Below, piece by piece: positions 1 to 64,000 of a DNA stretch of 64,000 bases (positions within the stretch are counted from its first letter, which is position 1; every line of letters starts with the position of its first letter). A program made the translations under genes and the position numbers. The stretch covers positions 64,001-128,000 of the forward strand of contig JBHLLF010000004.1 in assembly GCA_048885865.1 (NCBI GenBank), given 5' to 3'. Origin of the DNA: Candidatus Hermodarchaeota archaeon. Lineage in GTDB: Archaea > Asgardarchaeota > Thorarchaeia > Thorarchaeales > Thorarchaeaceae. Below the pieces are notes generated by a model. It was not told the DNA's origin, searched no databases, and saw nothing but the letters and a program-made list of their open reading frames with translations.

Positions 1-326
1 TTATACGTATTGATTGGATTGGCTGCGATTAGGTATGGAAGAGATCTTTGGTTGTCTCCTCGAGATCTGTTGAAGACTGCTTCGGCTTGCTTCCAAGAAC
101 AGTCTAATGCAACCAAGCCTGATCTGTGCACGTATTCATAGTCAGCAGGAGAGAATGCTATTTCTGACACAGGATTGAGAACCACAGCACCTCTAGGAGT
201 TCGTCGTAGGTCCTTGACTATCGTTGCTCTTTTCATTCTACCTAAGCGTAATCCAGTGCATTTCTTTGGGTCACATTGTGCAGCGTGATAGATGATGATT
301 CTTGGGGAATTGAAACTGCGCTCCAT
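1..326 (-). CDS. tsr3: 16S rRNA aminocarboxypropyltransferase Tsr3 (3'-truncated by window edge; not in ORF track)
   Basis: Manual translation from ATG 326: MERSFNSPRIIIYHAAQCDPKKCTG...LDCSW...RSLPYLIAANP; CDPKKC, DCSW and LPxLxAANP are Tsr3 motifs. Confidence 0.92.
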   Translation of the reverse strand, partial: MERSFNSPRIIIYHAAQCDPKKCTGLRLGRMKRATIVKDLRRTPRGAVVLNPVSEIAFSPADYEYVHRSGLVALDCSWKQAEAVFNRSRGDNQRSLPYLIAANPINTY

Positions 327-383
327 GACAGTGTTACGTAGTTGCGCAACAGATTTCAGGCTTCCTCTTGATTCTCGGAATGG

Positions 384-656
384 ATGAACGAGTTGATACG
401 CTTTACTCCTGGTGGTTCATGTGAAAGCTGCGGAGCAGATACTGCAGATCTCGGAAAGTGCGATATGTGTGGGGCATTTTGCTGTAAGGAATGTACAGCT
501 GATGGAATATGTTTCACATGCATAGAGGCTCGATGTTTCATCTGTAAGGAGCAGCTCTCATCACGTGCATGCAATGAGTGTGGTCGGCTGGTCTGTGAAG
601 ACCACGGCACCAAGGAAAATGAGGTGACAATCTGTCAACTGTGTCAGGCGAAGTAA
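384..656 (+). CDS. Small tandem zinc-finger protein
   Basis: Eight CxxC/CxxH pairs in 90 aa, in two similar units; 2 nt from the probable tiaS start. Confidence 0.75.
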   Translation: MNELIRFTPGGSCESCGADTADLGKCDMCGAFCCKECTADGICFTCIEARCFICKEQLSSRACNECGRLVCEDHGTKENEVTICQLCQAK

Positions 657-658
657 TC

Positions 659-1993
659 ATGATGTCCAAAGAGATACATCTCGGAATGGATGACATTGAT
701 AGCCCCAGAGGCGGTTGCACTACCCACTTCGCTAGTCTTGTTGTTGAGATGCTTACAGAGCGGGGAGCACAATGGATAGACTACCCCAATCTAATTCGTC
801 TAAACCCGAATATCCCCTTCAGAACCCGAGGAAATGGAGCAGTTGCCTTAAGATTCAGAATTGGAGCAGACAAAGCCGCAGATCTTCTCCCGGTATTGAA
901 GAAAATGATTCACAAGTATGTAGAATTGGAATATCCAAATACTAATCCAGGAGTGGTCCTCGTGGAGGGAACAATTCCAAGAGAAGTTCATGATTTCTCT
1001 GAGAGAGCTATTTGGCGGACAATATCGATTGCCATCGCAAGGCGAATTCTCGAGAGATATAGCATCCAACATATCTGGGATGGAAATGGGCGGGGTCTAA
1101 TTGGTGCCCTTGCTGCAGTTGGGAATCAACTTCCTCAAGACCACACATACGAGTTTATAGCTTATCGCCCTCTGGAGATATCAGACATGCCGCGTGGTGT
1201 TTATGACAACTCAGTAGCTGAGATGAATCGTGTAATGGGAGAGCAACTGTTCTCTAGCATTGATCTGGGGACAGATAGAACGCTTATTGCACCTCATGGT
1301 CCGGATCCAGTTCTATACGGAATCCGGGGGGAAAATTCAGAGGATGTGATATCTGCTGCGTCCTATGTCCGGAGTGAGTCTTCAATTGAGAGATGGATGG
1401 TCTTTAGAAGTAATCAAGGCACAGGAGCACATCTGAAGAATGTCGTCTATATCTCCGATTTGAGACCGTATATGGCAGCAATTGTACATGGCGTGATAGA
1501 GAGAGACCCTAAGATGATTGAGGGGGGGCATGCAATCTTCGGAATTAGCGACTGCTCTGGGCATATTGATTGTGCTGCCTATGAGCCAACTGGGGAGTTC
1601 AGAGATATTGTAGCTAGATTGGCAAGAGGTGATCAGCTACTTGTTCATGCTGCAGTACGTCCGGCCTCAAGAACACATGGTCCTACTTTGAATGTAGAAG
1701 GAATCGAGATTATCAGGCTCGTGAAGAGAATCAAGATGCTCAATCCACTCTGCCCCAATTGCTCTAAGAGAATGAAGAGTGCTGGAAAAGGACAGGGCTA
1801 CAAATGTATCAAGTGCGGCTTCAAGGACCCCCTCGGTACTAAAACGGAGGTTGCCCTTGAAAGGGAGCTTGAAGAGAAGGTCTATCTCCCTCCTCTGAGA
1901 GCACAGAGGCATTTGACGAGACCCCTTGAAAGGATGAATCGCAGAAATGCGGGTATTCCGGAGGGTCTAGTGGATAATTGGCATTTTCCGTGA
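659..1993 (+). CDS. tiaS: tRNA(Ile2) 2-agmatinylcytidine synthetase
   Basis: GMDDIDSPRGGCTT, LIRLNPNIPFRTRGNGA, PHGPDPVLYGIRG, SNQGT, OB fold, CPNC..CIKC ribbon, RHL. Confidence 0.97.
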   Translation: MMSKEIHLGMDDIDSPRGGCTTHFASLVVEMLTERGAQWIDYPNLIRLNPNIPFRTRGNGAVALRFRIGADKAADLLPVLKKMIHKYVELEYPNTNPGVVLVEGTIPREVHDFSERAIWRTISIAIARRILERYSIQHIWDGNGRGLIGALAAVGNQLPQDHTYEFIAYRPLEISDMPRGVYDNSVAEMNRVMGEQLFSSIDLGTDRTLIAPHGPDPVLYGIRGENSEDVISAASYVRSESSIERWMVFRSNQGTGAHLKNVVYISDLRPYMAAIVHGVIERDPKMIEGGHAIFGISDCSGHIDCAAYEPTGEFRDIVARLARGDQLLVHAAVRPASRTHGPTLNVEGIEIIRLVKRIKMLNPLCPNCSKRMKSAGKGQGYKCIKCGFKDPLGTKTEVALERELEEKVYLPPLRAQRHLTRPLERMNRRNAGIPEGLVDNWHFP

Positions 1994-2027
1994 GCAGGAA
2001 CCAATATGCAATTCAAACGATTGGGGG

Positions 2028-2429
2028 CTAGACACGTCTGCCTCGGCGTCCGCCAGGCTTCCTTGTGCCATCATGAGGAATGGGTGTTACCTCGTCAATG
2101 ATTCCAATTCTCAGACCTGCTCTACTCAATGCCCGTATTGCAGCTTGAGCGCCAGGCCCTGGTGTCTTTGGACCACTTCCACCAGGAGCTCGTACTCGGA
2201 TGTGAATTCCATAAACTCCCTTGTCTTTGGCTTCTCTCGCGGCCTGAAAGGCTGCTTGCATGGCCGCATGTGGGGAGGATTCATTTCGGTCTGCTTTGAC
2301 CATCATCCCACCACTGTATCTAGCAATGGTTTCAGCACCTGTTATGTCAGTGATGTGAACAATAGTATCGTTATATGATGCGAAAATATGAGCCACTGCC
2401 CATTTGTCACGCTCTTCCTTTCTGCTCAA
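2028..2429 (-). CDS. rps11: 30S ribosomal protein uS11
   Basis: [40 protein letters not shown]. Confidence 0.98.
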
Positions 2430-3097
2430 TCTCTATCACCTCTCCCACGCCTTTCATCAGGTCCTGGCTTTGAGTCCCTGAACTCGCCAGAGTCAGGCAT
2501 ACGCCTACGCTCTCGAGGAGGACGCCCTTCCTCTTCATAGTCGTCCTCTGTAGCCTCAGCAGTTATCCTTTGAGCCGCAGCAGAGGCTGCAATGCGTGCT
2601 GGATGTGATTCATCGTTCAAGGCAGATTTTGCAGTATATCTGATGCGGTCTTCTTCTGCAACTGTGATGAGCCTCGAAGGAGTGGTAACCTTTGCCTGAT
2701 CAAGGGCAACATGTCCATGAGTAACGAGTTGTCTAGCATGATGTGCTGAGCTAGCCATGCCTTTTCTGAAGACAATTGTCTGCAATCGTCGCTCAAGTAG
2801 ATTCTCAAGTGTAAGGTCAAGTACACTGTCTAGAGTCTGCTCACCTGTGAGTGCTCCAAGGCGGACAAGCTTCCCAATGAGATCAGATTCCAGAGTGGCT
2901 CGCTCGTCAGCTGTCAGAGCCAGGAGGTTTCGGGCCTGCCTCCTGTAGCGGGACAGCTCTGTCTTATGTCTCCATAGTTCTCTCTTGTTTCTAAGCCCAT
3001 AAGTACCAATAAACTGTAATTCACTTTCGAACCTGTCGCTATCGAACGGGCGCTTAGGGCTTACGTACTTCTTCTTCTGGCGCCTCGGATCTCCCAT
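2426..3097 (-). CDS. rps4: 30S ribosomal protein uS4 with charged C-terminal tail
   Basis: [32 protein letters not shown]. Confidence 0.98.
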
Positions 3098-3117
3098 TAT
3101 ATTCTGACCTCAATGAA

Positions 3118-3567
3118 CTATGCTTTCTTTCGTGATACTCCTACAGCTGCTCCACCACGACCAGTTGTCCGGGTATGCTGACCTCTCACCTTCAGACCAA
3201 GTGAATGACGAACTCCTCTCCATGACCGGATGCGTTTGAGGCGGTCGATGTCGCTTCTGTGGGCAAACTCCAAGTCCGGGCCTGTTAAATGCAGGTTCCT
3301 TCCGCTTGTGCGATCGCGTGACCTGTTGACATACCAATGTGGCAATCCAATTCCTACAGGATCCTTGACAATCTTCTCAATCTCGCTGATTTGGTCATCA
3401 GTTATGTAGCCCAGTCTGCTGTATGGATCAAGTTTGAGCTGGGTGAGAATCGCCTTTGATAGTCTAAGGCCCACTCCACTGATCCGGGTGAGACCTTGGA
3501 GTAGATTCTCTTGACCGTCGATGTCACGACCGGCCACACGTACGATATGTCGATATTCCTCTGCCAT
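3118..3567 (-). CDS. rps13: 30S ribosomal protein uS13
   Basis: HIVRVAGRDIDG, SWRGVRHSLGLKVRGQHTRTTGR. Confidence 0.98.
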   Translation of the reverse strand: MAEEYRHIVRVAGRDIDGQENLLQGLTRISGVGLRLSKAILTQLKLDPYSRLGYITDDQISEIEKIVKDPVGIGLPHWYVNRSRDRTSGRNLHLTGPDLEFAHRSDIDRLKRIRSWRGVRHSLGLKVRGQHTRTTGRGGAAVGVSRKKA

Positions 3568-3756
3568 GGTCTATAACCTCATCTGGACTGGTCTGAGGCT
3601 ATCTCGCCTTTTGGAGTTGCCTTATAATAGTTGCCATCAAGCCACGCTTTCTGATGTGCTTTAGACGTGATAGAGCATATCCTGTTTTTGGAGGAGTTCA
3701 AATTGGACTGTATATACTAGCAACTAGCAGGTAACGCGAGGCAGCAGGAGGACTGA

Positions 3757-4164
3757 TTGATGACTGACGCACGTCCAAAGCAAACTAGCATAGAAGCTGA
3801 AAGAAGAGCCACACCCTCAGCAATGGCAGATCTTCCGATTATACTTAAGGGGCTGCTTTTAGGATCTGTTAACAGTGCGCAACGAAGGAAATCAGTCCTA
3901 TTGTCATCAAACAGCCTCGCCAACAGGTTTATCCTGGAAAAATGGGGAATTCGTCCTTCTCAGAGAAAGCGGAACAAGAATCTATTCTCAATCTCCAGAA
4001 AACACGCACGCAGGCTATTTCGTCGACTATTGAACCGAGGTCGATTCGAATGGACCACATCTGAAGGCGAAGTGGCATTCGGAGTGTACAGGTATGATGA
4101 GATACGGGGAAATCTGATTTTGGCATTTGTAAAATTGGACCCAGAGTCACCTTGGAATATATAA
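3757..4164 (+). CDS. Basic hypothetical protein (possible nucleic-acid binder)
   Basis: GGAGG SD upstream; Arg/Lys-rich helices followed by a beta hairpin. Confidence 0.65.
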   Translation: MMTDARPKQTSIEAERRATPSAMADLPIILKGLLLGSVNSAQRRKSVLLSSNSLANRFILEKWGIRPSQRKRNKNLFSISRKHARRLFRRLLNRGRFEWTTSEGEVAFGVYRYDEIRGNLILAFVKLDPESPWNI

Positions 4165-4165
4165 T

Positions 4166-4597
4166 TTGGAACTCAAGGGAGAAAGTTCGAAAGTCAAAGG
4201 CTATGCTTCCCAGAAGATTAGCCTCTTTAGCAACCACTTCCCTATACAAACCACCATGCTATTGTCTGGCTTGATTGGAGTGCTTTTCGGCAGATATCTC
4301 TCAGACAAGAAGTATTTTCTCATCATAGCATTGGCAATTGGATTTGTGTTCGGAGTCTTCGGAGAAATGGGATTGGTATATCCATTCTATATTAAATTGA
4401 ATCCAGAGTTTACACATTACGAGCTCTTCTTCTTGGATGCCAACTTCAAGCTCTTCGAGATCCCGACATTGACTAGCCCTCTATTTGCGATCCCTCCGAT
4501 TGTATATGCCATATTTGTGACTGCAAGTATGGGGGGAGTCCTACTTGGATATGCAATTGGGAATAAACTAAAGCCTCCTATGAGAGTGAGTGATTGA
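4166..4597 (+). CDS. Hypothetical membrane protein (start may be downstream)
   Basis: Three hydrophobic segments. Confidence 0.6.
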   Translation: MELKGESSKVKGYASQKISLFSNHFPIQTTMLLSGLIGVLFGRYLSDKKYFLIIALAIGFVFGVFGEMGLVYPFYIKLNPEFTHYELFFLDANFKLFEIPTLTSPLFAIPPIVYAIFVTASMGGVLLGYAIGNKLKPPMRVSD

Positions 4598-4613
4598 GAA
4601 ATCAAAAGGGAAG

Positions 4614-4733
4614 TGGCGCCGAGGATGAGATTTGAACTCATGCCTCCTATTGGAGAACAGCTGTCTATACGACAATCATAAGACGACTGTGGGTTCCAGG
4701 CTGTCGCCGTGAACCGGGCTTGGCTACCTCGGC
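4614..4733 (-). tRNA. tRNA-Ser(GGA) with 31-nt intron at 37/38 (4663-4693); CCA encoded
   Basis: Acceptor GCCGAGG/CCTCGGC+GCCA; anticodon stem ACAGC/GCTGT; loop CT-GGA-A|intron|A; long variable arm CTCC-AATA-GGAG; T-loop TTCAAAT. Confidence 0.95.
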
Positions 4734-4785
4734 ATAGCAGCTCTCTGCTTGGTTAGTGTGGTTTTAAGGGTGACGCTGATTACGT

Positions 4786-5565
4786 TCACTCGAGTGTGAA
4801 CTGCCTATTGAATATGCTATTTCTATAACAGGCTTGGATACACTTTCCGCACACATCATGTGTGAGGCCCTCGGACTGGAGATGCACGATATACTTCCGA
4901 CAGTTCTCTCTGTAGTTGGGCAATTTCTCGCGGTTCTTGATGAATGTGCAGACATCTTCACACGCATGGCACTTGCCACATTGCGAATCCATTTTTCCTG
5001 GAGCTGTTAGCGGATATGTGGTCAGCACTGAGGCGAATCGAATAGCACAACTGAACTTCTCGTTTATGAGCAGGCCATTCTTCCCTCTCCATCCCAAGCC
5101 TGCCATCTCAGCTACCACACGATGGGAAATTGTGAGACCATAGTAGTCAGTGACATGCTTGACTTTGTCTGTGATCCCTTGAAGAGTTGCAGTAATCGGG
5201 ATGCCGTCGAATCGATCTGCAACTGCATGTGATGTTTGGTCTAGTAGTCGATTTAGTCGCGCATACTCTCTGCTGTAAAAGTTCCAGAGCTCATAATCAG
5301 TTCGGCCATCTGTTGCTATGTTTATAGCATCAATTGCGGCATCTTGATAGACTATTCCGAATGAGATTATCGATCCAGAATCCATCAGTTCATCAAACTT
5401 GTCTGCCGCTATGTCCACAAGCTTCTCCTTCTGAATAGGCATAAGCTCATCATACACGTCCTTGAACACTGCAAATCCAACGACACCCTTGCAGGAGATG
5501 CTCTCAAGATAGTCTTCCACGAAGGTTCGTATAGCGTCCTCCATATCCATATTGCTCACATTCAC
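4786..5565 (-). CDS. Epoxyqueuosine reductase (QueG)-like double 4Fe-4S protein
   Basis: SHRVVAEMAGLGWRGKNGLLI, RFASVLT, CGKCHACEDVC, CGKCIQAC. Confidence 0.85.
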   Translation of the reverse strand: MNVSNMDMEDAIRTFVEDYLESISCKGVVGFAVFKDVYDELMPIQKEKLVDIAADKFDELMDSGSIISFGIVYQDAAIDAINIATDGRTDYELWNFYSREYARLNRLLDQTSHAVADRFDGIPITATLQGITDKVKHVTDYYGLTISHRVVAEMAGLGWRGKNGLLINEKFSCAIRFASVLTTYPLTAPGKMDSQCGKCHACEDVCTFIKNREKLPNYRENCRKYIVHLQSEGLTHDVCGKCIQACYRNSIFNRQFTLE

Positions 5566-6620
5566 GTACCCTTGTATCCGCTCTGTCCTAGAAAAGTGAT
5601 TTCTCCAACATAGTCAGTTGTCATCATTTTTCGTACTTGATCCGGCTCGCTCGTTCTACCGAGAATCCAAGCCAGTTTAACTACTGCCGCTTCCGAGGTC
5701 ATGTCATAAGCACTCATCGCACCAGCTTCCGCAGCAACCCACCCGACTTCATACATCGAAAGGTCTGCCTGACCAAAAGCACATTGTGAACTGATAACGA
5801 CAAAGCAACCACGACTCACAGCCTTTCTAATTGCCCCGGCAATTGCATTCTCTTCGGAGGGGATGTTTCCTGCTCCAAAGCCTTCAATCACAATACCTTT
5901 GTATCCCATTTCAAGTATCATGGGAAGAATATCTGGTTGGAGACCTGGGAATACTTTTAGAAGCCAGACTCTGTCGCTGAGTCGTGTATCAAACTTGGGG
6001 ACTAGATTGCTACGCTTCTTTCTCCCCTCATATAGGATGATATCACGCGCAAGCACCCCGAGGGGCGTAGGATCCATTGAATCAAAGGCATCGTATGAGT
6101 TGACTCGCAGCTTTTTGATTCGCGTGCCCCTGTGAATTTCACCGTTGAATACAATGCATGTTTCACCGATGTCCCCAAAAGCAGCAACCCTGATTGCATC
6201 TATGAGGTTGCGTGGACCATCACTCCATGGAATGGTAGCAGGTATCTGCGCTCCGGTGAAGACGATTGGCTTCCCGAAATCTCTGACCATGAAACTCACA
6301 GCTGCTGCGGAGTATGCCATTGTGTCTGTGCCATGAGACACAACGATGCCTTGAAGATCTGGCATCTCCTCATGTATGTCCATGATAGCAGATGCGAGCT
6401 CCTGCCAATGATGAGGCTGTGCGTTGGCTGAATCAAGCTGAAAGAGCTCTCTTTGAACAACCTCTACATTGCCCATGCCTTTAGGAAGACTCTCAAGCAG
6501 CGCAGGAACAGAGAGTCCTGGTCTCAGTGCCTGTGTCTGGGGATCATATACACTTGAGATTGTACCCCCGGTGGTGATTAGACATACTTTGGCATTCACG
6601 CTCTCTGACAACATCTTCAC
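5562..6620 (-). CDS. ansA: L-asparaginase, type I
   Basis: TTGGTIS, HGTDTM, PIVFTGAQ, DMTSEAAVVKLAWILG. Confidence 0.92.
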   Translation of the reverse strand: MKMLSESVNAKVCLITTGGTISSVYDPQTQALRPGLSVPALLESLPKGMGNVEVVQRELFQLDSANAQPHHWQELASAIMDIHEEMPDLQGIVVSHGTDTMAYSAAAVSFMVRDFGKPIVFTGAQIPATIPWSDGPRNLIDAIRVAAFGDIGETCIVFNGEIHRGTRIKKLRVNSYDAFDSMDPTPLGVLARDIILYEGRKKRSNLVPKFDTRLSDRVWLLKVFPGLQPDILPMILEMGYKGIVIEGFGAGNIPSEENAIAGAIRKAVSRGCFVVISSQCAFGQADLSMYEVGWVAAEAGAMSAYDMTSEAAVVKLAWILGRTSEPDQVRKMMTTDYVGEITFLGQSGYKGT

Positions 6621-6691
6621 CGAACAGGGAGATATTGATATGATTTATTGCTGTTGTGATACTTCTAATGAGCACCGCTTGGTGATTTTCT

Positions 6692-7897
6692 ATGCATGAT
6701 CTCGTGATTGTTGGAGGAGGGCCAGCTGGAGCATCATGTGCTAGAGCTGCGGCGCTGGGCGGTCTAGATGTACTCCTGATAGAGAAAGAAGTTCATCCGC
6801 GAGATAAGCTGTGTGCTGGCGTTCTCACGCATCGAGTTGCGGACTTAGTGGACTTTGATATTGAACCAGCCACAGAGCTGCGTTTTTCTGGAGGAAGAGT
6901 ATATTCTGGAAAAGGGACCTATTTTGAATTCACAATTGATGAGCGGTTCGCAGGATATCTTGTGAAGCGACGGACTTTTGACAAGTACCTTATTGAGAGA
7001 GCCATCGATGCTGGGGCGGAGGTTATTCAGGGCACAAAGGCGGTTGGTGTTGAACAGACACGGTCAGGAATACGAGTGTTAACCGTTGGCGACTCCTATA
7101 AGGCACAATTGCTAGTTGGTGCAGACGGTGTAAATGGAATTGTAGCTAGACAAGTGGGCTTGCGTGATAGGTGGGAATCAGACAAAGTCGGACTCTGCAT
7201 TTCTGCAGACATTCCTGTTGGAGAAAATGAAATCAAACGTTGTATGTCCCTCTCTGACTTTGAGAAATCAATTGGAGTCGATGTTCATTTTGGATTAATC
7301 CAATGGGGTTACGGATGGTGTTTCCCAAAGAAAGATGAGTTGAGTGTGGGAATTGGGACGCGATTGGACCTATCTTCGAATCTCAAAGACCATTGGAAGT
7401 CCTTTGTGAAGAGGGTGGAAGAAGCAAAGGGTCTGAAGTTAGACCTATCTCGACAGAGTGCGTTCAGAGTTCCTCTGGGAATCCCCAAGACATCACTTGT
7501 GGCTAGAAGGACAATGCTGGTAGGAGACGCAGCAGGACTAGTATCGTCGCTATCTGGGGAGGGAATATTCTATGCAATGGAATCAGGCATCATTGCTGCG
7601 AAAGTAGCTTGTGAGGCTGCAGAGAAGAAGAAACCATCACATGTGATGGAATATGGAAAAATTGTCAAGGAGAGCATATTGAGCGATTTGGCTGCAGCTG
7701 AGTATCTAGCAAAAATCCTATACAAGTCAATTGAGAACATAGACGTTATGCTACAAATCATTAGCGAGGATCTTATCATGCGCAAACATCTCATTGACAT
7801 TCTGGCAGGAGTCAGGCCTTTTGTTGACATAAGGAAAGACATGATGAAACGAATGCTTATGAAATACCCACTGAAAGCCCTCAAATTGAGATTCTAG
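6692..7897 (+). CDS. Geranylgeranyl reductase family FAD oxidoreductase
   Basis: GGGPAG, PRDKLCAG, GADG, GYGWCFPK, VGDAAG..GEGI. Confidence 0.92.
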   Translation: MHDLVIVGGGPAGASCARAAALGGLDVLLIEKEVHPRDKLCAGVLTHRVADLVDFDIEPATELRFSGGRVYSGKGTYFEFTIDERFAGYLVKRRTFDKYLIERAIDAGAEVIQGTKAVGVEQTRSGIRVLTVGDSYKAQLLVGADGVNGIVARQVGLRDRWESDKVGLCISADIPVGENEIKRCMSLSDFEKSIGVDVHFGLIQWGYGWCFPKKDELSVGIGTRLDLSSNLKDHWKSFVKRVEEAKGLKLDLSRQSAFRVPLGIPKTSLVARRTMLVGDAAGLVSSLSGEGIFYAMESGIIAAKVACEAAEKKKPSHVMEYGKIVKESILSDLAAAEYLAKILYKSIENIDVMLQIISEDLIMRKHLIDILAGVRPFVDIRKDMMKRMLMKYPLKALKLRF

Positions 7898-8865
7898 TCA
7901 GGATTAGTCGAGTCTATAACTGAGCTTTCTCCACTAGCATTCAATGTAATGCGCATCATATCACTAGCAAGTATTGTTTGTGGAAAGATAGACCGGGCCT
8001 CTTCAAGTATCTGCTCGCCATTCTCATATCTGGGACTATAATGTGTGAGAACAAGCAGGTGAACTCCTGAATATTTAGCGACCTCAGCAGCTGAGGCTGC
8101 AGTCATATGGCCTCGTTCCTCTGCAAGATCTGAATGTTCAGAAGTATACATGGCTTCTGAGATCAAAATGTCCGCACCTCTTGCAGCATCGCGTAGTGTG
8201 TCACAAGCTCTGGTGTCTCCAGAATATACAATCTTCAATGGTCTGGGTTTGGGAGCGGTGACATCTTCAGGCCTGATTTCTGTCCCATTGGCAAGAGTAA
8301 CTGGATTGCCATCTGCAAGTTGTCCCCATAGCGGACCTTTAGGTACACCCATCTTCCTAGCCATCTCAGGTTTAAACTCTCCAGTAGGCCGCTGATATGT
8401 CAGTTCATAACCAAATGCCAGACCTCGATGGTCCACTTCAAACGCTCGAACCTGTAAGTTATCAGCATCAAAGAGGGTTCCACTACTGATACCGTAGACT
8501 GTTGTCTTGAATGTGGTTCCTAGATTTATTGTGGCCTGGTTCATTTTGACATAGGGGATTAGCTCAGGTGGTCCATAGATTTCTAGGGGTTTGATTCTAC
8601 CTAGGAGGGAGAATCTAAGTAGCAGACCCCCTAGGCCGAGGACATGGTCTCCATGCATATGGGTTATGAGTATTGACATCTTCTTGTTTTGCCCCAGACT
8701 GGCAAGCTCAAACTGCCTCTGAGCATCCTCTCCGCAGTCCAGCATCAGATTCCATCCACTATGACGAACAACAATCGCAGGATGATTTCTTCCAGCAGTT
8801 GGTATTGAACCACCAGTGCCCAAGAAGACAATGTCAATCAATTTGCCACCGCACGAATCGGTCAA
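7894..8865 (-). CDS. rnz: Ribonuclease Z
   Basis: FLGTGG, THMHGDH, GVPKGP flexible arm, YSGDT, THYSPRY. Confidence 0.96.
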   Translation of the reverse strand: MTDSCGGKLIDIVFLGTGGSIPTAGRNHPAIVVRHSGWNLMLDCGEDAQRQFELASLGQNKKMSILITHMHGDHVLGLGGLLLRFSLLGRIKPLEIYGPPELIPYVKMNQATINLGTTFKTTVYGISSGTLFDADNLQVRAFEVDHRGLAFGYELTYQRPTGEFKPEMARKMGVPKGPLWGQLADGNPVTLANGTEIRPEDVTAPKPRPLKIVYSGDTRACDTLRDAARGADILISEAMYTSEHSDLAEERGHMTAASAAEVAKYSGVHLLVLTHYSPRYENGEQILEEARSIFPQTILASDMMRITLNASGESSVIDSTNPD

Positions 8866-8902
8866 TAACGAACCAAGATATGAGTTGTGACTATGGCGGC
8901 AT

Positions 8903-10258
8903 CTATGCTAGATCGACTGGAATTGTTCCCTTATCGGCCTCTCGACGGGTACGACGGAATGAACGTACATCAAAGAAGTCGCCCTGATTCCATTTCCATG
9001 CTCTTTCACGGCGATCGAACATCGCGTCCGCCTTGAACACCTCCTCTGTGCCAGCTGATATTATGTGCGCTGAATAATCATCTACACGAGACATCCAGTT
9101 TGCCAGGGCTTCAATAAGCCCTTCGGAAGTTCCAGGAGGCAATGAAGCCATCTGGAGAACTCTTTTCTCCGAGGTTTCTAGATTTACGATTCTTGTAAGA
9201 TATGTTACCGGGAGAAGCCGCCACGCAGTTAGAATATTGCCAGCACATTCTGGGTCTGACAGAACCAGGACCCTATCCTTTAGGTGGGGCACTCTCACCC
9301 GAGTCCTGGGAACAACAACCCTTTCCTCCAGTAGAGAAGCCCTCTTCCGAAAGGCAGTGCTGTCGGACAAACCAGTGGCATCGACTATCTCATTTGCTGT
9401 TGCATCAAAATTGACGACTAGTTCGTCGATTATCTTCAGGTCCGCAGGTGTGAAGCGGATTCGCTCCTCAATGGGAGCTGAGTCGCTGACGATAATCTCA
9501 CTATCATTCTTTCTTATCTGGGTAGACCAATGGAACTTGTCAAATTCCCAACCGACTCGGGGTTTACAGTACGTTCCATCAAATCTCGACTGACCAGCTG
9601 AGAGTCTCCAAGCAGAAGCTTTTGATGATGTGCTTCTCAATGATCGTATCATGTCCAGAAGGTCACCTATCCTCTCACTGGGGAGAGTGGCTACCAACAG
9701 GACGAGTGGCTCAGACCCATCAACAAAGAGAGCCTTGGTGATATATGGGGAAGACAGGACTAATTCCGGAGCTTCAAGAAGCACCAACACGCGTTCAAGT
9801 CCTAACTTGGAAGCATTGAGAGCCCCTTCCATTCGAAGAACCTCGGCTCTTCTAAGACGCTGGACAGCACGTCTGGCTTGTGAGTAGCTCAATCCAGCAC
9901 GGCTGGCAAGTTCTCTGACTCCAATTCCTGGCTCAAAGAGACTCTCTCCAAGAACTGATTGTTCCGTGGAACTGAGAATTGACACATTTCGATGCCAGAT
10001 TTCCTCGATGAGTGTCCACACATCTTTCTGCGTGATGGACTCGACACCGCCAAGCGCCTCCACTTCATTGAGCCGAGCCTTTAGAGCCATACAGAGACTC
10101 CCACGATGACTCTCAGCGATTTGGATTAATCGGTCGATCTCTGGTCCGTGTTGAAACAAATCAAGCTCTTTCTTCTCCTCCAATCCACATACTATTTTGA
10201 TGAGGGTTCTGGCATCGTGAGAGAAATTCATTGTCTTGACTTCCGCTGAAATCAGCAC
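8903..10258 (-). CDS. Tandem winged-HTH (Lrp/AsnC-like) transcriptional regulator
   Basis: Two HTHs (VRELASRAGLSYSQARRAVQRL; ANEIVDATGLSDSTAFRK), each followed by an alpha/beta domain. Confidence 0.7.
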   Translation of the reverse strand: MLISAEVKTMNFSHDARTLIKIVCGLEEKKELDLFQHGPEIDRLIQIAESHRGSLCMALKARLNEVEALGGVESITQKDVWTLIEEIWHRNVSILSSTEQSVLGESLFEPGIGVRELASRAGLSYSQARRAVQRLRRAEVLRMEGALNASKLGLERVLVLLEAPELVLSSPYITKALFVDGSEPLVLLVATLPSERIGDLLDMIRSLRSTSSKASAWRLSAGQSRFDGTYCKPRVGWEFDKFHWSTQIRKNDSEIIVSDSAPIEERIRFTPADLKIIDELVVNFDATANEIVDATGLSDSTAFRKRASLLEERVVVPRTRVRVPHLKDRVLVLSDPECAGNILTAWRLLPVTYLTRIVNLETSEKRVLQMASLPPGTSEGLIEALANWMSRVDDYSAHIISAGTEEVFKADAMFDRRERAWKWNQGDFFDVRSFRRTRREADKGTIPVDLA

Positions 10259-10335
10259 GATAGATGACCTCCAAAGCAGTTTGTAATATACCCAGAACTG
10301 CGTTCTGGTGGAACAATAAAAGGTCCACAGAGAGG

Positions 10336-11103
10336 TTAGACTGGCTGAGAATCACTCCATAGGGATTCAAAGTAGGCTGATGCCATCGCTGCGAATACGG
10401 GTGCTGAAGAATAGATTCCCAAAAACTCCCCTTCAGTGTCACTTGCCGCTAGCATAATCAGTGTCTGCCTGTTGTCGATGACTAATCCAGCACCAAACAC
10501 TCTATCACGCGTGCGGACCTCAAAGCCACTAGGGATGATTGACTTGAGAGACGACTCAACTCCAGATGTGAGGACTCGCACACGACTTGCTTTCACATAA
10601 AGTACCTTGTCAATTACAGGGGAAATATCCTCAGCCTCTAAGGCGAGGGTTGGAACTGACAACAGGACTGAGTCCCGGGATGAATCGAGCATTTCTAATG
10701 CCTTGGCTAGAATTGACGCCCTTCCATGCAATAGCCACACATCTCTGGTGGTGGCAGTCGTTTCCTGTTCAAAGAGGGGTTGGAGTTCATCTATTACCTG
10801 CTTGCTTGCCAGGTCTATTCTATGTTCTATATCTAGTCGCACAAGTTGAACAATCTCAGTCGGGGACTTTGCTGTGTAGAGCGTTGGCCTTCCTTTACTG
10901 ACAGTTATGAAGCCCTTCTCTTCGAGTCGCCCAAGCACATCATATATTCTTGAATAGGGCACCTGAGACCTGGAACTGATATCAGATGCAGCCATCTGCG
11001 GACCACCCGAAATCATAGACAGATAGGCATTGGTTTCATACTCTGTGAGACCCAGCTCCTTCAGTGCCTTCAGAGTTGCGTCACTGACCGACATTATCAC
11101 CAC
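10336..11103 (-). CDS. TrmB family transcriptional regulator
   Basis: LGLTEYETNAY, VPYSRIYDVLGRLEEKG, PLD-like C-terminal domain. Confidence 0.92.
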   Translation of the reverse strand: MVIMSVSDATLKALKELGLTEYETNAYLSMISGGPQMAASDISSRSQVPYSRIYDVLGRLEEKGFITVSKGRPTLYTAKSPTEIVQLVRLDIEHRIDLASKQVIDELQPLFEQETTATTRDVWLLHGRASILAKALEMLDSSRDSVLLSVPTLALEAEDISPVIDKVLYVKASRVRVLTSGVESSLKSIIPSGFEVRTRDRVFGAGLVIDNRQTLIMLAASDTEGEFLGIYSSAPVFAAMASAYFESLWSDSQPV

Positions 11104-11147
11104 TGTGAGTGGTAAAATAGCATGACCTATTAAGTGATTCCGACCCG

Positions 11148-11711
11148 CTAATACTTCTCAACGTACCATTCAAGGAACTTTCGAAAGGCTTCAGTTCGAT
11201 GAGATATCTTGATCTTCTCATCCATGGATAGCTGAGCATAGGTCTTGGTTTCGCCTTCGGGGATGAATATTGGATCGTAGCCAAATCCTTTGTCACCAGC
11301 AGGAGCAGTCGTGATATCTCCATAGACAGAGCCGACAAAGTATCTGAAGACCCAACCATTTGCAAAACCGACTGCAGTGTCAAAACTCGCGTCCCTATTC
11401 TCTACACCCTCCATCAGTTTCAGAACGCCCTCAATGCCAATTGTTTCCAATACGTAGGCAGCAGTTGGACCTGGAAATCCATTGAGTGCTTCAATATAGA
11501 GACCAGTATCATCCACAGCAACTGGGCGCTTGAGTTTGGAGTATGCATATTTGGCTGCATCCATCGCAACGTTCCCTACGCTGTTTGATCGAACCTCATA
11601 TTTGGCCAAGTCAGTTGTTTCAAAGGGAACATCATATTCTTCGAACAGTGGTGTGAGTTCGCGTATCTTATGTTCATTCTGCGTCACTAAGACTATACTA
11701 TCCCTTGACAT
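11148..11711 (-). CDS. rdgB: dITP/XTP pyrophosphatase (Ham1/RdgB)
   Basis: TQNEHK, DDTGL, GFPG, GFGYDPIF, SHR. Confidence 0.96.
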   Translation of the reverse strand: MSRDSIVLVTQNEHKIRELTPLFEEYDVPFETTDLAKYEVRSNSVGNVAMDAAKYAYSKLKRPVAVDDTGLYIEALNGFPGPTAAYVLETIGIEGVLKLMEGVENRDASFDTAVGFANGWVFRYFVGSVYGDITTAPAGDKGFGYDPIFIPEGETKTYAQLSMDEKIKISHRTEAFRKFLEWYVEKY

Positions 11712-12822
11712 ATTCCAATATCTCCTTCAACACCTTGTACGAACTTCGAACACGCTCAAGATCGAACATGCCGGTGAGGTTCCAAAGAATGATATGATTC
11801 ATTCCAGCCCGCGTATACTCCTCGAGCTTCTTGATTATTGTTTCTGCATTTCCAGCTATGTAGAACCAATCGAGGACTTCCTTCGGGACCTGTTCAATAG
11901 CTTGCATCGTTTCCTCTCTGTTGTATCGCATTGGAATGTAATCGGTGACTGCGTTGAAGTCATCTCCGAAAGGATGATCATATCCCAATCGTTTCCACCC
12001 TTCTAAGGGCATTGTCAGCGCAAATGCCTTCGCGATTGGATTCTGCTTCAGTTCTTCGATAGCGGAAGAATCCTCATCTAGGATACACCAGTTCCAGAGT
12101 GCGGCTGTAAAGGGTCCGTTCTTATCGAGTTTCTTTCTGTGGCTGTTAATCTCGTTGAGCCTCTTGCCATACTCCTGGGGAGGCAGGACTGCGGGTATCC
12201 ATCCGTCACCAAACTCAGCAGTAATCTTGAGCATCTTGGGTCCATGACCTGCAATCCAGATTGGAGGAGGACGGTTAGGGTCAAGGGGACGGAGTGACAT
12301 CACCGCATTCTTCATCTTCCAGAACTTTCCATCGAAATCGAACGGGTCAGGGGTTTCCCATACCCTTCTGATGATCTTAAGCGCTTCTCTGAGCTTGCCA
12401 ACCTGGCCTGAATATCGAAGTCCGTACGGCTCGATGTTCTCGATTTCACCAGCACCTATGCCCAAAATGGCCCTGCCATTACTGATGTGGTCCAAGGTCA
12501 GGAATGCCTGTGCCAGGAGCATCGGATGTCTTCGAATTGGCTCAGTGACAGAAGATAACAGTTTGACATTCTCTGTGGCTGTTGCACAGGCAGCCATGAT
12601 AGTGAATAGTTCATAGAACGTATGAGGCGACTTCTGTAGGAACGATAGAGGCGTCACATCTCCAGTCCAAATGCTCTCCGGAACGAATCCTGCAAAATGG
12701 TCGGGAAAAGCCATGCTAGCATATCCCAACGAATCTATTGTCTTGGCATTTCTTACCACATTCTCATAGGGCGGGAGGAATGGTCCTGGTGCCCCAATCT
12801 CCAAGTCGTGTATGTCTGTCAT
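11698..12822 (-). CDS. LLM-class flavin (probably F420)-dependent oxidoreductase
   Basis: PDH, TLDHISNGRAILGIGAGE, PPIWIAGHGP, FGDGW. Confidence 0.9.
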   Translation of the reverse strand: MTDIHDLEIGAPGPFLPPYENVVRNAKTIDSLGYASMAFPDHFAGFVPESIWTGDVTPLSFLQKSPHTFYELFTIMAACATATENVKLLSSVTEPIRRHPMLLAQAFLTLDHISNGRAILGIGAGEIENIEPYGLRYSGQVGKLREALKIIRRVWETPDPFDFDGKFWKMKNAVMSLRPLDPNRPPPIWIAGHGPKMLKITAEFGDGWIPAVLPPQEYGKRLNEINSHRKKLDKNGPFTAALWNWCILDEDSSAIEELKQNPIAKAFALTMPLEGWKRLGYDHPFGDDFNAVTDYIPMRYNREETMQAIEQVPKEVLDWFYIAGNAETIIKKLEEYTRAGMNHIILWNLTGMFDLERVRSSYKVLKEILEYVKG

Positions 12823-14004
12823 CTAATCACCTCTTTCAGCAAAAGCGATGAGTGCATCTTTCACACTCTCATAGTCAGAAAGGTGCATGAACTCATCAAG
12901 CCCATGGTAGTTGTTGTCATCTCGTAGCGTCCCAAAGCAAGCTGTTGGAATACCGACCTCCGTAAAGAAATGACCGTCATTGCCACCTAGATCAGCCGCA
13001 ATTGGAATATCAGGGCCTACTGCCTCTTTCACGGCTTTATGAAACCTTTGGATGAATTCATTCTCTGGATCTGAACTCCATCCATGAACATTCATCTTGA
13101 ACTCGATACTGGCCTCTACTCCGGTCTCTTCCTTTGCCTTCTCTAGAAACTCCTCGATGCTCTTCTTGACCTCATCAGGGTCTTCTTCAGGGACCAATCT
13201 GCAATCGAATGTTATCTCAGCCTTTCCGGGTATCACGTTTGATTTGCTGCCCGATTCAAACATTGTCATCGAGAACCGTCCCCAGAGGTTCTGATGGGGT
13301 GTGCCTGGAGGCGCAGGTAGTTGCGATTCAACTTTTCGTCGTACATCTACATAATCCAGCATTACAGTGAGCAAGGGTATAGAAAGGTGAATTGCATTGG
13401 CATATGCAAATGGATAGCCAGCATGACCCTGGCTACCACGAACGGTAATTGTACCTGAAACTATTCCACTGGCGCCAATGCTGACATACTCTGGGCCCGA
13501 GTCAACAACTATTCCAAAATCACCCCTAATCTTTGGCTTGTCATTGATCAGGTAATCTATGCCCCATGCGCCTCCAATCTCTTCATTTGGAGAGATAAGT
13601 ATCTTCCAGTTGATCTTCGATGTCCCCTTCGTAATCAGTTCTTTTGCAGCACTGACGCATGCAACGATGTTCCCCTTATTGTCAGACACTCCACGACCAA
13701 AGGCCTTCCCGTTCTCGATTGCAAACTTGAAGGGAGGCCTCTTCCAAGCCTCTATATCCCCTGCTGGGACCACATCATAGTGCGTGCATAAAAGCGCAGT
13801 TTTCTTTGCACCTGCGTCAAGTGTCGCCACAATATTCGGCTGAGACACCCCATCATGATTGGAATCAAATACTTCCACATCTAGGCCAGCCTCTTCACAA
13901 TACTTCTTCACAACTTGGGCACATTCTGAGTAGTTCCTCTTCTCGTCGCTATTGGTGTCCAGTTCCACTAGCTCCCGCAGAAAGCTCGCTTCCCACTTAT
14001 CCAT
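12823..14004 (-). CDS. M20/DapE/ArgE family metallopeptidase
   Basis: HYDVVP, GRGVSDNKG, NEEIG, GHA, SNVIP, HGLDE. Confidence 0.92.
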   Translation of the reverse strand: MDKWEASFLRELVELDTNSDEKRNYSECAQVVKKYCEEAGLDVEVFDSNHDGVSQPNIVATLDAGAKKTALLCTHYDVVPAGDIEAWKRPPFKFAIENGKAFGRGVSDNKGNIVACVSAAKELITKGTSKINWKILISPNEEIGGAWGIDYLINDKPKIRGDFGIVVDSGPEYVSIGASGIVSGTITVRGSQGHAGYPFAYANAIHLSIPLLTVMLDYVDVRRKVESQLPAPPGTPHQNLWGRFSMTMFESGSKSNVIPGKAEITFDCRLVPEEDPDEVKKSIEEFLEKAKEETGVEASIEFKMNVHGWSSDPENEFIQRFHKAVKEAVGPDIPIAADLGGNDGHFFTEVGIPTACFGTLRDDNNYHGLDEFMHLSDYESVKDALIAFAERGD

Positions 14005-14061
14005 TTGACTTCGGTCTCCGGGTGGCAATTGGATAGAAGACTGATAGATTAGTATTCCGTA

Positions 14062-14865
14062 TTACTTCTGACAGGTCTGACAATAGTTCGTCTTGAACCG
14101 GTTGGCGGTGATCTCAGACACTCGACCTCCGCAGAGTGGACAAATTCCCCCACCCCTATTATGGATCATGAGGAAGTCTCGTTTCTCTGTACCTAGTTCA
14201 CTGAGGCTTCTGTTGGAAATGATCTCAAGGACTCTTGCAAGGACCGTTCTCATTGACTCAAACAGTTTCAAAACCTCCTCATCACTCAAACTCGAACGCT
14301 TTCTGAAGGGAAGAATCCCTGCATAGAGCAATATCTCATCCGCGTACGCATTCCCTATGCCCTTCACAAATCTCTGATTTCGTAGGACGTTCTTGATCTG
14401 TCCTCTATGTCGGCGAAGACGTTCTTTGAATACTCTGAGAGTGAGTGATGGGTCCAATGCTGAAGGTCCTCGTCCAGAGAACCCAGCTATATTTGAGTAG
14501 TCACCTCTTGCCACCAGGTAAGCACGACCCATTCGCTTTCGGTCATAGTACCATAGAGTACCAGTGTTGGTTGTCACTGAGAACATGTCAGTCTTTGTAG
14601 GAATGCGAGGCTTCTCAAGTAGACGAAACCGGCCTGTTAGCATTGGATTTACAACAAGATCATGTTCGTCCAGTTCCATTATGATGAACTTGCCATCAGG
14701 TCTAAATGACCGAAAAGATTCACCTACTGAGCTGGCCTCAAATTCACCAGCGGTCAGACCATGAATGACTATGTGGTCGTGTACTTTCACGCTCTGAACT
14801 TTGGAGCCAGTGATTCGCTCAGCGAGTCTGTTTGCGATTACTTCAAGCTCAGGTAGTTCAGGCAT
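14062..14865 (-). CDS. mutM: Fpg/Nei family DNA glycosylase/AP lyase
   Basis: N-terminal PELPE, GK, H2TH motif GIGNAYADEIL, C-terminal CPLC..CQTCQ zinc finger. Confidence 0.9.
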   Translation of the reverse strand: MPELPELEVIANRLAERITGSKVQSVKVHDHIVIHGLTAGEFEASSVGESFRSFRPDGKFIIMELDEHDLVVNPMLTGRFRLLEKPRIPTKTDMFSVTTNTGTLWYYDRKRMGRAYLVARGDYSNIAGFSGRGPSALDPSLTLRVFKERLRRHRGQIKNVLRNQRFVKGIGNAYADEILLYAGILPFRKRSSLSDEEVLKLFESMRTVLARVLEIISNRSLSELGTEKRDFLMIHNRGGGICPLCGGRVSEITANRFKTNYCQTCQK

Positions 14866-15020
14866 TTTTGACACCAGAGTCAGACAATTCGTTTCAGGTG
14901 TCAATACTCTCTGATATAAACGTCAGCTACAGAGGTCAGGACATTGTCTTTGTGATTCCACCTACACAGGAAGGGGGATAAGCGATAGAGGTGTATCATA
15001 GGCGTCGTGGTGTTGTTTTC

Positions 15021-15656
15021 ATGGAGTCGAAGGGAACTGCTGCATTGATATTGATAGTAACTGTAGCTGGTCTTTTCCTGGCATATCCGCTGCTTATCGG
15101 CTTGGGAAATGGAAGAAGCACAAGTGAAACTGGTATCGTGTACATCTCTGTGATTGGGAATACCACGGACATAGTCTATCCTGAGCTAGGTCAAGCTAAG
15201 TTCATACCTGAAAGTATTGGCGGCTGGTCTATTGATGTGGAGATGGTTAATGACTCCGAAGGGTTTGAAAATGTCAGTGTCCATCAAATTTCATTCACTG
15301 CCAGCAATGAAGAAATCAATCAGATTCGCAGTGCCCTGTTTCTTGCCCTAAATGGGTCCCTCGTTTCTGAGAGAACCACCTATGACCTCCTGAATGCCAA
15401 TGTTTCAATCGGATTCCTAGTGGACATGATATTTGACGACAATACGTGGATTCATGTATACACCTTTCAGGGACAGACAGAGTTTCTGCTTTTGAATGGG
15501 TCTTATACAGGCACCTTCGACTATCAAACAGAGTTCCCGACTTGGAACATTAACAGAGATACAAACATGCTCAATGGAATTTGCTTGGAATCGATAGATG
15601 TTCTAGATTCTTTTGTCGATACCCTTCATGCATTCTTTACTAGTCACTTGGGATGA
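15021..15656 (+). CDS. Membrane-anchored or secreted hypothetical protein
   Basis: N-terminal hydrophobic helix; acidic ectodomain with several NxS/T sequons. Confidence 0.7.
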   Translation: MESKGTAALILIVTVAGLFLAYPLLIGLGNGRSTSETGIVYISVIGNTTDIVYPELGQAKFIPESIGGWSIDVEMVNDSEGFENVSVHQISFTASNEEINQIRSALFLALNGSLVSERTTYDLLNANVSIGFLVDMIFDDNTWIHVYTFQGQTEFLLLNGSYTGTFDYQTEFPTWNINRDTNMLNGICLESIDVLDSFVDTLHAFFTSHLG

Positions 15657-15789
15657 GTGATAGATGGGCTGAGTCAACATTTGATTTGTACAGCATAGCT
15701 CTTTCTATGCTCCTATCGTCTATTTTATCTTGAAACCATTAGGCCGCCCGTTCATTCAAACGGATGCGAAGACTTGGTAGTGACAAGGA

Positions 15790-16254
15790 ATGGAAAGCGA
15801 AGATGCAATGAACTCGAATCATAGACGATTCAGCAAGATATCACAGTGGACCTTCTTGACCTTATCATTGATAGCCCTGCAGCTAATTGCTGGTGGCCCT
15901 TTCATGCCACACACAGCTGCAATCGCGGCACTGATTGCCGCATTGGTTAGCATGGTATTGATGGTCATACTTCGCTTCATAGAAGAGATACTCTCCTTAT
16001 TATCGATGGGTGGCATGGTACTGGGAGCCCTCTTCATTCTCGGATTCCTCTATGGCGGCTTTATGATTGTGATTCTAGGCGCCATTGTGGTTCTAGGCGG
16101 TGGCCGTTGGGTTGGAATTCTCGTGCCTGACATCGTTCTGTTCTCAGGCCAGTACTGGATTCTGATATTGGCCATTGTATTTGAAATTGGCATGGCGATA
16201 TGGAATCTGGATTTCGTCACCAAGATCATAGGCATGCTTCATATAACGCGCTGA
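15790..16254 (+). CDS. Hypothetical membrane protein
   Basis: 4-5 hydrophobic helices. Confidence 0.65.
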   Translation: MESEDAMNSNHRRFSKISQWTFLTLSLIALQLIAGGPFMPHTAAIAALIAALVSMVLMVILRFIEEILSLLSMGGMVLGALFILGFLYGGFMIVILGAIVVLGGGRWVGILVPDIVLFSGQYWILILAIVFEIGMAIWNLDFVTKIIGMLHITR

Positions 16255-16314
16255 AACACTCCAAATCATACTAGATATCTCCGGCGACGTGCGTGAAAAC
16301 CACACCAGACTGTG

Positions 16315-16974
16315 TCACGAGGGCATTCGCGACTCTCCGTGAAAGATGTAAGCTGCTAGGATTCCAAGTATGATATTCAAAGAATAGTGAATTACAATGA
16401 TCAAGATTAGCCAAGGATTGTATAGGGAAATGAAGTTGACGAATTGCATTGTGAAAAAGATGGTGTTCCATCCTATGAGCAGAAGAGCATAGATTCGGAC
16501 TGCTCTGGGATTGAATAACTGTTCGTGAACCTTGTGCAACCCAATTCCAACCAAAATTGAGTTGAATACAATAATGTATAGAGCTGGGAAGTGCATCAAT
16601 GCATATGCTGGGACATTGAACCATGCTATCAGCACGGCGATCCCATAGATTGACAGGACGAAAGGAAGTGTCATTATACCAGCGGCTATTCTGAGATATC
16701 CCTGATGGTATTTATTGGATAGACCGTAGTATCCTCCCGCGAGGAGTGGTGCGCTGAATGGGATGAAGAGTCCATATATGAATGAAAAGTGGAACATGTA
16801 ACCGTTCACGTCCAAGTATCCAAGCGGCAGAGTCAAGAGATAGTACGTTAATGCTGCGAGGTAGCTAATGCTGGCAACGACACTCCCCACCATCCCAGAG
16901 TATAGGAACTTCTTTTGTTCAGTGGGACTATTCGGATGAGAGGAAGCCTCGTCCTCTCCAATACCCCCGCTCAT
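16315..16974 (-). CDS. Hypothetical multi-pass membrane protein
   Basis: About 6 TM helices; GGAGG SD before ATG 16974. Confidence 0.7.
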   Translation of the reverse strand: MSGGIGEDEASSHPNSPTEQKKFLYSGMVGSVVASISYLAALTYYLLTLPLGYLDVNGYMFHFSFIYGLFIPFSAPLLAGGYYGLSNKYHQGYLRIAAGIMTLPFVLSIYGIAVLIAWFNVPAYALMHFPALYIIVFNSILVGIGLHKVHEQLFNPRAVRIYALLLIGWNTIFFTMQFVNFISLYNPWLILIIVIHYSLNIILGILAAYIFHGESRMPS

Positions 16975-17237
16975 GACTTGGTTTCCTCCACCTGTCAGCA
17001 AATTATGCGCAGTAGTCTGTGTGAAAATGATGTTCGTGCTTTTGCATCTTTCGGAGATAGGACAGACATCGCCCAAGTGATGCCAAGGAGTCGTTGTTCA
17101 AGCGGCTTAGAAAATCCGAACCGCCTGAATACGCCAGACGAGGGCTTAGATTCAGAGGCTCCAAAGATTTTAGGAAATGCGAGGGGTGTCTCAAGACTTA
17201 TAGCCTATTGAAACATGTTCCTATTGGTGCCTGATAT

Positions 17238-17519
17238 ATGGGTAAGTTCGAGAAGACTCTTTTCGATTCTGTCAACTCCAGCATAAGGGAACATGAACTG
17301 GTGGAGATTGTCAGAGAGGAGCCTAGAATCGTGGTGGTCTATACTACGGCTTCTGCGTCTCTTGATTCTCTCAATGAGATAGAGGACCGAATTTCAAAAC
17401 GGTTTCAGGAATACTCCGATGCCAAACTCCTATTCAAGAACATCGTCGTTGCTCCGCATTCTCATGATAGAGTGGCAGTGAAGGTTGAGATTCGTGCGTC
17501 AGCAGGTCCAGCGTTCTAA
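17238..17519 (+). CDS. Hypothetical protein
   Basis: Globular alpha/beta composition; TATA-like CTTATAG about 35 nt upstream. Confidence 0.65.
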   Translation: MGKFEKTLFDSVNSSIREHELVEIVREEPRIVVVYTTASASLDSLNEIEDRISKRFQEYSDAKLLFKNIVVAPHSHDRVAVKVEIRASAGPAF

Positions 17520-17719
17520 GACCTTTCTGTTCTGAAGTGTTCTTGCGTAGCGAGTCAACATCCCCCAGTATAGTTTCCCGAACACTGCTCCTGAGATAGT
17601 TCCTCAGCTCATCCATCGACTTACTCTCAAGATTCAATATTCAAGTGGCCAAGAGAAACCGAATCTTTGTGAATATGTCTGACGTTAATTTAAGGCTAGA
17701 ATAGATCATCAATTTCGAC

Positions 17720-18310
17720 ATGGAGCCAACAGTTTTCCACATTCAGAAAGGCCGCCTGGTGAGAATGAAAGACCCAGGCGCATTTGGGAGAGGTGACTGC
17801 TATCTCGTTGATGCAGGTCCCAAAATCTATCTCTGGATAGGTCCCAACTCCTCAGTTGATGAGAAGTTCCTCACTGCAGCATCGGCAGTCTTCAAGGACA
17901 CCGAAAGAAAAGGTCATGCTGACATTGATCGGATTGATGGAGGTCAAGAACCTGACGAGTTCAAGGCACTCTTTGATGACTTCCAGCTGACTGATGAAGA
18001 TACAGAAGGCATCCTGAAGAAAGTGCAACTGGAAACCCATGAACACAGACTATGGAGAGTCCATCGTGAAGGAGATGAAACATATTTCGCTGAGGTCCCT
18101 GTGACCCGAGATTCGTTAAGGAGCGATGATGTATTCCTCCTAGATGCATGGGATGACATCTATGTCTGGCGAGGGTCGGATGCTAGTGCCAGAGAGAAGT
18201 TCGATGGTACAATTCTCGCTAGGCAATACGATGCGGAAAGAGTGGGAGTTCAAGAGATAGAACTCATTGAGGAAGGAAGTGAACCAGACGATTTCTGGAG
18301 GTCCTTCTGA
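17720..18310 (+). CDS. Two-domain gelsolin-like actin regulator (Asgard 2DGel type)
   Basis: Two gelsolin repeats (GDCYLVD..IYLWIG..S..EK..GQEP..F; DDVFLLD..IYVWRG..AS..EK..EGSEP..FW) joined by a GILKKV linker. Confidence 0.92.
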   Translation: MEPTVFHIQKGRLVRMKDPGAFGRGDCYLVDAGPKIYLWIGPNSSVDEKFLTAASAVFKDTERKGHADIDRIDGGQEPDEFKALFDDFQLTDEDTEGILKKVQLETHEHRLWRVHREGDETYFAEVPVTRDSLRSDDVFLLDAWDDIYVWRGSDASAREKFDGTILARQYDAERVGVQEIELIEEGSEPDDFWRSF

Positions 18311-18321
18311 CCATATGGCCT

Positions 18322-19761
18322 TTACACCAGCCTATAATGACCGACTCGGGGTTCGTAGAGAACCCCGCTATCTTTCATCTTCTCTAGTGCTTCAGCTGCA
18401 ACATGTCGTTCTACACCAGCCTCTGCAGCAATCTCGTCCAATGTAGGACCAAGGAATCCACTTGCGCCAGTGTCCAGCTTCTTCAAAGCGCGAAGTACCT
18501 TAGTGTTGAACCTGTGAATTGGTCGATCCTTGCCCCAATCTCGTTCAGTCTCACTCTTGAGTTGAGTGAGTTCCATGAATTCCTTCAACGCGGGCTCGAG
18601 CACTCTGTCCCACGATCGTTTGATATCTGCAGTTGCTATCTTATCTTTCCAATATGCCCTTGCTGTAGAACGGGCAAGTCGTATTGCTCCAAGGGGCCTT
18701 CCATAAGCATCTGCATCCAAGATATGGCCTCTAGCAAATGCAGAGTCGTCAAGCCCAAAGCTCTCCTTTAGACCTTCTAGCTTGGACAGGATGTGCCTTG
18801 TGCTAGACTCAATACTCCGCTTTGATATCGCAGGGGTCATCATTTGAAAAGTAATTGCTGACTTTAGTATCGGGAGCCTGAGATGGGATGGGTTTGTGGT
18901 TTCAATCCAGAAGTCCTCTGATGCCAAAGCAATCGGCACATCAGGCAAGGCCGCGGTTTCTTGAGTTGTGAGGGCGCCCAAGGAAACCTCCCTAAAACCA
19001 GATCTATCTTGCCGACTCACACAAAGCTCTTCCATTCCCTTTTTGCCAGGATGCCCAATGTCCAGTCTCCATATCCGGGGAGTGGACACCCTGATGCCAC
19101 TCACGTTCCGAGTTTCAGCCCACTTTCCGCGAAAGGTAGCGGGCAAGATTTGACTCATGAACCTCATTAGTCGTTGAACCTGGCGTTTGGACGCTATTGC
19201 TTGAATTCCTGCGGTAAGACCTCCGATACTCTCCTGAAAGGGAGGGCTTGATACAAATAGACGAGCGAACACCTGCTTGCTCGCTTCAGCCATACCGACA
19301 TTTTCAAACAAGAGACGAGAGAGACCCGTGAGATTCATAGGCGGATGTATGTCTGCTAGATAATCTTCTGTCGATTGCTCAAAGAAGTCTGCCAATATTG
19401 CGGCTGGAGAAGGCTTGCTATGTTCCAGGTAGTCTGGAAAAGCAATCCGTTTACCTGTGACCTCAATCCTTGCACCTTCATCAGGGGGTTCAACATCATC
19501 AGGCAGTTGGACGAAAATACCTTCAACTAGCCATGGACTTGGGGTCAGAAGAATGCGATACTTATCAGAGGTGTATCGAACAAACCCATGATAGTGATAT
19601 CTAGCTCCGGATAATCGATGCGTGAACTGCTGTTGCAGCTCAAGCTCCCATTTAGCCAGCTCAGAACCAAATTGTCGGTTGAAGACATCACTCGCTGCAC
19701 TCACATCTGACAGCCTATCTTCTGATTTGCCAAGAAGGTTGTAGATGTCTTCAACGCTCAT
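18322..19761 (-). CDS. Divergent, probably inactive MCM-like protein (OB + degenerate AAA+ + C-terminal wHTH)
   Basis: LPDDVEPPDEGARIEVTG (MCM OB), RPLGAIRLARSTARA (sensor-2 helix), GVLYEPRVGHYRLV (archaeal MCM wHTH); no Walker A/B. Confidence 0.7.
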   Translation of the reverse strand: MSVEDIYNLLGKSEDRLSDVSAASDVFNRQFGSELAKWELELQQQFTHRLSGARYHYHGFVRYTSDKYRILLTPSPWLVEGIFVQLPDDVEPPDEGARIEVTGKRIAFPDYLEHSKPSPAAILADFFEQSTEDYLADIHPPMNLTGLSRLLFENVGMAEASKQVFARLFVSSPPFQESIGGLTAGIQAIASKRQVQRLMRFMSQILPATFRGKWAETRNVSGIRVSTPRIWRLDIGHPGKKGMEELCVSRQDRSGFREVSLGALTTQETAALPDVPIALASEDFWIETTNPSHLRLPILKSAITFQMMTPAISKRSIESSTRHILSKLEGLKESFGLDDSAFARGHILDADAYGRPLGAIRLARSTARAYWKDKIATADIKRSWDRVLEPALKEFMELTQLKSETERDWGKDRPIHRFNTKVLRALKKLDTGASGFLGPTLDEIAAEAGVERHVAAEALEKMKDSGVLYEPRVGHYRLV

Positions 19762-19820
19762 TGCCTGGCCTCCAAGCTATTCATCTGTTATCGTTCACAT
19801 TCGTAATCATGTGCAACGAT

Positions 19821-20819
19821 TTACCTTTTCTCCTCCTTCTCTCTTCGAAGGTACTCACGATAGGCGATTGGATATTCCTCCGCCAGCTCTTCGATTGTTG
19901 GAAGACGACTGGCATAAGGAGTATAGGATTCGCCTTGTGTCACTGAGGATATTTCAGAGTCAATCACTGGCTTGAGCCTCTCGTTAATCTCATAACCGAT
20001 ATAGTGCCTCCAGCTAGACCTAGCAGCAACAGCTGTGGTGCCATTGCCCATGAAAGGATCAAGAATTAGGTCTCCGGGCTTAGAGGAGTAGTCAATGCAT
20101 CTGGCAACTACTTCTAAAGGAAGTTTAGTGCTGTTCTTGATTTCCCTGGCTCTATACCTGCGTTTTACTGGCCATACATCCTCAGGATAGTGTTCTATCT
20201 TGTTGAAGAAGTAACTTCTTAGATTCTTGACCAATAGCAGGACATGGTAATGACTAGTGACGAATCGCCTCTTGGTGAATACTCCGAATGGATAGTGCCA
20301 GACAATGTGATTCAGTGTGGAGAGTCCAACCTCTCTTGCACTTCTCAACACGGGTTCTAGATTCGTCCACCCACTGAAAATGTAGACAGATCCCTCCTCC
20401 TTGAGAACTCGTGGCAACTCGCCGATCCATCTTTTCGTGAATTCAACATAGGATCCATTTACTTCTTCATAGTCTTCTACAACTAGCCGCTCATCTCTGT
20501 TGTATACACTACTCTTCCCGTTGAAATCAATACCAAATGGAGGATCAGCTATAACTAGGTCAATGGAACCTTCTGGAAGCTCTCCCATGCCCTGAATGCA
20601 GTCCTCATAGAGTACTGTGTTTAACTCAAATTCCTGCACCGCTCCAACACGAGCATCATAGAGTGCTCTGGCCTCATCTATTGACCAGTCATAGGTGGGT
20701 TCAAAGTAGAACTCAGCAAGATTCGGTATGTACCGTTTTGACCGCCGCCGAGCAGGTGATTTTTCTTCTCCTTCTTCAGAGTGGACTGTCATAAGGAGTC
20801 TCGCTCCTTTGTCACTCAT
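19821..20819 (-). CDS. Beta-class N4-C/N6-A DNA methyltransferase (orphan in this window)
   Basis: Motif IV DPPF precedes motif I DPFMGNGTT; YEIN. Confidence 0.93.
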   Translation of the reverse strand: MSDKGARLLMTVHSEEGEEKSPARRRSKRYIPNLAEFYFEPTYDWSIDEARALYDARVGAVQEFELNTVLYEDCIQGMGELPEGSIDLVIADPPFGIDFNGKSSVYNRDERLVVEDYEEVNGSYVEFTKRWIGELPRVLKEEGSVYIFSGWTNLEPVLRSAREVGLSTLNHIVWHYPFGVFTKRRFVTSHYHVLLLVKNLRSYFFNKIEHYPEDVWPVKRRYRAREIKNSTKLPLEVVARCIDYSSKPGDLILDPFMGNGTTAVAARSSWRHYIGYEINERLKPVIDSEISSVTQGESYTPYASRLPTIEELAEEYPIAYREYLRREKEEKR

Positions 20820-20862
20820 AGACCTCTTAAAGCATGTGTCTTGTTATAGCAATGAGCGCTGT

Positions 20863-21951
20863 TTACATGAGTTCTGACGGGTCGACTCCTCTTGAAATCG
20901 CTTTTCCTGTCATCCAGTCCATGAATTTCTCCGGTGGTACCTTTTCACCCCTATCCGGTCGTGCCCCAAGGTGAAGAGCATCCTCAGGGCATGATATGGC
21001 ACATACTCCGCATCCAACACAGCGATCTGCATTTACAACACTAATGTCCTCAGGAACATCAAGTGCCGCAAATTGACATCTATCCACACATGTGCCGCAC
21101 CCTGTGCAAAGGTCATTATCGACCTCAATCATGAAGTCTGATTTGACGAATGCGTAGGGCTGATCATGCTGCGTCAGTCCTCTTAGTACACCGCAACAGC
21201 AGGTACAGCAGTTGCAGATGTATGTCTGACCGGTCTGAATATTCATACTGCAGTGAACAAGTCCAGCCTCCTCTGCATCTTTCAGAATTTTCAAGGCTTC
21301 CTCTTTGGTGACTACTTTCGTCAGCTCGTCATCATCATAGGCATTCTCTTTCTTGGGAGCAAACATGAGACAAACAGAAGTCGGGTATTTGCAGGGCTCA
21401 CCCACAAGTTCTTTCTGCCTCTTACAGATACACTCCCTTACACCCCATGACTTTGCGGTTTCAATGAGATGCTCCGCCCTCTCATATGGATAGATCTCAA
21501 GGTCAGTTTCCACAGCGCTGTTGACGGGTATTACCTTGAAGATGGGAGGATCTGTAGAGAACATATCGCCAATTCCTTTCGCTGCATTGTAATAGTCCTC
21601 ATAAAGCTGGGCAAACTCCTTGTCCATTCTGCCTAGCTGCTCTTCGTATATTCCTACAGCAAACGGAATCAGAGCGTATCTTCTTCCAGTGCTGGAATTC
21701 CAAGCACGAATCTGGCCTTTATGTGCCATTGTTTCCAATTGTTCCTTTAGAGCCGCAGGATCCCGGTCGAGTCGGGTACCTAGGTCTTCAATGGTTTCAC
21801 CCATCAGCTTCATCTGGCTAGCCAAATCGGCTTCAGACTCCTCAAAAATCCACTTGAGTAGCCTGATGTGACTCCTATCTGGGACCGGGGGAAACCCATT
21901 TGGGATTTTATCTAGTGTTGCTGCAAGTCGTTCATATGCTTCATCTGACAT
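20863..21951 (-). CDS. 4Fe-4S dicluster-domain protein with N-terminal HTH-like region
   Basis: CICK, ICNCCTCCCG, CTGCGTCVDRC, CVGCGVCAISCP. Confidence 0.88.
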   Translation of the reverse strand: MSDEAYERLAATLDKIPNGFPPVPDRSHIRLLKWIFEESEADLASQMKLMGETIEDLGTRLDRDPAALKEQLETMAHKGQIRAWNSSTGRRYALIPFAVGIYEEQLGRMDKEFAQLYEDYYNAAKGIGDMFSTDPPIFKVIPVNSAVETDLEIYPYERAEHLIETAKSWGVRECICKRQKELVGEPCKYPTSVCLMFAPKKENAYDDDELTKVVTKEEALKILKDAEEAGLVHCSMNIQTGQTYICNCCTCCCGVLRGLTQHDQPYAFVKSDFMIEVDNDLCTGCGTCVDRCQFAALDVPEDISVVNADRCVGCGVCAISCPEDALHLGARPDRGEKVPPEKFMDWMTGKAISRGVDPSELM

Positions 21952-21976
21952 TTTTGCGCTCTCCTCTTTCTTGCTA

Positions 21977-23308
21977 TTATGGGCATTCCAATGTAATTCC
22001 TAGAGGGCTTAGTTCCTCATTGACTTTGACTAGGGTTTCTTGGCAGCTATGACCTTTGCCTAGCAGCACATGCGTCAAGGTCATCTGATATGGTGGCAGA
22101 AAGGGAATATCACTGGTGTTTAAAATGCTCTGGTATTCGTGTCTTATCTTCTCATCCTGGAGAAAGGCTTCCATTTGCGGTAGAGTGCTCCCATTCTCCA
22201 ATAGCATGTTTCTGATTTTTTCTAGGAAAAGGTCCTTTGGAACATTTACAGACTCTCCGTAGAGCCGTTTGACATTCTTCTCAAACCATTCACGAACTCG
22301 ATCAACTCTGCAATATGGAAGTACCACTACCTCTTCTTCACCATAAGGCATTATGCGGACAAGGCTTCTCTTCTCCGCAGAGAATACAAAATCGGGCAGA
22401 TTACTGAAGCCTACTTCTGAGATGTCCAAGCCTCTTTCTTGGAGTTCTTCATTTAGTTTGGGTAATGTGAAAGGGTGTCCTTCGTCAATTCCTTCCTCGA
22501 CTACCCGAACAAGGAAGTCAAACGCCTCTCTATTCTCTTCAGAGAGTTTCGACATCTCATCTGAGAGCGTGTCAGGGAGCTTCAAAATAGTCCCTGGTAG
22601 TTCTCCCTCCTTGACGATGTAGCCCTCAGATTCAGCCCATCCAACAAACTCATTCCAACTCAGAAATCCGAGCTCTCTCTCGTTAAAGCCTGGATTGAGT
22701 GAGGAAATGACATACTTCACATTTCCAATGCCTGGCTTATTCCCTGCCTCTATTATTGTCTGGATTGCATCATGAAGCTTCCCGCCCATAATGCGTCGCA
22801 TCTCAGTGATGCTTCGAACTCGCTCTTTGCAATCTCCGACATCAGGACAGTCCAATGAGATTCTCCTGAAAGAATGTATGTCAGTATACTTGGTTGCCAA
22901 GTCAGTGAGCTCGCTTGCCGTGATGATTGGATTACTTATGATCCAAAGACCAAGCCCGCGTTGCCGAATTGCTCCTGCAATGAGCTTGAAATCGCCATCA
23001 CCTGTGATCATGACATAGCAGGTTGTTTCGGGGTAATGGACCATATGATCCATGATGTATGCGGCCATCTTGTAATCCGCAGCATTGTCTCTGCTATCAG
23101 GCACATGGATTACATCGTAGCCTAGGTTATGTAGCTCCTCCGCCATCCGTCTTCGATTAGTCCAATCAGCAAAGGCGTAAGCCTTGACGAGTGTTCCAGC
23201 TTCACGAATCCTATCAGTCAACTCTCTATGTGTGCCAAAGTCTTCATGGACGTTCTCAAAGTCCCAGAAGACAGAGAGATGATTTCTGGATTCAGCATCA
23301 GACATCAA
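21977..23308 (-). CDS. NYN-domain ribonuclease with two OST-HTH/LOTUS domains
   Basis: VFWDFENV, NAADY, ITGDGDF; LOTUS-like PGFNERELGFLSWNEF and GLDISEVGFSNLPDF. Confidence 0.85.
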   Translation of the reverse strand: MMSDAESRNHLSVFWDFENVHEDFGTHRELTDRIREAGTLVKAYAFADWTNRRRMAEELHNLGYDVIHVPDSRDNAADYKMAAYIMDHMVHYPETTCYVMITGDGDFKLIAGAIRQRGLGLWIISNPIITASELTDLATKYTDIHSFRRISLDCPDVGDCKERVRSITEMRRIMGGKLHDAIQTIIEAGNKPGIGNVKYVISSLNPGFNERELGFLSWNEFVGWAESEGYIVKEGELPGTILKLPDTLSDEMSKLSEENREAFDFLVRVVEEGIDEGHPFTLPKLNEELQERGLDISEVGFSNLPDFVFSAEKRSLVRIMPYGEEEVVVLPYCRVDRVREWFEKNVKRLYGESVNVPKDLFLEKIRNMLLENGSTLPQMEAFLQDEKIRHEYQSILNTSDIPFLPPYQMTLTHVLLGKGHSCQETLVKVNEELSPLGITLECP

Positions 23309-23418
23309 TTGCCACCAATCATGGAGCAGGAGTGGATTGGCCTATAAACACTACTGCACCCTTGAAATAGGTACAACATGAAAGAGTCATTTGTCAGGCG
23401 TAATGTGCAAATACATAG

Positions 23419-23718
23419 CTACTCCCTGCAGTCGATGTCCTCTGAAACACAATGAGTTGGATGATTCACACATTCCAAGAACTGCTTGAATGTGATAGGC
23501 GGATATCCCATCTCATGACGGCGAGTATTATCCAAGAGAAATGCCTCATAGACTTCAAGCTCATGGACTCGATTGTCCATGGCGGACTCAATAGCTTGTT
23601 CTCTGTCAGAATAGAATGTCCACATTGCACCACATCCCTCATATCCCCAGACTTTCTTTGGTACAGGAGAGTGAGGGCTGGCTTGGTGTGGGGCTTTGTC
23701 CTGAGCGTGTTTCATCAC
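23419..23718 (-). CDS. Hypothetical protein
   Basis: Protein-like ORF filling the gap; co-oriented with the NYN gene. Confidence 0.5.
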   Translation of the reverse strand: MMKHAQDKAPHQASPHSPVPKKVWGYEGCGAMWTFYSDREQAIESAMDNRVHELEVYEAFLLDNTRRHEMGYPPITFKQFLECVNHPTHCVSEDIDCRE

Positions 23719-23842
23719 GTTCGTCCTGCCTTGCGTCCTAGCTTCATACAGTGCACTTCATACAGTAATAAGGTGTAAGCTAGAGGAACTTTCACGTGGA
23801 CTTCGGGCAACAGTTAAGAACATCACAAGCTCTTCTCAAAGC

Positions 23843-24931
23843 ATGGACCTCGAACAACGCTTCGAATTAATCGCCGGAGTTGGCGAAGAGATAGTCACTA
23901 GGGAAGAGCTTCGGCAATTGCTGGAAGAGAAGAAGAATCCAATTGCATATGATGGGTTTGAACCATCAGGCATGGCCCATCTTCCATTCGGGGTGTATCG
24001 ACCACTCTTGCTGAAGGACCTCATCAAGGCCGGAGTCAGATTCAAGATTTGGCTTGCTGATTGGTTCGCATGGATCAACAACAAGATGGGTGGTGACCTA
24101 GATAGAATAAAGACCACAGGAGAATACTTCATCGAGGTCTGGAAAGCTGCAGGTGTTCCTAGCAACAAGGTCGAGTTCCTGTTTGCGTCCGATGCGATGG
24201 ACTCCATCGACTATTGGGAGAGAGTAGTGAGGATTGCAAAAGTCACTACTATAGCTAGAGCAACACGTGCGTTGACAATCATGGGAAGGAGAGAAGGAGA
24301 GATGTCAGAAGTTGCACAGTACTTCTATCCAGTGATGCAAGCGTCAGACATCTTTCATCTTGAGGCTGACATTACCCAACTTGGTATGGATCAACGGAGA
24401 GCAAATATACTTGCGCGGGAGGTCGGCCCAAAGCTTGGTCTTTGGAAGCCCGTTGTGATAAGCCATCATATGTTGATCAATCTCGAGGGAGCAATTGAGC
24501 CCGATGGACTTGATGAAGCAGAACGAGACTGGCATATGATACAGTCGAAGATGAGTAAGAGCAAACCTTCCTCAAGCATATTTGTCCATGACACGCTGGA
24601 TGAGATTCGTTCGAAGATAATGGGAGCTTACTGTCCCCCGAAAGAAGTTGAAGGCAATCCCTTGCTTGATTATGCAAAACACATAGTCTTCAGGGCATTC
24701 GACTCAATGGCTGTAGAAAGAAAGTCGAAGTTTGGGGGAGATGTCGAGTTCACAAACTATCAGGACTTGGAGAAGAGCTATGTAGCTGGAGATCTCCATC
24801 CACTGGACCTAAAGAATGCCATGACTATCTATCTGGATAAGGCAGTTCAACCAATTCGAGAGCACTTTGAGAAGAAGGGAAGCGCTAACAGGTTATACGA
24901 ACAGGTCAAGAGCTATCAGATCACACGTTAA
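23843..24931 (+). CDS. tyrS: Tyrosine--tRNA ligase
   Basis: YDGFEPSG, YPVMQASDI, GMDQR, KMSKS, LHPLDLK. Confidence 0.97.
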   Translation: MDLEQRFELIAGVGEEIVTREELRQLLEEKKNPIAYDGFEPSGMAHLPFGVYRPLLLKDLIKAGVRFKIWLADWFAWINNKMGGDLDRIKTTGEYFIEVWKAAGVPSNKVEFLFASDAMDSIDYWERVVRIAKVTTIARATRALTIMGRREGEMSEVAQYFYPVMQASDIFHLEADITQLGMDQRRANILAREVGPKLGLWKPVVISHHMLINLEGAIEPDGLDEAERDWHMIQSKMSKSKPSSSIFVHDTLDEIRSKIMGAYCPPKEVEGNPLLDYAKHIVFRAFDSMAVERKSKFGGDVEFTNYQDLEKSYVAGDLHPLDLKNAMTIYLDKAVQPIREHFEKKGSANRLYEQVKSYQITR

Positions 24932-25021
24932 ATCGCTCTTGGACTTGTACTAGCCTTACTTAATGAGGGACGACCCCCGTCGAAGCAATATGTTATCTGT
25001 AAGTATCCCCACCCCTGAGGC

Positions 25022-25552
25022 ATGTCAGAAGAGTCGAAGGAACTAATAACGCTGGATAGACGGGGAGACTTGTGTCCTCGAGTTGCCTTCTTGTTCTCGA
25101 TGATGGACAAAACGCGCGGGCGACTCCTCCGCTTGGTGGATGGCCTTTCAGATGATGAGCTAGACTATTCTCCAGACATGGAACATATTGAAACAATTGG
25201 CACTCTTCTCCTTCATATAGCAGCTGTAGAATGGTCATGGATCTTCGAGGATATCGATGGAGAGGAGATGGATTATGAGAAATGGAAGCATGCATTTGCT
25301 CTGAGAGAAGAGGGTCTCCCACAATTGACAAAACAAGGTCTTCAATTCTATATCCACCGACTCGTAGAGGTTCGAAGCCAGGTCTTTCTCAGACTAAGAA
25401 ACCTAGACGATTCCAATCTTCACGTTCTAGTCGACGTAGGTAGCGCTGAAGTAAGCATTGAATGGATTCTGTTCCATATTTTGGAGCATGAAGCCATGCA
25501 CATCGGCCAAATATCAGTTCTAAAAAGGCTGGCAAAGAATAGCCGGAATTAA
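25022..25552 (+). CDS. DinB/YfiT family protein
   Basis: TIGTLLLHIA, WILFHILEHEAMHIGQI metal triad. Confidence 0.9.
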   Translation: MSEESKELITLDRRGDLCPRVAFLFSMMDKTRGRLLRLVDGLSDDELDYSPDMEHIETIGTLLLHIAAVEWSWIFEDIDGEEMDYEKWKHAFALREEGLPQLTKQGLQFYIHRLVEVRSQVFLRLRNLDDSNLHVLVDVGSAEVSIEWILFHILEHEAMHIGQISVLKRLAKNSRN

Positions 25553-25589
25553 TCTTAGAAACCGTTAGTTCAGCTAGGAGGCAAGCCTT

Positions 25590-26354
25590 ATGGATGCATC
25601 AGAGATCAGGGAGTTCCTGGAGTTTGCAGTCGATGCGGCGGTGGAGGCTGGGAAGATCACAATGGATTACTTCCTTGAGTCTTTGGACATTGATATCAAG
25701 ACTGATGACACCCCTGTTACTGAGGCCGATAGAGAGGCTGAGAAGTATATCCGAGAGCGCCTAGAGGCGGTTTATCCAACTCACTCGATTCTTGGGGAAG
25801 AGGGAGGGGCGAAGGAAAGAGAGGCGGACTTTAGGTGGATTATAGATCCTATTGATGGGACCCAGTCATTCATTCGTGGAGTGCCCCTATACACTGTGCT
25901 TATCGCCTTGGAGATGAAGGGAGAACCGCTTTTGGGGGTGATACACAATCCCCCGCTTCAGGAAACCGTGGCCGCAGGAATAGGATTTGGCTGCTTCTAC
26001 AATGGAAACCCTTGCCAAGTCAGTTCTACATCAAAACTGGAGAGAGCTTGGGTACAGGTCACAGACTATGCTGATCTCTTTAGACGGAGGCCTAGATTTG
26101 CTACACATCTTCTTGAGAACACATATTCCTGCCGCACATGGGGAGATGCGTATGGCTACCTTCTTGTTGCAACAGGAAGAGTAGATGTGATGATTGACCC
26201 AATTATGAAGGTATGGGACATTGCACCTCTGAAACCCATTATTACTGAATCGAAGGGGGTCTTCACGGACCTTAATGGTAGTCCAAATGCAATGGGAGAT
26301 TCTTCTATTGCGTGTAATGAGATACTACATAGGCAAATAATGCAACTTATGTAA
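25590..26354 (+). CDS. Inositol monophosphatase family, histidinol-phosphatase (HisN)-like
   Basis: PVTEADREAE, GEE, WIIDPIDGT, WGDAYGY, WDIA. Confidence 0.88.
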   Translation: MDASEIREFLEFAVDAAVEAGKITMDYFLESLDIDIKTDDTPVTEADREAEKYIRERLEAVYPTHSILGEEGGAKEREADFRWIIDPIDGTQSFIRGVPLYTVLIALEMKGEPLLGVIHNPPLQETVAAGIGFGCFYNGNPCQVSSTSKLERAWVQVTDYADLFRRRPRFATHLLENTYSCRTWGDAYGYLLVATGRVDVMIDPIMKVWDIAPLKPIITESKGVFTDLNGSPNAMGDSSIACNEILHRQIMQLM

Positions 26355-26441
26355 CTGCTTTTTACCTGAATACTTATCAGAAAACCTTTACAGTATTCAT
26401 TTCGTACTGCTGGGGGTGCGATGACTTGGGGATGATAAACG

Positions 26442-27608
26442 TTGATAACATGTGCCAAATGTGGGAAAGCAAACCTTCCAACCAGAAAATACTGTCTGCG
26501 CTGCGGAGCATCACTCATTTCGACTCCGACGCCAGAACCTGAAAAGCCCGCTCCTACACAGAAGGCGGCCGCTCCCGCAACTCCAGCCAGCGAAGTCAGC
26601 GCCACAACAGATGACAAATGGGTCAGGCCAAGTGAAGTTTCAACGGATCGAGTGCGAACAAGTGCCCCAAAGATGAAATCAGAGCTGGAAAAGGCGCGGG
26701 AGGCATTTGCCAGAGCTGAAGAGGTCGGGATAGAAGAGGGTGATGAGGGCATTGTCGAAACTAGAATGCTAAGAGCGAGTGAAGTAAGGGAGCTGTTAGA
26801 GTCTGCTGCAGAATACGAGGCCCAGGCTCCTCCAATGCCGACACCGCCAGACACAACTGAACCCGGAGCGCCCCCGCAGCCAGCACCGCCGACAATACCG
26901 ACCCCAAAAGACCTTGAAGAGGGAATATTAGGCTCACAATCGTCGCTTGTTGAAAAACCAGCTCCCCCTGTAGCACCTGCACCGCCTCCGGAAACAACAG
27001 GTGTACCTCCTGGGGGCCCACCAGCTCCTGCAGCTCCTACACCTCCTGCAGCTCCCACACCTCCACCTACATCTACACCTAAGCCGAAACCTCCTGCTCC
27101 GGCTGCGAAACCGCCGCCAACCGTCCCTGCTCCTGCTCCAGTAGCGGCACCGCCACCAAGCGTGCCCGTTGCTCAACAGGTAATCCCAGAGGTAGAAGTA
27201 ATTGAGATGAAGATATCCGACCCTGAATATCTCAAGGACAAGAAAATTAGCGGCACACTGACAGACCTTAGACATCTCCACCTTGAACTAAAGCAGGCAA
27301 ATGCGGATCTTGAAACTGTAGCCGCACATCTTGAGAATGATGTTCAGAATTGCAGAAATTCTTCTGAAGTCAAGAGGATTCATTATGAGAGTATTCAGGA
27401 GCAGTCTCGTCTAGCAAAGGAGGAGTGGAGTGCTGCGGAGAAAGAATATAGTGCTGCTCAAGACCGCCAGAAGAAAGAGATCTCGACCAGACAGAAGAGA
27501 ATCGACAAGATTCAGAAGAGCATCAACAAAGCAGAGTCTGTTGTAGAGAAACGTGTTCGAGACCTCGATAAAGAGAAGGAGAAACTAGCAGCACAGGAAA
27601 AGACCTAA
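26442..27608 (+). CDS. Zinc-ribbon / proline-rich / coiled-coil protein
   Basis: CAKC..CLRC N-terminus, about 120-aa Pro/Ala-rich tract, about 130-aa coiled coil. Confidence 0.85.
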   Translation: MITCAKCGKANLPTRKYCLRCGASLISTPTPEPEKPAPTQKAAAPATPASEVSATTDDKWVRPSEVSTDRVRTSAPKMKSELEKAREAFARAEEVGIEEGDEGIVETRMLRASEVRELLESAAEYEAQAPPMPTPPDTTEPGAPPQPAPPTIPTPKDLEEGILGSQSSLVEKPAPPVAPAPPPETTGVPPGGPPAPAAPTPPAAPTPPPTSTPKPKPPAPAAKPPPTVPAPAPVAAPPPSVPVAQQVIPEVEVIEMKISDPEYLKDKKISGTLTDLRHLHLELKQANADLETVAAHLENDVQNCRNSSEVKRIHYESIQEQSRLAKEEWSAAEKEYSAAQDRQKKEISTRQKRIDKIQKSINKAESVVEKRVRDLDKEKEKLAAQEKT

Positions 27609-27660
27609 CACCTAAGTCCAAAATAACGTTTTATCAAACAAAGCGCATTATTTTGGTGAA

Positions 27661-28167
27661 TTGACAGACGAAAAATCAAGCCTAGTGAAATTGGCAGTCA
27701 TTGGAGCAATCAATGCAGGCAAAAGTACATTGATTGCCAAATTGGTCACGGGTTCGTTCATCGATTCATCAATTGCACCGGACGTTGACGTGTCATCTTG
27801 GTTGATTTCTGTTGATGAATTCACCTCAATTGAAGCTTCGATTTTTGAGTTCGATGAGCACGAGGAATTCGAGTTCTTTCAGGCGGCTGCTGTGACTGGA
27901 GCAAAGATAGCTATAGTCATCTTCGACTGCTCATCATTTGAGTCATTGCTATCCGTTGATAAGTGGGTAGGCATGACTTCAAATCTACCCAATGATAGAA
28001 AGCTCTTCGTGGGAACGAAACTCGATCTGTGCGATGATGTTGACTATGATGGAATCCATGAGATCACATCGCGTCATGGAATTGACTTCCTATTGGTGAG
28101 TTCAAAAGAGGGGACCAATATAGGCACACTGGCTCGACGATTGGGTGAGATGGCTCAACGATTATGA
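27661..28167 (+). CDS. Ras/Rab-like small GTPase with degenerate G2/G3
   Basis: G1 GAINAGKST, G4 GTKLD, G5 VSSK; G3 reads FEFDEHE. Confidence 0.85.
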   Translation: MTDEKSSLVKLAVIGAINAGKSTLIAKLVTGSFIDSSIAPDVDVSSWLISVDEFTSIEASIFEFDEHEEFEFFQAAAVTGAKIAIVIFDCSSFESLLSVDKWVGMTSNLPNDRKLFVGTKLDLCDDVDYDGIHEITSRHGIDFLLVSSKEGTNIGTLARRLGEMAQRL

Positions 28168-28483
28168 ATTGATGTGGATTGTTCTAGCTGGATTTGGTTT
28201 CTGGATATTTGACCTAGGTATGATGCTTGCTCACCATATAATCGATTGCAAAGGCTCATTGCCAAAGATACGCCAGGCATTGATTGAGGGACATAAAAGA
28301 ACGAGTGTATTGCCGGAATCAAATCTTGAATACCTTGACCTCTTCACTGCCGCACGCTTGGCACAGCTCATGTTCTTCTATCAGGGACTGGCGTTGATAT
28401 ATCCTCAGTATGGAGATCAGTCCTTGAGAGAGATCAACCAATCTGTAAGACATCTCAAACGTATTCTCAAGAGGATCTCATGA
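28145..28483 (+). pseudogene. C-terminal fragment of an APH/homoserine-kinase-like phosphotransferase
   Basis: GFGFWIFDLG..RQALIEGH..LP..LDLFTAAR resembles the C-lobe; N-lobe and HGD motif are missing. Confidence 0.45.
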
Positions 28484-28578
28484 ATTCACATCATCCTAAA
28501 GGGCATTCATCGAGCCTCTTCTTTAATAGCAAGTATCTCCCAATTGTCAAACAGAGCTGAATATCGGAGGTTTCGATT

Positions 28579-29115
28579 CTGGAACAAGTTATAATACCTG
28601 ATTGGCTTCGAGCGATTGATATTCTAGTGGGTGCACTTTCGATTGCACTGTGTAGCTTTGTGCTCATAGGATTCGTACCTTCCAGCGTGGCAATACTCAT
28701 TCTACTGATAATAACACTGTTCATGGTAGGGCTTGCTAGATTTGCCAGAGCTGCTGCTGTAAAGGCCAAGGGGACATCACGGCGTGCGATAAATCTAGTT
28801 GCAGGGATTGTCGGGATTGGAGCTGCTTCGCTGCTCATATTCAACATTCAGCTACCTGAAGAAACCATTTTGATTCTACTTGCAACCGCATGGATGATAA
28901 TGGGACTGGCGAGGATTTCTATTGGATTGATTGAAAGGGACGTGCCTCTTTGGGCACGAATACTACAGATTGTGGTTGGTTTGACTACTATGGCCCTTAC
29001 GAGTGTGGTTGTAATTTTCCCTGTAACTGATTTCTCAACTATTCTGCTATTCCTTCTAATAACCGTCATTGCGAATGGCTTTGCAAGAACCTCGAGGGGC
29101 TACGTCGGAGTCTAG
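28579..29115 (+). CDS. HdeD/DUF308-like membrane protein (probable CTG start)
   Basis: Repeated helical hairpins (..IxVG..GxARxxxG); frame open upstream to CTG 28579 behind GGAGG. Confidence 0.75.
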   Translation: MEQVIIPDWLRAIDILVGALSIALCSFVLIGFVPSSVAILILLIITLFMVGLARFARAAAVKAKGTSRRAINLVAGIVGIGAASLLIFNIQLPEETILILLATAWMIMGLARISIGLIERDVPLWARILQIVVGLTTMALTSVVVIFPVTDFSTILLFLLITVIANGFARTSRGYVGV

Positions 29116-29121
29116 CAGAAG

Positions 29122-30120
29122 CTAATCCACAAAAACGGATGGTTCTAGAATTGCATCTTCAATAGCCGCCTCTTCGATTCTGATGAAGGGATCTCGAAGC
29201 CAGCTTATTAATCCCCAAATGGAAGGGACAAGAGAGATTGTCATAAGGATTATCGAGAATGTGATGACCGTTGCGTAGTCGATTCCCATTGCTCCGAGTA
29301 CAATCAGAAGAATCCCCTCCCTCACACCAATTCCTTGAATTGAAATAGGTACTGTTACAAACATCGCAGTTATTGTTGCAGCCAAGGCTACAGAAATCCA
29401 AGGAAGCTGGATATTTAGAGCTCTTGCCAGAAGCACACTTTGCATTGCGTAGAGCAGCCAGGCCCCACCAGCCAGCATGAGCGCCAAGAGCAGTGAATTC
29501 CACCCTGCAAGACGGAGGGATTCGCTAATTCCAGCACTATGCGCTCCAGGAATCCCTTTCTTCTTCAATCTCCTTATTCGCACACCTATCAGCCAAGGGG
29601 AGAGCAAGAATTTCAAAACTCTGTAAGTGACATAGGAAGCTAACAGAAAAACAGCAACAAACCCAAGTACGGCCAATGCAAAGAGGTAATCGATTTCTAG
29701 TATTGCAAGTACGGCGATTGTGGTTATCAAATAAGGTACAAAGGACGCAATGATGGCATCTAGAAACACACTCATTATCGAACGCTCAGTCGTATTGCCT
29801 CTACCCTTCAAATATGGTACTCTAACAAGGTCGCCGAGCGCTCCGGGCACTGCGAAGCTCATCATCTGGGCAATGCACAGGCCATCAACTGCTTCCAGAA
29901 CATCTAGGCGCAAATCCAGTGCAGATGTAATTACATGCCACCGAGCTCCCTTCAGAATCATAACTGGCACTACCAATGCGGCGGCTAATAGGACTGAAGC
30001 TCCATCAAGTGTTAGTGCCAACTGAGCAACCTGAGTAAAGTCGATACGAAGCAAAAGAAAGAGGAAGAGGATGATTCCAATGAAACGAATCAGATGACGT
30101 GCAAGATTTCTTCGTTTCAT
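29122..30120 (-). CDS. Lysylphosphatidylglycerol-synthase TM / UPF0104 flippase-like protein
   Basis: ARW, PGALGDLVR, PISIQGIGVREG. Confidence 0.88.
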   Translation of the reverse strand: MKRRNLARHLIRFIGIILFLFLLLRIDFTQVAQLALTLDGASVLLAAALVVPVMILKGARWHVITSALDLRLDVLEAVDGLCIAQMMSFAVPGALGDLVRVPYLKGRGNTTERSIMSVFLDAIIASFVPYLITTIAVLAILEIDYLFALAVLGFVAVFLLASYVTYRVLKFLLSPWLIGVRIRRLKKKGIPGAHSAGISESLRLAGWNSLLLALMLAGGAWLLYAMQSVLLARALNIQLPWISVALAATITAMFVTVPISIQGIGVREGILLIVLGAMGIDYATVITFSIILMTISLVPSIWGLISWLRDPFIRIEEAAIEDAILEPSVFVD

Positions 30121-30321
30121 TGAATCTTCACCTATTCGGGTCAGTCAGTCGAATCTTATCTCCGCAGTGTGCCAATGCAAACTTGGTAGAAATATTAGTG
30201 CTGTTGCATGCAAAGCAGAATTGTGAATAGACCCCTGATAATCTCATCGGGTGTGGACTGACAATTGATACCTCTTAACCCCTGCTTTTCATGATTTTAT
30301 GTTGGATGCACTCTGGTGTAC

Positions 30322-30789
30322 TCATGGAGGAGTCCAGTCTAAAGGAATGATTCCAGCGAGAGTTTGTATCAGTTCCTTTGTCCTCTTATCGTCAAATCTG
30401 CAGCTCTCCCAGACCTTTTGCTCAAACACCAGATCATCTTTGTCCCTAATTGAAAATGTGAGCACCGCAGCATTCGGAAGAGCCCTCTCTGTGCAATTCT
30501 GCAAGTCCCATATCTTCTTCTTTGATAACTCTCCAATGAAGGCAGACAGGTCATCATTGGAAAAAGCTGTCTCTCTCTTCTTAGCTGCCTTAGTTTCATT
30601 CTTGATATCGACTGGTGTTCCCTTCGGTATTTTCCAATGTGTAATCTTATCAGAGGTCACAGTGATTCTGAGTCGCGAATAATATGCAGTGTGCCCGGAT
30701 TGGTATTCGAATGAGAAGTTCGCTAATTCGGCTTTTCCTTTTAGCAGGTCCTTTAGGTAGTTCCTCAATTCCTTCTTGGTATATGTCAC
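30322..30789 (-). CDS. Hypothetical protein downstream of actin
   Basis: GAGGT SD, GTG start, globular composition. Confidence 0.75.
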   Translation of the reverse strand: MTYTKKELRNYLKDLLKGKAELANFSFEYQSGHTAYYSRLRITVTSDKITHWKIPKGTPVDIKNETKAAKKRETAFSNDDLSAFIGELSKKKIWDLQNCTERALPNAAVLTFSIRDKDDLVFEQKVWESCRFDDKRTKELIQTLAGIIPLDWTPP

Positions 30790-30874
30790 ATACCTCTACC
30801 TCAACCTCATTGGGTCTTTGATTCAAGTCAAAGAAGTCAGGTTCCATAATAAGCTCATTTGCGACAAAATGCAG

Positions 30875-30920
30875 TTCAAAGAAATAGAAGTTTGAAGGAG
30901 GGCTTTGCGGCCCTACCTTC
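30875..30920 (-). terminator. Hairpin plus pyrimidine-rich tract after the actin stop
   Basis: GAAGG-U-AGGGC-CGCAAA-GCCCU-CCUUC followed by AAACUUCUAUUUCUUU. Confidence 0.55.
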
Positions 30921-30933
30921 AGAGACTGTTGGT

Positions 30934-32073
30934 CTAGATGCACCTATGAATGACTTCGGGTCCTGCTTCCTCGAACTCCTTTCTGGAAACCCACATCTTC
31001 TGGAAGGTCTTCAGCGAGGCAAGGATGCTTCCACCAATCCAGACAGAGTACTGCCTCTCGGGCGGAGCAATAATTCGGACCTCGATGTTCTCTGGGACTA
31101 GCTCAGTGATCTCCTTGTGGAGCCGCTCCTTGAGTCCTGGGAACATGGTAGAACCACCGGACAACACAACGTTGGCATATAGGTCACGTCGCAGGTCGAC
31201 GTCACATGCCTTTATTGACTCAACAATGTGGTCGTCTAGTGGTTGGGTGTCAAGACCGATCGCGCTTGGATTGAAGAACAGCTCGGGTGCCTGGAACCTC
31301 TCTGCTCCAACAGTAATCACCTCACCGTCTGGTAGCATGTAAGGCTTGTCGACACCGGCCTTGTCGGCTACGGTTCGCTCTCTCTCAGGATCAAGGGCTA
31401 CGTAACATAGCTTCTCCTTGACATCCCTGACAATTTCCTTCTCTGCACCGCTGACAAAGGAGTAACCCCTCTGTCTGAGCAGTCTGCGCAGATACTCGGT
31501 GATGTCACGGCCTGCGAGGTCGATTCTTTTGATGGCGTGGGTGATAGCAAAGCCCTCGTAAATCGGGACAATGTGTGTCACACCATCTCCAGAGTCAATA
31601 ACTAGCCCCGTCGTTCTTCCGGACGCGTATAGCGAAAGCACTGCCTGTGTGGCAACGTACACTGCTGGAACACCAAAATTGTCAAACATTACTGAGGCCA
31701 TTCTCTCACGGTTCTCACGTGGGTTGAATGGTGCTTCAGTCAGTAGGACTGGGTTCTCACTAGGGTCTACTTTGAGGTCATTATAGAACGTGTAGCTCCA
31801 TATCTTCTCAATAGCGTCCCAGTCATCAATCACACCGTGTGTGATAGGATAGACCAGTCGCAGAACACCACGCAGGTTGATGGCTTCCTCACCGATGTAG
31901 TAGTCTCTGGTATAGTGATCAACATCGGTCATGATTGATTCGTATCTTGGATATCCAATCAGTGTGGGCCAAACACTTCGTGGCTGATCTTCGCCGGCGT
32001 ATCCGTTCTTGCTAAGGCCAGTGCCGTTGTCAATGACAATGGGCTTCGCGCCAAGGAACTCGTCTTCAGCCAT
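30934..32073 (-). CDS. Actin (Asgard Lokiactin-type, eukaryote-like)
   Basis: [86 protein letters not shown]. Confidence 0.98.
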
Positions 32074-32245
32074 TTTTTTCGGTCCTCTTTTTCTGGTTAA
32101 TGAGTAGATCTCAGAACCTAGATTCTAACTCAGAGTTCACGGAACTCTTCGCTGATGTACTGTTGCCTTTCGACCATATTTAAGACTATTCTGTCTTAGT
32201 CTCTTTAATTCAAAGAATTATCTTATGTATATTCGATTGCTACGA

Positions 32246-32259
32246 GACCTACATAGGTC
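32246..32259. promoter_or_regulatory. Palindrome GACCTA-CA-TAGGTC, candidate operator between divergent actin and wHTH-CARF genes
   Basis: Perfect 6-2-6 inverted repeat in the middle of an AT-rich intergenic region. Confidence 0.35.
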
Positions 32260-32418
32260 ATGTATTTCTGGCGCTTTTACTAGCTTTGAAATGCTTCTCT
32301 AAAGGCGGTATATACATCATTAGGCATATATTTGTTTTAATCAATAGTGCAGGAAATAACATTACATAGACGGAATATATATATAATATATGTCTTTGAA
32401 GTAAAGTGGCGCGAAACG

Positions 32419-33216
32419 ATGTTCTGGGAAACTGCAGACACGGTCATCAGACGGGAGATTCAGATTGACGCCAGAAGGATAATACTTGATCTGTTAGAAG
32501 GTGGTCCGAAGACAGGGATAGAACTGCGGGAAGCCATCAAGCGATTCAAACAGACCCAAGAGATGGACAAGGCTAGAGAGGAGAAGCGAAAGCTCACCAA
32601 GAAGCAGATACAAGCCATCAATGTAACCGACCCGCACCTGTATCACAATACGAAACACCTGGAGAATCTCCAAATAATCACTAGCAGGAAGAGCTCAAGA
32701 ATACGGCTCTTTGGACTGGTGCCATGGGCAATCCAACCTGTGAGAAGAGTTCTAGGGATAACTCGCCCAGTGGCTCTCATTACCTCGATGTCACGCCCCG
32801 AAGATCAGAGACCATTCATCACTTGGCTGAATGACCAAAAAGATTTCGACGTGAGAGCACTCCATGTCATAGTCGAAGATCGAACCTTTGCAAGAGGCTC
32901 GTCAAGGGATCTGGCAAGATACCTGCCTGAAAAGGCCGAGCCTAGGTGGGAGATACAGTGGCACGACTTGCCCGTCGACTCTGCAGGCAACTATGACACA
33001 AATATCCCCGGCGATGTTATGCTCACCCAGCGAGAGATTGAGAACATAATAACTGACAACATCACTCAGTATGATCTTGTTATTGATCTCTCGACAGGAC
33101 CACCCCTGATTGTGCTTGCACTCTCACTCTTGGCCATGCATTACTCGCTAAGTGCCATATTCGTGAATCACAAGGATGGTAGCAATATCATAACTCGAGT
33201 GTTGCCAAGGGGCTGA
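32419..33216 (+). CDS. N-terminal winged-HTH + C-terminal CARF-like domain protein
   Basis: ARRIILDLLEGGPKTGIEL...LYHNTKHLENLQII wHTH; Rossmann-like domain with LVIDLSTGPPLIVLALSLLA (CARF D-x-S/T-G-G strand-helix position). Confidence 0.72.
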   Translation: MFWETADTVIRREIQIDARRIILDLLEGGPKTGIELREAIKRFKQTQEMDKAREEKRKLTKKQIQAINVTDPHLYHNTKHLENLQIITSRKSSRIRLFGLVPWAIQPVRRVLGITRPVALITSMSRPEDQRPFITWLNDQKDFDVRALHVIVEDRTFARGSSRDLARYLPEKAEPRWEIQWHDLPVDSAGNYDTNIPGDVMLTQREIENIITDNITQYDLVIDLSTGPPLIVLALSLLAMHYSLSAIFVNHKDGSNIITRVLPRG

Positions 33217-33222
33217 GCCAAG

Positions 33223-33906
33223 TTGGAGCAGGGTAGAGAGCTTTCTTGGGAACCAATAGGTCTCGAGAGCACACTGAATGAGATGGTCAACATTGTCAGA
33301 GAAATAGAGGAAACTACTCCATCTCACAGCAAGCGGACGCTCCGTAAGACAAGGAAATGGATTCAACAGCTCAGCGAGGTTTTAGATTCTCTGGACAAGA
33401 TTCGGACTGAGCTGAAGCCTCGACTTGAGGATGCGCTGTGTCTTTCGATCAGGGATATGGAATTGCTCCAAGTAGCCATGTTTCAGCCAAGTACAAAGAA
33501 TCTCTTCAGCGAGCTGCAAATTCAGCTATCGATGGACGAGAGAAGTCCACTTGACAAAGAGGACTACGATATTCTTGTGTCACTAAGCGAGATTGCGCAG
33601 TCATTGGCGTTGGTGGGCGATGCGGCAATCTCGATGGCAGTATTGCATTACATCTGGCAACCAAAGGCCACAGATGTTGGAACGTTGACTCAACGTCGAG
33701 CTGATATTGTGAGTAATGAGCATCTGGCAAAGGTCTGTGACTCTTGGGGGCTTTATGAAGAACGCATCCATTTCGACCCTGCGAGTTCCAGCAAGTCAGA
33801 GATGAACCATGACAAAGGCACCCTTGTTGAAGCAATCTACGGGATAATTTACATTGAGAATGGGTTCAGCAAAGTCAGAGAACTGATTCCACTACTAGTC
33901 GGGTGA
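33223..33906 (+). CDS. RNase III catalytic-domain protein without dsRBD (Mini-III-like active site)
   Basis: LQVAMFQPS, SLALVGDAAI, GTLTQRRADIVSNEHLA, GTLVEAIYGIIY. Confidence 0.85.
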   Translation: MEQGRELSWEPIGLESTLNEMVNIVREIEETTPSHSKRTLRKTRKWIQQLSEVLDSLDKIRTELKPRLEDALCLSIRDMELLQVAMFQPSTKNLFSELQIQLSMDERSPLDKEDYDILVSLSEIAQSLALVGDAAISMAVLHYIWQPKATDVGTLTQRRADIVSNEHLAKVCDSWGLYEERIHFDPASSSKSEMNHDKGTLVEAIYGIIYIENGFSKVRELIPLLVG

Positions 33907-33916
33907 TGACATGCAC

Positions 33917-35404
33917 TTATGCTTCGGTCATGTCATATTCGGCTCTTAGATCCTTTGCTCCTTCTGTTCCAGGAAACATCTGGAGAAACCGTTTCCGAAT
34001 TGCCTTTGCATCCTCGGGATCCGAATATACGCGAACTGATGGGATAGTTTCCTTTTGCTTGTTGAGGATTTGCATGAGGGGTTGGCCCTCCTCAATTGAA
34101 TCAAGCGTTACTGTATCAAGACTTGTGGTTTCTCCACCAACTAGGAGAGGAATTTTACCAAGAATATCCTCGCCTAGCTTTGGGTTCACTACATCAATGA
34201 TGACTTTACCAATATCTCCTGCGACATCGGCCTCCATGTCAATCAGTTTATCAATATCTGTCAGGGTCGCTAGCAATGCGTCTTTTGAAGCCTGTTCAAA
34301 GGATGATAGTGACCGTGACAGTACTACCTTGAACATTCTCCGGTGTCTAATTCTTCTTGCATAATCTCTCACGAACTCAATCTCTGAATTCTTAAACCAC
34401 AGATATAGATCAGCGTCTGTCATTCGGGTAAATAGTCCAAAACATTCGTTCCTTGATAGTCCTTCTTCTCGTACTCGGAAGTATGTTGCCTTCGATGTTA
34501 TGGCTTCAGCAAGCTTAACAGCGTGATGGAGGTAAAGATCACTAAACATCCAGTTCCTACTCATGATTAAGGATTCCAAAGAATGCAGGGCCTTAAGCAT
34601 GAATGCCCTCACATATTTACCATCGGGCATTCTGACCACGCGATTTGTCAACATGACTCGCTCTGCAGGAAAGATACCTAGTTGGACTCCGCTGAAGTGG
34701 GCATCTCGAATCAGATAGTCTGTCTTGTCTATATCCAGGGGATGATCAAGAAAATCAGACAGAAGCATCCAAACTGGATCCTTTGCTTTTCTACGAAAAA
34801 CATCAACAACCGTACTTGGCTCAATGCCATTCTCCTTCAAGATATCAGATAGGCCACTGTGCTTAATGAGATACTCACCTAAGTCCAAGTGGTCGATACC
34901 AGCCCAACTCTGGAGAGCATACTCGATAGTATGCGATGTTGGAGGATGACCAACATCATGAAGAAGAGCCGCTGCTCTGAATACCTTCTGCTGGTAGTCA
35001 TCAAGGAGATTGGATAGCGGATAGAAGCAAGGCTTATCCAGGTCGTCACAGTAGTTGACAACGCGTATGCACTTCTGCGCCAAGAAGTTGGTTCCAACAC
35101 AGTGGAGAAACCTAGTGTGAGTTGCTCCGGGATAAACCAGATGTGCTGGGCCTAGCTGTTTGATAAAGCGAAGTCGCAGCATCTCAATGCTGGAGAGGAT
35201 GTCTAGTTCCCAGGGGTCAAAAATGATTGCACCATGTACTGGATCTTGGATGGCTTTCTGACGTGTGTGCTTTTCCTCAACTGACCATAAACGCCTGCGT
35301 CGTTCTATCTTATTATGTATCTCATCCCAAGCATCACCTCTTGCAGACTTTGCCTCGGCAATAGCTCGCTCTCGAAAACCTGTCAACCGAATCAATTCAG
35401 CCAT
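33917..35404 (-). CDS. HD-domain phosphohydrolase (SAMHD1/dNTPase-like family)
   Basis: DPVHG, RLRFIKQLG, YPGATHTRFLH, LLHDVGH..SH, DIDKTDY..RD. Confidence 0.9.
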   Translation of the reverse strand: MAELIRLTGFRERAIAEAKSARGDAWDEIHNKIERRRRLWSVEEKHTRQKAIQDPVHGAIIFDPWELDILSSIEMLRLRFIKQLGPAHLVYPGATHTRFLHCVGTNFLAQKCIRVVNYCDDLDKPCFYPLSNLLDDYQQKVFRAAALLHDVGHPPTSHTIEYALQSWAGIDHLDLGEYLIKHSGLSDILKENGIEPSTVVDVFRRKAKDPVWMLLSDFLDHPLDIDKTDYLIRDAHFSGVQLGIFPAERVMLTNRVVRMPDGKYVRAFMLKALHSLESLIMSRNWMFSDLYLHHAVKLAEAITSKATYFRVREEGLSRNECFGLFTRMTDADLYLWFKNSEIEFVRDYARRIRHRRMFKVVLSRSLSSFEQASKDALLATLTDIDKLIDMEADVAGDIGKVIIDVVNPKLGEDILGKIPLLVGGETTSLDTVTLDSIEEGQPLMQILNKQKETIPSVRVYSDPEDAKAIRKRFLQMFPGTEGAKDLRAEYDMTEA

Positions 35405-35513
35405 TTCGACATCAAGGCCTTTAACTGCTGAACTCTCTCCTTTGGTAATCTCCTTTCACCTGCATATTCCATATGCCTCCGTTATTTAAGCAATGGCCAT
35501 GATAGAGAGAATT

Positions 35514-36122
35514 CTACTGAGGGGAGAGGTCTCGGGATCTCTTGACTCTCTCACGAGCGCCACTATAGTCCAGTGTATTCTCACGTTCCATTGCCTCACA
35601 ATACTCATCAGGTTTGCAGTAGTCCCAGCCCTGCAAGGTCTTGCACCAGGGAGCTGAATGCACCTTGTAGAAGGGTGGATCAATAAGGTTAGCAACTACG
35701 AGAAAGTCAGCAACAACTTTAATCGCGTTGTTCTTGAATGCTTCTTGAATACAAGGTGGAGCTCGTTCGACTATCCTAGGGTTTATCCGAAAAAGTCTGC
35801 TCCAGAGAAGACACTTTTTGGCGATATAGAGAAAATCGCACTTTGGACAAAGACTGGCACGAATTGAGAGCCTGCATAATTCATTTCTACTCTTTTTTGT
35901 CAGTCCTGATTCACGCAGTACATGAAACTTGATGTCTACAAACCACTCAGGCGTAAATGCACCAAATTCGTCTATGAATGATTGAAGCTCAGACTGGACT
36001 TCATCTTCCGTAGAGGCCCAGTGTTCTTCGGTAAGGAGTGGCTTTCGCGTTTTTTCAACCATAGAATATTCATCCTCATATCCCGCAAAGGTCATCTTAA
36101 ACGCATCAGTTGGATTGAGCAA
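35514..36122 (-). CDS. Short primase large subunit (PriL)-like Fe-S protein
   Basis: PPCI ... PWCKTL..WDYC..DEYC....NTLDY matches PriL C-terminal Cys spacing. Confidence 0.55.
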   Translation of the reverse strand: MLNPTDAFKMTFAGYEDEYSMVEKTRKPLLTEEHWASTEDEVQSELQSFIDEFGAFTPEWFVDIKFHVLRESGLTKKSRNELCRLSIRASLCPKCDFLYIAKKCLLWSRLFRINPRIVERAPPCIQEAFKNNAIKVVADFLVVANLIDPPFYKVHSAPWCKTLQGWDYCKPDEYCEAMERENTLDYSGARERVKRSRDLSPQ

Positions 36123-36219
36123 TCCAGTTGGAAAGATTCAAAGCTTGTTGGAGCAACTCTTAAATCAGGGAATCGGCGTTCCTGCCTTACAGCGCCTCTT
36201 CTGACGAGGTCACGGCCAG

Positions 36220-37233
36220 ATGACCAAACTTAGCCTACTATCCGAACACTCCCTAAGAGAGGGAGTCACATCACTCGAAGTTGTGGACCTAACCGGTAGT
36301 GGAAAAGCTAACGTTGTAGTATCAACCATGAACGGAGACCTCAGAGTTTTTGAGCTGACCAAAGGAAAGACGCCAAAGCTAAGGGAGATAGCTAACACAA
36401 GTGACCTTCCGCCAGTTGCTGCTTTAGACGTTGGAGATGTCCTAGGCAATGGTGTTCCTGACTTTGTTGTAGCGGGACTCGACAATCATCTCCGACTACT
36501 TGTGTTTATGGACAACAAGTTACAGGTGAAGAGTTCGACTCCTGTGGGAGCCATTCCGACGTCCTTGGTGGTTGCCAATGTACTTAGTGACAAGAGCGCA
36601 GAAGTCATTGTATCCACAACTGACCAAGCCCTCAGGTGTTACGGATGGTTTGACGTAGTTCTGGATAAGTTGGCACACAAGGTCGTGGACAATCCAGTCC
36701 TTTCGATGCGACGATTGTCAATAGAGAACGTCCCCTACAGTAGGTTCGTTTTCGGAGATGAAAATGGCAACCTCTTCGTATATCAGTACGCTGACGATAG
36801 GCTTCACGAAGTATGGAGAATGAAGGTAGGGAAGGAAGTCTATCATATTGCCACTGGTAATATCGCTGGCGGAAGATATGACGAAATCGTAAGTGTTTCA
36901 GACAAACGTACAATAACGCTTCTAAGAGTCGAACAACAGGCGCTTGAAAAGGTGCTATCAATCAAGGCTCCCGATCCAGTAACTGCAGTGAGAATGGGTA
37001 GAATTCTCCAAGACACACCAGCAGGACAGATTCTACTCAGTCTTCAGGACTCCACGATATTACTGCTAGGCTTCAATGGCATTGAATTGATAGAGCTAGC
37101 CTCTCTCAGGACTGCTTCGAAATCTGCAGAGTCCATGGTAGCTTTTGGAGACCTTACTGGCGATTCAAGAAATGAGATCGTTCAAGCGATAGGAAACAAG
37201 ATATTTATCGTTACGATTGATGAGACGGCATGA
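36220..37233 (+). CDS. Cytoplasmic seven-bladed FG-GAP/VCBS-like beta-propeller
   Basis: Repeats of type D-x-x-G-x-G-x-x-E/D-I/V-V; no signal peptide. Confidence 0.8.
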   Translation: MTKLSLLSEHSLREGVTSLEVVDLTGSGKANVVVSTMNGDLRVFELTKGKTPKLREIANTSDLPPVAALDVGDVLGNGVPDFVVAGLDNHLRLLVFMDNKLQVKSSTPVGAIPTSLVVANVLSDKSAEVIVSTTDQALRCYGWFDVVLDKLAHKVVDNPVLSMRRLSIENVPYSRFVFGDENGNLFVYQYADDRLHEVWRMKVGKEVYHIATGNIAGGRYDEIVSVSDKRTITLLRVEQQALEKVLSIKAPDPVTAVRMGRILQDTPAGQILLSLQDSTILLLGFNGIELIELASLRTASKSAESMVAFGDLTGDSRNEIVQAIGNKIFIVTIDETA

Positions 37234-37236
37234 AAC

Positions 37237-37668
37237 TTACAGCTCGGGCATGAAGACTTCGTTTGGTTGAAGCACTTCAATCATCCTGACCGAAGCTTTG
37301 GATTTGATGCGAGGAACTACTTCCGTATCAAGCCAGGCCTTCACATTTGCCCGTGCCATCTCGATATTCTCTGCCTCTGCATTCATATCGAACCTGATGA
37401 ATAAGTTGTAGGGCTCCCTCTCTGACACATCCTTTTTGATCATCGCCCAGAAGGCCTTAGAACCAGCAGGGATATCGATTCGACCAAGGATTTCCGACCA
37501 AGATTTACCTTCCAATCTCTTTGACACTATGGCCAGATCCTTCAATTCTGGGAGTTCCTTAAGGGCATCAAGAATAAGCTGGCCTGAGGTCTTAGTATCC
37601 TTGATTTCTTCGAACTCTGCTATCAAGTAATGATCGGCTCTGAACTTGGGCATGGGCATTTGCTCCAT
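37237..37668 (-). CDS. Hypothetical protein
   Basis: Globular ORF; start moved to avoid overlap with the upstream gene. Confidence 0.65.
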   Translation of the reverse strand: MEQMPMPKFRADHYLIAEFEEIKDTKTSGQLILDALKELPELKDLAIVSKRLEGKSWSEILGRIDIPAGSKAFWAMIKKDVSEREPYNLFIRFDMNAEAENIEMARANVKAWLDTEVVPRIKSKASVRMIEVLQPNEVFMPEL

Positions 37669-37702
37669 CCATGTGATGAGGCCGCCTGTCTGCGCTCTAC
37701 TC

Positions 37703-38338
37703 TTAAATATGATGGTCCTCAGGGTCATCACTGGCAGCAAGAAGCTCTTGCTTGTAATGATAGAATCGATAGGCTGCAGTACAGAGACCCATGATTGTAA
37801 CGACCACAAGGCCCCATATGACGAAGCCAAATAATGCAAAAATCACCAGAGTGAGTAGGCGTTCTGACCTGGCACCCAGTCCCACATCAAGGTCCGTCAC
37901 TCCTAGACTCTCTGCACGTGATCTGCTATAGCTGGTCAAGAGCCATCCGGTAATGCAGAGAAGCGCCCAGAATGCAATTGAAACTCCAAATAGAGAGAAC
38001 GATTCGTAGGCCATCGCGATACCAAAAAGCAGAATGACTTCAGATACTTTGTCTATGAATGAGTCAGTGAGTGCACCCGCTTTTGATGCCAGATTACCCT
38101 CTCTTGCAACTACTCCATCCACGCCGTCCAGAAATCCTACGAGAAACACTAGCAGCCCGTAGATTGGCTCTGAATTCAAAATGGTCAAAGCAAGAAGGGC
38201 AAGAATAGCTATTAGTACTGTGAAGTAGGTGATAGAGTCAGGTCGCACATTGCGCTTCACAAGTGGTTTTGCTGCTGCAGTGACTACACCTCTAAAAATG
38301 CCTCTGACTCTGAATTTGCTTGGTGAGATACTAATCAC
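37703..38338 (-). CDS. CDP-alcohol phosphatidyltransferase
   Basis: PDSIT, DGVDGVVAR..AGALTDSFID, SYSRSRAE, RSER. Confidence 0.93.
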   Translation of the reverse strand: MISISPSKFRVRGIFRGVVTAAAKPLVKRNVRPDSITYFTVLIAILALLALTILNSEPIYGLLVFLVGFLDGVDGVVAREGNLASKAGALTDSFIDKVSEVILLFGIAMAYESFSLFGVSIAFWALLCITGWLLTSYSRSRAESLGVTDLDVGLGARSERLLTLVIFALFGFVIWGLVVVTIMGLCTAAYRFYHYKQELLAASDDPEDHHI

Positions 38339-39365
38339 CCTCCTTGGTAATGATTTTGCTTCCATACACAATGGCATCTTTGATCTGATCTCTTGCTTTG
38401 ACTCGGGCTGATTCAATGAGTAGGCAGTTTTCGATAGTGACCTCTGGGGATAGCTTAGTATCATGCTCCATGCTTACACTCGGCCCAACTCTGCATCCCT
38501 CTTCAATGCTGCATTCAGGACCTATGAATGCTGGTCCCGTTATGCTCACACCCGATGCCAAAAGTGTTCCAGATGCGATTTCGACCTGATCACCTATCTC
38601 AATGGTGTCGCCAGGTGGTACAATGATACACCCCTCAATTGGCTCAATTTGTTCGGACAGAATCAGCTCCATTACATCAAGTAGATTCGTGATTGAGTCA
38701 ATATCCGCCCATTTGCCAGCCACTTTGGCTGCATATACATTCATTCGTTGGGATATCATTTGATTTATCGCAGCCACCACAGTCTTCTCTCCGGATGCAT
38801 GAGCAGCACGGAAATGACTGATTGAGTCCGGATTAGCAGCCACAAGCATGGCGCTGTGATACATCGAATCGAAATCCATCAGAGGTGTGCCTATGCCAGC
38901 AACTAGACCATCATCACGAATATACGTGGGGGATTCATTGGATGATTCCGAGGTCACACTGATTGTTAACATGCGAGAGTTCCCACCACTCTCATGTTGC
39001 TCTATGAGTTGCATGACAATGGACGGTGAAACGACATAATCGACTGGGCATATCAGGAATGATTCATCGTCATAGTGGTCGAGAACTGAAGACAAAGTAT
39101 GAAGAGGGCCTTTCTCAATTGACGAGACCTCAACCATTTCTATGGACATGGAATAAGAGTCAGCAATTGCATGCAGGTGTTTCTTGAATAGGTCGTGTTT
39201 CCAACCGACCCCCACGTGTATAGAATGTACGCCTGACTCAGCCAAGACACTAAGTAGCCGTGCTAGAATTGTCTTGCCTGCTAAAGGGATAAGTCCCTTA
39301 GGTATTGACTCACTTAGGGCACCCATTCGTGACCCGCGGCCAGCAGCCAGAATTATGGCGTGTAT
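38331..39365 (-). CDS. Sugar-phosphate nucleotidyltransferase with left-handed beta-helix (probable ATA start)
   Basis: AIILAAGRGSR, PKGL, WADID, hexapeptide repeats. Confidence 0.88.
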   Translation of the reverse strand: MHAIILAAGRGSRMGALSESIPKGLIPLAGKTILARLLSVLAESGVHSIHVGVGWKHDLFKKHLHAIADSYSMSIEMVEVSSIEKGPLHTLSSVLDHYDDESFLICPVDYVVSPSIVMQLIEQHESGGNSRMLTISVTSESSNESPTYIRDDGLVAGIGTPLMDFDSMYHSAMLVAANPDSISHFRAAHASGEKTVVAAINQMISQRMNVYAAKVAGKWADIDSITNLLDVMELILSEQIEPIEGCIIVPPGDTIEIGDQVEIASGTLLASGVSITGPAFIGPECSIEEGCRVGPSVSMEHDTKLSPEVTIENCLLIESARVKARDQIKDAIVYGSKIITKEGD

Positions 39366-39441
39366 GCCTATTCCTCCTTTTAGCCACCCAAATAACATGG
39401 TTCATATCAGTGTTTGTAAGGATAGGAGGTGGTAACTAATA

Positions 39442-40146
39442 TTGACATCTAGAATCCTTACTGTTAAGGATGAGGACAGCTGTGACCCTGTTATTCAGGA
39501 AGCGGTAAGAATCATTCAAGATGGCGGACTGGTAGTTTATCCGACAGATACAAGTTATGGCATTGCTTGTGACCCCATGCAAGAACAGGCACTTGAACGA
39601 TTGATCGCTGCAAAGAAGAGAGACAAAGGGGTTGGTGTGCCACTTCTTTTTTCAGACATTCGTCAATGTGAGAGTTATCATGACTTCGGGAATCTAGAGA
39701 AAGTCCTGGCGCGGCTCTTCTGGCCTGGCGCATTGACATTGATAGTGACAGTAAAGGAGACAATTCCAGCCTACATCACTGGTGGCAGAGCATCCGCAGC
39801 AATAAGAGTCCCTGATCATTTCATTCCACGAAGGATTGCCAAAGAATTAGGAGTGCCAATAGTTGGCACAAGTGCAAATCTGAGTGGTGGCGAATCTCCC
39901 TTTAAAATGTCCACAGCAAGAGAACAGTTGGGAGACGAGGTGGACCTCTATATTGATGGCGGACCATCCTCTGCAAATGCCAACTCATCAATTCTAGGAG
40001 TTGAAGAAACTGGAACTGACGGGCTATTGAATATTAAGATCTATCGTGAGGGGAGTCTGAGTGTGGAAAGGATAACAGATAGCCTTAGAATTGATTCAGA
40101 TGCACTGCGATTTTGGACAAATCGTATCATCTATCCTAAAATGTGA
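39442..40146 (+). CDS. sua5: Threonylcarbamoyl-AMP synthase (YrdC/TsaC-like, no SUA5 C-terminal domain)
   Basis: YPTDTSYG, K-R, FWPGALT, IRVP, TSANLSG. Confidence 0.95.
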   Translation: MTSRILTVKDEDSCDPVIQEAVRIIQDGGLVVYPTDTSYGIACDPMQEQALERLIAAKKRDKGVGVPLLFSDIRQCESYHDFGNLEKVLARLFWPGALTLIVTVKETIPAYITGGRASAAIRVPDHFIPRRIAKELGVPIVGTSANLSGGESPFKMSTAREQLGDEVDLYIDGGPSSANANSSILGVEETGTDGLLNIKIYREGSLSVERITDSLRIDSDALRFWTNRIIYPKM

Positions 40147-40156
40147 GGCGAGCGGT

Positions 40157-40690
40157 CTGCACAATTACAATCTACTAGTGGGTTGTCCCAGGGATAGGGA
40201 AAGAGCCGCAAAATCCGAGGTGATGTACTTCATTGGTGACCTTCTTGAAGACACTGAGCTTCGAGTATATCGAACACCAATCTCGGGCTTGCTTGCAGCC
40301 TTAACAACTCTAGACCCCTTTGATGTTGTTCACAGATTGAAAGAGTTCGCCATAGAGAACGCCTATCAATTTCGATTCGCAATACGTTTCACACCAATCG
40401 AAAAATGCGTTTCAACATCAATAGAAGAAATAGTAAAAGCAACAGAAGAATTGAGCGATAAGATAGATGAGAATGACTCATTCAGAGTGACAGTACGGCG
40501 GCGTCATACAGAGTTGGAAAACATGGAGGTTGTGAATGCTGCTGCTGCTGTGATCTCCAGACGAGTTGACCTAAACCAGCCTGATAAGACTGTGTGGATC
40601 GAGATTGTAGGTGAATGGACAGGAGTTTCTGTTCTAAACCAGAACGATGACATTCTCTCGATTATGACCATGCGGGATGACATGTATTAG
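40157..40690 (+). CDS. Stand-alone THUMP-domain protein (probable CTG start)
   Basis: YNLLV, SFRVTVRRR, VDLNQPDKTVWIEIVG. Confidence 0.9.
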   Translation: MHNYNLLVGCPRDRERAAKSEVMYFIGDLLEDTELRVYRTPISGLLAALTTLDPFDVVHRLKEFAIENAYQFRFAIRFTPIEKCVSTSIEEIVKATEELSDKIDENDSFRVTVRRRHTELENMEVVNAAAAVISRRVDLNQPDKTVWIEIVGEWTGVSVLNQNDDILSIMTMRDDMY

Positions 40691-40697
40691 TCCTGAG

Positions 40698-41291
40698 CTA
40701 CGCTTCAAGAGAAACCATTGATACCCTGCTTATCACACAGCCTGAAAGGGCCTGGTATCTTGCCTCGAGTGAGTCTGATGATGAAAGTGCAGTGAGTTCG
40801 GCGTCATTAATCCCAAAATGCATCATTATGAGCTGTATCCGTTCCTCTGTGGGAACAAAAGGTTGCTGAACAAATGACCCTATCTTATCGACGATGTAGT
40901 CAGCATGACTCTTCAGATTATTCTCATCTATACCCATGACGACTGCAGCAACAGATGTTGTTTCATCATTGACACCTAGCTTTTCTAGTGCAACTCCGAT
41001 TTGATGTTGGCCTGATGCATAGAGTAGTATCTCAACGGCGAGGTTTCTTGAAATCGCATAATTCCCCCTCCAAGCATTCAACGCATTTTGTGCAGCTGAA
41101 AGAAGGTGCACCTCTCCTGCTACAAGAGTTGAGTCAAGCAATTGTACTGCTATGATTCCTTCAATTTGCTCAGAGGCTAGAGAGATTATTTCCTCCTTTT
41201 TCAAGAGTTTGACATTGGTAATTTCCCCAACGGCTACATGAAAGACTTCATCATCGTAAGTCAGGGTTTCCAGACGCATTTTCATCCACAC
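40698..41291 (-). CDS. cgi121: KEOPS subunit Cgi121
   Basis: HLLSAAQNA, SRNLAVEILLYASGQHQIGVALEKLG. Confidence 0.92.
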   Translation of the reverse strand: MWMKMRLETLTYDDEVFHVAVGEITNVKLLKKEEIISLASEQIEGIIAVQLLDSTLVAGEVHLLSAAQNALNAWRGNYAISRNLAVEILLYASGQHQIGVALEKLGVNDETTSVAAVVMGIDENNLKSHADYIVDKIGSFVQQPFVPTEERIQLIMMHFGINDAELTALSSSDSLEARYQALSGCVISRVSMVSLEA

Positions 41292-41300
41292 TTCTTCAGT

Positions 41301-41882
41301 CTAGAGTCTCTTGATGAAATAGTCTGCGACGGTTGGCTCGAATCCCACCTCAAAGACGAGCTTATTGCGAATTTGCTTGAGGTCCATTGAAGGATCTTCC
41401 TTCTTGAACACTTTTACCAATGCGATGATTGATTCCCGCAATTCCCACGGATATACTGTCCACCTCTCGGTCTGCACCATATAGAAATCTGGTTTGACTC
41501 GCGACCAAGGCTTCCAGTGCAGCACTGCTGTCTTTACTTCACCCGCTCCCAAGCCCTGAACATGTTCGATTGCATGATAGAGACTATCCCCTGTGTCGGC
41601 GACCTCATCCACCAGCAATATGCTCTTGCCTTCCATTGATCCTGTGATTGGTTGGGTAATTTTGGGCTCGCGTCCTTTCTGACCTACATCACTGTAGTAT
41701 TCTATGCGGATATTCTGAAGACTATCTGCATAGAGTACATCGGAAAGCACTCTGGCTGGTATCCAACCACCTCTTGCTATTCCTACCACTACGTCAGGCT
41801 TGAAACCGCTCTCAACCACACGCTCTGAAAGTCGAAGCGTAAGATTGTACACGTCTTCCCAAGTTAGAATTAGATACTCCAT
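41301..41882 (-). CDS. Purine (Gpt/Hpt-like) phosphoribosyltransferase
   Basis: IARGG, ILLVDEVADTGDS, W.VYPWE. Confidence 0.9.
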   Translation of the reverse strand: MEYLILTWEDVYNLTLRLSERVVESGFKPDVVVGIARGGWIPARVLSDVLYADSLQNIRIEYYSDVGQKGREPKITQPITGSMEGKSILLVDEVADTGDSLYHAIEHVQGLGAGEVKTAVLHWKPWSRVKPDFYMVQTERWTVYPWELRESIIALVKVFKKEDPSMDLKQIRNKLVFEVGFEPTVADYFIKRL

Positions 41883-42009
41883 TCTACTCCATGACCCCAC
41901 ATGGGCTTTGCAGCTCAGTGTACTTCCTCCATAATAACAGTACTGCTGAGAGACCCTTCAGCACAATGTAGATTTAGGACGGGTTGTTTTCCACTCAATG
42001 TGAATAGAA

Positions 42010-43275
42010 ATGAAGCCCGACATTGTCCTCTCCCATATCGCTCAACTTGCTACTCTCAAAGGACATAGCACAGCGCCAAAGAGAGGAGAGAGCTTGAAGG
42101 ATTTGTCTATAATTGAGGATGGAGCTGTTGCCATTCAAGATGGGAAGATCATAGCGGTTGGAACGACTAGAGAAATCATGTCAAGCCTCAGCGGTGAGCC
42201 AAAACTTCCGCCAATCGAGTTTCCCAGTATGCTGGCAATTCCGGGTTTTGTAGACAGTCATACGCATCTAGCATTTGGAGGTTCAAGAGAGAATGACTTT
42301 GCTATGAAGCTTGCAGGCAAGACCTACATGGAGATATTGGAGGGTGGTGGGGGCATACTAAACACCCTGAAAGCGACACGTGCAGCGACTCAAGATGAAC
42401 TAATCTCCAATGCGTTCTCATATGCTGAGAGCATGATCGCATCTGGGACTACAGCAATCGAGGCCAAGAGTGGTTATGGCCTTGATGTAGAGAATGAATT
42501 GAAGCTGCTTCGTGTTCCAGAGGCATTAAGGGACAAATTGCCCTCAGAGTTTGTATCAACGTTCATGGGAGCACACGCGATTCCTCCTGAGTATAAGGGC
42601 AGCACAGACGATTATGTCAGTCTTGTAATCAACGAAATGATTCCATCTGTTGCGAAACAAAATCTGGCAGAGTTCTGTGATGTCTTCTGTGAAGAAGGTG
42701 TATTCAGTGTTGAGCAGTCGAGAGAGATTCTTCAAGCAGCAAAAGGCAAGGGCATGAAGCTGAAGGTTCACGCGGACGAGATTGTTCAACTTGGAGGGGC
42801 GGGCCTTGCAGCAGAAGTGGGGGCAATCTCTGCAGACCATCTTTTGATGTCTTCCAATGATGATTTGGAAGCCATGCGAAAAGCTGGAACCATTGCAACC
42901 TTACTACCCGGAACTGCATTTAGTCTTGACACTGAATATGCTGATGCTCGCAAGATGATAGAAATGGGGCTTCCTGTGGCACTTGCCACTGACTTCAATC
43001 CAAATTGCGCAAACGAGTCCATGTTCTTCACGATATCTTTGGCCTGTTACAAGATGAAGATGCATCCCCGAGAAGCGATCTCTGCGGCGACGATAAATGG
43101 GGCTCATGCTCTTGGAAAAAGTGAAACATTGGGAAGCATAGAACAGGGCAAGCGTGCAGACATCCTCATATTGGACTGCCCAAATCCAGAGTATCTATCG
43201 TGGAGGTTCGGAGTCAATCTGATACATACAGTTGTTGCCAATGGCCAGGTTGTGCATACTAAGCTTGGGCCTTAG
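42010..43275 (+). CDS. hutI: Imidazolonepropionase
   Basis: PGFVDSHTH, GGGI, EAKSGYGL, GAH, DVFCE, HADE, SADH, ATDFNP. Confidence 0.97.
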   Translation: MKPDIVLSHIAQLATLKGHSTAPKRGESLKDLSIIEDGAVAIQDGKIIAVGTTREIMSSLSGEPKLPPIEFPSMLAIPGFVDSHTHLAFGGSRENDFAMKLAGKTYMEILEGGGGILNTLKATRAATQDELISNAFSYAESMIASGTTAIEAKSGYGLDVENELKLLRVPEALRDKLPSEFVSTFMGAHAIPPEYKGSTDDYVSLVINEMIPSVAKQNLAEFCDVFCEEGVFSVEQSREILQAAKGKGMKLKVHADEIVQLGGAGLAAEVGAISADHLLMSSNDDLEAMRKAGTIATLLPGTAFSLDTEYADARKMIEMGLPVALATDFNPNCANESMFFTISLACYKMKMHPREAISAATINGAHALGKSETLGSIEQGKRADILILDCPNPEYLSWRFGVNLIHTVVANGQVVHTKLGP

Positions 43276-43739
43276 GACAGGCATTCTTCAGGACGAGTTC
43301 CTGATTCCTGAAACTCTTTGAAGTGTTCGAGCCACCTTGGGCTCTTTGGGGCACCTTTCACCCACTCCACGAATTGCGTGAGTTTCTCTACAGTTTCTGG
43401 ATTTGCGATGTGCTCAAATTCACAAGCATCATCATCCGCAATCTCTTCATCTATGCCAATCATGCAGAAGAACCACTTGATGGTCTTGTGAGCACGATCG
43501 AGGTGCTCTGCGATCTCCTCCCCCTTGGGTGTCAGACTGACACTGCGATAACGCTCATAATTTACGAGCCCAATCTTCTTGAGCTTCTGAAGAACGTATG
43601 TCACGCTAGGTGCCTTCACACCTCTCATCTCGGCTATATCAGTGACATTTGCAGAACCATATTTCTGTTGCAACTCGTATATTGACTCAAGGTACTGCTC
43701 CATGGCTTTTGTCATGCCTTTCAAGACCCGTTCACACAC
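43272..43739 (-). CDS. DtxR/MntR metal-dependent regulator
   Basis: EQYLESIY, PSVT, LTPKG, H, DACEFEH. Confidence 0.92.
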   Translation of the reverse strand: MCERVLKGMTKAMEQYLESIYELQQKYGSANVTDIAEMRGVKAPSVTYVLQKLKKIGLVNYERYRSVSLTPKGEEIAEHLDRAHKTIKWFFCMIGIDEEIADDDACEFEHIANPETVEKLTQFVEWVKGAPKSPRWLEHFKEFQESGTRPEECLS

Positions 43740-43798
43740 CCTAGATACAAAGCAAAATACTATTTGGAAGACAGATAAAGCTTGACGAGTGCCCGGCT

Positions 43799-45331
43799 TT
43801 AGCCTTCTAATAGAGTTCCTGTGAGTCTCTCAACACTCGCGACAATGGTTCCCGAGTCTATCTTCTCTCGAATCTTTTCAATATCAGGATGCAGCGGCCG
43901 GTCGTCATCTAGTTGTGGAACGATTTCTCTGATTGCTCCAAACGCCAGTTTGAGAGGCTCAGACGGTTGCAGGGGTAATAATAGACTAAGTCCCTGTGCC
44001 GCACACATGTATTCTATAGCAATGACGTTCTTCACATTGTCAAGTATATCTGCAGCCTTCCGAGCTGAGATGGTTCCCATGCTCACATGATCCTCTTGGT
44101 CAGCGCTGGTTGGAATGGAATCGATGCTTGCTGGATGGGCTAGAACCTTGTTTTCTGATACAAGAGCGGCAGCTGTATATTGAGCAATCATCAAGCCAGT
44201 TTCAAGCCCGCCTTCAGTTGTCAAGAATGGAGGTAAACCACTCAGATTGGGATTGACAAGTCGATTCACTCTTCGTTCTGATATGTTAGCAATCTCTGAT
44301 AGTGCAATACCCACGAAATCCATAGCTAGAGCAATGGGCTGACCGTGGAAGTTCCCCCCAGAAATTACCTCATTATCATCAGGAAACACTAGAGGGTTAT
44401 CACTTGCTGAATTGATCTCGATTTCGAGTGTGGTCTGCGCATACCTAAGAGCATCAAGTGACGCACCAAGTACTTGGGGAATGCAACGCAATGAATAGGC
44501 ATCATGCACGATACCACAATCTGCATGAGATTGATTTAGCTCGCTGTCTCTGAGTATCTCAAGCATTGCACGAGCAACATCAGTCTGACCCTCGTGGCGT
44601 CTTACATTATGAATGCGTTCATCAAACGCAGTACGTGTTCCTCTTAGTGCTTCAAGACTCATTGAGGCGGCGATACATGCATCCTTGAGGAGAGTCAAAG
44701 CGTCATAGACGACTATTGAGCCAACTGCACACATCGGTTGAGTCCCATTAATCAGAGCTACCCCTTCCTTTGCCTGTAGCACTAGAGGTTTAATTCCTGC
44801 TCGATTAAGACCATCTGCTCCATCAATTTGCTCACCCTTGTAGTATGCTTTACCCTCACCAATCATGACTAAAGCCATGTGCGCAAGCGGAGCAAGATCT
44901 CCGCTAGAGCCGACTGAACCTTGCTGCGGAACTACAGGAGTCACTCCAGTATTAAGCATGTCAATGAGCATCTCAATGACATCCAATCGCACTCCCGAGT
45001 ATCCCTTTGCAAGAGCATTAGCTCGCAAGAGCATCATTCCTCTCACTACTTCAATGGAGAAGGGAGGACCAACTCCAGCGCAGTGACTTCGAATAAGGTT
45101 GACTTGCAGCTTCGCCAAATCCTTGGAGTCTATGCAGACATCTGACAGGTCTCCGAAGCCTGTGTTCACACCATATACAATCCGACCTTCCTTCACGGCC
45201 TTCTCGATAACATCTCTGCTACTCAGAATACCGTCAAGCGCAGCTTCGGCTAGCTCCACAGGCTCATCATTGCGAGCCACCTTCACAACATCCTCGATGG
45301 ATAGACTAATGCCATCAATGACCACAGTCAT
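43799..45331 (-). CDS. hutH: Histidine ammonia-lyase (Ser-Ser-Gly MIO variant)
   Basis: VYGVNTGFG, LIRSH, GSVGSSGDLAPL, KEG.ALINGT, YSLRCIPQV, GGNFHG, QEDHVSMG. Confidence 0.95.
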   Translation of the reverse strand: MTVVIDGISLSIEDVVKVARNDEPVELAEAALDGILSSRDVIEKAVKEGRIVYGVNTGFGDLSDVCIDSKDLAKLQVNLIRSHCAGVGPPFSIEVVRGMMLLRANALAKGYSGVRLDVIEMLIDMLNTGVTPVVPQQGSVGSSGDLAPLAHMALVMIGEGKAYYKGEQIDGADGLNRAGIKPLVLQAKEGVALINGTQPMCAVGSIVVYDALTLLKDACIAASMSLEALRGTRTAFDERIHNVRRHEGQTDVARAMLEILRDSELNQSHADCGIVHDAYSLRCIPQVLGASLDALRYAQTTLEIEINSASDNPLVFPDDNEVISGGNFHGQPIALAMDFVGIALSEIANISERRVNRLVNPNLSGLPPFLTTEGGLETGLMIAQYTAAALVSENKVLAHPASIDSIPTSADQEDHVSMGTISARKAADILDNVKNVIAIEYMCAAQGLSLLLPLQPSEPLKLAFGAIREIVPQLDDDRPLHPDIEKIREKIDSGTIVASVERLTGTLLEG

Positions 45332-45407
45332 GGATTCACCTCGTGACTCCGTGCCCTTTCCTAAGGCATGTGGTCCTGCTTTAGTAATTACCGGAGAATG
45401 CTTCAAA

Positions 45408-45429
45408 GCGTCAATGTATCGACTGACGC
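45408..45429 (-). terminator. Possible terminator hairpin after the methyltransferase gene
   Basis: GCGUCAGU-CGAUAC-AUUGACGC followed by UUU. Confidence 0.35.
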
Positions 45430-45476
45430 AACATAATATCGAATTTGATCTGAATTTGACTGACACATACCAGGAT

Positions 45477-46175
45477 TCACTGACTGTACTCGCGGGTTCG
45501 CCAGAGGAAAGACCGTTCATAATCTGATCTATATGAGGCAGTCTTCATCAACCTCTCACTTGTAAATCGAGTTGCAGAGGTCAGATAGCCCTTAGCACCA
45601 GAATCATGCACATTCGACTCATAGATCACATCTCGAATGTAGTTGAGATGGAATCTGTCTTGGAAAGACTCGGTGATTTCCCTCACACTCATCCTTCTTG
45701 GTCCGGTCATTCCAGGTTGCTTGACAGAGAAGCTCAACATGAAGTATGAGCCTCTGGGCCTCAGAACTCTAGCAACCTGTTCGACGTATAGCTGTCGCTC
45801 CTCATCAGTCAGAGTATGAAAAAGTCCCGAGTCAAGCACTACATCAAACTCAGCTTCGCGGAAGTAATAGTCCAGTTCCAACACGTCACCCACTAGAAAT
45901 TCGACGTCCACATCCCTCTCGAAGGCCTTCACTTGTGCTATCTCTATTGCTCTAGGAGTGAAGTCTATGCCCACAACATCAGAGCCATTGGTAGCCAGAA
46001 ATATCGCATTCTCGCCGGTCCCGCAACCTACATCCAAGATTCTTCCTGATAACTCTCGGCTATCATGAAGGTCAACAATAGCCCGTTGTGGGCGACCTAT
46101 ATCCCAAGGGGGAGTTTTTTCGTAAGCACCGGTCCATCCGCTCAATCTCAAACACAGGTCTTGCAGCCCGAACAA
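45477..46175 (-). CDS. Class I SAM-dependent methyltransferase (TehB/TPMT-like)
   Basis: PPWDIGRPQ, ILDVGCGTG, FDVVLDSGLFH. Confidence 0.9.
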   Translation of the reverse strand: MFGLQDLCLRLSGWTGAYEKTPPWDIGRPQRAIVDLHDSRELSGRILDVGCGTGENAIFLATNGSDVVGIDFTPRAIEIAQVKAFERDVDVEFLVGDVLELDYYFREAEFDVVLDSGLFHTLTDEERQLYVEQVARVLRPRGSYFMLSFSVKQPGMTGPRRMSVREITESFQDRFHLNYIRDVIYESNVHDSGAKGYLTSATRFTSERLMKTASYRSDYERSFLWRTREYSQ

Positions 46176-46211
46176 TAGTTAATATTCTTTGGTTAGGGGA
46201 TGCAACAATGA

Positions 46212-48263
46212 TTATCGAAGCATTTTCTTCACAATACTCTCTACAAGTCCTTCTTCTGGCACGTAGGGCAGAGTAATCTGACCTTTGTTGCTCATCAACT
46301 TGTTCCATTCAATCACAGTTTCAATCGAATGGTCATTTCTAGCCCATGCCCGTCTAGCGACTCCTCCCATCACATCCCAATCAAGGCCAAGGCGGATAAT
46401 GTTGTCTACTCTCTCACTTCCATCAAGCACAAGGCCAAAGCCGCCATTGATGGCTTTCCCGGTACCTACGCCGCCTCCATTTGATAGAACACAGAGAGTC
46501 ATTCCTCTTGCTGCGTTCCCAGCCCAGATTTGATGAGCCATGTCACTTGTTACATTGCTTCCATCATGAATGTTCGCAGTTTCTCTGAAAGGAGAGTCTG
46601 TACCACCTGTATCATGATGGTCCCTCCCCATCATGACAGGGCCAATCTCACCCTCGCGGACCTCCTTATTGAACTCCAACGCAATTCTGACTCGTCCAGC
46701 CGCATCAGCATAGAGAATTCTTGCCTGAGAGCCAACAACCAAATCGTTCTTCTCAGCATCTCGAATCCAGACGAAATTATCTCGATCCTGACCTCTTCTT
46801 GCTGGGTCTATACAAGACATAGCAGTCTGGTCGGTCTTAATCAAGTCTTCATGCTTGCCGCTCAGACATACCCAACGAAATGGGCCATACCCATAGTCGA
46901 AACAGATCGGTCCCATGATGTCTTCCACATAAGAGGGGAATATGAAACCGTCATCAGGATTCTTACCGTTCTTTGCGATGGCTGTCACCCCAGCGTCGAA
47001 CACTGCTTTCATGAAGCTATTGCCATAGTCCCAGAAGAATGAGCCTCGTTTCGTAATCTTCTGAATGAGTTCAAACTGCAGTTTCAGTGATTTGTCAACG
47101 AGAACCTTGAATTCTGCTCGATCTGTTCTCAGTAGCTCTCGACCCTGTTCAAAGGTCAGTCCTTGGGGAGTGTATCCACCATTATAGACATCATGACAGG
47201 ATGTCTGGTCCGAAGAGAGATCAATTGGTATCTCATTATCTGCAACATACTTCCATAGATCGACAACATTTCCATAGTAGCCAATCGAGATAGGCTCGTT
47301 CTGTTCCTTGTATTCTTCAACCCATTCGAAAATCTCTGCCAAATCAGCAGAATACTTGCTCAGCCAACCCTGTTCGTGGCGGGTTTCAATGCGACTTTTA
47401 TCCACTTCTGCAATAAGACCTATGCCACCTGCAATCTCGATTGCTTTCGCCTGGGCACCGCTCATCCCACCAAGCCCTGAGGTCAAAAACGTCCGACCTC
47501 GAAGGTCTCTGTCTTCAGGTAGTTCCAAATATAGCCTTCCGGCATTGAGTAATGTAATGTAGGTCCCATGGACTATACCTTGCGGACCAATATACATCCA
47601 GCCTCCAGCTGTCATCTGCCCGTAATTTGCGACCCCCATCGCTGCAGCTCTGTGGAACCCATCGAGGGTGTCATACATGCCAACCATGAGCCCGTTTGTC
47701 GTGATTGCACGCGGAGCAAGCTTGTGAGAAGGGAATAGACCGACCGGATGGCCGGAACTTACAACAAGAGTCTGTTCATCTGTCATTGTTTCCAGATACT
47801 GCTTGATGAGCCTGTACTGCATCCAGTTCTGGCAGACCTGTCCGCTCTCTCCATAAGTCACGAGTTCGTAGGGATATAGCGCTACATCGAAGTCCAAGTT
47901 ATTGTCAATCATGACTTGTAGTGCTCTGGCTTCTAGGATTCCCTTGTACTCTTCTACTGGCAGCGCTTTGATGGGCCCTGGAGGACGATAACGGTACCCA
48001 TAGATCCGCCCTCTGGTCATCAACTCATTCAAGAATTCTGGAGCGAGTGTTTCGTGAAGATTTGCTGGAATGTATCTAAGAGCGTTCTTAAGCGCTATCA
48101 CAGTATCAGATTCGGATAGAGTGTATCCTCTATTCGGGGCTCTCCTGTATCGTACATCAAACTCTGGATATGGGGGTAGCTCTTGAGGGAGCTTAATGGT
48201 CATCGCCTTGGACACATCAAATGTCACAATATCACATCCCGCAGTGAGGTTCTCAATATGCAC
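46212..48263 (-). CDS. hutU: Urocanate hydratase, long (UROC1-like) form
   Basis: GRIYGYRYRP, YGQMTAGGWMYIGPQGIVHGT, GLGGMSGAQ, DQTSCH, GPFRW, GRDHHD. Confidence 0.97.
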   Translation of the reverse strand: MHIENLTAGCDIVTFDVSKAMTIKLPQELPPYPEFDVRYRRAPNRGYTLSESDTVIALKNALRYIPANLHETLAPEFLNELMTRGRIYGYRYRPPGPIKALPVEEYKGILEARALQVMIDNNLDFDVALYPYELVTYGESGQVCQNWMQYRLIKQYLETMTDEQTLVVSSGHPVGLFPSHKLAPRAITTNGLMVGMYDTLDGFHRAAAMGVANYGQMTAGGWMYIGPQGIVHGTYITLLNAGRLYLELPEDRDLRGRTFLTSGLGGMSGAQAKAIEIAGGIGLIAEVDKSRIETRHEQGWLSKYSADLAEIFEWVEEYKEQNEPISIGYYGNVVDLWKYVADNEIPIDLSSDQTSCHDVYNGGYTPQGLTFEQGRELLRTDRAEFKVLVDKSLKLQFELIQKITKRGSFFWDYGNSFMKAVFDAGVTAIAKNGKNPDDGFIFPSYVEDIMGPICFDYGYGPFRWVCLSGKHEDLIKTDQTAMSCIDPARRGQDRDNFVWIRDAEKNDLVVGSQARILYADAAGRVRIALEFNKEVREGEIGPVMMGRDHHDTGGTDSPFRETANIHDGSNVTSDMAHQIWAGNAARGMTLCVLSNGGGVGTGKAINGGFGLVLDGSERVDNIIRLGLDWDVMGGVARRAWARNDHSIETVIEWNKLMSNKGQITLPYVPEEGLVESIVKKMLR

Positions 48264-48373
48264 TTCCTCATAAACAAGTCGTCTATTGGTATATCAGTTG
48301 AATGTGCCAGAGAAAGAGAGTATGACCCCACATGAAGCCATTTGCCTGCATGCACAGGCGTATCCTGTGGGGC

Positions 48374-48628
48374 TTATACCGGGACTCTGCCGTGCCTAAG
48401 AAAGACCGCTCTGGCCCGCTCATTGTCAGCAATATATAGGGGCTGACGCATGTCACTCAGATTGGGAATTCTGCGACATAGCTGTCCCTTTCGCAAATGG
48501 CGTAGGGCAAAGGAAACCGTCCTAAGTGGAAGGTTGGCCTTCTTGCTTATCACTTTAGGCGAGTGGGGGCCTCTCTTTGTAAGAAAATCGAGTACTATCA
48601 GCGCACTCATAGGCAACTCCATAGTCAT
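48374..48628 (-). CDS. Small winged-HTH protein
   Basis: LPMSALIVL..LPLRTVSFALRHL..PNLSDMRQ.LY. Confidence 0.8.
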   Translation of the reverse strand: MTMELPMSALIVLDFLTKRGPHSPKVISKKANLPLRTVSFALRHLRKGQLCRRIPNLSDMRQPLYIADNERARAVFLRHGRVPV

Positions 48629-48647
48629 TTTTTAACCACCTTTCACT

Positions 48648-49151
48648 TTATGATGTATACTTGAATGGGGAGATGACAGAACTCTCAGCACTCCATGGAA
48701 CACATTCAGAAGGAGGAGAAAGTAATTCGAAGAATTCCTGACGGGGGGATTCCTGAAGGTCTCTAGACGCTGTCCAGAGACATTCTTGTCCGATTAACTC
48801 AAGAGTGAATCCTTCATCCTGGAGAAGTGTCATATAACGAAGATGCTCAATAACTTGATCTGCAAGCACCTTTGTGTCTGCTTCTTTCAAATCATCCTTT
48901 TCGCGAATACCTGTTGACACCTTTGTGCTTCGCGCAGGAAGTGACAGTTCAACCTCGATTGAAACCAGATTAGCAGGATCTTGACGCTGAATCACGAGGA
49001 TACGAACCCATTCAGACTGACAGAGTATAGCCACTGATTCACCATGCTCGTTGAATCTCAGCTCCTTTATTGGAGTCGCAAGGATTTGCTCGTATCTCTT
49101 GTTCAATTCTGAGGGGTCTGTCATCTCTTTTCCCGTTACAAGATAACTCAT
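48648..49151 (-). CDS. Hypothetical protein
   Basis: Globular ORF co-oriented with neighbours. Confidence 0.7.
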   Translation of the reverse strand: MSYLVTGKEMTDPSELNKRYEQILATPIKELRFNEHGESVAILCQSEWVRILVIQRQDPANLVSIEVELSLPARSTKVSTGIREKDDLKEADTKVLADQVIEHLRYMTLLQDEGFTLELIGQECLWTASRDLQESPRQEFFELLSPPSECVPWSAESSVISPFKYTS

Positions 49152-49251
49152 GGAAAGAATATCTATGCTCGGGAGATGTGGGATTCCTGTTTGTGCGTGC
49201 CAGCATATGAAAAAAGCAAGAATCCGAATTCGCTGGTTCGGAAATAGGCAA

Positions 49252-49818
49252 TTAGACTATATCCTTGATGATGGTGTTGTCTTGAATTGTCCCCCACGCA
49301 CAGAATCTCAGTCTTTGCCATCTGGAGAACACATCATCGGCTCCTAGGAGATCTGCAAAATGCATTGAAAGAACTAGTCCATGAGAGATGAGGAGCCCCT
49401 CTCTGAAACTGCCCTCGTTTGTTATTCGCTCTAGTCCTGATTGAAAGCGGTTCAAGGCCTGCTCTCCCGATTCCCAGCCAGGTACTTTAATCGATTCTTT
49501 CAGAGTCCGCTCCACGGAATGCAGGTATTCCGTGTTGGAGAGAAGTTCCTTTCCTCTGTCAAGCTCCCTAAGCTCAGAATATTCCAGAATCTCAATTCCG
49601 AGTCTATCAGCAAAAGGGCGTGCTGTCTGTAATGCTTTGCCTTCAGTAGACGAAAAGATGCAATCGACAGAATCAAAGATGCCCGCTGAGGCAAGCGACT
49701 CAGCCTGGTGAAGGCCTTCCTTGGTGAGCAGCCAATCAGAGGCTTGAACTTTATGGTCAACCGCTGTTTCAGCATGCCTCATTAGATGTAGGATTTGAGT
49801 CATGATAGGTGTCATCAA
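49252..49818 (-). CDS. Histidine phosphatase family protein
   Basis: RHAET, SS..KA.QTA, LRE, SHG. Confidence 0.88.
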   Translation of the reverse strand: MMTPIMTQILHLMRHAETAVDHKVQASDWLLTKEGLHQAESLASAGIFDSVDCIFSSTEGKALQTARPFADRLGIEILEYSELRELDRGKELLSNTEYLHSVERTLKESIKVPGWESGEQALNRFQSGLERITNEGSFREGLLISHGLVLSMHFADLLGADDVFSRWQRLRFCAWGTIQDNTIIKDIV

Positions 49819-49915
49819 GGCATCGGCAAAGCCGCCAAATGATTGTATCGTTCACCTTTGGATTTATCATTTGGATTGATTGAAGAAAGGCTTTGACTGA
49901 TACGGAGGTGATAGG

Positions 49916-50287
49916 ATGGCCGGAATCATATTCTTTCGAACCAAAGATCTTGATACAATAATTCAGTTCTATACAGAAAGACTGGGGATGATTGTCTGGC
50001 TTGAGCAGAAAGGGTGCACGATTCTGAATCATGGCAATCTTCTGCTCGGATTCTGCCAAAAGGACGTGTGTGAATCCGAAGGTGTGATCACTTTCTTTGT
50101 AGAAGATAAAGAAGAAATAGACACAATATACAATGATCTTCAGGACATTGCTACAACATTACCGGTGGAAAATCATCTGTATAAGATATACCAATTCTAT
50201 GCCTTGGATCCAGAGGGTAGGACCTTAGAGTTTCAATCGTTCCTGCATGAGCTAGAACCGATTAATGTTGAGCAATTCCTGCATTAA
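49916..50287 (+). CDS. VOC/glyoxalase family protein
   Basis: FYTERLGM, FYALDPEGRTLEFQ. Confidence 0.9.
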   Translation: MAGIIFFRTKDLDTIIQFYTERLGMIVWLEQKGCTILNHGNLLLGFCQKDVCESEGVITFFVEDKEEIDTIYNDLQDIATTLPVENHLYKIYQFYALDPEGRTLEFQSFLHELEPINVEQFLH

Positions 50288-50301
50288 TTATCGGAAAATG
50301 T

Positions 50302-50895
50302 CTAGAGAGCAACAAAGGCACTTGTGGCACTATCCCAGCCAAGATTCTTTGCCTTCTTGAAGGCCTCACTGGATTCCTTATGCTTCCCAAGAAGCCAAAG
50401 AACAAGCCGTAGTTTATTCCAAAGGTCGGGATTATTTGGGTCGCCCTTGATTTCTTTTCTCACACCTTTCTCAATTTCCTTGTAGGTCTTGATCTCCATC
50501 TTGCGCTCGCTCTTAGCAGCTTCGAGAACTCCATGGATATGATCTGGCGAACGCACAAACTGGTAGGATAGAAACTCCGCAGGAGCGCCCTTTATTGCGC
50601 TATTGAGTGCGGACTGGGGAGTGTCAGCAGCTCGCCATAGTTCACCATCAACCAATTGTTTCTCACAGCCTCCTTGCATGAACTCAAGAAGTAACTCCAA
50701 ATGCGTAGTGACTGGATGGTCCTCTCCCAACAAGTGTTGAGCTTGAGACCACTCAAAATAGACTACTTCGCGACCGATATTGTCAAGAACTCTGGGAGAG
50801 CAACCTATCTTCTTCAAATCAGCGACTAGATTCTTGACTGTATACTTCTTCCTCTTCGTGAGTTTGGCAGACTTTTTCTTGGACAAGCTCCTCAC
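50302..50895 (-). CDS. Protein with C-terminal TPR-like repeat
   Basis: DPNNPDLWNKL..LGKHKESSEAFKKA. Confidence 0.75.
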   Translation of the reverse strand: MRSLSKKKSAKLTKRKKYTVKNLVADLKKIGCSPRVLDNIGREVVYFEWSQAQHLLGEDHPVTTHLELLLEFMQGGCEKQLVDGELWRAADTPQSALNSAIKGAPAEFLSYQFVRSPDHIHGVLEAAKSERKMEIKTYKEIEKGVRKEIKGDPNNPDLWNKLRLVLWLLGKHKESSEAFKKAKNLGWDSATSAFVAL

Positions 50896-50960
50896 CTACT
50901 GAAGCACTCTATCAATTACTTCTAGGATTAGATAAATGAAATCCATATGGACTATAAACA

Positions 50961-51734
50961 CTAGAACGGCAACTGAAACAGCATCCATAATGGAAGTGGA
51001 ACAAAAAACTTAACGTAGATACCACCCATTAGCACGAAAAGTGATACAAGTAGGACCGCCCAGTCCCTTCTTCTGAATCTCAATAGCTCCATATATGTTC
51101 GGTTCCCACTTGCTCCGAATCCCCTCGATTCCATACTCTCAGCCACAGACAATGCTCTTCTTATTGAAACAATAATCAGGGGAACAATGATTGGTACTAT
51201 ATTGCGAATGCGCTTCAGAATGTTGCCTTTGTCCAATTCCACCCCACGAGCCTTCTGCGCATCCATGATTGCATAGGCTTCCTGTCCGAGGGTAGGAACA
51301 TACCGCATCGCCATACTCATAGCAAATGCGAACTCGAATCGAACCCGCATCTGAATAAGGGATTGAGCAAGTTGGTCGGGATGCACTGTCAAAAAGAAGA
51401 TTGAGAAGGAAGTCATCAACGCAAGAAGTCTGATGGCTAATGCTATTGAATGCGAGAATGGATTTTCAACAGTTGAAAGTAGTGTGTTAAAGATGACAAT
51501 GAAGAGCAAGAGATAGGACATTCCCTTCATGCTGCGTGCCCATCTTCGGAGGGATTTAGCTGCAGCGAGAACGGGAATCATTGTCATTAGAATGATTATC
51601 AGTGGAACAATGTTCAGAAAGAGGAGAGAGATGACAGCAAGAGTGAAAGCTAACATCATTTTTGACCGTGGATCTAGATCATGGACAAGAGAAGCTTGGC
51701 GAGTATACTGAAACACTTCAAGAAATGACATCAT
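50961..51734 (-). CDS. ecfT: ECF transporter T component
   Basis: LDPRSK, RYVPT, AQKARG, MESRGF. Confidence 0.95.
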   Translation of the reverse strand: MMSFLEVFQYTRQASLVHDLDPRSKMMLAFTLAVISLLFLNIVPLIIILMTMIPVLAAAKSLRRWARSMKGMSYLLLFIVIFNTLLSTVENPFSHSIALAIRLLALMTSFSIFFLTVHPDQLAQSLIQMRVRFEFAFAMSMAMRYVPTLGQEAYAIMDAQKARGVELDKGNILKRIRNIVPIIVPLIIVSIRRALSVAESMESRGFGASGNRTYMELLRFRRRDWAVLLVSLFVLMGGIYVKFFVPLPLWMLFQLPF

Positions 51735-52558
51735 GTCGTACCTCCTAGTATCTCAGAAACCGTGTCCTCCAATTCTGATAGCAGCGATAGACGTTCAGGC
51801 ACCTGTGGAAAAACTCTATGAAGCGCTCGTGCTGCGACTGTTAGTTGTGGTGGTGTCAGAGAACAGCGCTCCAGAACATCATCGTTACTCAAGACAGCAC
51901 CGGTCGAACCGTCCGCGACAATTCTTCCCTCAGCCATTGCTATGGTTCTTGGAAAGTTTTCAATAACGAACTCAACATCATGAGTCACAACAATAACAGT
52001 GCGACCTCGTTCATTGAGGTCCATCAACATACGAGCAAGTCGTTCTTTCTGGTGTGCATCCTGTCCAATGGTTGGTTCGTCTAGTGCAAGAACTCCTGGC
52101 TCCGTCGCTAATACTGTTGCTAATGCCACACGCTTTCTCTCGCCTCCGGAAAGAGCAAAGGGAGATCTCTCTGCAAAACCCTCCAGTCCAAGATCTCGAA
52201 GTGTCTTGACACACTGTTCCTCGGCCTCCTCTGGAGTAAAGCCCAGGTTCTTCAGTCCAAATTCAATCTCTTTCTTCACACTATCAAGGAACAGCTGGTG
52301 GTCCGGGTTCTGCCAGACAAGTCCAACAGTCCTAGAGAGTTCTGCGATTGAGAGAAACTTTGCATCGACACCATCCACGATTACCCTCCCTTCCTGAGGT
52401 CGTAGAAGCCCATTCATATGCTTGATTAGAGTCGTTTTTCCTGCTCCATTAGTTCCCATAATTGCAACTCTTTCGCCCTTCTCAATCTGTAAAGAGACTC
52501 CTCGGAGAGCTGTATAGATGCCATCATAGGAGTAATGCACATCCTCCACAATTATCAA
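51731..52558 (-). CDS. ecfA2: ECF transporter ATPase
   Basis: GTNGAGKT, QNPDHQLF, LSGGE, LDEPT. Confidence 0.93.
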   Translation of the reverse strand: MIIVEDVHYSYDGIYTALRGVSLQIEKGERVAIMGTNGAGKTTLIKHMNGLLRPQEGRVIVDGVDAKFLSIAELSRTVGLVWQNPDHQLFLDSVKKEIEFGLKNLGFTPEEAEEQCVKTLRDLGLEGFAERSPFALSGGERKRVALATVLATEPGVLALDEPTIGQDAHQKERLARMLMDLNERGRTVIVVTHDVEFVIENFPRTIAMAEGRIVADGSTGAVLSNDDVLERCSLTPPQLTVAARALHRVFPQVPERLSLLSELEDTVSEILGGTT

Positions 52559-53403
52559 TGATGGCGCACCTCCCCGACTAACGCTGCAAGCTCTTCACCA
52601 GTGAGAGGAACTCGGCCTAATTCTATGCCCTTAGCCTGAAGTCGCCTGTACACCTGAGTTGCTTTTGGAATCCCTATTCCAATCTCCATTGAGATGTCCA
52701 TAGGCAGAATATCTCGCGGTGGTCCATCAGCCACAATTTGCCCCTTATCCATCAGGATTACTCTAGATGCATCCTTAGCCACCAGGTCAAGTCTATGCTC
52801 CACGAGAAGGACTGTCATTCCATTTCGTTTGTTAAGCTCTGCAATGATATCTAGTATCAGTTCAGCACTCTTTGGATCCAGATTTGAAGTTGGCTCATCA
52901 GCCACTAACACTTTGGGCTTGAGAGCCAATGTTGCAGCCATAGCGAGTCGCTGCTGTTCGCCTCCGCTCATCTCATGTGGATGTTTCTCTCGTAGATGTT
53001 CAAGATTCAGAAGGTCAATAATCTCCTCGACACGCGTTCTGACCTCCTGTGGAGACACACCAAGATTCTCGGGTCCAAATGCAATCTCCTTCTCCACATT
53101 CAGTGTGACTAGCTGGTTGGCTGGATTTTGAAAAACCAAGCCTACTGTTGAGGCCAGTTGAGCAACAGTTGCTTCGCGTGTGTTTTGCCCGTCCACGTAC
53201 ACATTACCTGCAATATATCCTCGATGAAAATGCGGCACCAGCCCGTTGATAGCTCGACACAGAGTAGTTTTGCCACATCCAGATGGCCCCGTTATAACAA
53301 CATATTCCCCTTCATTGACTGATGCATTCACCTTACGCAGAGCAAGGAAATCAGCTCCCAGATATTTAAAGCTGAAATCCGCGAACTCGACCAAGGCCAT
53401 CAA
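52555..53403 (-). CDS. ecfA1: ECF transporter ATPase
   Basis: GPSGCGKT, FQNP, MSGGEQQR, DEPT. Confidence 0.93.
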   Translation of the reverse strand: MMALVEFADFSFKYLGADFLALRKVNASVNEGEYVVITGPSGCGKTTLCRAINGLVPHFHRGYIAGNVYVDGQNTREATVAQLASTVGLVFQNPANQLVTLNVEKEIAFGPENLGVSPQEVRTRVEEIIDLLNLEHLREKHPHEMSGGEQQRLAMAATLALKPKVLVADEPTSNLDPKSAELILDIIAELNKRNGMTVLLVEHRLDLVAKDASRVILMDKGQIVADGPPRDILPMDISMEIGIGIPKATQVYRRLQAKGIELGRVPLTGEELAALVGEVRHH

Positions 53404-53413
53404 CCAACGCCTC

Positions 53414-54412
53414 CTAGCTAGCCTTCACTCCTACGCTTTTCTCTATTGCCAATCGGAGAAGCTCAAGTGCCTTTACCAGCCCCTTACTTCGATTCTTTGT
53501 ACCATTTGCCCCTGCTGCATTGACGTGGCCTCCACCCTCACCCCCGATGATTGACCCGATAGGCTCCATTACATCTGTCCCCAAGTTGACACCGGTCTCT
53601 GAGGAGAATTGTCGACTACTTCGAGAGCTGAATCTAACGACTCCCTTGGAGGTCTTTCCTGCAACAATGGCAACATCCGCACCAATTTCAATCAAAGCTC
53701 TACATGCGCTTGCCTCATAGGCTCCTATCTTGGAAACGGCAACTATCCAACCACCCATATCATGAATCTGCAGTCGTCCAGCAGCTTTCAGTCTAGCGAT
53801 TCTCTCAGATCGGTCTGGCTTGATTACCAAGGCTCTTACGCACAAGTCATAGTCAGCCCCAGCATCCATGAGCTTCATAGCCAATTGAAAAGACTCACGT
53901 CCTGAGTGGAAGAAACGACGAGTATCAAAAATCATGCCAGCAAGAAGGAGATTGGCTACACTGGGCGAGAGTGGGATTCCTAGGTCATCATATAGGCCAA
54001 TGACAAGCTCACATGTGGATGAGGCATTACTATCCACAATCTGGTGCATCGCTATTGATGACAGCTCCGGATTCTCTTCATGGTGGTCAATAGCAAGGGT
54101 TCTCGAGGGGTCAGTAAGAAGGGTTCTCACACGAGGACCCAGCTGAAATTCACTATTTGTATCCAAGAGAATAACAAGATCATGAGGGCCCTCTGAATAA
54201 TCAAAAAAAGGAACATCAAGTGAGAAACGACTCAACACCTGATTGGACAAGCGGCTAACGTCATCACACACAAGTGTCACGTTACCATCCGGGCGAATTG
54301 CGAGGTAGAGGTTTCTTACTGCAACCATGGAACAAACAGCATCAGGATCTGCATTCTGATGACCCAGTATTAGGGGGTTCGATGACTCAGCAAGAAGAGA
54401 TCTGAATCTCAA
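53414..54412 (-). CDS. DHH/DHHA1 phosphoesterase (NrnA-like)
   Basis: HQNADPDA, IDHH, DT, GGGH..AAG. Confidence 0.93.
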   Translation of the reverse strand: MRFRSLLAESSNPLILGHQNADPDAVCSMVAVRNLYLAIRPDGNVTLVCDDVSRLSNQVLSRFSLDVPFFDYSEGPHDLVILLDTNSEFQLGPRVRTLLTDPSRTLAIDHHEENPELSSIAMHQIVDSNASSTCELVIGLYDDLGIPLSPSVANLLLAGMIFDTRRFFHSGRESFQLAMKLMDAGADYDLCVRALVIKPDRSERIARLKAAGRLQIHDMGGWIVAVSKIGAYEASACRALIEIGADVAIVAGKTSKGVVRFSSRSSRQFSSETGVNLGTDVMEPIGSIIGGEGGGHVNAAGANGTKNRSKGLVKALELLRLAIEKSVGVKAS

Positions 54413-54720
54413 TTGGTCTTCAGCTCCTTCAGGCGCTTTTCCAACCACTCAGTACCATATCGCGTTGCATCATCCAGAATCTCGTCTAGTTGATTTCCAG
54501 TGTCGTAGCTCTGCTCCAAATCTATCTGAATATCAACATCAAGCTCTTCATCAAAGTCTAGAATGCAACTAACAGAGAGTTCTGCCACGCTCTTCTTGGG
54601 AATCTTGCCAAGAATGAATTTGATTAGCTCGTCCTCACACTCCTCAGCGAGACTCTCTATCTGCTGATCATCAAGATTGGGCAATCCAATCTCAGTTGGT
54701 GTGGGACACATGTGATTCAC
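54409..54720 (-). CDS. DUF3194 family protein
   Basis: Acidic small protein in the conserved position after prefoldin beta. Confidence 0.75.
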   Translation of the reverse strand: MNHMCPTPTEIGLPNLDDQQIESLAEECEDELIKFILGKIPKKSVAELSVSCILDFDEELDVDIQIDLEQSYDTGNQLDEILDDATRYGTEWLEKRLKELKTN

Positions 54721-55079
54721 TGAACCTTTAGGTTTCGCTTGGATATATCAAGCTGAATCTGCGCGTTTAGCTCTTCAATTTCCTTTCTGTCCTTTTCAGC
54801 GGCTTTCGTCTTAAGCTCAAGCCATTCCCGGAGATTAGCCACTCTATTAGTGAGCTCGTTCTGAAGCTGTGCCTTGTCAACTTTGAACATGATTTGACCT
54901 ACAGTCTTGTATGTGACTGTTTCATCAGGATACTTCTTCATCTCTTCAATAGTGGCTTCTGCCTCTCTCAATTCGGCCTGCCGTGTCTGAATTGCAGCCA
55001 TCAGCTGTTCGAGCTGTTGCTGTTTTATTACTAGCTTTCTTACCTCGTTTTCGACTTCTGGTGGAATTGGCTGTGCCAT
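54717..55079 (-). CDS. pfdB: Prefoldin beta subunit
   Basis: IPPEV, YKTVGQIM hairpin between coiled coils. Confidence 0.93.
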   Translation of the reverse strand: MAQPIPPEVENEVRKLVIKQQQLEQLMAAIQTRQAELREAEATIEEMKKYPDETVTYKTVGQIMFKVDKAQLQNELTNRVANLREWLELKTKAAEKDRKEIEELNAQIQLDISKRNLKVQ

Positions 55080-55137
55080 CTTTATCTTCTCCCTCTTAAT
55101 GTGAGGTTTACTTCGCCTGCGCCTTCTGGCAAGCGAC

Positions 55138-55401
55138 TTAAGGATTTTGGCCTAGGACAGCATCTATCGTGTCAAGACTCGCTGAAACCCATGCAATATA
55201 CGAATTCAGTGCAGCCCTCAAAGAGGTCAAGTCACCAGATGAAATTTGAATGACTAGGACTGAGCCGCGTACAATCACTTCAACACGAGCTCTATCTGAT
55301 GGAGCAGAGTGAGTTTCGGGACTTATTGCAGAACGAATTGTTTCAGCGAGCTCTTCTGATTCCATTGGGATTTCGATAACTGCCTGTCCATGCTCTATCA
55401 A
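55138..55401 (-). CDS. pcc1: KEOPS subunit Pcc1
   Basis: AISPET, DLTSLRAALNSY..W. Confidence 0.92.
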   Translation of the reverse strand: MIEHGQAVIEIPMESEELAETIRSAISPETHSAPSDRARVEVIVRGSVLVIQISSGDLTSLRAALNSYIAWVSASLDTIDAVLGQNP

Positions 55402-55961
55402 GAGATTCCCCTCCAGACTTTTGAGATTCGAATGCGTGGACCTATCTCCAGTCCATTCTGCGCATGATAAAATGTCCAAAGGAGCTTGCCTCCACTAAGG
55501 TCGGAAACTCGTATCTCGACCATGCCAGAGGCCTCTTCATCTAGAACTACAGGCTGTTGTTCGCTCTTCACGTCAATCTCAAGCATTGATGCAATAACTG
55601 ATGCAAGCTCTCGGGCATTCTTTGAACAATTCTCTTCAACGGTCACTCCAAGAATGGCATGTATTCTAGGCCCCTTATTGTCAGAAACCTCTCTTCTAAG
55701 AGCTGCACTCTCAACTTTGATTTCCAGCGCATCATCATCGTGTGGGTATAGAAACCGGATAGTCCTTGGATTGCCCTTCCAGATTGTAACGATGAGGGCG
55801 AGTCTAGCACCTGACTGTACTACTCTTGACCGTAACTCATCAAGACTCATCCCTCCTCGGTTGAACCTTTCAGTGCCGGGGAGTACAGACCAGAGATCAC
55901 GTACAAAAGAGCGAACTCGATTTGATGTTTTTCGAGATGTAGTGATCAATGCTTGGGGCAA
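55398..55961 (-). CDS. Brix-domain ribosome biogenesis protein
   Basis: ITTSRKTS.RVRSF..DL, NRG, GNP, EIGPRI. Confidence 0.92.
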   Translation of the reverse strand: MPQALITTSRKTSNRVRSFVRDLWSVLPGTERFNRGGMSLDELRSRVVQSGARLALIVTIWKGNPRTIRFLYPHDDDALEIKVESAALRREVSDNKGPRIHAILGVTVEENCSKNARELASVIASMLEIDVKSEQQPVVLDEEASGMVEIRVSDLSGGKLLWTFYHAQNGLEIGPRIRISKVWRGIS

Positions 55962-55985
55962 TGCGTTTCACTGCCCTGTGAATTG

Positions 55986-56393
55986 CTATTCACTAGCCTC
56001 AGGTTCCTCGACAGGAACATCTGAGTCCTCATCAACGGAGACCGCTACGACCGCTTCCTCCTCAATATTCGGAAGGAACTCGGAAGGATTGACAATCTCG
56101 TCTTCATCTCTTAACGCAAGAAAGTCACCCGAAACTCTCTGTGCTATGGCACGCTTAGCAGCCTTGCCTGCATCGGTAAATGGAACATATGCTCCACCAG
56201 CAAAACTCAGACCACACTTCTTGCAGCTCCACAGACCAACAGCTTCTCTGGTCAGTGCTCTTGTAGCACAGGACGGGCATCGCTGTGGGTCAGCACGACG
56301 TCTTTCGATATCAAGGACTCTGCGTCGTAGTTTTGCGCCGTACCTAGCACCAAACCTTCCAGTGCTGCCAACTTTCTTTGTCTTTTTTCCCAA
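55986..56393 (-). CDS. rpl37ae: 50S ribosomal protein eL43 (L37ae) with acidic tail
   Basis: TKKVGSTGRFGARYG, CPSC..WSCKKC, GGAY. Confidence 0.97.
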   Translation of the reverse strand: MGKKTKKVGSTGRFGARYGAKLRRRVLDIERRRADPQRCPSCATRALTREAVGLWSCKKCGLSFAGGAYVPFTDAGKAAKRAIAQRVSGDFLALRDEDEIVNPSEFLPNIEEEAVVAVSVDEDSDVPVEEPEASE

Positions 56394-56537
56394 ACCGGTA
56401 TTCTCCTGGTGTGGTCATTAGGAGCGCCGGACTTGGCGCTCCGAGTCTATCAGTCGCCCACCGACTTCACTTATTAGCATATCTATCGGTGAAGAGAATA
56501 GAAGGTGTCCCAGACTAGCTGAAACACGCATTTGCCC

Positions 56538-57374
56538 CTATTCTTCGGTCTTCATTGATTCAGTTATAAGTTCTCGAATCTCTTTTGCTCTGTCAAGAGC
56601 CATGCCCATTGAATGGTCAATCATCTCAAGAGACATAGGACCTACGCCTCCACCCTTCTGCATAGCTGTGAAATTATCGTTTTTGTCAACCGCCATGGTT
56701 AGACGGCAATCCATGACCATTTCTTCTTTGATGATAGGATCAATGACTACGTGCTCTCCAATCTTGGCGACAGTGTGTTCTATAGCCATATTCTGGAGGG
56801 GTAGAGCGAGCATCTTGCCAGTGGTTACCTCCTCACCATCTTCCAGCTTGACTTCTGGAAATCTGGTTCCTAGGAGCGCAGCATTAACTGCTATTGATGA
56901 CGCATCAATCAGATTGCCATCATATTCGAGTGTATAGACGTCTGCAAAGACCATATACACAAGTTTACCTGGCTCAATGCAAAGGGCCTTGGCATCCATT
57001 GTTTCTGACTCGCGGACTCCTCTGTCAACAACTCTTGCTAGTTCGATGGCGGGTTCCTTAGGAGGACCCAGCTCGAATAGAGGAGAAGCCATGGGTGCCA
57101 GTTCGGCTGTTACCATCGTCACACCTTCATCGGGTGTGTCTGGATAAGGTGCTCCGGTAAGTACCTTCACACCAGCAACGACAGATGTTCCGCCAATCCG
57201 TACAATTGCTGATCCTTCTGCTTTTGCAGCCACGGGATTGGGTTCGATGGTAATTTCTCGATATTCGTCAAAGGCTCGACTGTCAACCCTTTCACCCTTG
57301 TTCAGCAGGTCTGCAACATAGCCCCTGTCAATATGGCTGATAATCTCTGAACTAAAATCAGTCATTCTACTCAT
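56538..57374 (-). CDS. rrp42: Exosome subunit Rrp42
   Basis: R.DSR.FDEYR, AEGSA, PYPDTPDEG, ELARVVDRGVRES, DGNL.DA. Confidence 0.97.
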   Translation of the reverse strand: MSRMTDFSSEIISHIDRGYVADLLNKGERVDSRAFDEYREITIEPNPVAAKAEGSAIVRIGGTSVVAGVKVLTGAPYPDTPDEGVTMVTAELAPMASPLFELGPPKEPAIELARVVDRGVRESETMDAKALCIEPGKLVYMVFADVYTLEYDGNLIDASSIAVNAALLGTRFPEVKLEDGEEVTTGKMLALPLQNMAIEHTVAKIGEHVVIDPIIKEEMVMDCRLTMAVDKNDNFTAMQKGGGVGPMSLEMIDHSMGMALDRAKEIRELITESMKTEE

Positions 57375-58179
57375 CCTCCATTATCTCGGCTTCGCCAAGG
57401 TCAGTTTCAAGATCGTCGTCGTAGTCGTCCATCTCTTCATCATCGCCCTCGGGAGCCTTTTTCGAGTACGACCGCTTCAGAGCGTCTTTCTGCAGCTCAT
57501 GTAGATATTTGCAGGCGTTTATTCCCATCTGCATTGCCTCAACTAGTTCCTCACGTGTGAAGGACCCATCCTGTTGCAGTAGAGTCAATTCATGTGTACC
57601 AGGAAGAATAGCCAATGGAACATCACCCTGCCCGTATTTGTCCTCTTCATCACCAAGATCTACAATAAGTGTGCCTTCAGCTTTGCCCACGGCAACAGAA
57701 GGAACTAGAGACCTCATCGGAATTCCTGCATCAGCTAATGCAAGTGAGGCTGCGTTAATGGCTGCGCATCTTGTGCCACCATCGGCTTGGATGACTTGTA
57801 TGAATACATCAATGACAGCCTTCGGATATTGCTCCAAGAACAGCACTGGTTGCAGTGCGTTAGCAATGACCATCGAGATCTCGCGTTCTCGCCGAGATGG
57901 CGCAGGTCTCTTTCTGTCCGGAACTGAGAATGTAGCCATTCTGTAGACAACTCTGAGATATGCACGGTCATTCAACGTTAAATGTCGAGGATGTAGCTCT
58001 CTTGGACCATAGACTGCGGCTATGATATAGGTCTTGCCTTGCCTAATAGAGGCTGAACCATCAGCAGTCTTGAGCACTCCAACCTCCATTTGGATTGGCC
58101 TTAGCTCGTCTAATCTTCTGCCATCAACTCGTAAGCCCTCAGCATTAAGCAAGGAGTCAGGTTTCACTTCAGGACTCAT
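57367..58179 (-). CDS. rrp41: Exosome subunit Rrp41
   Basis: RVDGRRLDELRP, ADGSA, VYGPRE, QADGGTR, EED. Confidence 0.97.
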   Translation of the reverse strand: MSPEVKPDSLLNAEGLRVDGRRLDELRPIQMEVGVLKTADGSASIRQGKTYIIAAVYGPRELHPRHLTLNDRAYLRVVYRMATFSVPDRKRPAPSRREREISMVIANALQPVLFLEQYPKAVIDVFIQVIQADGGTRCAAINAASLALADAGIPMRSLVPSVAVGKAEGTLIVDLGDEEDKYGQGDVPLAILPGTHELTLLQQDGSFTREELVEAMQMGINACKYLHELQKDALKRSYSKKAPEGDDEEMDDYDDDLETDLGEAEIMEDE

Positions 58180-59120
58180 TATTCACTCACTTCCTCCGTA
58201 GTTTCAGTTTCAGTCTCTTTGGACTCGGTTTCTTCTTCTTTAGCATCTTCAGGTGAGTCTTCAATTGCCTCATCAGCAACATCAGTTTCAAGAGGCTCTT
58301 CAGTCACCACAGGCTCCTCACCTTCAGCCGTGTCCTCTTCTTTGATATCTTCAACAGGTTCGGCAGAGTCTTCAGATTCCTCAGAATCCTCCATCTCCAT
58401 CGATTCCTCAGACATTTCCTCTCTAGGCTCATCACCATGAATCTTAGTCATTTCTTCCTCAAGCATCTCCTTCACACGATCGGTGAGTTTTGATGTGTGA
58501 GCCTGGACCTCAATCATCTTGAACGCCTTTATTGCTAGACGCAAGAGATCGGTATTGGATGTACGAATCCAAATCCGACCATTCTGACCAACCATGGTTT
58601 GGATTTTGAGGATGTCCTGAATCATGTTGATCATTGATCCCCGTCTCCCAATCACGCGTGGAATCTTTGCCGGACGGATTTCAAGAATCATCCCGGAGTC
58701 TAGGCGTCTAAGCCCTCTTCCTTTCATTCCGAGGAATGGTCCTGTCACCCTGTCGAATGCAATTACTTCAGCAGCAATGACATCACCTATGTCCATGTAT
58801 CTGCTGATATCGTCATCATATGGTCGTCGTAGAGCATTGTTTGCATGAAGAGATGCTAAGTATGGCCCTCCGATGTCCACCTTCCAATTATTCCCCGTCA
58901 CCATTGTGATGGTTCCGAGGACCAGATCGCCCTCGCGAGGGATGTAAACCCCCTCAAGCGCAACCACTTTCACGGTATTGCCGCGCAGTTCAGCGAGGCC
59001 TACCAATGCGGAGTATATTTTGTCTCCGTCGTCATAGGTCCCAAAGGAGGCACGGTATCTGCCTTCAGCCAATAATTGTCCTGGGACCACTACTTCTCGT
59101 TTTTGAAAGTATACAGCCAA
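58179..59120 (-). CDS. rrp4: Exosome RNA-binding subunit Rrp4 with long acidic tail
   Basis: VVPGQ, YIP..GD, S1 domain, KH motif PRVIGRRGSMI, GQNGRIW. Confidence 0.97.
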   Translation of the reverse strand: MAVYFQKREVVVPGQLLAEGRYRASFGTYDDGDKIYSALVGLAELRGNTVKVVALEGVYIPREGDLVLGTITMVTGNNWKVDIGGPYLASLHANNALRRPYDDDISRYMDIGDVIAAEVIAFDRVTGPFLGMKGRGLRRLDSGMILEIRPAKIPRVIGRRGSMINMIQDILKIQTMVGQNGRIWIRTSNTDLLRLAIKAFKMIEVQAHTSKLTDRVKEMLEEEMTKIHGDEPREEMSEESMEMEDSEESEDSAEPVEDIKEEDTAEGEEPVVTEEPLETDVADEAIEDSPEDAKEEETESKETETETTEEVSE

Positions 59121-59164
59121 TGTATTCCCTCATTTCTAATTTTTATCATCAATATTCTCAACCG

Positions 59165-59890
59165 CTATCGAACGGTTTCTATCTTTACTTGTCCTTTGCA
59201 GAGCTTGTTCAGATCATCATAGAGCTCTTGTCGTTTTGATGCAGGAATTTCAACCAAGCCAGACCACTCCCCGTTCTGTGCCCACGCCTCGGATTTGATT
59301 AGTCCAGCCTTTGCAACTACGTTGTAGCCCTTCCCTGAGAAGGCTGCTGGAAGAGTTATCTGAAGCTTGACGCTCTCAAATGAGATGGGGATTATCACCA
59401 GGAGAGCCTTCACGATTCCAGGGATTTGTTCGTCCGCCTTGATGAAGGGGTCAACATGGACTTTTGCCTCCTCCATCGCCTGTCTAATTCTGTCAGGCGG
59501 ATGAGGATGTCCTGTCTGTGGATTCATTGCCCGCTTGGAAATGCTCTCAATTATTGCTTCAGTCTTTTCCTTTACCAGCTGATTACGCTGCTCATGGGTA
59601 AGTCGGAACTCTCCATCTTTGAGTATAATCGGCGCTATCTTAAATACATCAGACGAGCCAAACTCCTCTTCCGCAAGATCTTCAGATGCACGCTCTCCTC
59701 TCTTGGCATCTTCGTAAAGGTCATAGCTCTTCAAGATCTCTTCAATCGGGATGTTTTCACCTCGTCTATATTCAAAGGCCAGATCCGGATCGACAAATAG
59801 CTCAAATCGCAGGTGACCCTTTTGAATTCCAATCACGACTGCATCAAGTTCAAGCCACTTCTCGCCAGATTTCTTCCCTGAACCCATCAA
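59165..59890 (-). CDS. Ribosome maturation factor SBDS/Sdo1
   Basis: RFELFVDP, DAKRG, NPQTGHPHPPDRI, IPI. Confidence 0.95.
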   Translation of the reverse strand: MMGSGKKSGEKWLELDAVVIGIQKGHLRFELFVDPDLAFEYRRGENIPIEEILKSYDLYEDAKRGERASEDLAEEEFGSSDVFKIAPIILKDGEFRLTHEQRNQLVKEKTEAIIESISKRAMNPQTGHPHPPDRIRQAMEEAKVHVDPFIKADEQIPGIVKALLVIIPISFESVKLQITLPAAFSGKGYNVVAKAGLIKSEAWAQNGEWSGLVEIPASKRQELYDDLNKLCKGQVKIETVR

Positions 59891-59904
59891 GCCCTAGCCC
59901 ACTC

Positions 59905-60645
59905 CTATTCTTTATCCACTTTACTGGAGGGATCCAAAATGGCCTGTGTTTCAGATCTGCTGAGCTTCTCGAATTTCCGGGTGCTCACAGGAATCTTGGC
60001 GATTTCTACATTGTCAGCAGAAAGATCTGCTTCCGTGGCTTGGCGAAGCGCTTCAAGTGCAAGTTGAATGGCTTGATTAAGAGTCTGTTTCTTGCTCAGG
60101 TCATACTTGCCTTCCAGGTACTCGCCAGCTCTTGCGCTTCCTCGACCAATTACTACTGCCAAATATCCCCAATAAGTGCCCACTGGATCAGTCACATAGA
60201 GGCGTGGCGTATCATCATGATCTGCTGAGCCAATAATCATAGCAACACCGTAAGGTCTTGCTCCACCTCCCTGAGTAAACTGGGCTTTCACATCACAGAT
60301 ATGCTCAGCTAGAACTTCTCCAGGAATTGGCTCCTCGTAGGTCAGCCAATATGACTGCGCCTTGATTCTTGCCTCCTGAATCAGTTTTCGCGCATCTGCC
60401 ATGAGTCCAGACGTCGCTACACCGATGTGCTCATCGATCTTTGAAATCTTCTCTATGCTTTCTGGCTCTTGAAGATCCTTGATGTTCTTCTCTGCGAGCA
60501 GTACAATTCCTTCATTCACAAGGATTCCAATCGATGTAGCTCCTTGTTCGACGGCTTTCTTAGCATATTCTGCCGCGAAAATTCGTCCTTCAGGGCTGAA
60601 GATGCTGGTTGACATATCATACCCCGCACCAGATATCCCAAACAC
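59905..60645 (-). CDS. psmA: Proteasome alpha subunit
   Basis: GYD..SIFSPEGR, EYA, SGLMADAR, TQ.GG.RPYG, TDP.G; GTG start behind GGAGG. Confidence 0.97.
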   Translation of the reverse strand: MFGISGAGYDMSTSIFSPEGRIFAAEYAKKAVEQGATSIGILVNEGIVLLAEKNIKDLQEPESIEKISKIDEHIGVATSGLMADARKLIQEARIKAQSYWLTYEEPIPGEVLAEHICDVKAQFTQGGGARPYGVAMIIGSADHDDTPRLYVTDPVGTYWGYLAVVIGRGSARAGEYLEGKYDLSKKQTLNQAIQLALEALRQATEADLSADNVEIAKIPVSTRKFEKLSRSETQAILDPSSKVDKE

Positions 60646-60846
60646 GGTGTTTTCCTCCAAGTAGTCAACCTGTCTCTATCCGGAAGTCAGAGCCTCACAG
60701 TGGGCAACGCCTGACAATTCTGAATAGTTACTGTCAAACTCCTTTGTTTTACCAGCCCTCGGCATTTCTGCATCCCAGGCTCAATTGGCCTTCGTTGACC
60801 TAGACTCATAAAGCTTCTGGTGTGAATGTAGAAACTTTGCACGCAA

Positions 60847-61245
60847 TCACTCTTGCAGCATGTATAGATACACAACAATCGCCAATGAAAGCAATAGCGT
60901 GACTATGGCCACACCAGATTCAAACATCAGGAAGGTCATCACAAAGACTACGATGATGAGGAGAATTAGCTCCGTCCATCCTGCTCGAATCTGAGTCATA
61001 TAGAGGCGAATATTGACAACCGTGATTGTGAGAAAGAGAAACATCCCTGACATGACCAGTATCTCGATTATGAGAGCAAGAAAGGGATTCATGTTATTCA
61101 GCGCGCCAACGGGACTTGTATTAATGACATCTGGAGCAGACCATGCCCAAAGCATCAATCCAAGGCTCAAGAGAACCACTGTAAGAATAACTGTGATGAT
61201 AGTGGACCGTACAATTTCGCTTCTTTCAGGAATCTCGTCGCTCAA
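60847..61245 (-). CDS. Four-TM membrane protein
   Basis: Four hydrophobic helices. Confidence 0.75.
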   Translation of the reverse strand: MSDEIPERSEIVRSTIITVILTVVLLSLGLMLWAWSAPDVINTSPVGALNNMNPFLALIIEILVMSGMFLFLTITVVNIRLYMTQIRAGWTELILLIIVVFVMTFLMFESGVAIVTLLLSLAIVVYLYMLQE

Positions 61246-61400
61246 TATCTCTCACACCGGGCCTTGGAGTCCGAGATGTTTCCGTGTCACACTTAAAGAT
61301 ACCGACCGATTCAAGGTTGTTCCCCTTTTGAGAACATGAATGAATGCAAGCGCTTGATGTGAAATGAATTTAAGAAAGGCTCCTGCCTGACAATGCGTGG

Positions 61401-62861
61401 GTGCATGGCGTGGGCAGAATCACATCGTACTTCGGTCTACCTGATGATAAACCAGATGTGATTAGACTCACCAGTATTGCGTTATCACTGAGCACTTTCA
61501 TGGAAGCCACAATTACAATCTCAACGACGTTCTATCTCATTTTTGTAGCAGAGGCTCTAGGACAAGGAGATTTCATAGCTGGCATGACCCTTGTTGCTGT
61601 TCTGGTGATAATACAAATGGCTGTTCAGACCATTTTCGACTATCCAACAGGAGTCATTGGCGACTGGATAGGCCAACGTTACATTCTAGCCACATCATAC
61701 TTCACATACGCAGCTGCATTCTACGTTGTGTCGCTAGTGACAAGCACGACTCCAATCACATTGCTTGTCCTCGTCTACATTCTAATGGGCTTCGCTGGTT
61801 CGCAACAGAGCGGAGCGCTCGGCAGTTGGTTTGATAACAACTGGAGAGTCGCGATGCCTGAAGATGAAGGCCGCAAGCAGTATGGGGTGCTTCAAGGCAA
61901 GTGGGGAATGATATCTTGGCTTACAAATGTCCTCATTCTCATTCCAGGAGGCATTCTGGCTACACTGTTTGCTCGTGCATGGGTATTTCAAGTGCAATCA
62001 GTGCTTTGTATCGTCATAGCCCTTGCATCATGGAGATTAGTACGGAATCTTCCTGAAGCTGATCAGAACAGGCAGACAAAGCCGGACTTGGGCGAATATA
62101 TCTCGCTATTGAAGGAAGGTGTAACATATCTGTTTAGCAGTCAGTACGTGAAGTATCTCTTACTTGGTTCAATGCTTGTCAACAGCGTTATTGCAGTATG
62201 GGGCAACCTCATTCTCTTCCCGATGTACTATACATACTTAGTATCCGACGTGGCTGTGGCTAGCTTCCGCACGATTGTCATGGTTCCTCTTGTGGTATAT
62301 AGCGAGAGAAGTGGAAACTGGGCAAAGAAATACGAACCGGAGAGGTGGATACCTCGTTTCAGATTCATTCAGACGTGCGGAGCTGTGTTCTTCTGGATGT
62401 TTGCAGTATTGATGATTGTGTTTCAGCCGCCTCCTGCGAACTCACCAATGATAGACTACATCCTACCGGGTACGGACATTCTATTGCTGAGAGTCCCTGT
62501 AGCATCACTAGTGCCAGTGTTCCTAATGATTGCCATGTTCTTTGTCTGTGGCGCTTTCCTCCAACTAGGAGGGGTTCTGACTGCACGTGTCTTCGTTGAT
62601 GCGATTCCAAACAGAGTGAGGAACGGCGTTTACTCTCTGTTCCCAACTGTGGTGTTGATTTTCGCAATACCTCAGATTGCGTTCTTTGGATGGTTGATTC
62701 CATTGATGGGGATTTCAGCCACTCTTTTCCTATGTGGATGCATATCGACAATAGGCGTGTTGATGATTCGTAAGGGTCTAAGCTGTCCGAAACCATGGAT
62801 TCAAGACCCTGATTATCATCCAGAGCAGGAGCCTGACCAACAGGCCGAGGAGGAGCTTTAG
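61401..62861 (+). CDS. MFS transporter
   Basis: FDYPTGVIGDWIGQR motif A; about 12 TM helices. Confidence 0.9.
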   Translation: MHGVGRITSYFGLPDDKPDVIRLTSIALSLSTFMEATITISTTFYLIFVAEALGQGDFIAGMTLVAVLVIIQMAVQTIFDYPTGVIGDWIGQRYILATSYFTYAAAFYVVSLVTSTTPITLLVLVYILMGFAGSQQSGALGSWFDNNWRVAMPEDEGRKQYGVLQGKWGMISWLTNVLILIPGGILATLFARAWVFQVQSVLCIVIALASWRLVRNLPEADQNRQTKPDLGEYISLLKEGVTYLFSSQYVKYLLLGSMLVNSVIAVWGNLILFPMYYTYLVSDVAVASFRTIVMVPLVVYSERSGNWAKKYEPERWIPRFRFIQTCGAVFFWMFAVLMIVFQPPPANSPMIDYILPGTDILLLRVPVASLVPVFLMIAMFFVCGAFLQLGGVLTARVFVDAIPNRVRNGVYSLFPTVVLIFAIPQIAFFGWLIPLMGISATLFLCGCISTIGVLMIRKGLSCPKPWIQDPDYHPEQEPDQQAEEEL

Positions 62862-63181
62862 AACTCGACAGAGGTGCCAAGTCGCATGTTATAGACTTGG
62901 AACTCTAGTTCAGTCAGTTCATCCTGAAGCCTGCGATACTTCTTATCGAATTCGTCTTGACCGATGGTTCCGGCCTTCTTCTCCATCACAAGTCTCTTTA
63001 GCTCGCTTTGACGCTCTCTTATCTTCTCCTTAATCTCTTCCCAGTGACTACGGTGGGTGGAAACCGATTTGCCCCAGCTCTCACTCGACTTAGAATCCTG
63101 CTCGAGCTTGTCAACTACTTCATCAAGAGAGCTCTTAATTTTCTCAGCATCTTTGCTGTCCTCTTTCAGGCTCAACACCAC
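62858..63181 (-). CDS. Coiled-coil protein with SHOCT-like C-terminal motif
   Basis: Heptad-rich; AGTIGQDEFDKKY; GAGGTG SD. Confidence 0.65.
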   Translation of the reverse strand: MVLSLKEDSKDAEKIKSSLDEVVDKLEQDSKSSESWGKSVSTHRSHWEEIKEKIRERQSELKRLVMEKKAGTIGQDEFDKKYRRLQDELTELEFQVYNMRLGTSVEF

Positions 63182-63233
63182 CTTCACCTCGATTTTGATT
63201 CGATATATGCGTTGAGATGAGGCTGTAAACGGT

Positions 63234-64000
63234 TCATCCAAGCAAGAAGGGTAGTATCGGCACCACCGGGAGAAGGAGAAGGGTCCCTATTGTAACCGCC
63301 GTTGCTGCTGATTCTGTGTCCAGCTTTAGACCACCAGCGAAGACTACAGTAAACACTGCAGGTGGCATGAGCGCCTCAATGATAACGACCTTCGTCGCCA
63401 AATCTGAGAGGGAAAGAAGGAGAAGCAGAATACCAATCATGATTGGAACAATCAATTGCCGGACTGCTGCCACTTCCAGACCGCCTATTACATCAACCTT
63501 GGAGAATCGTGTGCCAATGCCAAGTCCAACAGTGACTAACGAGAGGTAGGTTGTGATGATTCCGTTGAATGAGAGGAGGGAAACGACTTCTGACGGCAAT
63601 GTAACTCCGACAAGCAATAGCAGAATCACGAGCAGGACAGCGATGAATGGAGGGAACTTTAGCCATTGTTCTGCCATGCTCCTCCAATTGGTACCAGTAT
63701 CACTATATCTCGAACCAATCATCGATCCGAAGCTGACTAGGAGAAGCATCTGTGTCAGCGAGAACATGATAACAAATGGCACAGCCTGTTCCCCAATGAA
63801 TAGAATTGCCAATGGGAGAGGGATGAACAGAGCATTTTGAAATGTGGAGCAGAGCAGCAGAACCCCTTTTCTCCTGTTCTCAATTGTGCTGTTTCTGAGC
63901 CGAATATACATGATTAGCGTGCCAGAGAGATGCACAATCAATGCAGCCAAGAGGACCAGAGGAATTTCAACCAAGGTTTCTAGAGAAGAGGTGAGTAGGG
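63234..64000 (-). CDS. AEC (auxin efflux carrier) family transporter, 5'-truncated by window edge
   Basis: FQNA.FIPLPL, PPFIA, ALMPPA; frame open to the window end. Confidence 0.88.
   Translation of the reverse strand, partial: LLTSSLETLVEIPLVLLAALIVHLSGTLIMYIRLRNSTIENRRKGVLLLCSTFQNALFIPLPLAILFIGEQAVPFVIMFSLTQMLLLVSFGSMIGSRYSDTGTNWRSMAEQWLKFPPFIAVLLVILLLLVGVTLPSEVVSLLSFNGIITTYLSLVTVGLGIGTRFSKVDVIGGLEVAAVRQLIVPIMIGILLLLLSLSDLATKVVIIEALMPPAVFTVVFAGGLKLDTESAATAVTIGTLLLLPVVPILPFLLG

Follow-up and report, generated by a model that had tools for sequence, protein, structure and literature searches.

How do Asgard archaea control their actin genes? The question matters for how the eukaryotic cell arose, and we know of no account of how the eukaryote-like cytoskeleton of these organisms is regulated. 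Our full-text literature search found no paper tying Asgard actin to a CARF protein or to any other dedicated regulator. The locus analysed here, which lies in a window of 64,000 nt (the whole stretch of DNA that was analysed) from a Thorarchaeon, gives the question a concrete form. An actin gene and a gene encoding a 265-aa protein with a winged helix-turn-helix (wHTH) and a CARF domain lie head to head across an AT-rich spacer (34.5% GC, against 46.8% in the whole window), and an RNase III-domain gene follows the CARF gene. This arrangement had been predicted from the sequence, and all of its coordinates were confirmed, including the RNase III-domain ORF, which begins with TTG 6 nt past the TGA of the regulator gene (Table 1). 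For the latter, the ATG at 32419 is favoured over an upstream GTG at 32347 because homologues begin at the same MFWxTAD motif. Using comparative genomics and predicted structures, we asked what the 265-aa protein is, which of its two neighbours is its lasting partner and what the spacer between the divergent genes contains.

Table 1. Genes, domains and spacer elements of the actin/regulator locus (positions in the window).
Feature	Position	Strand	Remarks
Actin gene	30934-32073	(-)	379 aa; Pfam PF00022, E 1e-132
Actin/regulator intergenic spacer	32074-32418		345 nt, between head-to-head genes
Shine-Dalgarno-like GAGGACCG	32080-32087	(-)	Upstream of actin ATG
Inverted repeat GAGTTC-ACG-GAACTC	32133-32147	.	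~59 nt upstream of actin ATG, downstream of actin TATA box
Putative actin TATA box	32177-32184	(-)	TATTTAAG on + strand, CTTAAATA on actin strand
Inverted repeat TAAGAC-N6-GTCTTA	32181-32198	.	Overlaps actin TATA box
Palindrome GACCTA-CA-TAGGTC	32246-32259	.	Upstream of actin TATA box, in semi-conserved AT-rich block
TACAT-N5-ATGTA	32250-32264	.	Overlaps palindrome GACCTA-CA-TAGGTC
TATA-like AATATATATATAATAT	32374-32389	(+)	30-45 nt upstream of regulator ATG
CARF regulator gene	32419-33216	(+)	265 aa; ATG start at 32419
Regulator N-terminal wHTH	32419-32763	(+)	aa 1-115, disordered insert aa 56-70; AF2 model
Regulator C-terminal CARF domain	32764-33216	(+)	aa 116-265, stop codon included; Foldseek, PADLOC CARF_m5
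Thor-type RNase III-domain gene	33223-33906	(+)	227 aa; PF00636, 5e-14
HD-domain protein gene	33917-35404	(-)	495 aa, convergent; PF01966 and PF19276

A wHTH-CARF protein of the CARF_m5 family

Pfam and NCBIfam searches gave no match for the 265-aa protein and a profile search of PDB sequences returned only noise, while its relatives show weak PadR/HTH_20 matches. The AF2 model (pLDDT 84) resolves it into an ArsR/PadR-like wHTH (aa 1-115) and a CARF fold (aa 116-265). The first part superposes on the ArsR/PadR-type regulators RosR (6qfd), SqrR (6o8m) and HlyU (4k2e) with Z scores of about 11 and an rmsd of 2.4-2.5 Å over 88 residues. These proteins sense via the wHTH dimer itself, whereas the present regulator has a separate CARF domain after a wHTH that is, unlike theirs, split by a disordered insert. 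When the model was compared with the PDB by Foldseek, the top ~45 matches were all CARF proteins. Structural alignment of the CARF domain (VIA-align) gave Z scores of 14.6 for VC1899, 14.2 for Cdn1, 13.7 for Can2 and 12.6 for Csa3, at an rmsd of 2.5-2.9 Å, and the range over the solved CARF domains (Cdn1, Can2, Card1, Csa3) was Z 14.6-12.1, with an rmsd of 2.5-3.0 Å over 121-138 residues. The order of the two domains and the CARF fold, both predicted from the sequence, are thus borne out by the model, the fold search and the alignments.

Members of the CARF superfamily have a Rossmann-like core of six strands, of which strands 5 and 6 form a hairpin, and a [DN]x[ST]xxx[RK] signature directly after strand 4 (Makarova et al. 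2014, PMC4012209). The core is present in the model (strands 118-123, 145-153, 178-184 and 219-223, hairpin 245-252/255-261; topology b1-a1...b5-b6 hairpin). So is the polar S/T at the end of strand 1, where T122 and S123 of LITSMS close strand 118-123; TS(M/L)(S/A) is kept at this place in Thor regulators. The signature itself is altered. As originally predicted, the loop that usually reads D-x-T-G-G-x-K/R is DLSTGPP here (D223 to P229), with proline replacing the basic residue, as in nearly all Thor members, whereas 6 of 8 distant family members carry the signature, for instance as DVTGGGK, DVTDGTR, DLSEGPR or DLSDGGR.

The original prediction spoke of a candidate new system, yet the protein family is not new. 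The regulator matches the existing minor PADLOC profile CARF_m5 (PDLC01987) at E 1e-20 (aa 49-252, profile positions 18-189 of 195) and is the only match to it in the genome; all 19 family members tested match as well, the best at 8e-60. Going by its name, we take CARF_m5 to be a minor clade of the CARF classification of Makarova et al. 2020. The profile spans the HTH wing and the CARF domain, so its architecture is that of the regulator. The best full-length matches examined are proteins of ~214 aa from Loki-like genomes, and these shorter paralogues adjoin CARF_m1-PIN genes, not actin. Compared with them, the present branch is longer, is linked to actin and occurs mostly in genomes that lack Cas10, and in Thor it has no basic signature residue.

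CARF proteins act as homodimers that bind a cyclic oligoadenylate or other nucleotide at a site on the two-fold axis. For the regulator a symmetric homodimer, which the original prediction expected, was predicted with a score of 0.82 against 0.00 for the best control. Of proteins solved as one-chain pairs, 20 of 30 attain this mark, against 1 of 23 of those solved as single chains; these counts hold only roughly because the alignment was self-built, and since CARF dimers have been solved the pass may reflect no more than likeness to them. Three runs share at least 98% of contacts, with a partner pLDDT of at least 90. The predicted interface passes through the CARF domain and uses the loops that follow strands 1 and 4, where conservation of the domain among Thor sequences is highest, and P229 contacts P229 on the axis.

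Csa3 is the CRISPR-associated CARF-wHTH transcription factor of Sulfolobales (PDB 2wte, 6w11, 6wxq). Like Csa3, the regulator joins a CARF domain to a winged helix, is dimeric, in its case by prediction, and would, as a working model, control transcription under the command of a ligand; the CARF domains superpose with Z 12.1-12.6 and an rmsd of 2.8-3.0 Å over 128-130 residues. It differs from Csa3 in having the wHTH first, the reverse order that had been predicted, in a sequence identity of only 13%, in lacking the signature K/R and in its surroundings: cas genes are missing from the vicinity and Cas10 from the assembly, and its neighbours are actin, RNase III and an HD-domain protein.

Independence from CRISPR, which had been predicted from a locus without cas genes or an array, extends to the assembly as a whole. 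Neither Cas10 (TIGR02577, TIGR02578) nor SMODS (PF18144) has a match there, although an assembly that is 87% complete does not prove that Cas10 is absent from the genome. Nor did the assembly, at this completeness, contain the synthase that would go with a type III ancillary (cOA) module, namely Cas10 or, for CBASS-like systems, a CD-NTase. A k-mer scan of the whole assembly gave no CRISPR-like array. Cas10 is rare among the relatives: 9 of 86 genomes of the same family have it, and not one of 17 genomes of the same genus does; the regulator is found in 78 of 85 genomes of the family. Separately, a 60-nt repeat on contig C30 was considered as a CRISPR array and rejected, being a coding tandem repeat.

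Actin as the conserved neighbour

The actin gene is the only one in the assembly at E<1e-5 (tblastn). Its product scores 443 bits against the curated PF00022 cut-off of 27, over aa 10-377, and is 66-100% identical to the actins that adjoin the regulator in other Asgard families. Full-length relatives of the regulator occur in 14 Asgard families and lie directly beside actin in 11 of them. The two genes are head to head in f1-f6, f14, f16, f28 and f29, and the regulator is upstream of actin on the same strand in f17 and in the locus L008; three families (f15, f18, f19) carry the regulator without adjacent actin. The adjacency is therefore not peculiar to this genome, a point that the original prediction had left to a synteny check, and because it is repeated in many lineages it goes far beyond chance. 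Judged by gene order, the old and widespread partner of the regulator is actin, which had been named only as possibly regulated, and not RNase III.

The pairing is not universal. The actin loci of Loki-like, Heimdall-like and f30 genomes have no member of the regulator family at the side of actin. In Loki- and Heimdall-like genomes actin is expressed with no such neighbour, so that actin expression in itself does not depend on the regulator. An HTH protein adjoining one f30 actin was considered as a family member and rejected, since it is an HTH-GNAT acetyltransferase.

What might the pair do? With moderate confidence we favour a ligand-sensing homodimeric factor that controls the actin promoter and derives from CRISPR-type signalling, and to which the Thor family has added a co-transcribed RNase III-domain gene. 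The 265-aa protein would be a one-component transcription factor made of an ArsR/PadR-like wHTH and a CARF_m5 sensor. Its dimer would bind within the spacer and control transcription of actin, and probably its own, in response to a small molecule lodged in the pocket on the axis of the CARF dimer. In this organism the ligand would be something other than a Cas10-made cyclic oligoadenylate. DLSxGPP in place of DxTGGxK/R suggests that in the Thor branch the ligand has probably changed; in a branch without the basic CARF residue, ligand binding may also have been lost rather than changed. The family would apparently be a branch of CRISPR-ancillary CARF regulators recruited for housekeeping.

A CARF sensor in a vertically inherited, housekeeping-like setting rather than in CRISPR defence would widen the known scope of the domain. 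The actin/CARF pair is a testable candidate for a signal-controlled actin switch, and the locus a concrete and cloneable one, comprising a single small protein, a DNA target of 345 nt and a single pocket in which to screen ligands. A bolder version holds that the Asgards outside the Loki and Heimdall groups run their actin gene through a CRISPR-derived CARF second-messenger receptor that answers to a nucleotide signal not made by Cas10, and that the degenerate RNase III of the Thor operon adds a post-transcriptional arm. If true, this would be the first archaeal signal-to-cytoskeleton pathway described and a use of CARF outside defence; taken as a whole, we regard it as speculative and rather improbable.

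The most serious alternative, though we would not bet on it, is that adjacency to actin is inherited gene order without regulatory meaning, and that the protein regulates only itself and, in Thor, the RNase III gene, or an unlinked regulon. A second conserved block, with genes for a CDP-alcohol phosphatidyltransferase and an NTP transferase, lies on the other side of the regulator and is kept across classes, so part of the adjacency may indeed be inherited gene order rather than function, and the three families in which the regulator lies away from actin fit this explanation too. Against it, actin is the best-kept single neighbour: within 5 kb of the regulator it is found in 12 of 14 families, and the next gene cluster in 8 of 14. 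The pair also persists through the change of orientation in f17 and L008 and despite complete turnover of the genes on the other side of actin. Moreover, the far-side block is convergent, so that the promoter region of actin is the only one that the regulator gene shares.

The spacer between the divergent genes

If the regulator dimer acts on the actin promoter, as we favour, its site would be expected in the spacer. The original prediction pointed to the perfect palindrome GACCTA-CA-TAGGTC. This palindrome exists and occurs once in the window, but taken alone it is no more than chance would give, and even members of the same genus do not keep it: about 1.4 inverted repeats of 6+6 nt with a 0-10 nt spacer are expected in a shuffled 345-nt spacer, so that a lone one means little. 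Among 50 orthologous spacers the exact palindrome is found only in this genome and in L032, and a search that also allowed ACCTA..TAGGT variants added only L029. In close relatives the left arm reads GATATA or AATATA, and the palindrome is not kept even among genomes whose regulator is 93-99% identical. It was therefore rejected as a conserved operator, and on present evidence cannot be offered as the operator. The spacer as a whole does contain nine such 6+6 repeats, a number reached in only 0.4% of shuffles.

Other elements are better kept. In 22 of the 25 Thor spacers compared, the TATA octamer of Table 1 recurs at a distance of 70-104 nt (mostly 89-104) from the start codon of actin; one of the others has AATATAAG and two have no TATA octamer. 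Its resemblance to the archaeal TATA consensus suggests that it serves as the actin promoter. Closer to the gene, CGGTCCTC is near-invariant in 15 Thor spacers, and GAGGACCG would be the ribosome-binding site of actin. On the opposite side, AATATATATATAATAT is the putative promoter of the regulator itself, and Thor spacers share a conserved ATATATAT block close to where the regulator begins. Eleven loci of genus g1 have the inverted repeat GAGTTC-ACG-GAACTC at this position, among them those of a subgroup whose regulator is 68% identical, and other Thor genera lack it; the repeat is a candidate for either an operator or a 5′-UTR hairpin. Repeats related by eye to TAAGAC-N6-GTCTTA, the one overlapping the TATA box, are AGACTTA-N6-TAAGTCT in L001 and GCCTT-N8-AAGGC in L014. 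The block (T)ACAT-N5-AT(G/A)TA recurs 30-62 nt past the TATA box in most Thor genera; in the window alone TACAT-N5-ATGTA is no commoner than chance predicts.

When the spacers of all lineages were searched for a common palindrome, only TATA-like repeats and lineage-limited motifs came up, and such a lack of a shared operator counts for inherited gene order and against control of the actin promoter by the regulator. Inverted CATCTNTAT pairs mark non-Thor spacers (f6, f14, f16, f28) and not those of Thor, with an enrichment of 5.9 against 1.1 per kb that is partly due to AT-richness. An Rfam scan of 30500-34500 gave no match, and a scan for bacterial promoters and terminators was uninformative, the host being an archaeon.

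A Thor-only RNase III-domain gene

The original prediction presented the CARF regulator and the RNase III as an operon forming a system. Within Thor the two genes do stay together, in 30 of 30 loci with enough flank, separated by 6 nt here and overlapping by 4 nt in L001. Beyond Thor the idea fails: the RNase III gene is a neighbour of the regulator in Thor family f1 only and is absent from this position in the other 13 regulator-bearing families. Some lineages have the regulator without any RNase III and others an RNase III without the regulator, and since each occurs without the other, the combination is not a general system. The gene is a Thor-only addition to the wider actin/regulator pair, with which the regulator would be co-transcribed in this family.

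The encoded protein has a helical hairpin at its N-terminus, followed by a complete RNase III catalytic domain (AF2 pLDDT 92), and it is the sole PF00636 match in the genome. Residues 61-227 superpose on C. jejuni RNase III (3n3w) with Z 14.7 and an rmsd of 2.2 Å over 136 residues. It thus shares the complete catalytic fold with bacterial class 1 RNase III (C. jejuni 3n3w, A. aeolicus 1yyw), and differs in having an N-terminal hairpin of ~57 aa, an insert of ~30 aa before the signature and no dsRBD, since it stops with the catalytic domain at aa 227. Classical Asgard RNase III (ERLEFLGD and a dsRBD; Loki-like, Heimdall-like and f2), to which it is 23-31% identical, run ~90 aa longer and end in a KK..A...AA motif. 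The four metal-binding acids of class 1 enzymes, which we take to be E41, D45, D114 and E117 in E. coli numbering, correspond to A129, D133, T200 and E203 when the protein is aligned with Drosha and classical Asgard RNase III, and none of these four residues varies among 30 Thor sequences. The protein retains equivalents of D45, E65 and E117, whereas E38 is replaced by Q, E41 by A and D114 by T. With two of the four acids replaced and no dsRBD, the label of dsRNA nuclease given in the original prediction is unproven.

The bacterial Mini-III enzymes likewise have no dsRBD, but we know of no such N-terminal hairpin or insert in them. No Mini-III entry appears among the listed matches of the RNase model, a lack that does not speak against kinship, and a full-text search found no paper on the Thor RNase III. 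As the sole RNase III of these genomes, with half the metal-binding acids and no dsRBD, the protein is a curiosity in its own right. It could process rRNA or mRNA, possibly jointly with the regulator.

Could the two proteins act jointly after transcription, for instance on a hairpin-forming repeat in the actin 5′ leader? The basic signature residue is lost throughout the Thor branch and the P229-P229 contact on the predicted dimer axis could close the pocket, GAGTTC-N3-GAACTC sits in the probable actin leader, and the Thor-only RNase, having no dsRBD, may need a partner for substrate binding. Within the Thor CARF domain, however, conservation is highest in the pocket loops, which speaks for a functional site, and the leader repeat is kept within one genus only; we consider this explanation unlikely.

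It is just as hard to credit a stand-alone nucleotide-signalling defence module in which the CARF domain senses a cyclic oligonucleotide and turns on the RNase III-domain nuclease, either as its effector or as a gene under its control, with actin as a bystander: the CARF fold and CARF_m5 match, the tight coupling of the two genes, its constancy in the Thor loci and the CARF_m5 paralogues in CARF-PIN neighbourhoods of Loki-like genomes would suit it, but the assembly yields no Cas10, SMODS or CRISPR array and few family genomes have Cas10, the RNase partner is missing from 13 regulator-bearing families and itself lacks two metal-binding acids, and the pair, single-copy, at a fixed position and carried by nearly all genomes of the family (78 of 85), has the distribution of a housekeeping locus and not of a mobile defence island.

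Beyond the RNase III-domain gene lies the convergent gene for an HD-domain protein. Its product has weak matches to dGTP triphosphohydrolase, far under the cut-off, and its membership in the actin/regulator unit is not shown. The gene occupies the same position in L001, L003 and L004 and is a conserved neighbour in Thor.

A winged helix-CARF regulator of a catalogued clade

The 265-aa regulator has no match in Pfam or NCBIfam, and word-indexed and exhaustive HMMER searches retrieved a small family from Thorarchaeota-type genomes, for which public records offer no names beyond hypothetical, ArsR-family or wHTH protein. In an AlphaFold2 model (17-sequence alignment, pLDDT 84), the winged helix spans residues 1-115, interrupted by a disordered insert at 56-70, and residues 116-265 form a Rossmann-like domain with a beta hairpin at its end. 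In a Foldseek search of the PDB, CARF proteins (Cam1, Csm6, Cdn1, Card1, ring nucleases, Can2 and Csa3) filled about the first 45 places. VIA-align gave residues 116-265 Z scores of 14.6 with VC1899, 14.2 with Cdn1, 13.7 with Can2 and 12.6 with Csa3 (rmsd 2.5-2.9 Å over about 130 residues, all within this domain), and about 11 for the N-terminus with RosR, SqrR and HlyU. The PADLOC-DB profile CARF_m5 matches the regulator at 1e-20, its sole match in this genome, and 19 of the 19 family members tested (best, 8e-60). The regulator therefore is a member of an already catalogued minor CARF clade, and the CARF fold originally predicted for its C-terminal domain is borne out by Foldseek, VIA-align and CARF_m5 alike. 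Its domain order, wHTH then CARF, is the reverse of that of the CRISPR-associated factor Csa3.

Homodimer prediction passed (score 0.82 versus 0.00 for the best control, runs agreeing in at least 98% of contacts, pLDDT at least 90). The pass mark was attained by 20 of 30 proteins whose solved structures are one-chain pairs and by 1 of 23 whose solved structures are single chains; owing to the custom alignment, these counts hold only roughly here. Because CARF dimers have already been solved, the pass would show likeness to them more than proof. In the predicted interface lie the loops that follow strands 1 and 4, together with the hairpin and the helix behind strand 4.

CARF domains are characterized by S/T after strand 1 and [DN]x[ST]xxx[RK] after strand 4 (PMC4012209). 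The regulator carries the first feature (ITSMS); after strand 4 its residues 223-229 read DLSTGPP, with proline last, as in nearly all members from its own family, Thorarchaeaceae (Thor, f1). Distant homologues retain DVTGGGK, DVTDGTR, DLSEGPR or DLSDGGR. Since the pocket loops are the best-conserved stretches of the Thor CARF domain despite the lost basic residue, we infer that this site is probably changed rather than dead.

Actin as the most widely retained neighbour

The ORFs, spacer, palindrome and DLSTGPP loop are all present as originally described.

Features of the actin-regulator locus and its surroundings
Feature	Position	Strand	Remarks
Actin, 379 aa	30934-32073	-	Pfam Actin, E 1e-132
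Shine-Dalgarno-like GAGGACCG	before actin ATG		conserved in Thor spacers
Actin-regulator spacer, 345 nt	32074-32418		34.5% GC (window 46.8%)
GAGTTC-N2-3-GAACTC	32133-32147		probable actin leader; kept within own genus only
Putative actin TATA box CTTAAATA	32177-32184		almost invariant in Thor; mostly about 90-104 nt from actin ATG
Inverted repeat over actin TATA box	32181-32198		
Palindrome GACCTA-CA-TAGGTC	32246-32259		in spacer
Block (T)ACAT-N5-AT(G/A)TA	32250-32264		semi-conserved in Thor, 30-62 nt beyond TATA box
TATA-like run	before regulator start		conserved in Thor spacers
Regulator, 265 aa	32419-33216	+	stop TGA
RNase III-domain ORF, 227 aa	33223-33906	+	TTG start, 6 bases past regulator TGA
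HD-domain gene, 495 aa	33917-35404	-	convergent with RNase III-domain gene
BBSome-like protein, 337 aa	36220-37233	+	

More interesting, and broader in scope than the Thor gene pair, is the pairing of a CARF_m5 regulator with actin over a large part of the Asgard phylum; the conserved synteny is confirmed. In Thor contigs the order actin (-), regulator (+), RNase III (+), HD (-) and further genes is kept at regulator identities of 68%, 51% and 40%. Homologues of other lineages, 24-33% identical, carry more weight: they too adjoin actin, with no RNase III gene beside them. When 400 genomes of the phylum were searched with a profile, full-length members turned up in 14 families; the large Loki-like families gave no more than weak or partial matches. 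Among 40 loci fetched for gene order, with actin placed by tblastn, the two genes are head to head in families f1-f6, f14, f16, f28 and f29, and on the same strand with the regulator directly upstream in f17 and on contig L008. They are not adjacent in f15 and f18; of two f19 loci, one has actin 3.3 kb away and the other none within reach. When all ORFs within 5 kb were clustered, no neighbour was kept as widely as actin, present in 12 of 14 families. No regulator-family neighbour lies beside actin at the Loki-like, Heimdall-like and f30 actin loci. A full-text literature search, beyond whose reach lay the 2020 CARF classification, found no publication on this pairing.

Is the adjacency simply inherited gene order? 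Part of it may be, because a second conserved block, CDP-alcohol phosphatidyltransferase-like and ranking after actin in retention, flanks the regulator on its other side in 8 of 14 families. This block is convergent with the regulator, and therefore actin's is the only promoter region that the regulator shares; moreover, the pair survives an inversion and persists through full gene turnover on actin's far side. A function of the regulator in actin control would be a plausible reading.

Shorter CARF_m5 paralogues of Loki-like genomes are not near actin, and the one examined adjoins CARF_m1-PIN genes, which suggests that the actin-linked branch may have been taken over from a defence-type regulator. 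In a Loki-like genome (L068 2730-4347, -), two neighbouring ORFs beside a CARF_m5 paralogue, one of 188 aa and one of 355 aa, correspond to the CARF and PIN portions of CARF_m1-PIN, respectively, and look like a split or frameshifted effector. On metagenome contig L006 (3294-4421), the actin gene beside the regulator is in pieces in different frames, while it is intact in the near-identical L005; either a misassembly or a frameshifted variant accounts for this.

The HD + HD_assoc_2 protein, whose gene lies 10 nt from the convergent RNase III gene, a position kept in Thor, has a faint dGTP triphosphohydrolase likeness (23 bits; cut-off 152). The BBSome-like product of 337 aa hits beta-propeller families of the eukaryotic BBSome (Beta-prop_BBS7, 2e-11; BBS2_Mid, 2e-9; FG-GAP_3), occupies the same place in the Thor gene block of L001, L003 and L004, and may be a eukaryote-signature-like protein.

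Elements of the shared spacer

The palindrome noted in the spacer is not conserved: its left arm reads GATATA or AATATA where the regulator is 93-97% identical. About 1.4 such 6+6 inverted repeats are expected by chance in a spacer like this one. It sits inside the semi-conserved (T)ACAT-N5-AT(G/A)TA block. Non-Thor spacers (f6, f14, f16, f28) have inverted CATCTNTAT pairs instead of the Thor elements. At the non-Thor loci L048-L050, L007, L064-L065, L045 and L005, long palindromes of CATCTNTAT half-sites may be the operators on which the local regulators act; an f14 example is CATCTCTATCA-N10-TGATAGAGATG. Because the conserved elements differ between Thor and non-Thor, no operator was assigned. 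An activator would be consistent with a site upstream of the actin TATA box, a repressor with the repeats on or after it. In the repeat over the TATA box, compared by eye in this spacer, L001, L010 and L014, both arms change between genera (TAAGAC/GTCTTA, AGACTTA/TAAGTCT, GCCTT/AAGGC), and it may form a hairpin instead of binding a protein.

CRISPR independence and the RNase III-domain neighbour

The proposed independence from CRISPR was confirmed. In the 87%-complete assembly, Cas10 profiles (TIGR02577, TIGR02578) and SMODS gave no match and no CRISPR-like array was found; Cas10 occurs in 9 of 86 genomes of the family and 0 of 17 of the genus, and the regulator in 78 of 85 genomes of the family. 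A 60-nt repeat on genome contig C30 (10081-10620, at least nine near-identical copies) was rejected as an array, being a coding tandem repeat, probably of a 20-aa repeat protein.

The suggested CARF + RNase III system stands as a putative Thor-specific operon and falls as a general one, since RNase III lies beside the regulator in f1 only. Their distributions are independent, and thus the two are not an obligate pair. Within Thor, the regulator and putative RNase III genes are probably co-transcribed, judging by the 6-nt gap between them or, in L001, their 4-nt overlap. In the model (pLDDT 92), a helical hairpin leads into a complete RNase III catalytic domain (about residues 58-227; Z 14.7 and rmsd 2.2 Å with C. 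jejuni RNase III). The protein lacks a dsRBD in its 227 residues and has about 30 residues inserted ahead of the RNase III signature. In alignments with Drosha and classical Asgard RNase III (E. coli numbering), E38, E41 and D114 are replaced by Q126, A129 and T200, and D45, E65 and E117 are kept as D133, E166 and E203; A129, D133, T200 and E203 are invariant across 30 Thor sequences. PF00636 is widespread in the phylum. In contrast to the Thor form, the sole RNase III of Thor genomes, four classical Asgard enzymes examined (Loki-like, Heimdall-like, f2) have ERLEFLGD and a dsRBD and are 23-31% identical to it. Against PDB sequences, the Thor domain matched human Drosha RIIIDa at 5e-7 and bacterial RNase III at 6e-4, a small difference.
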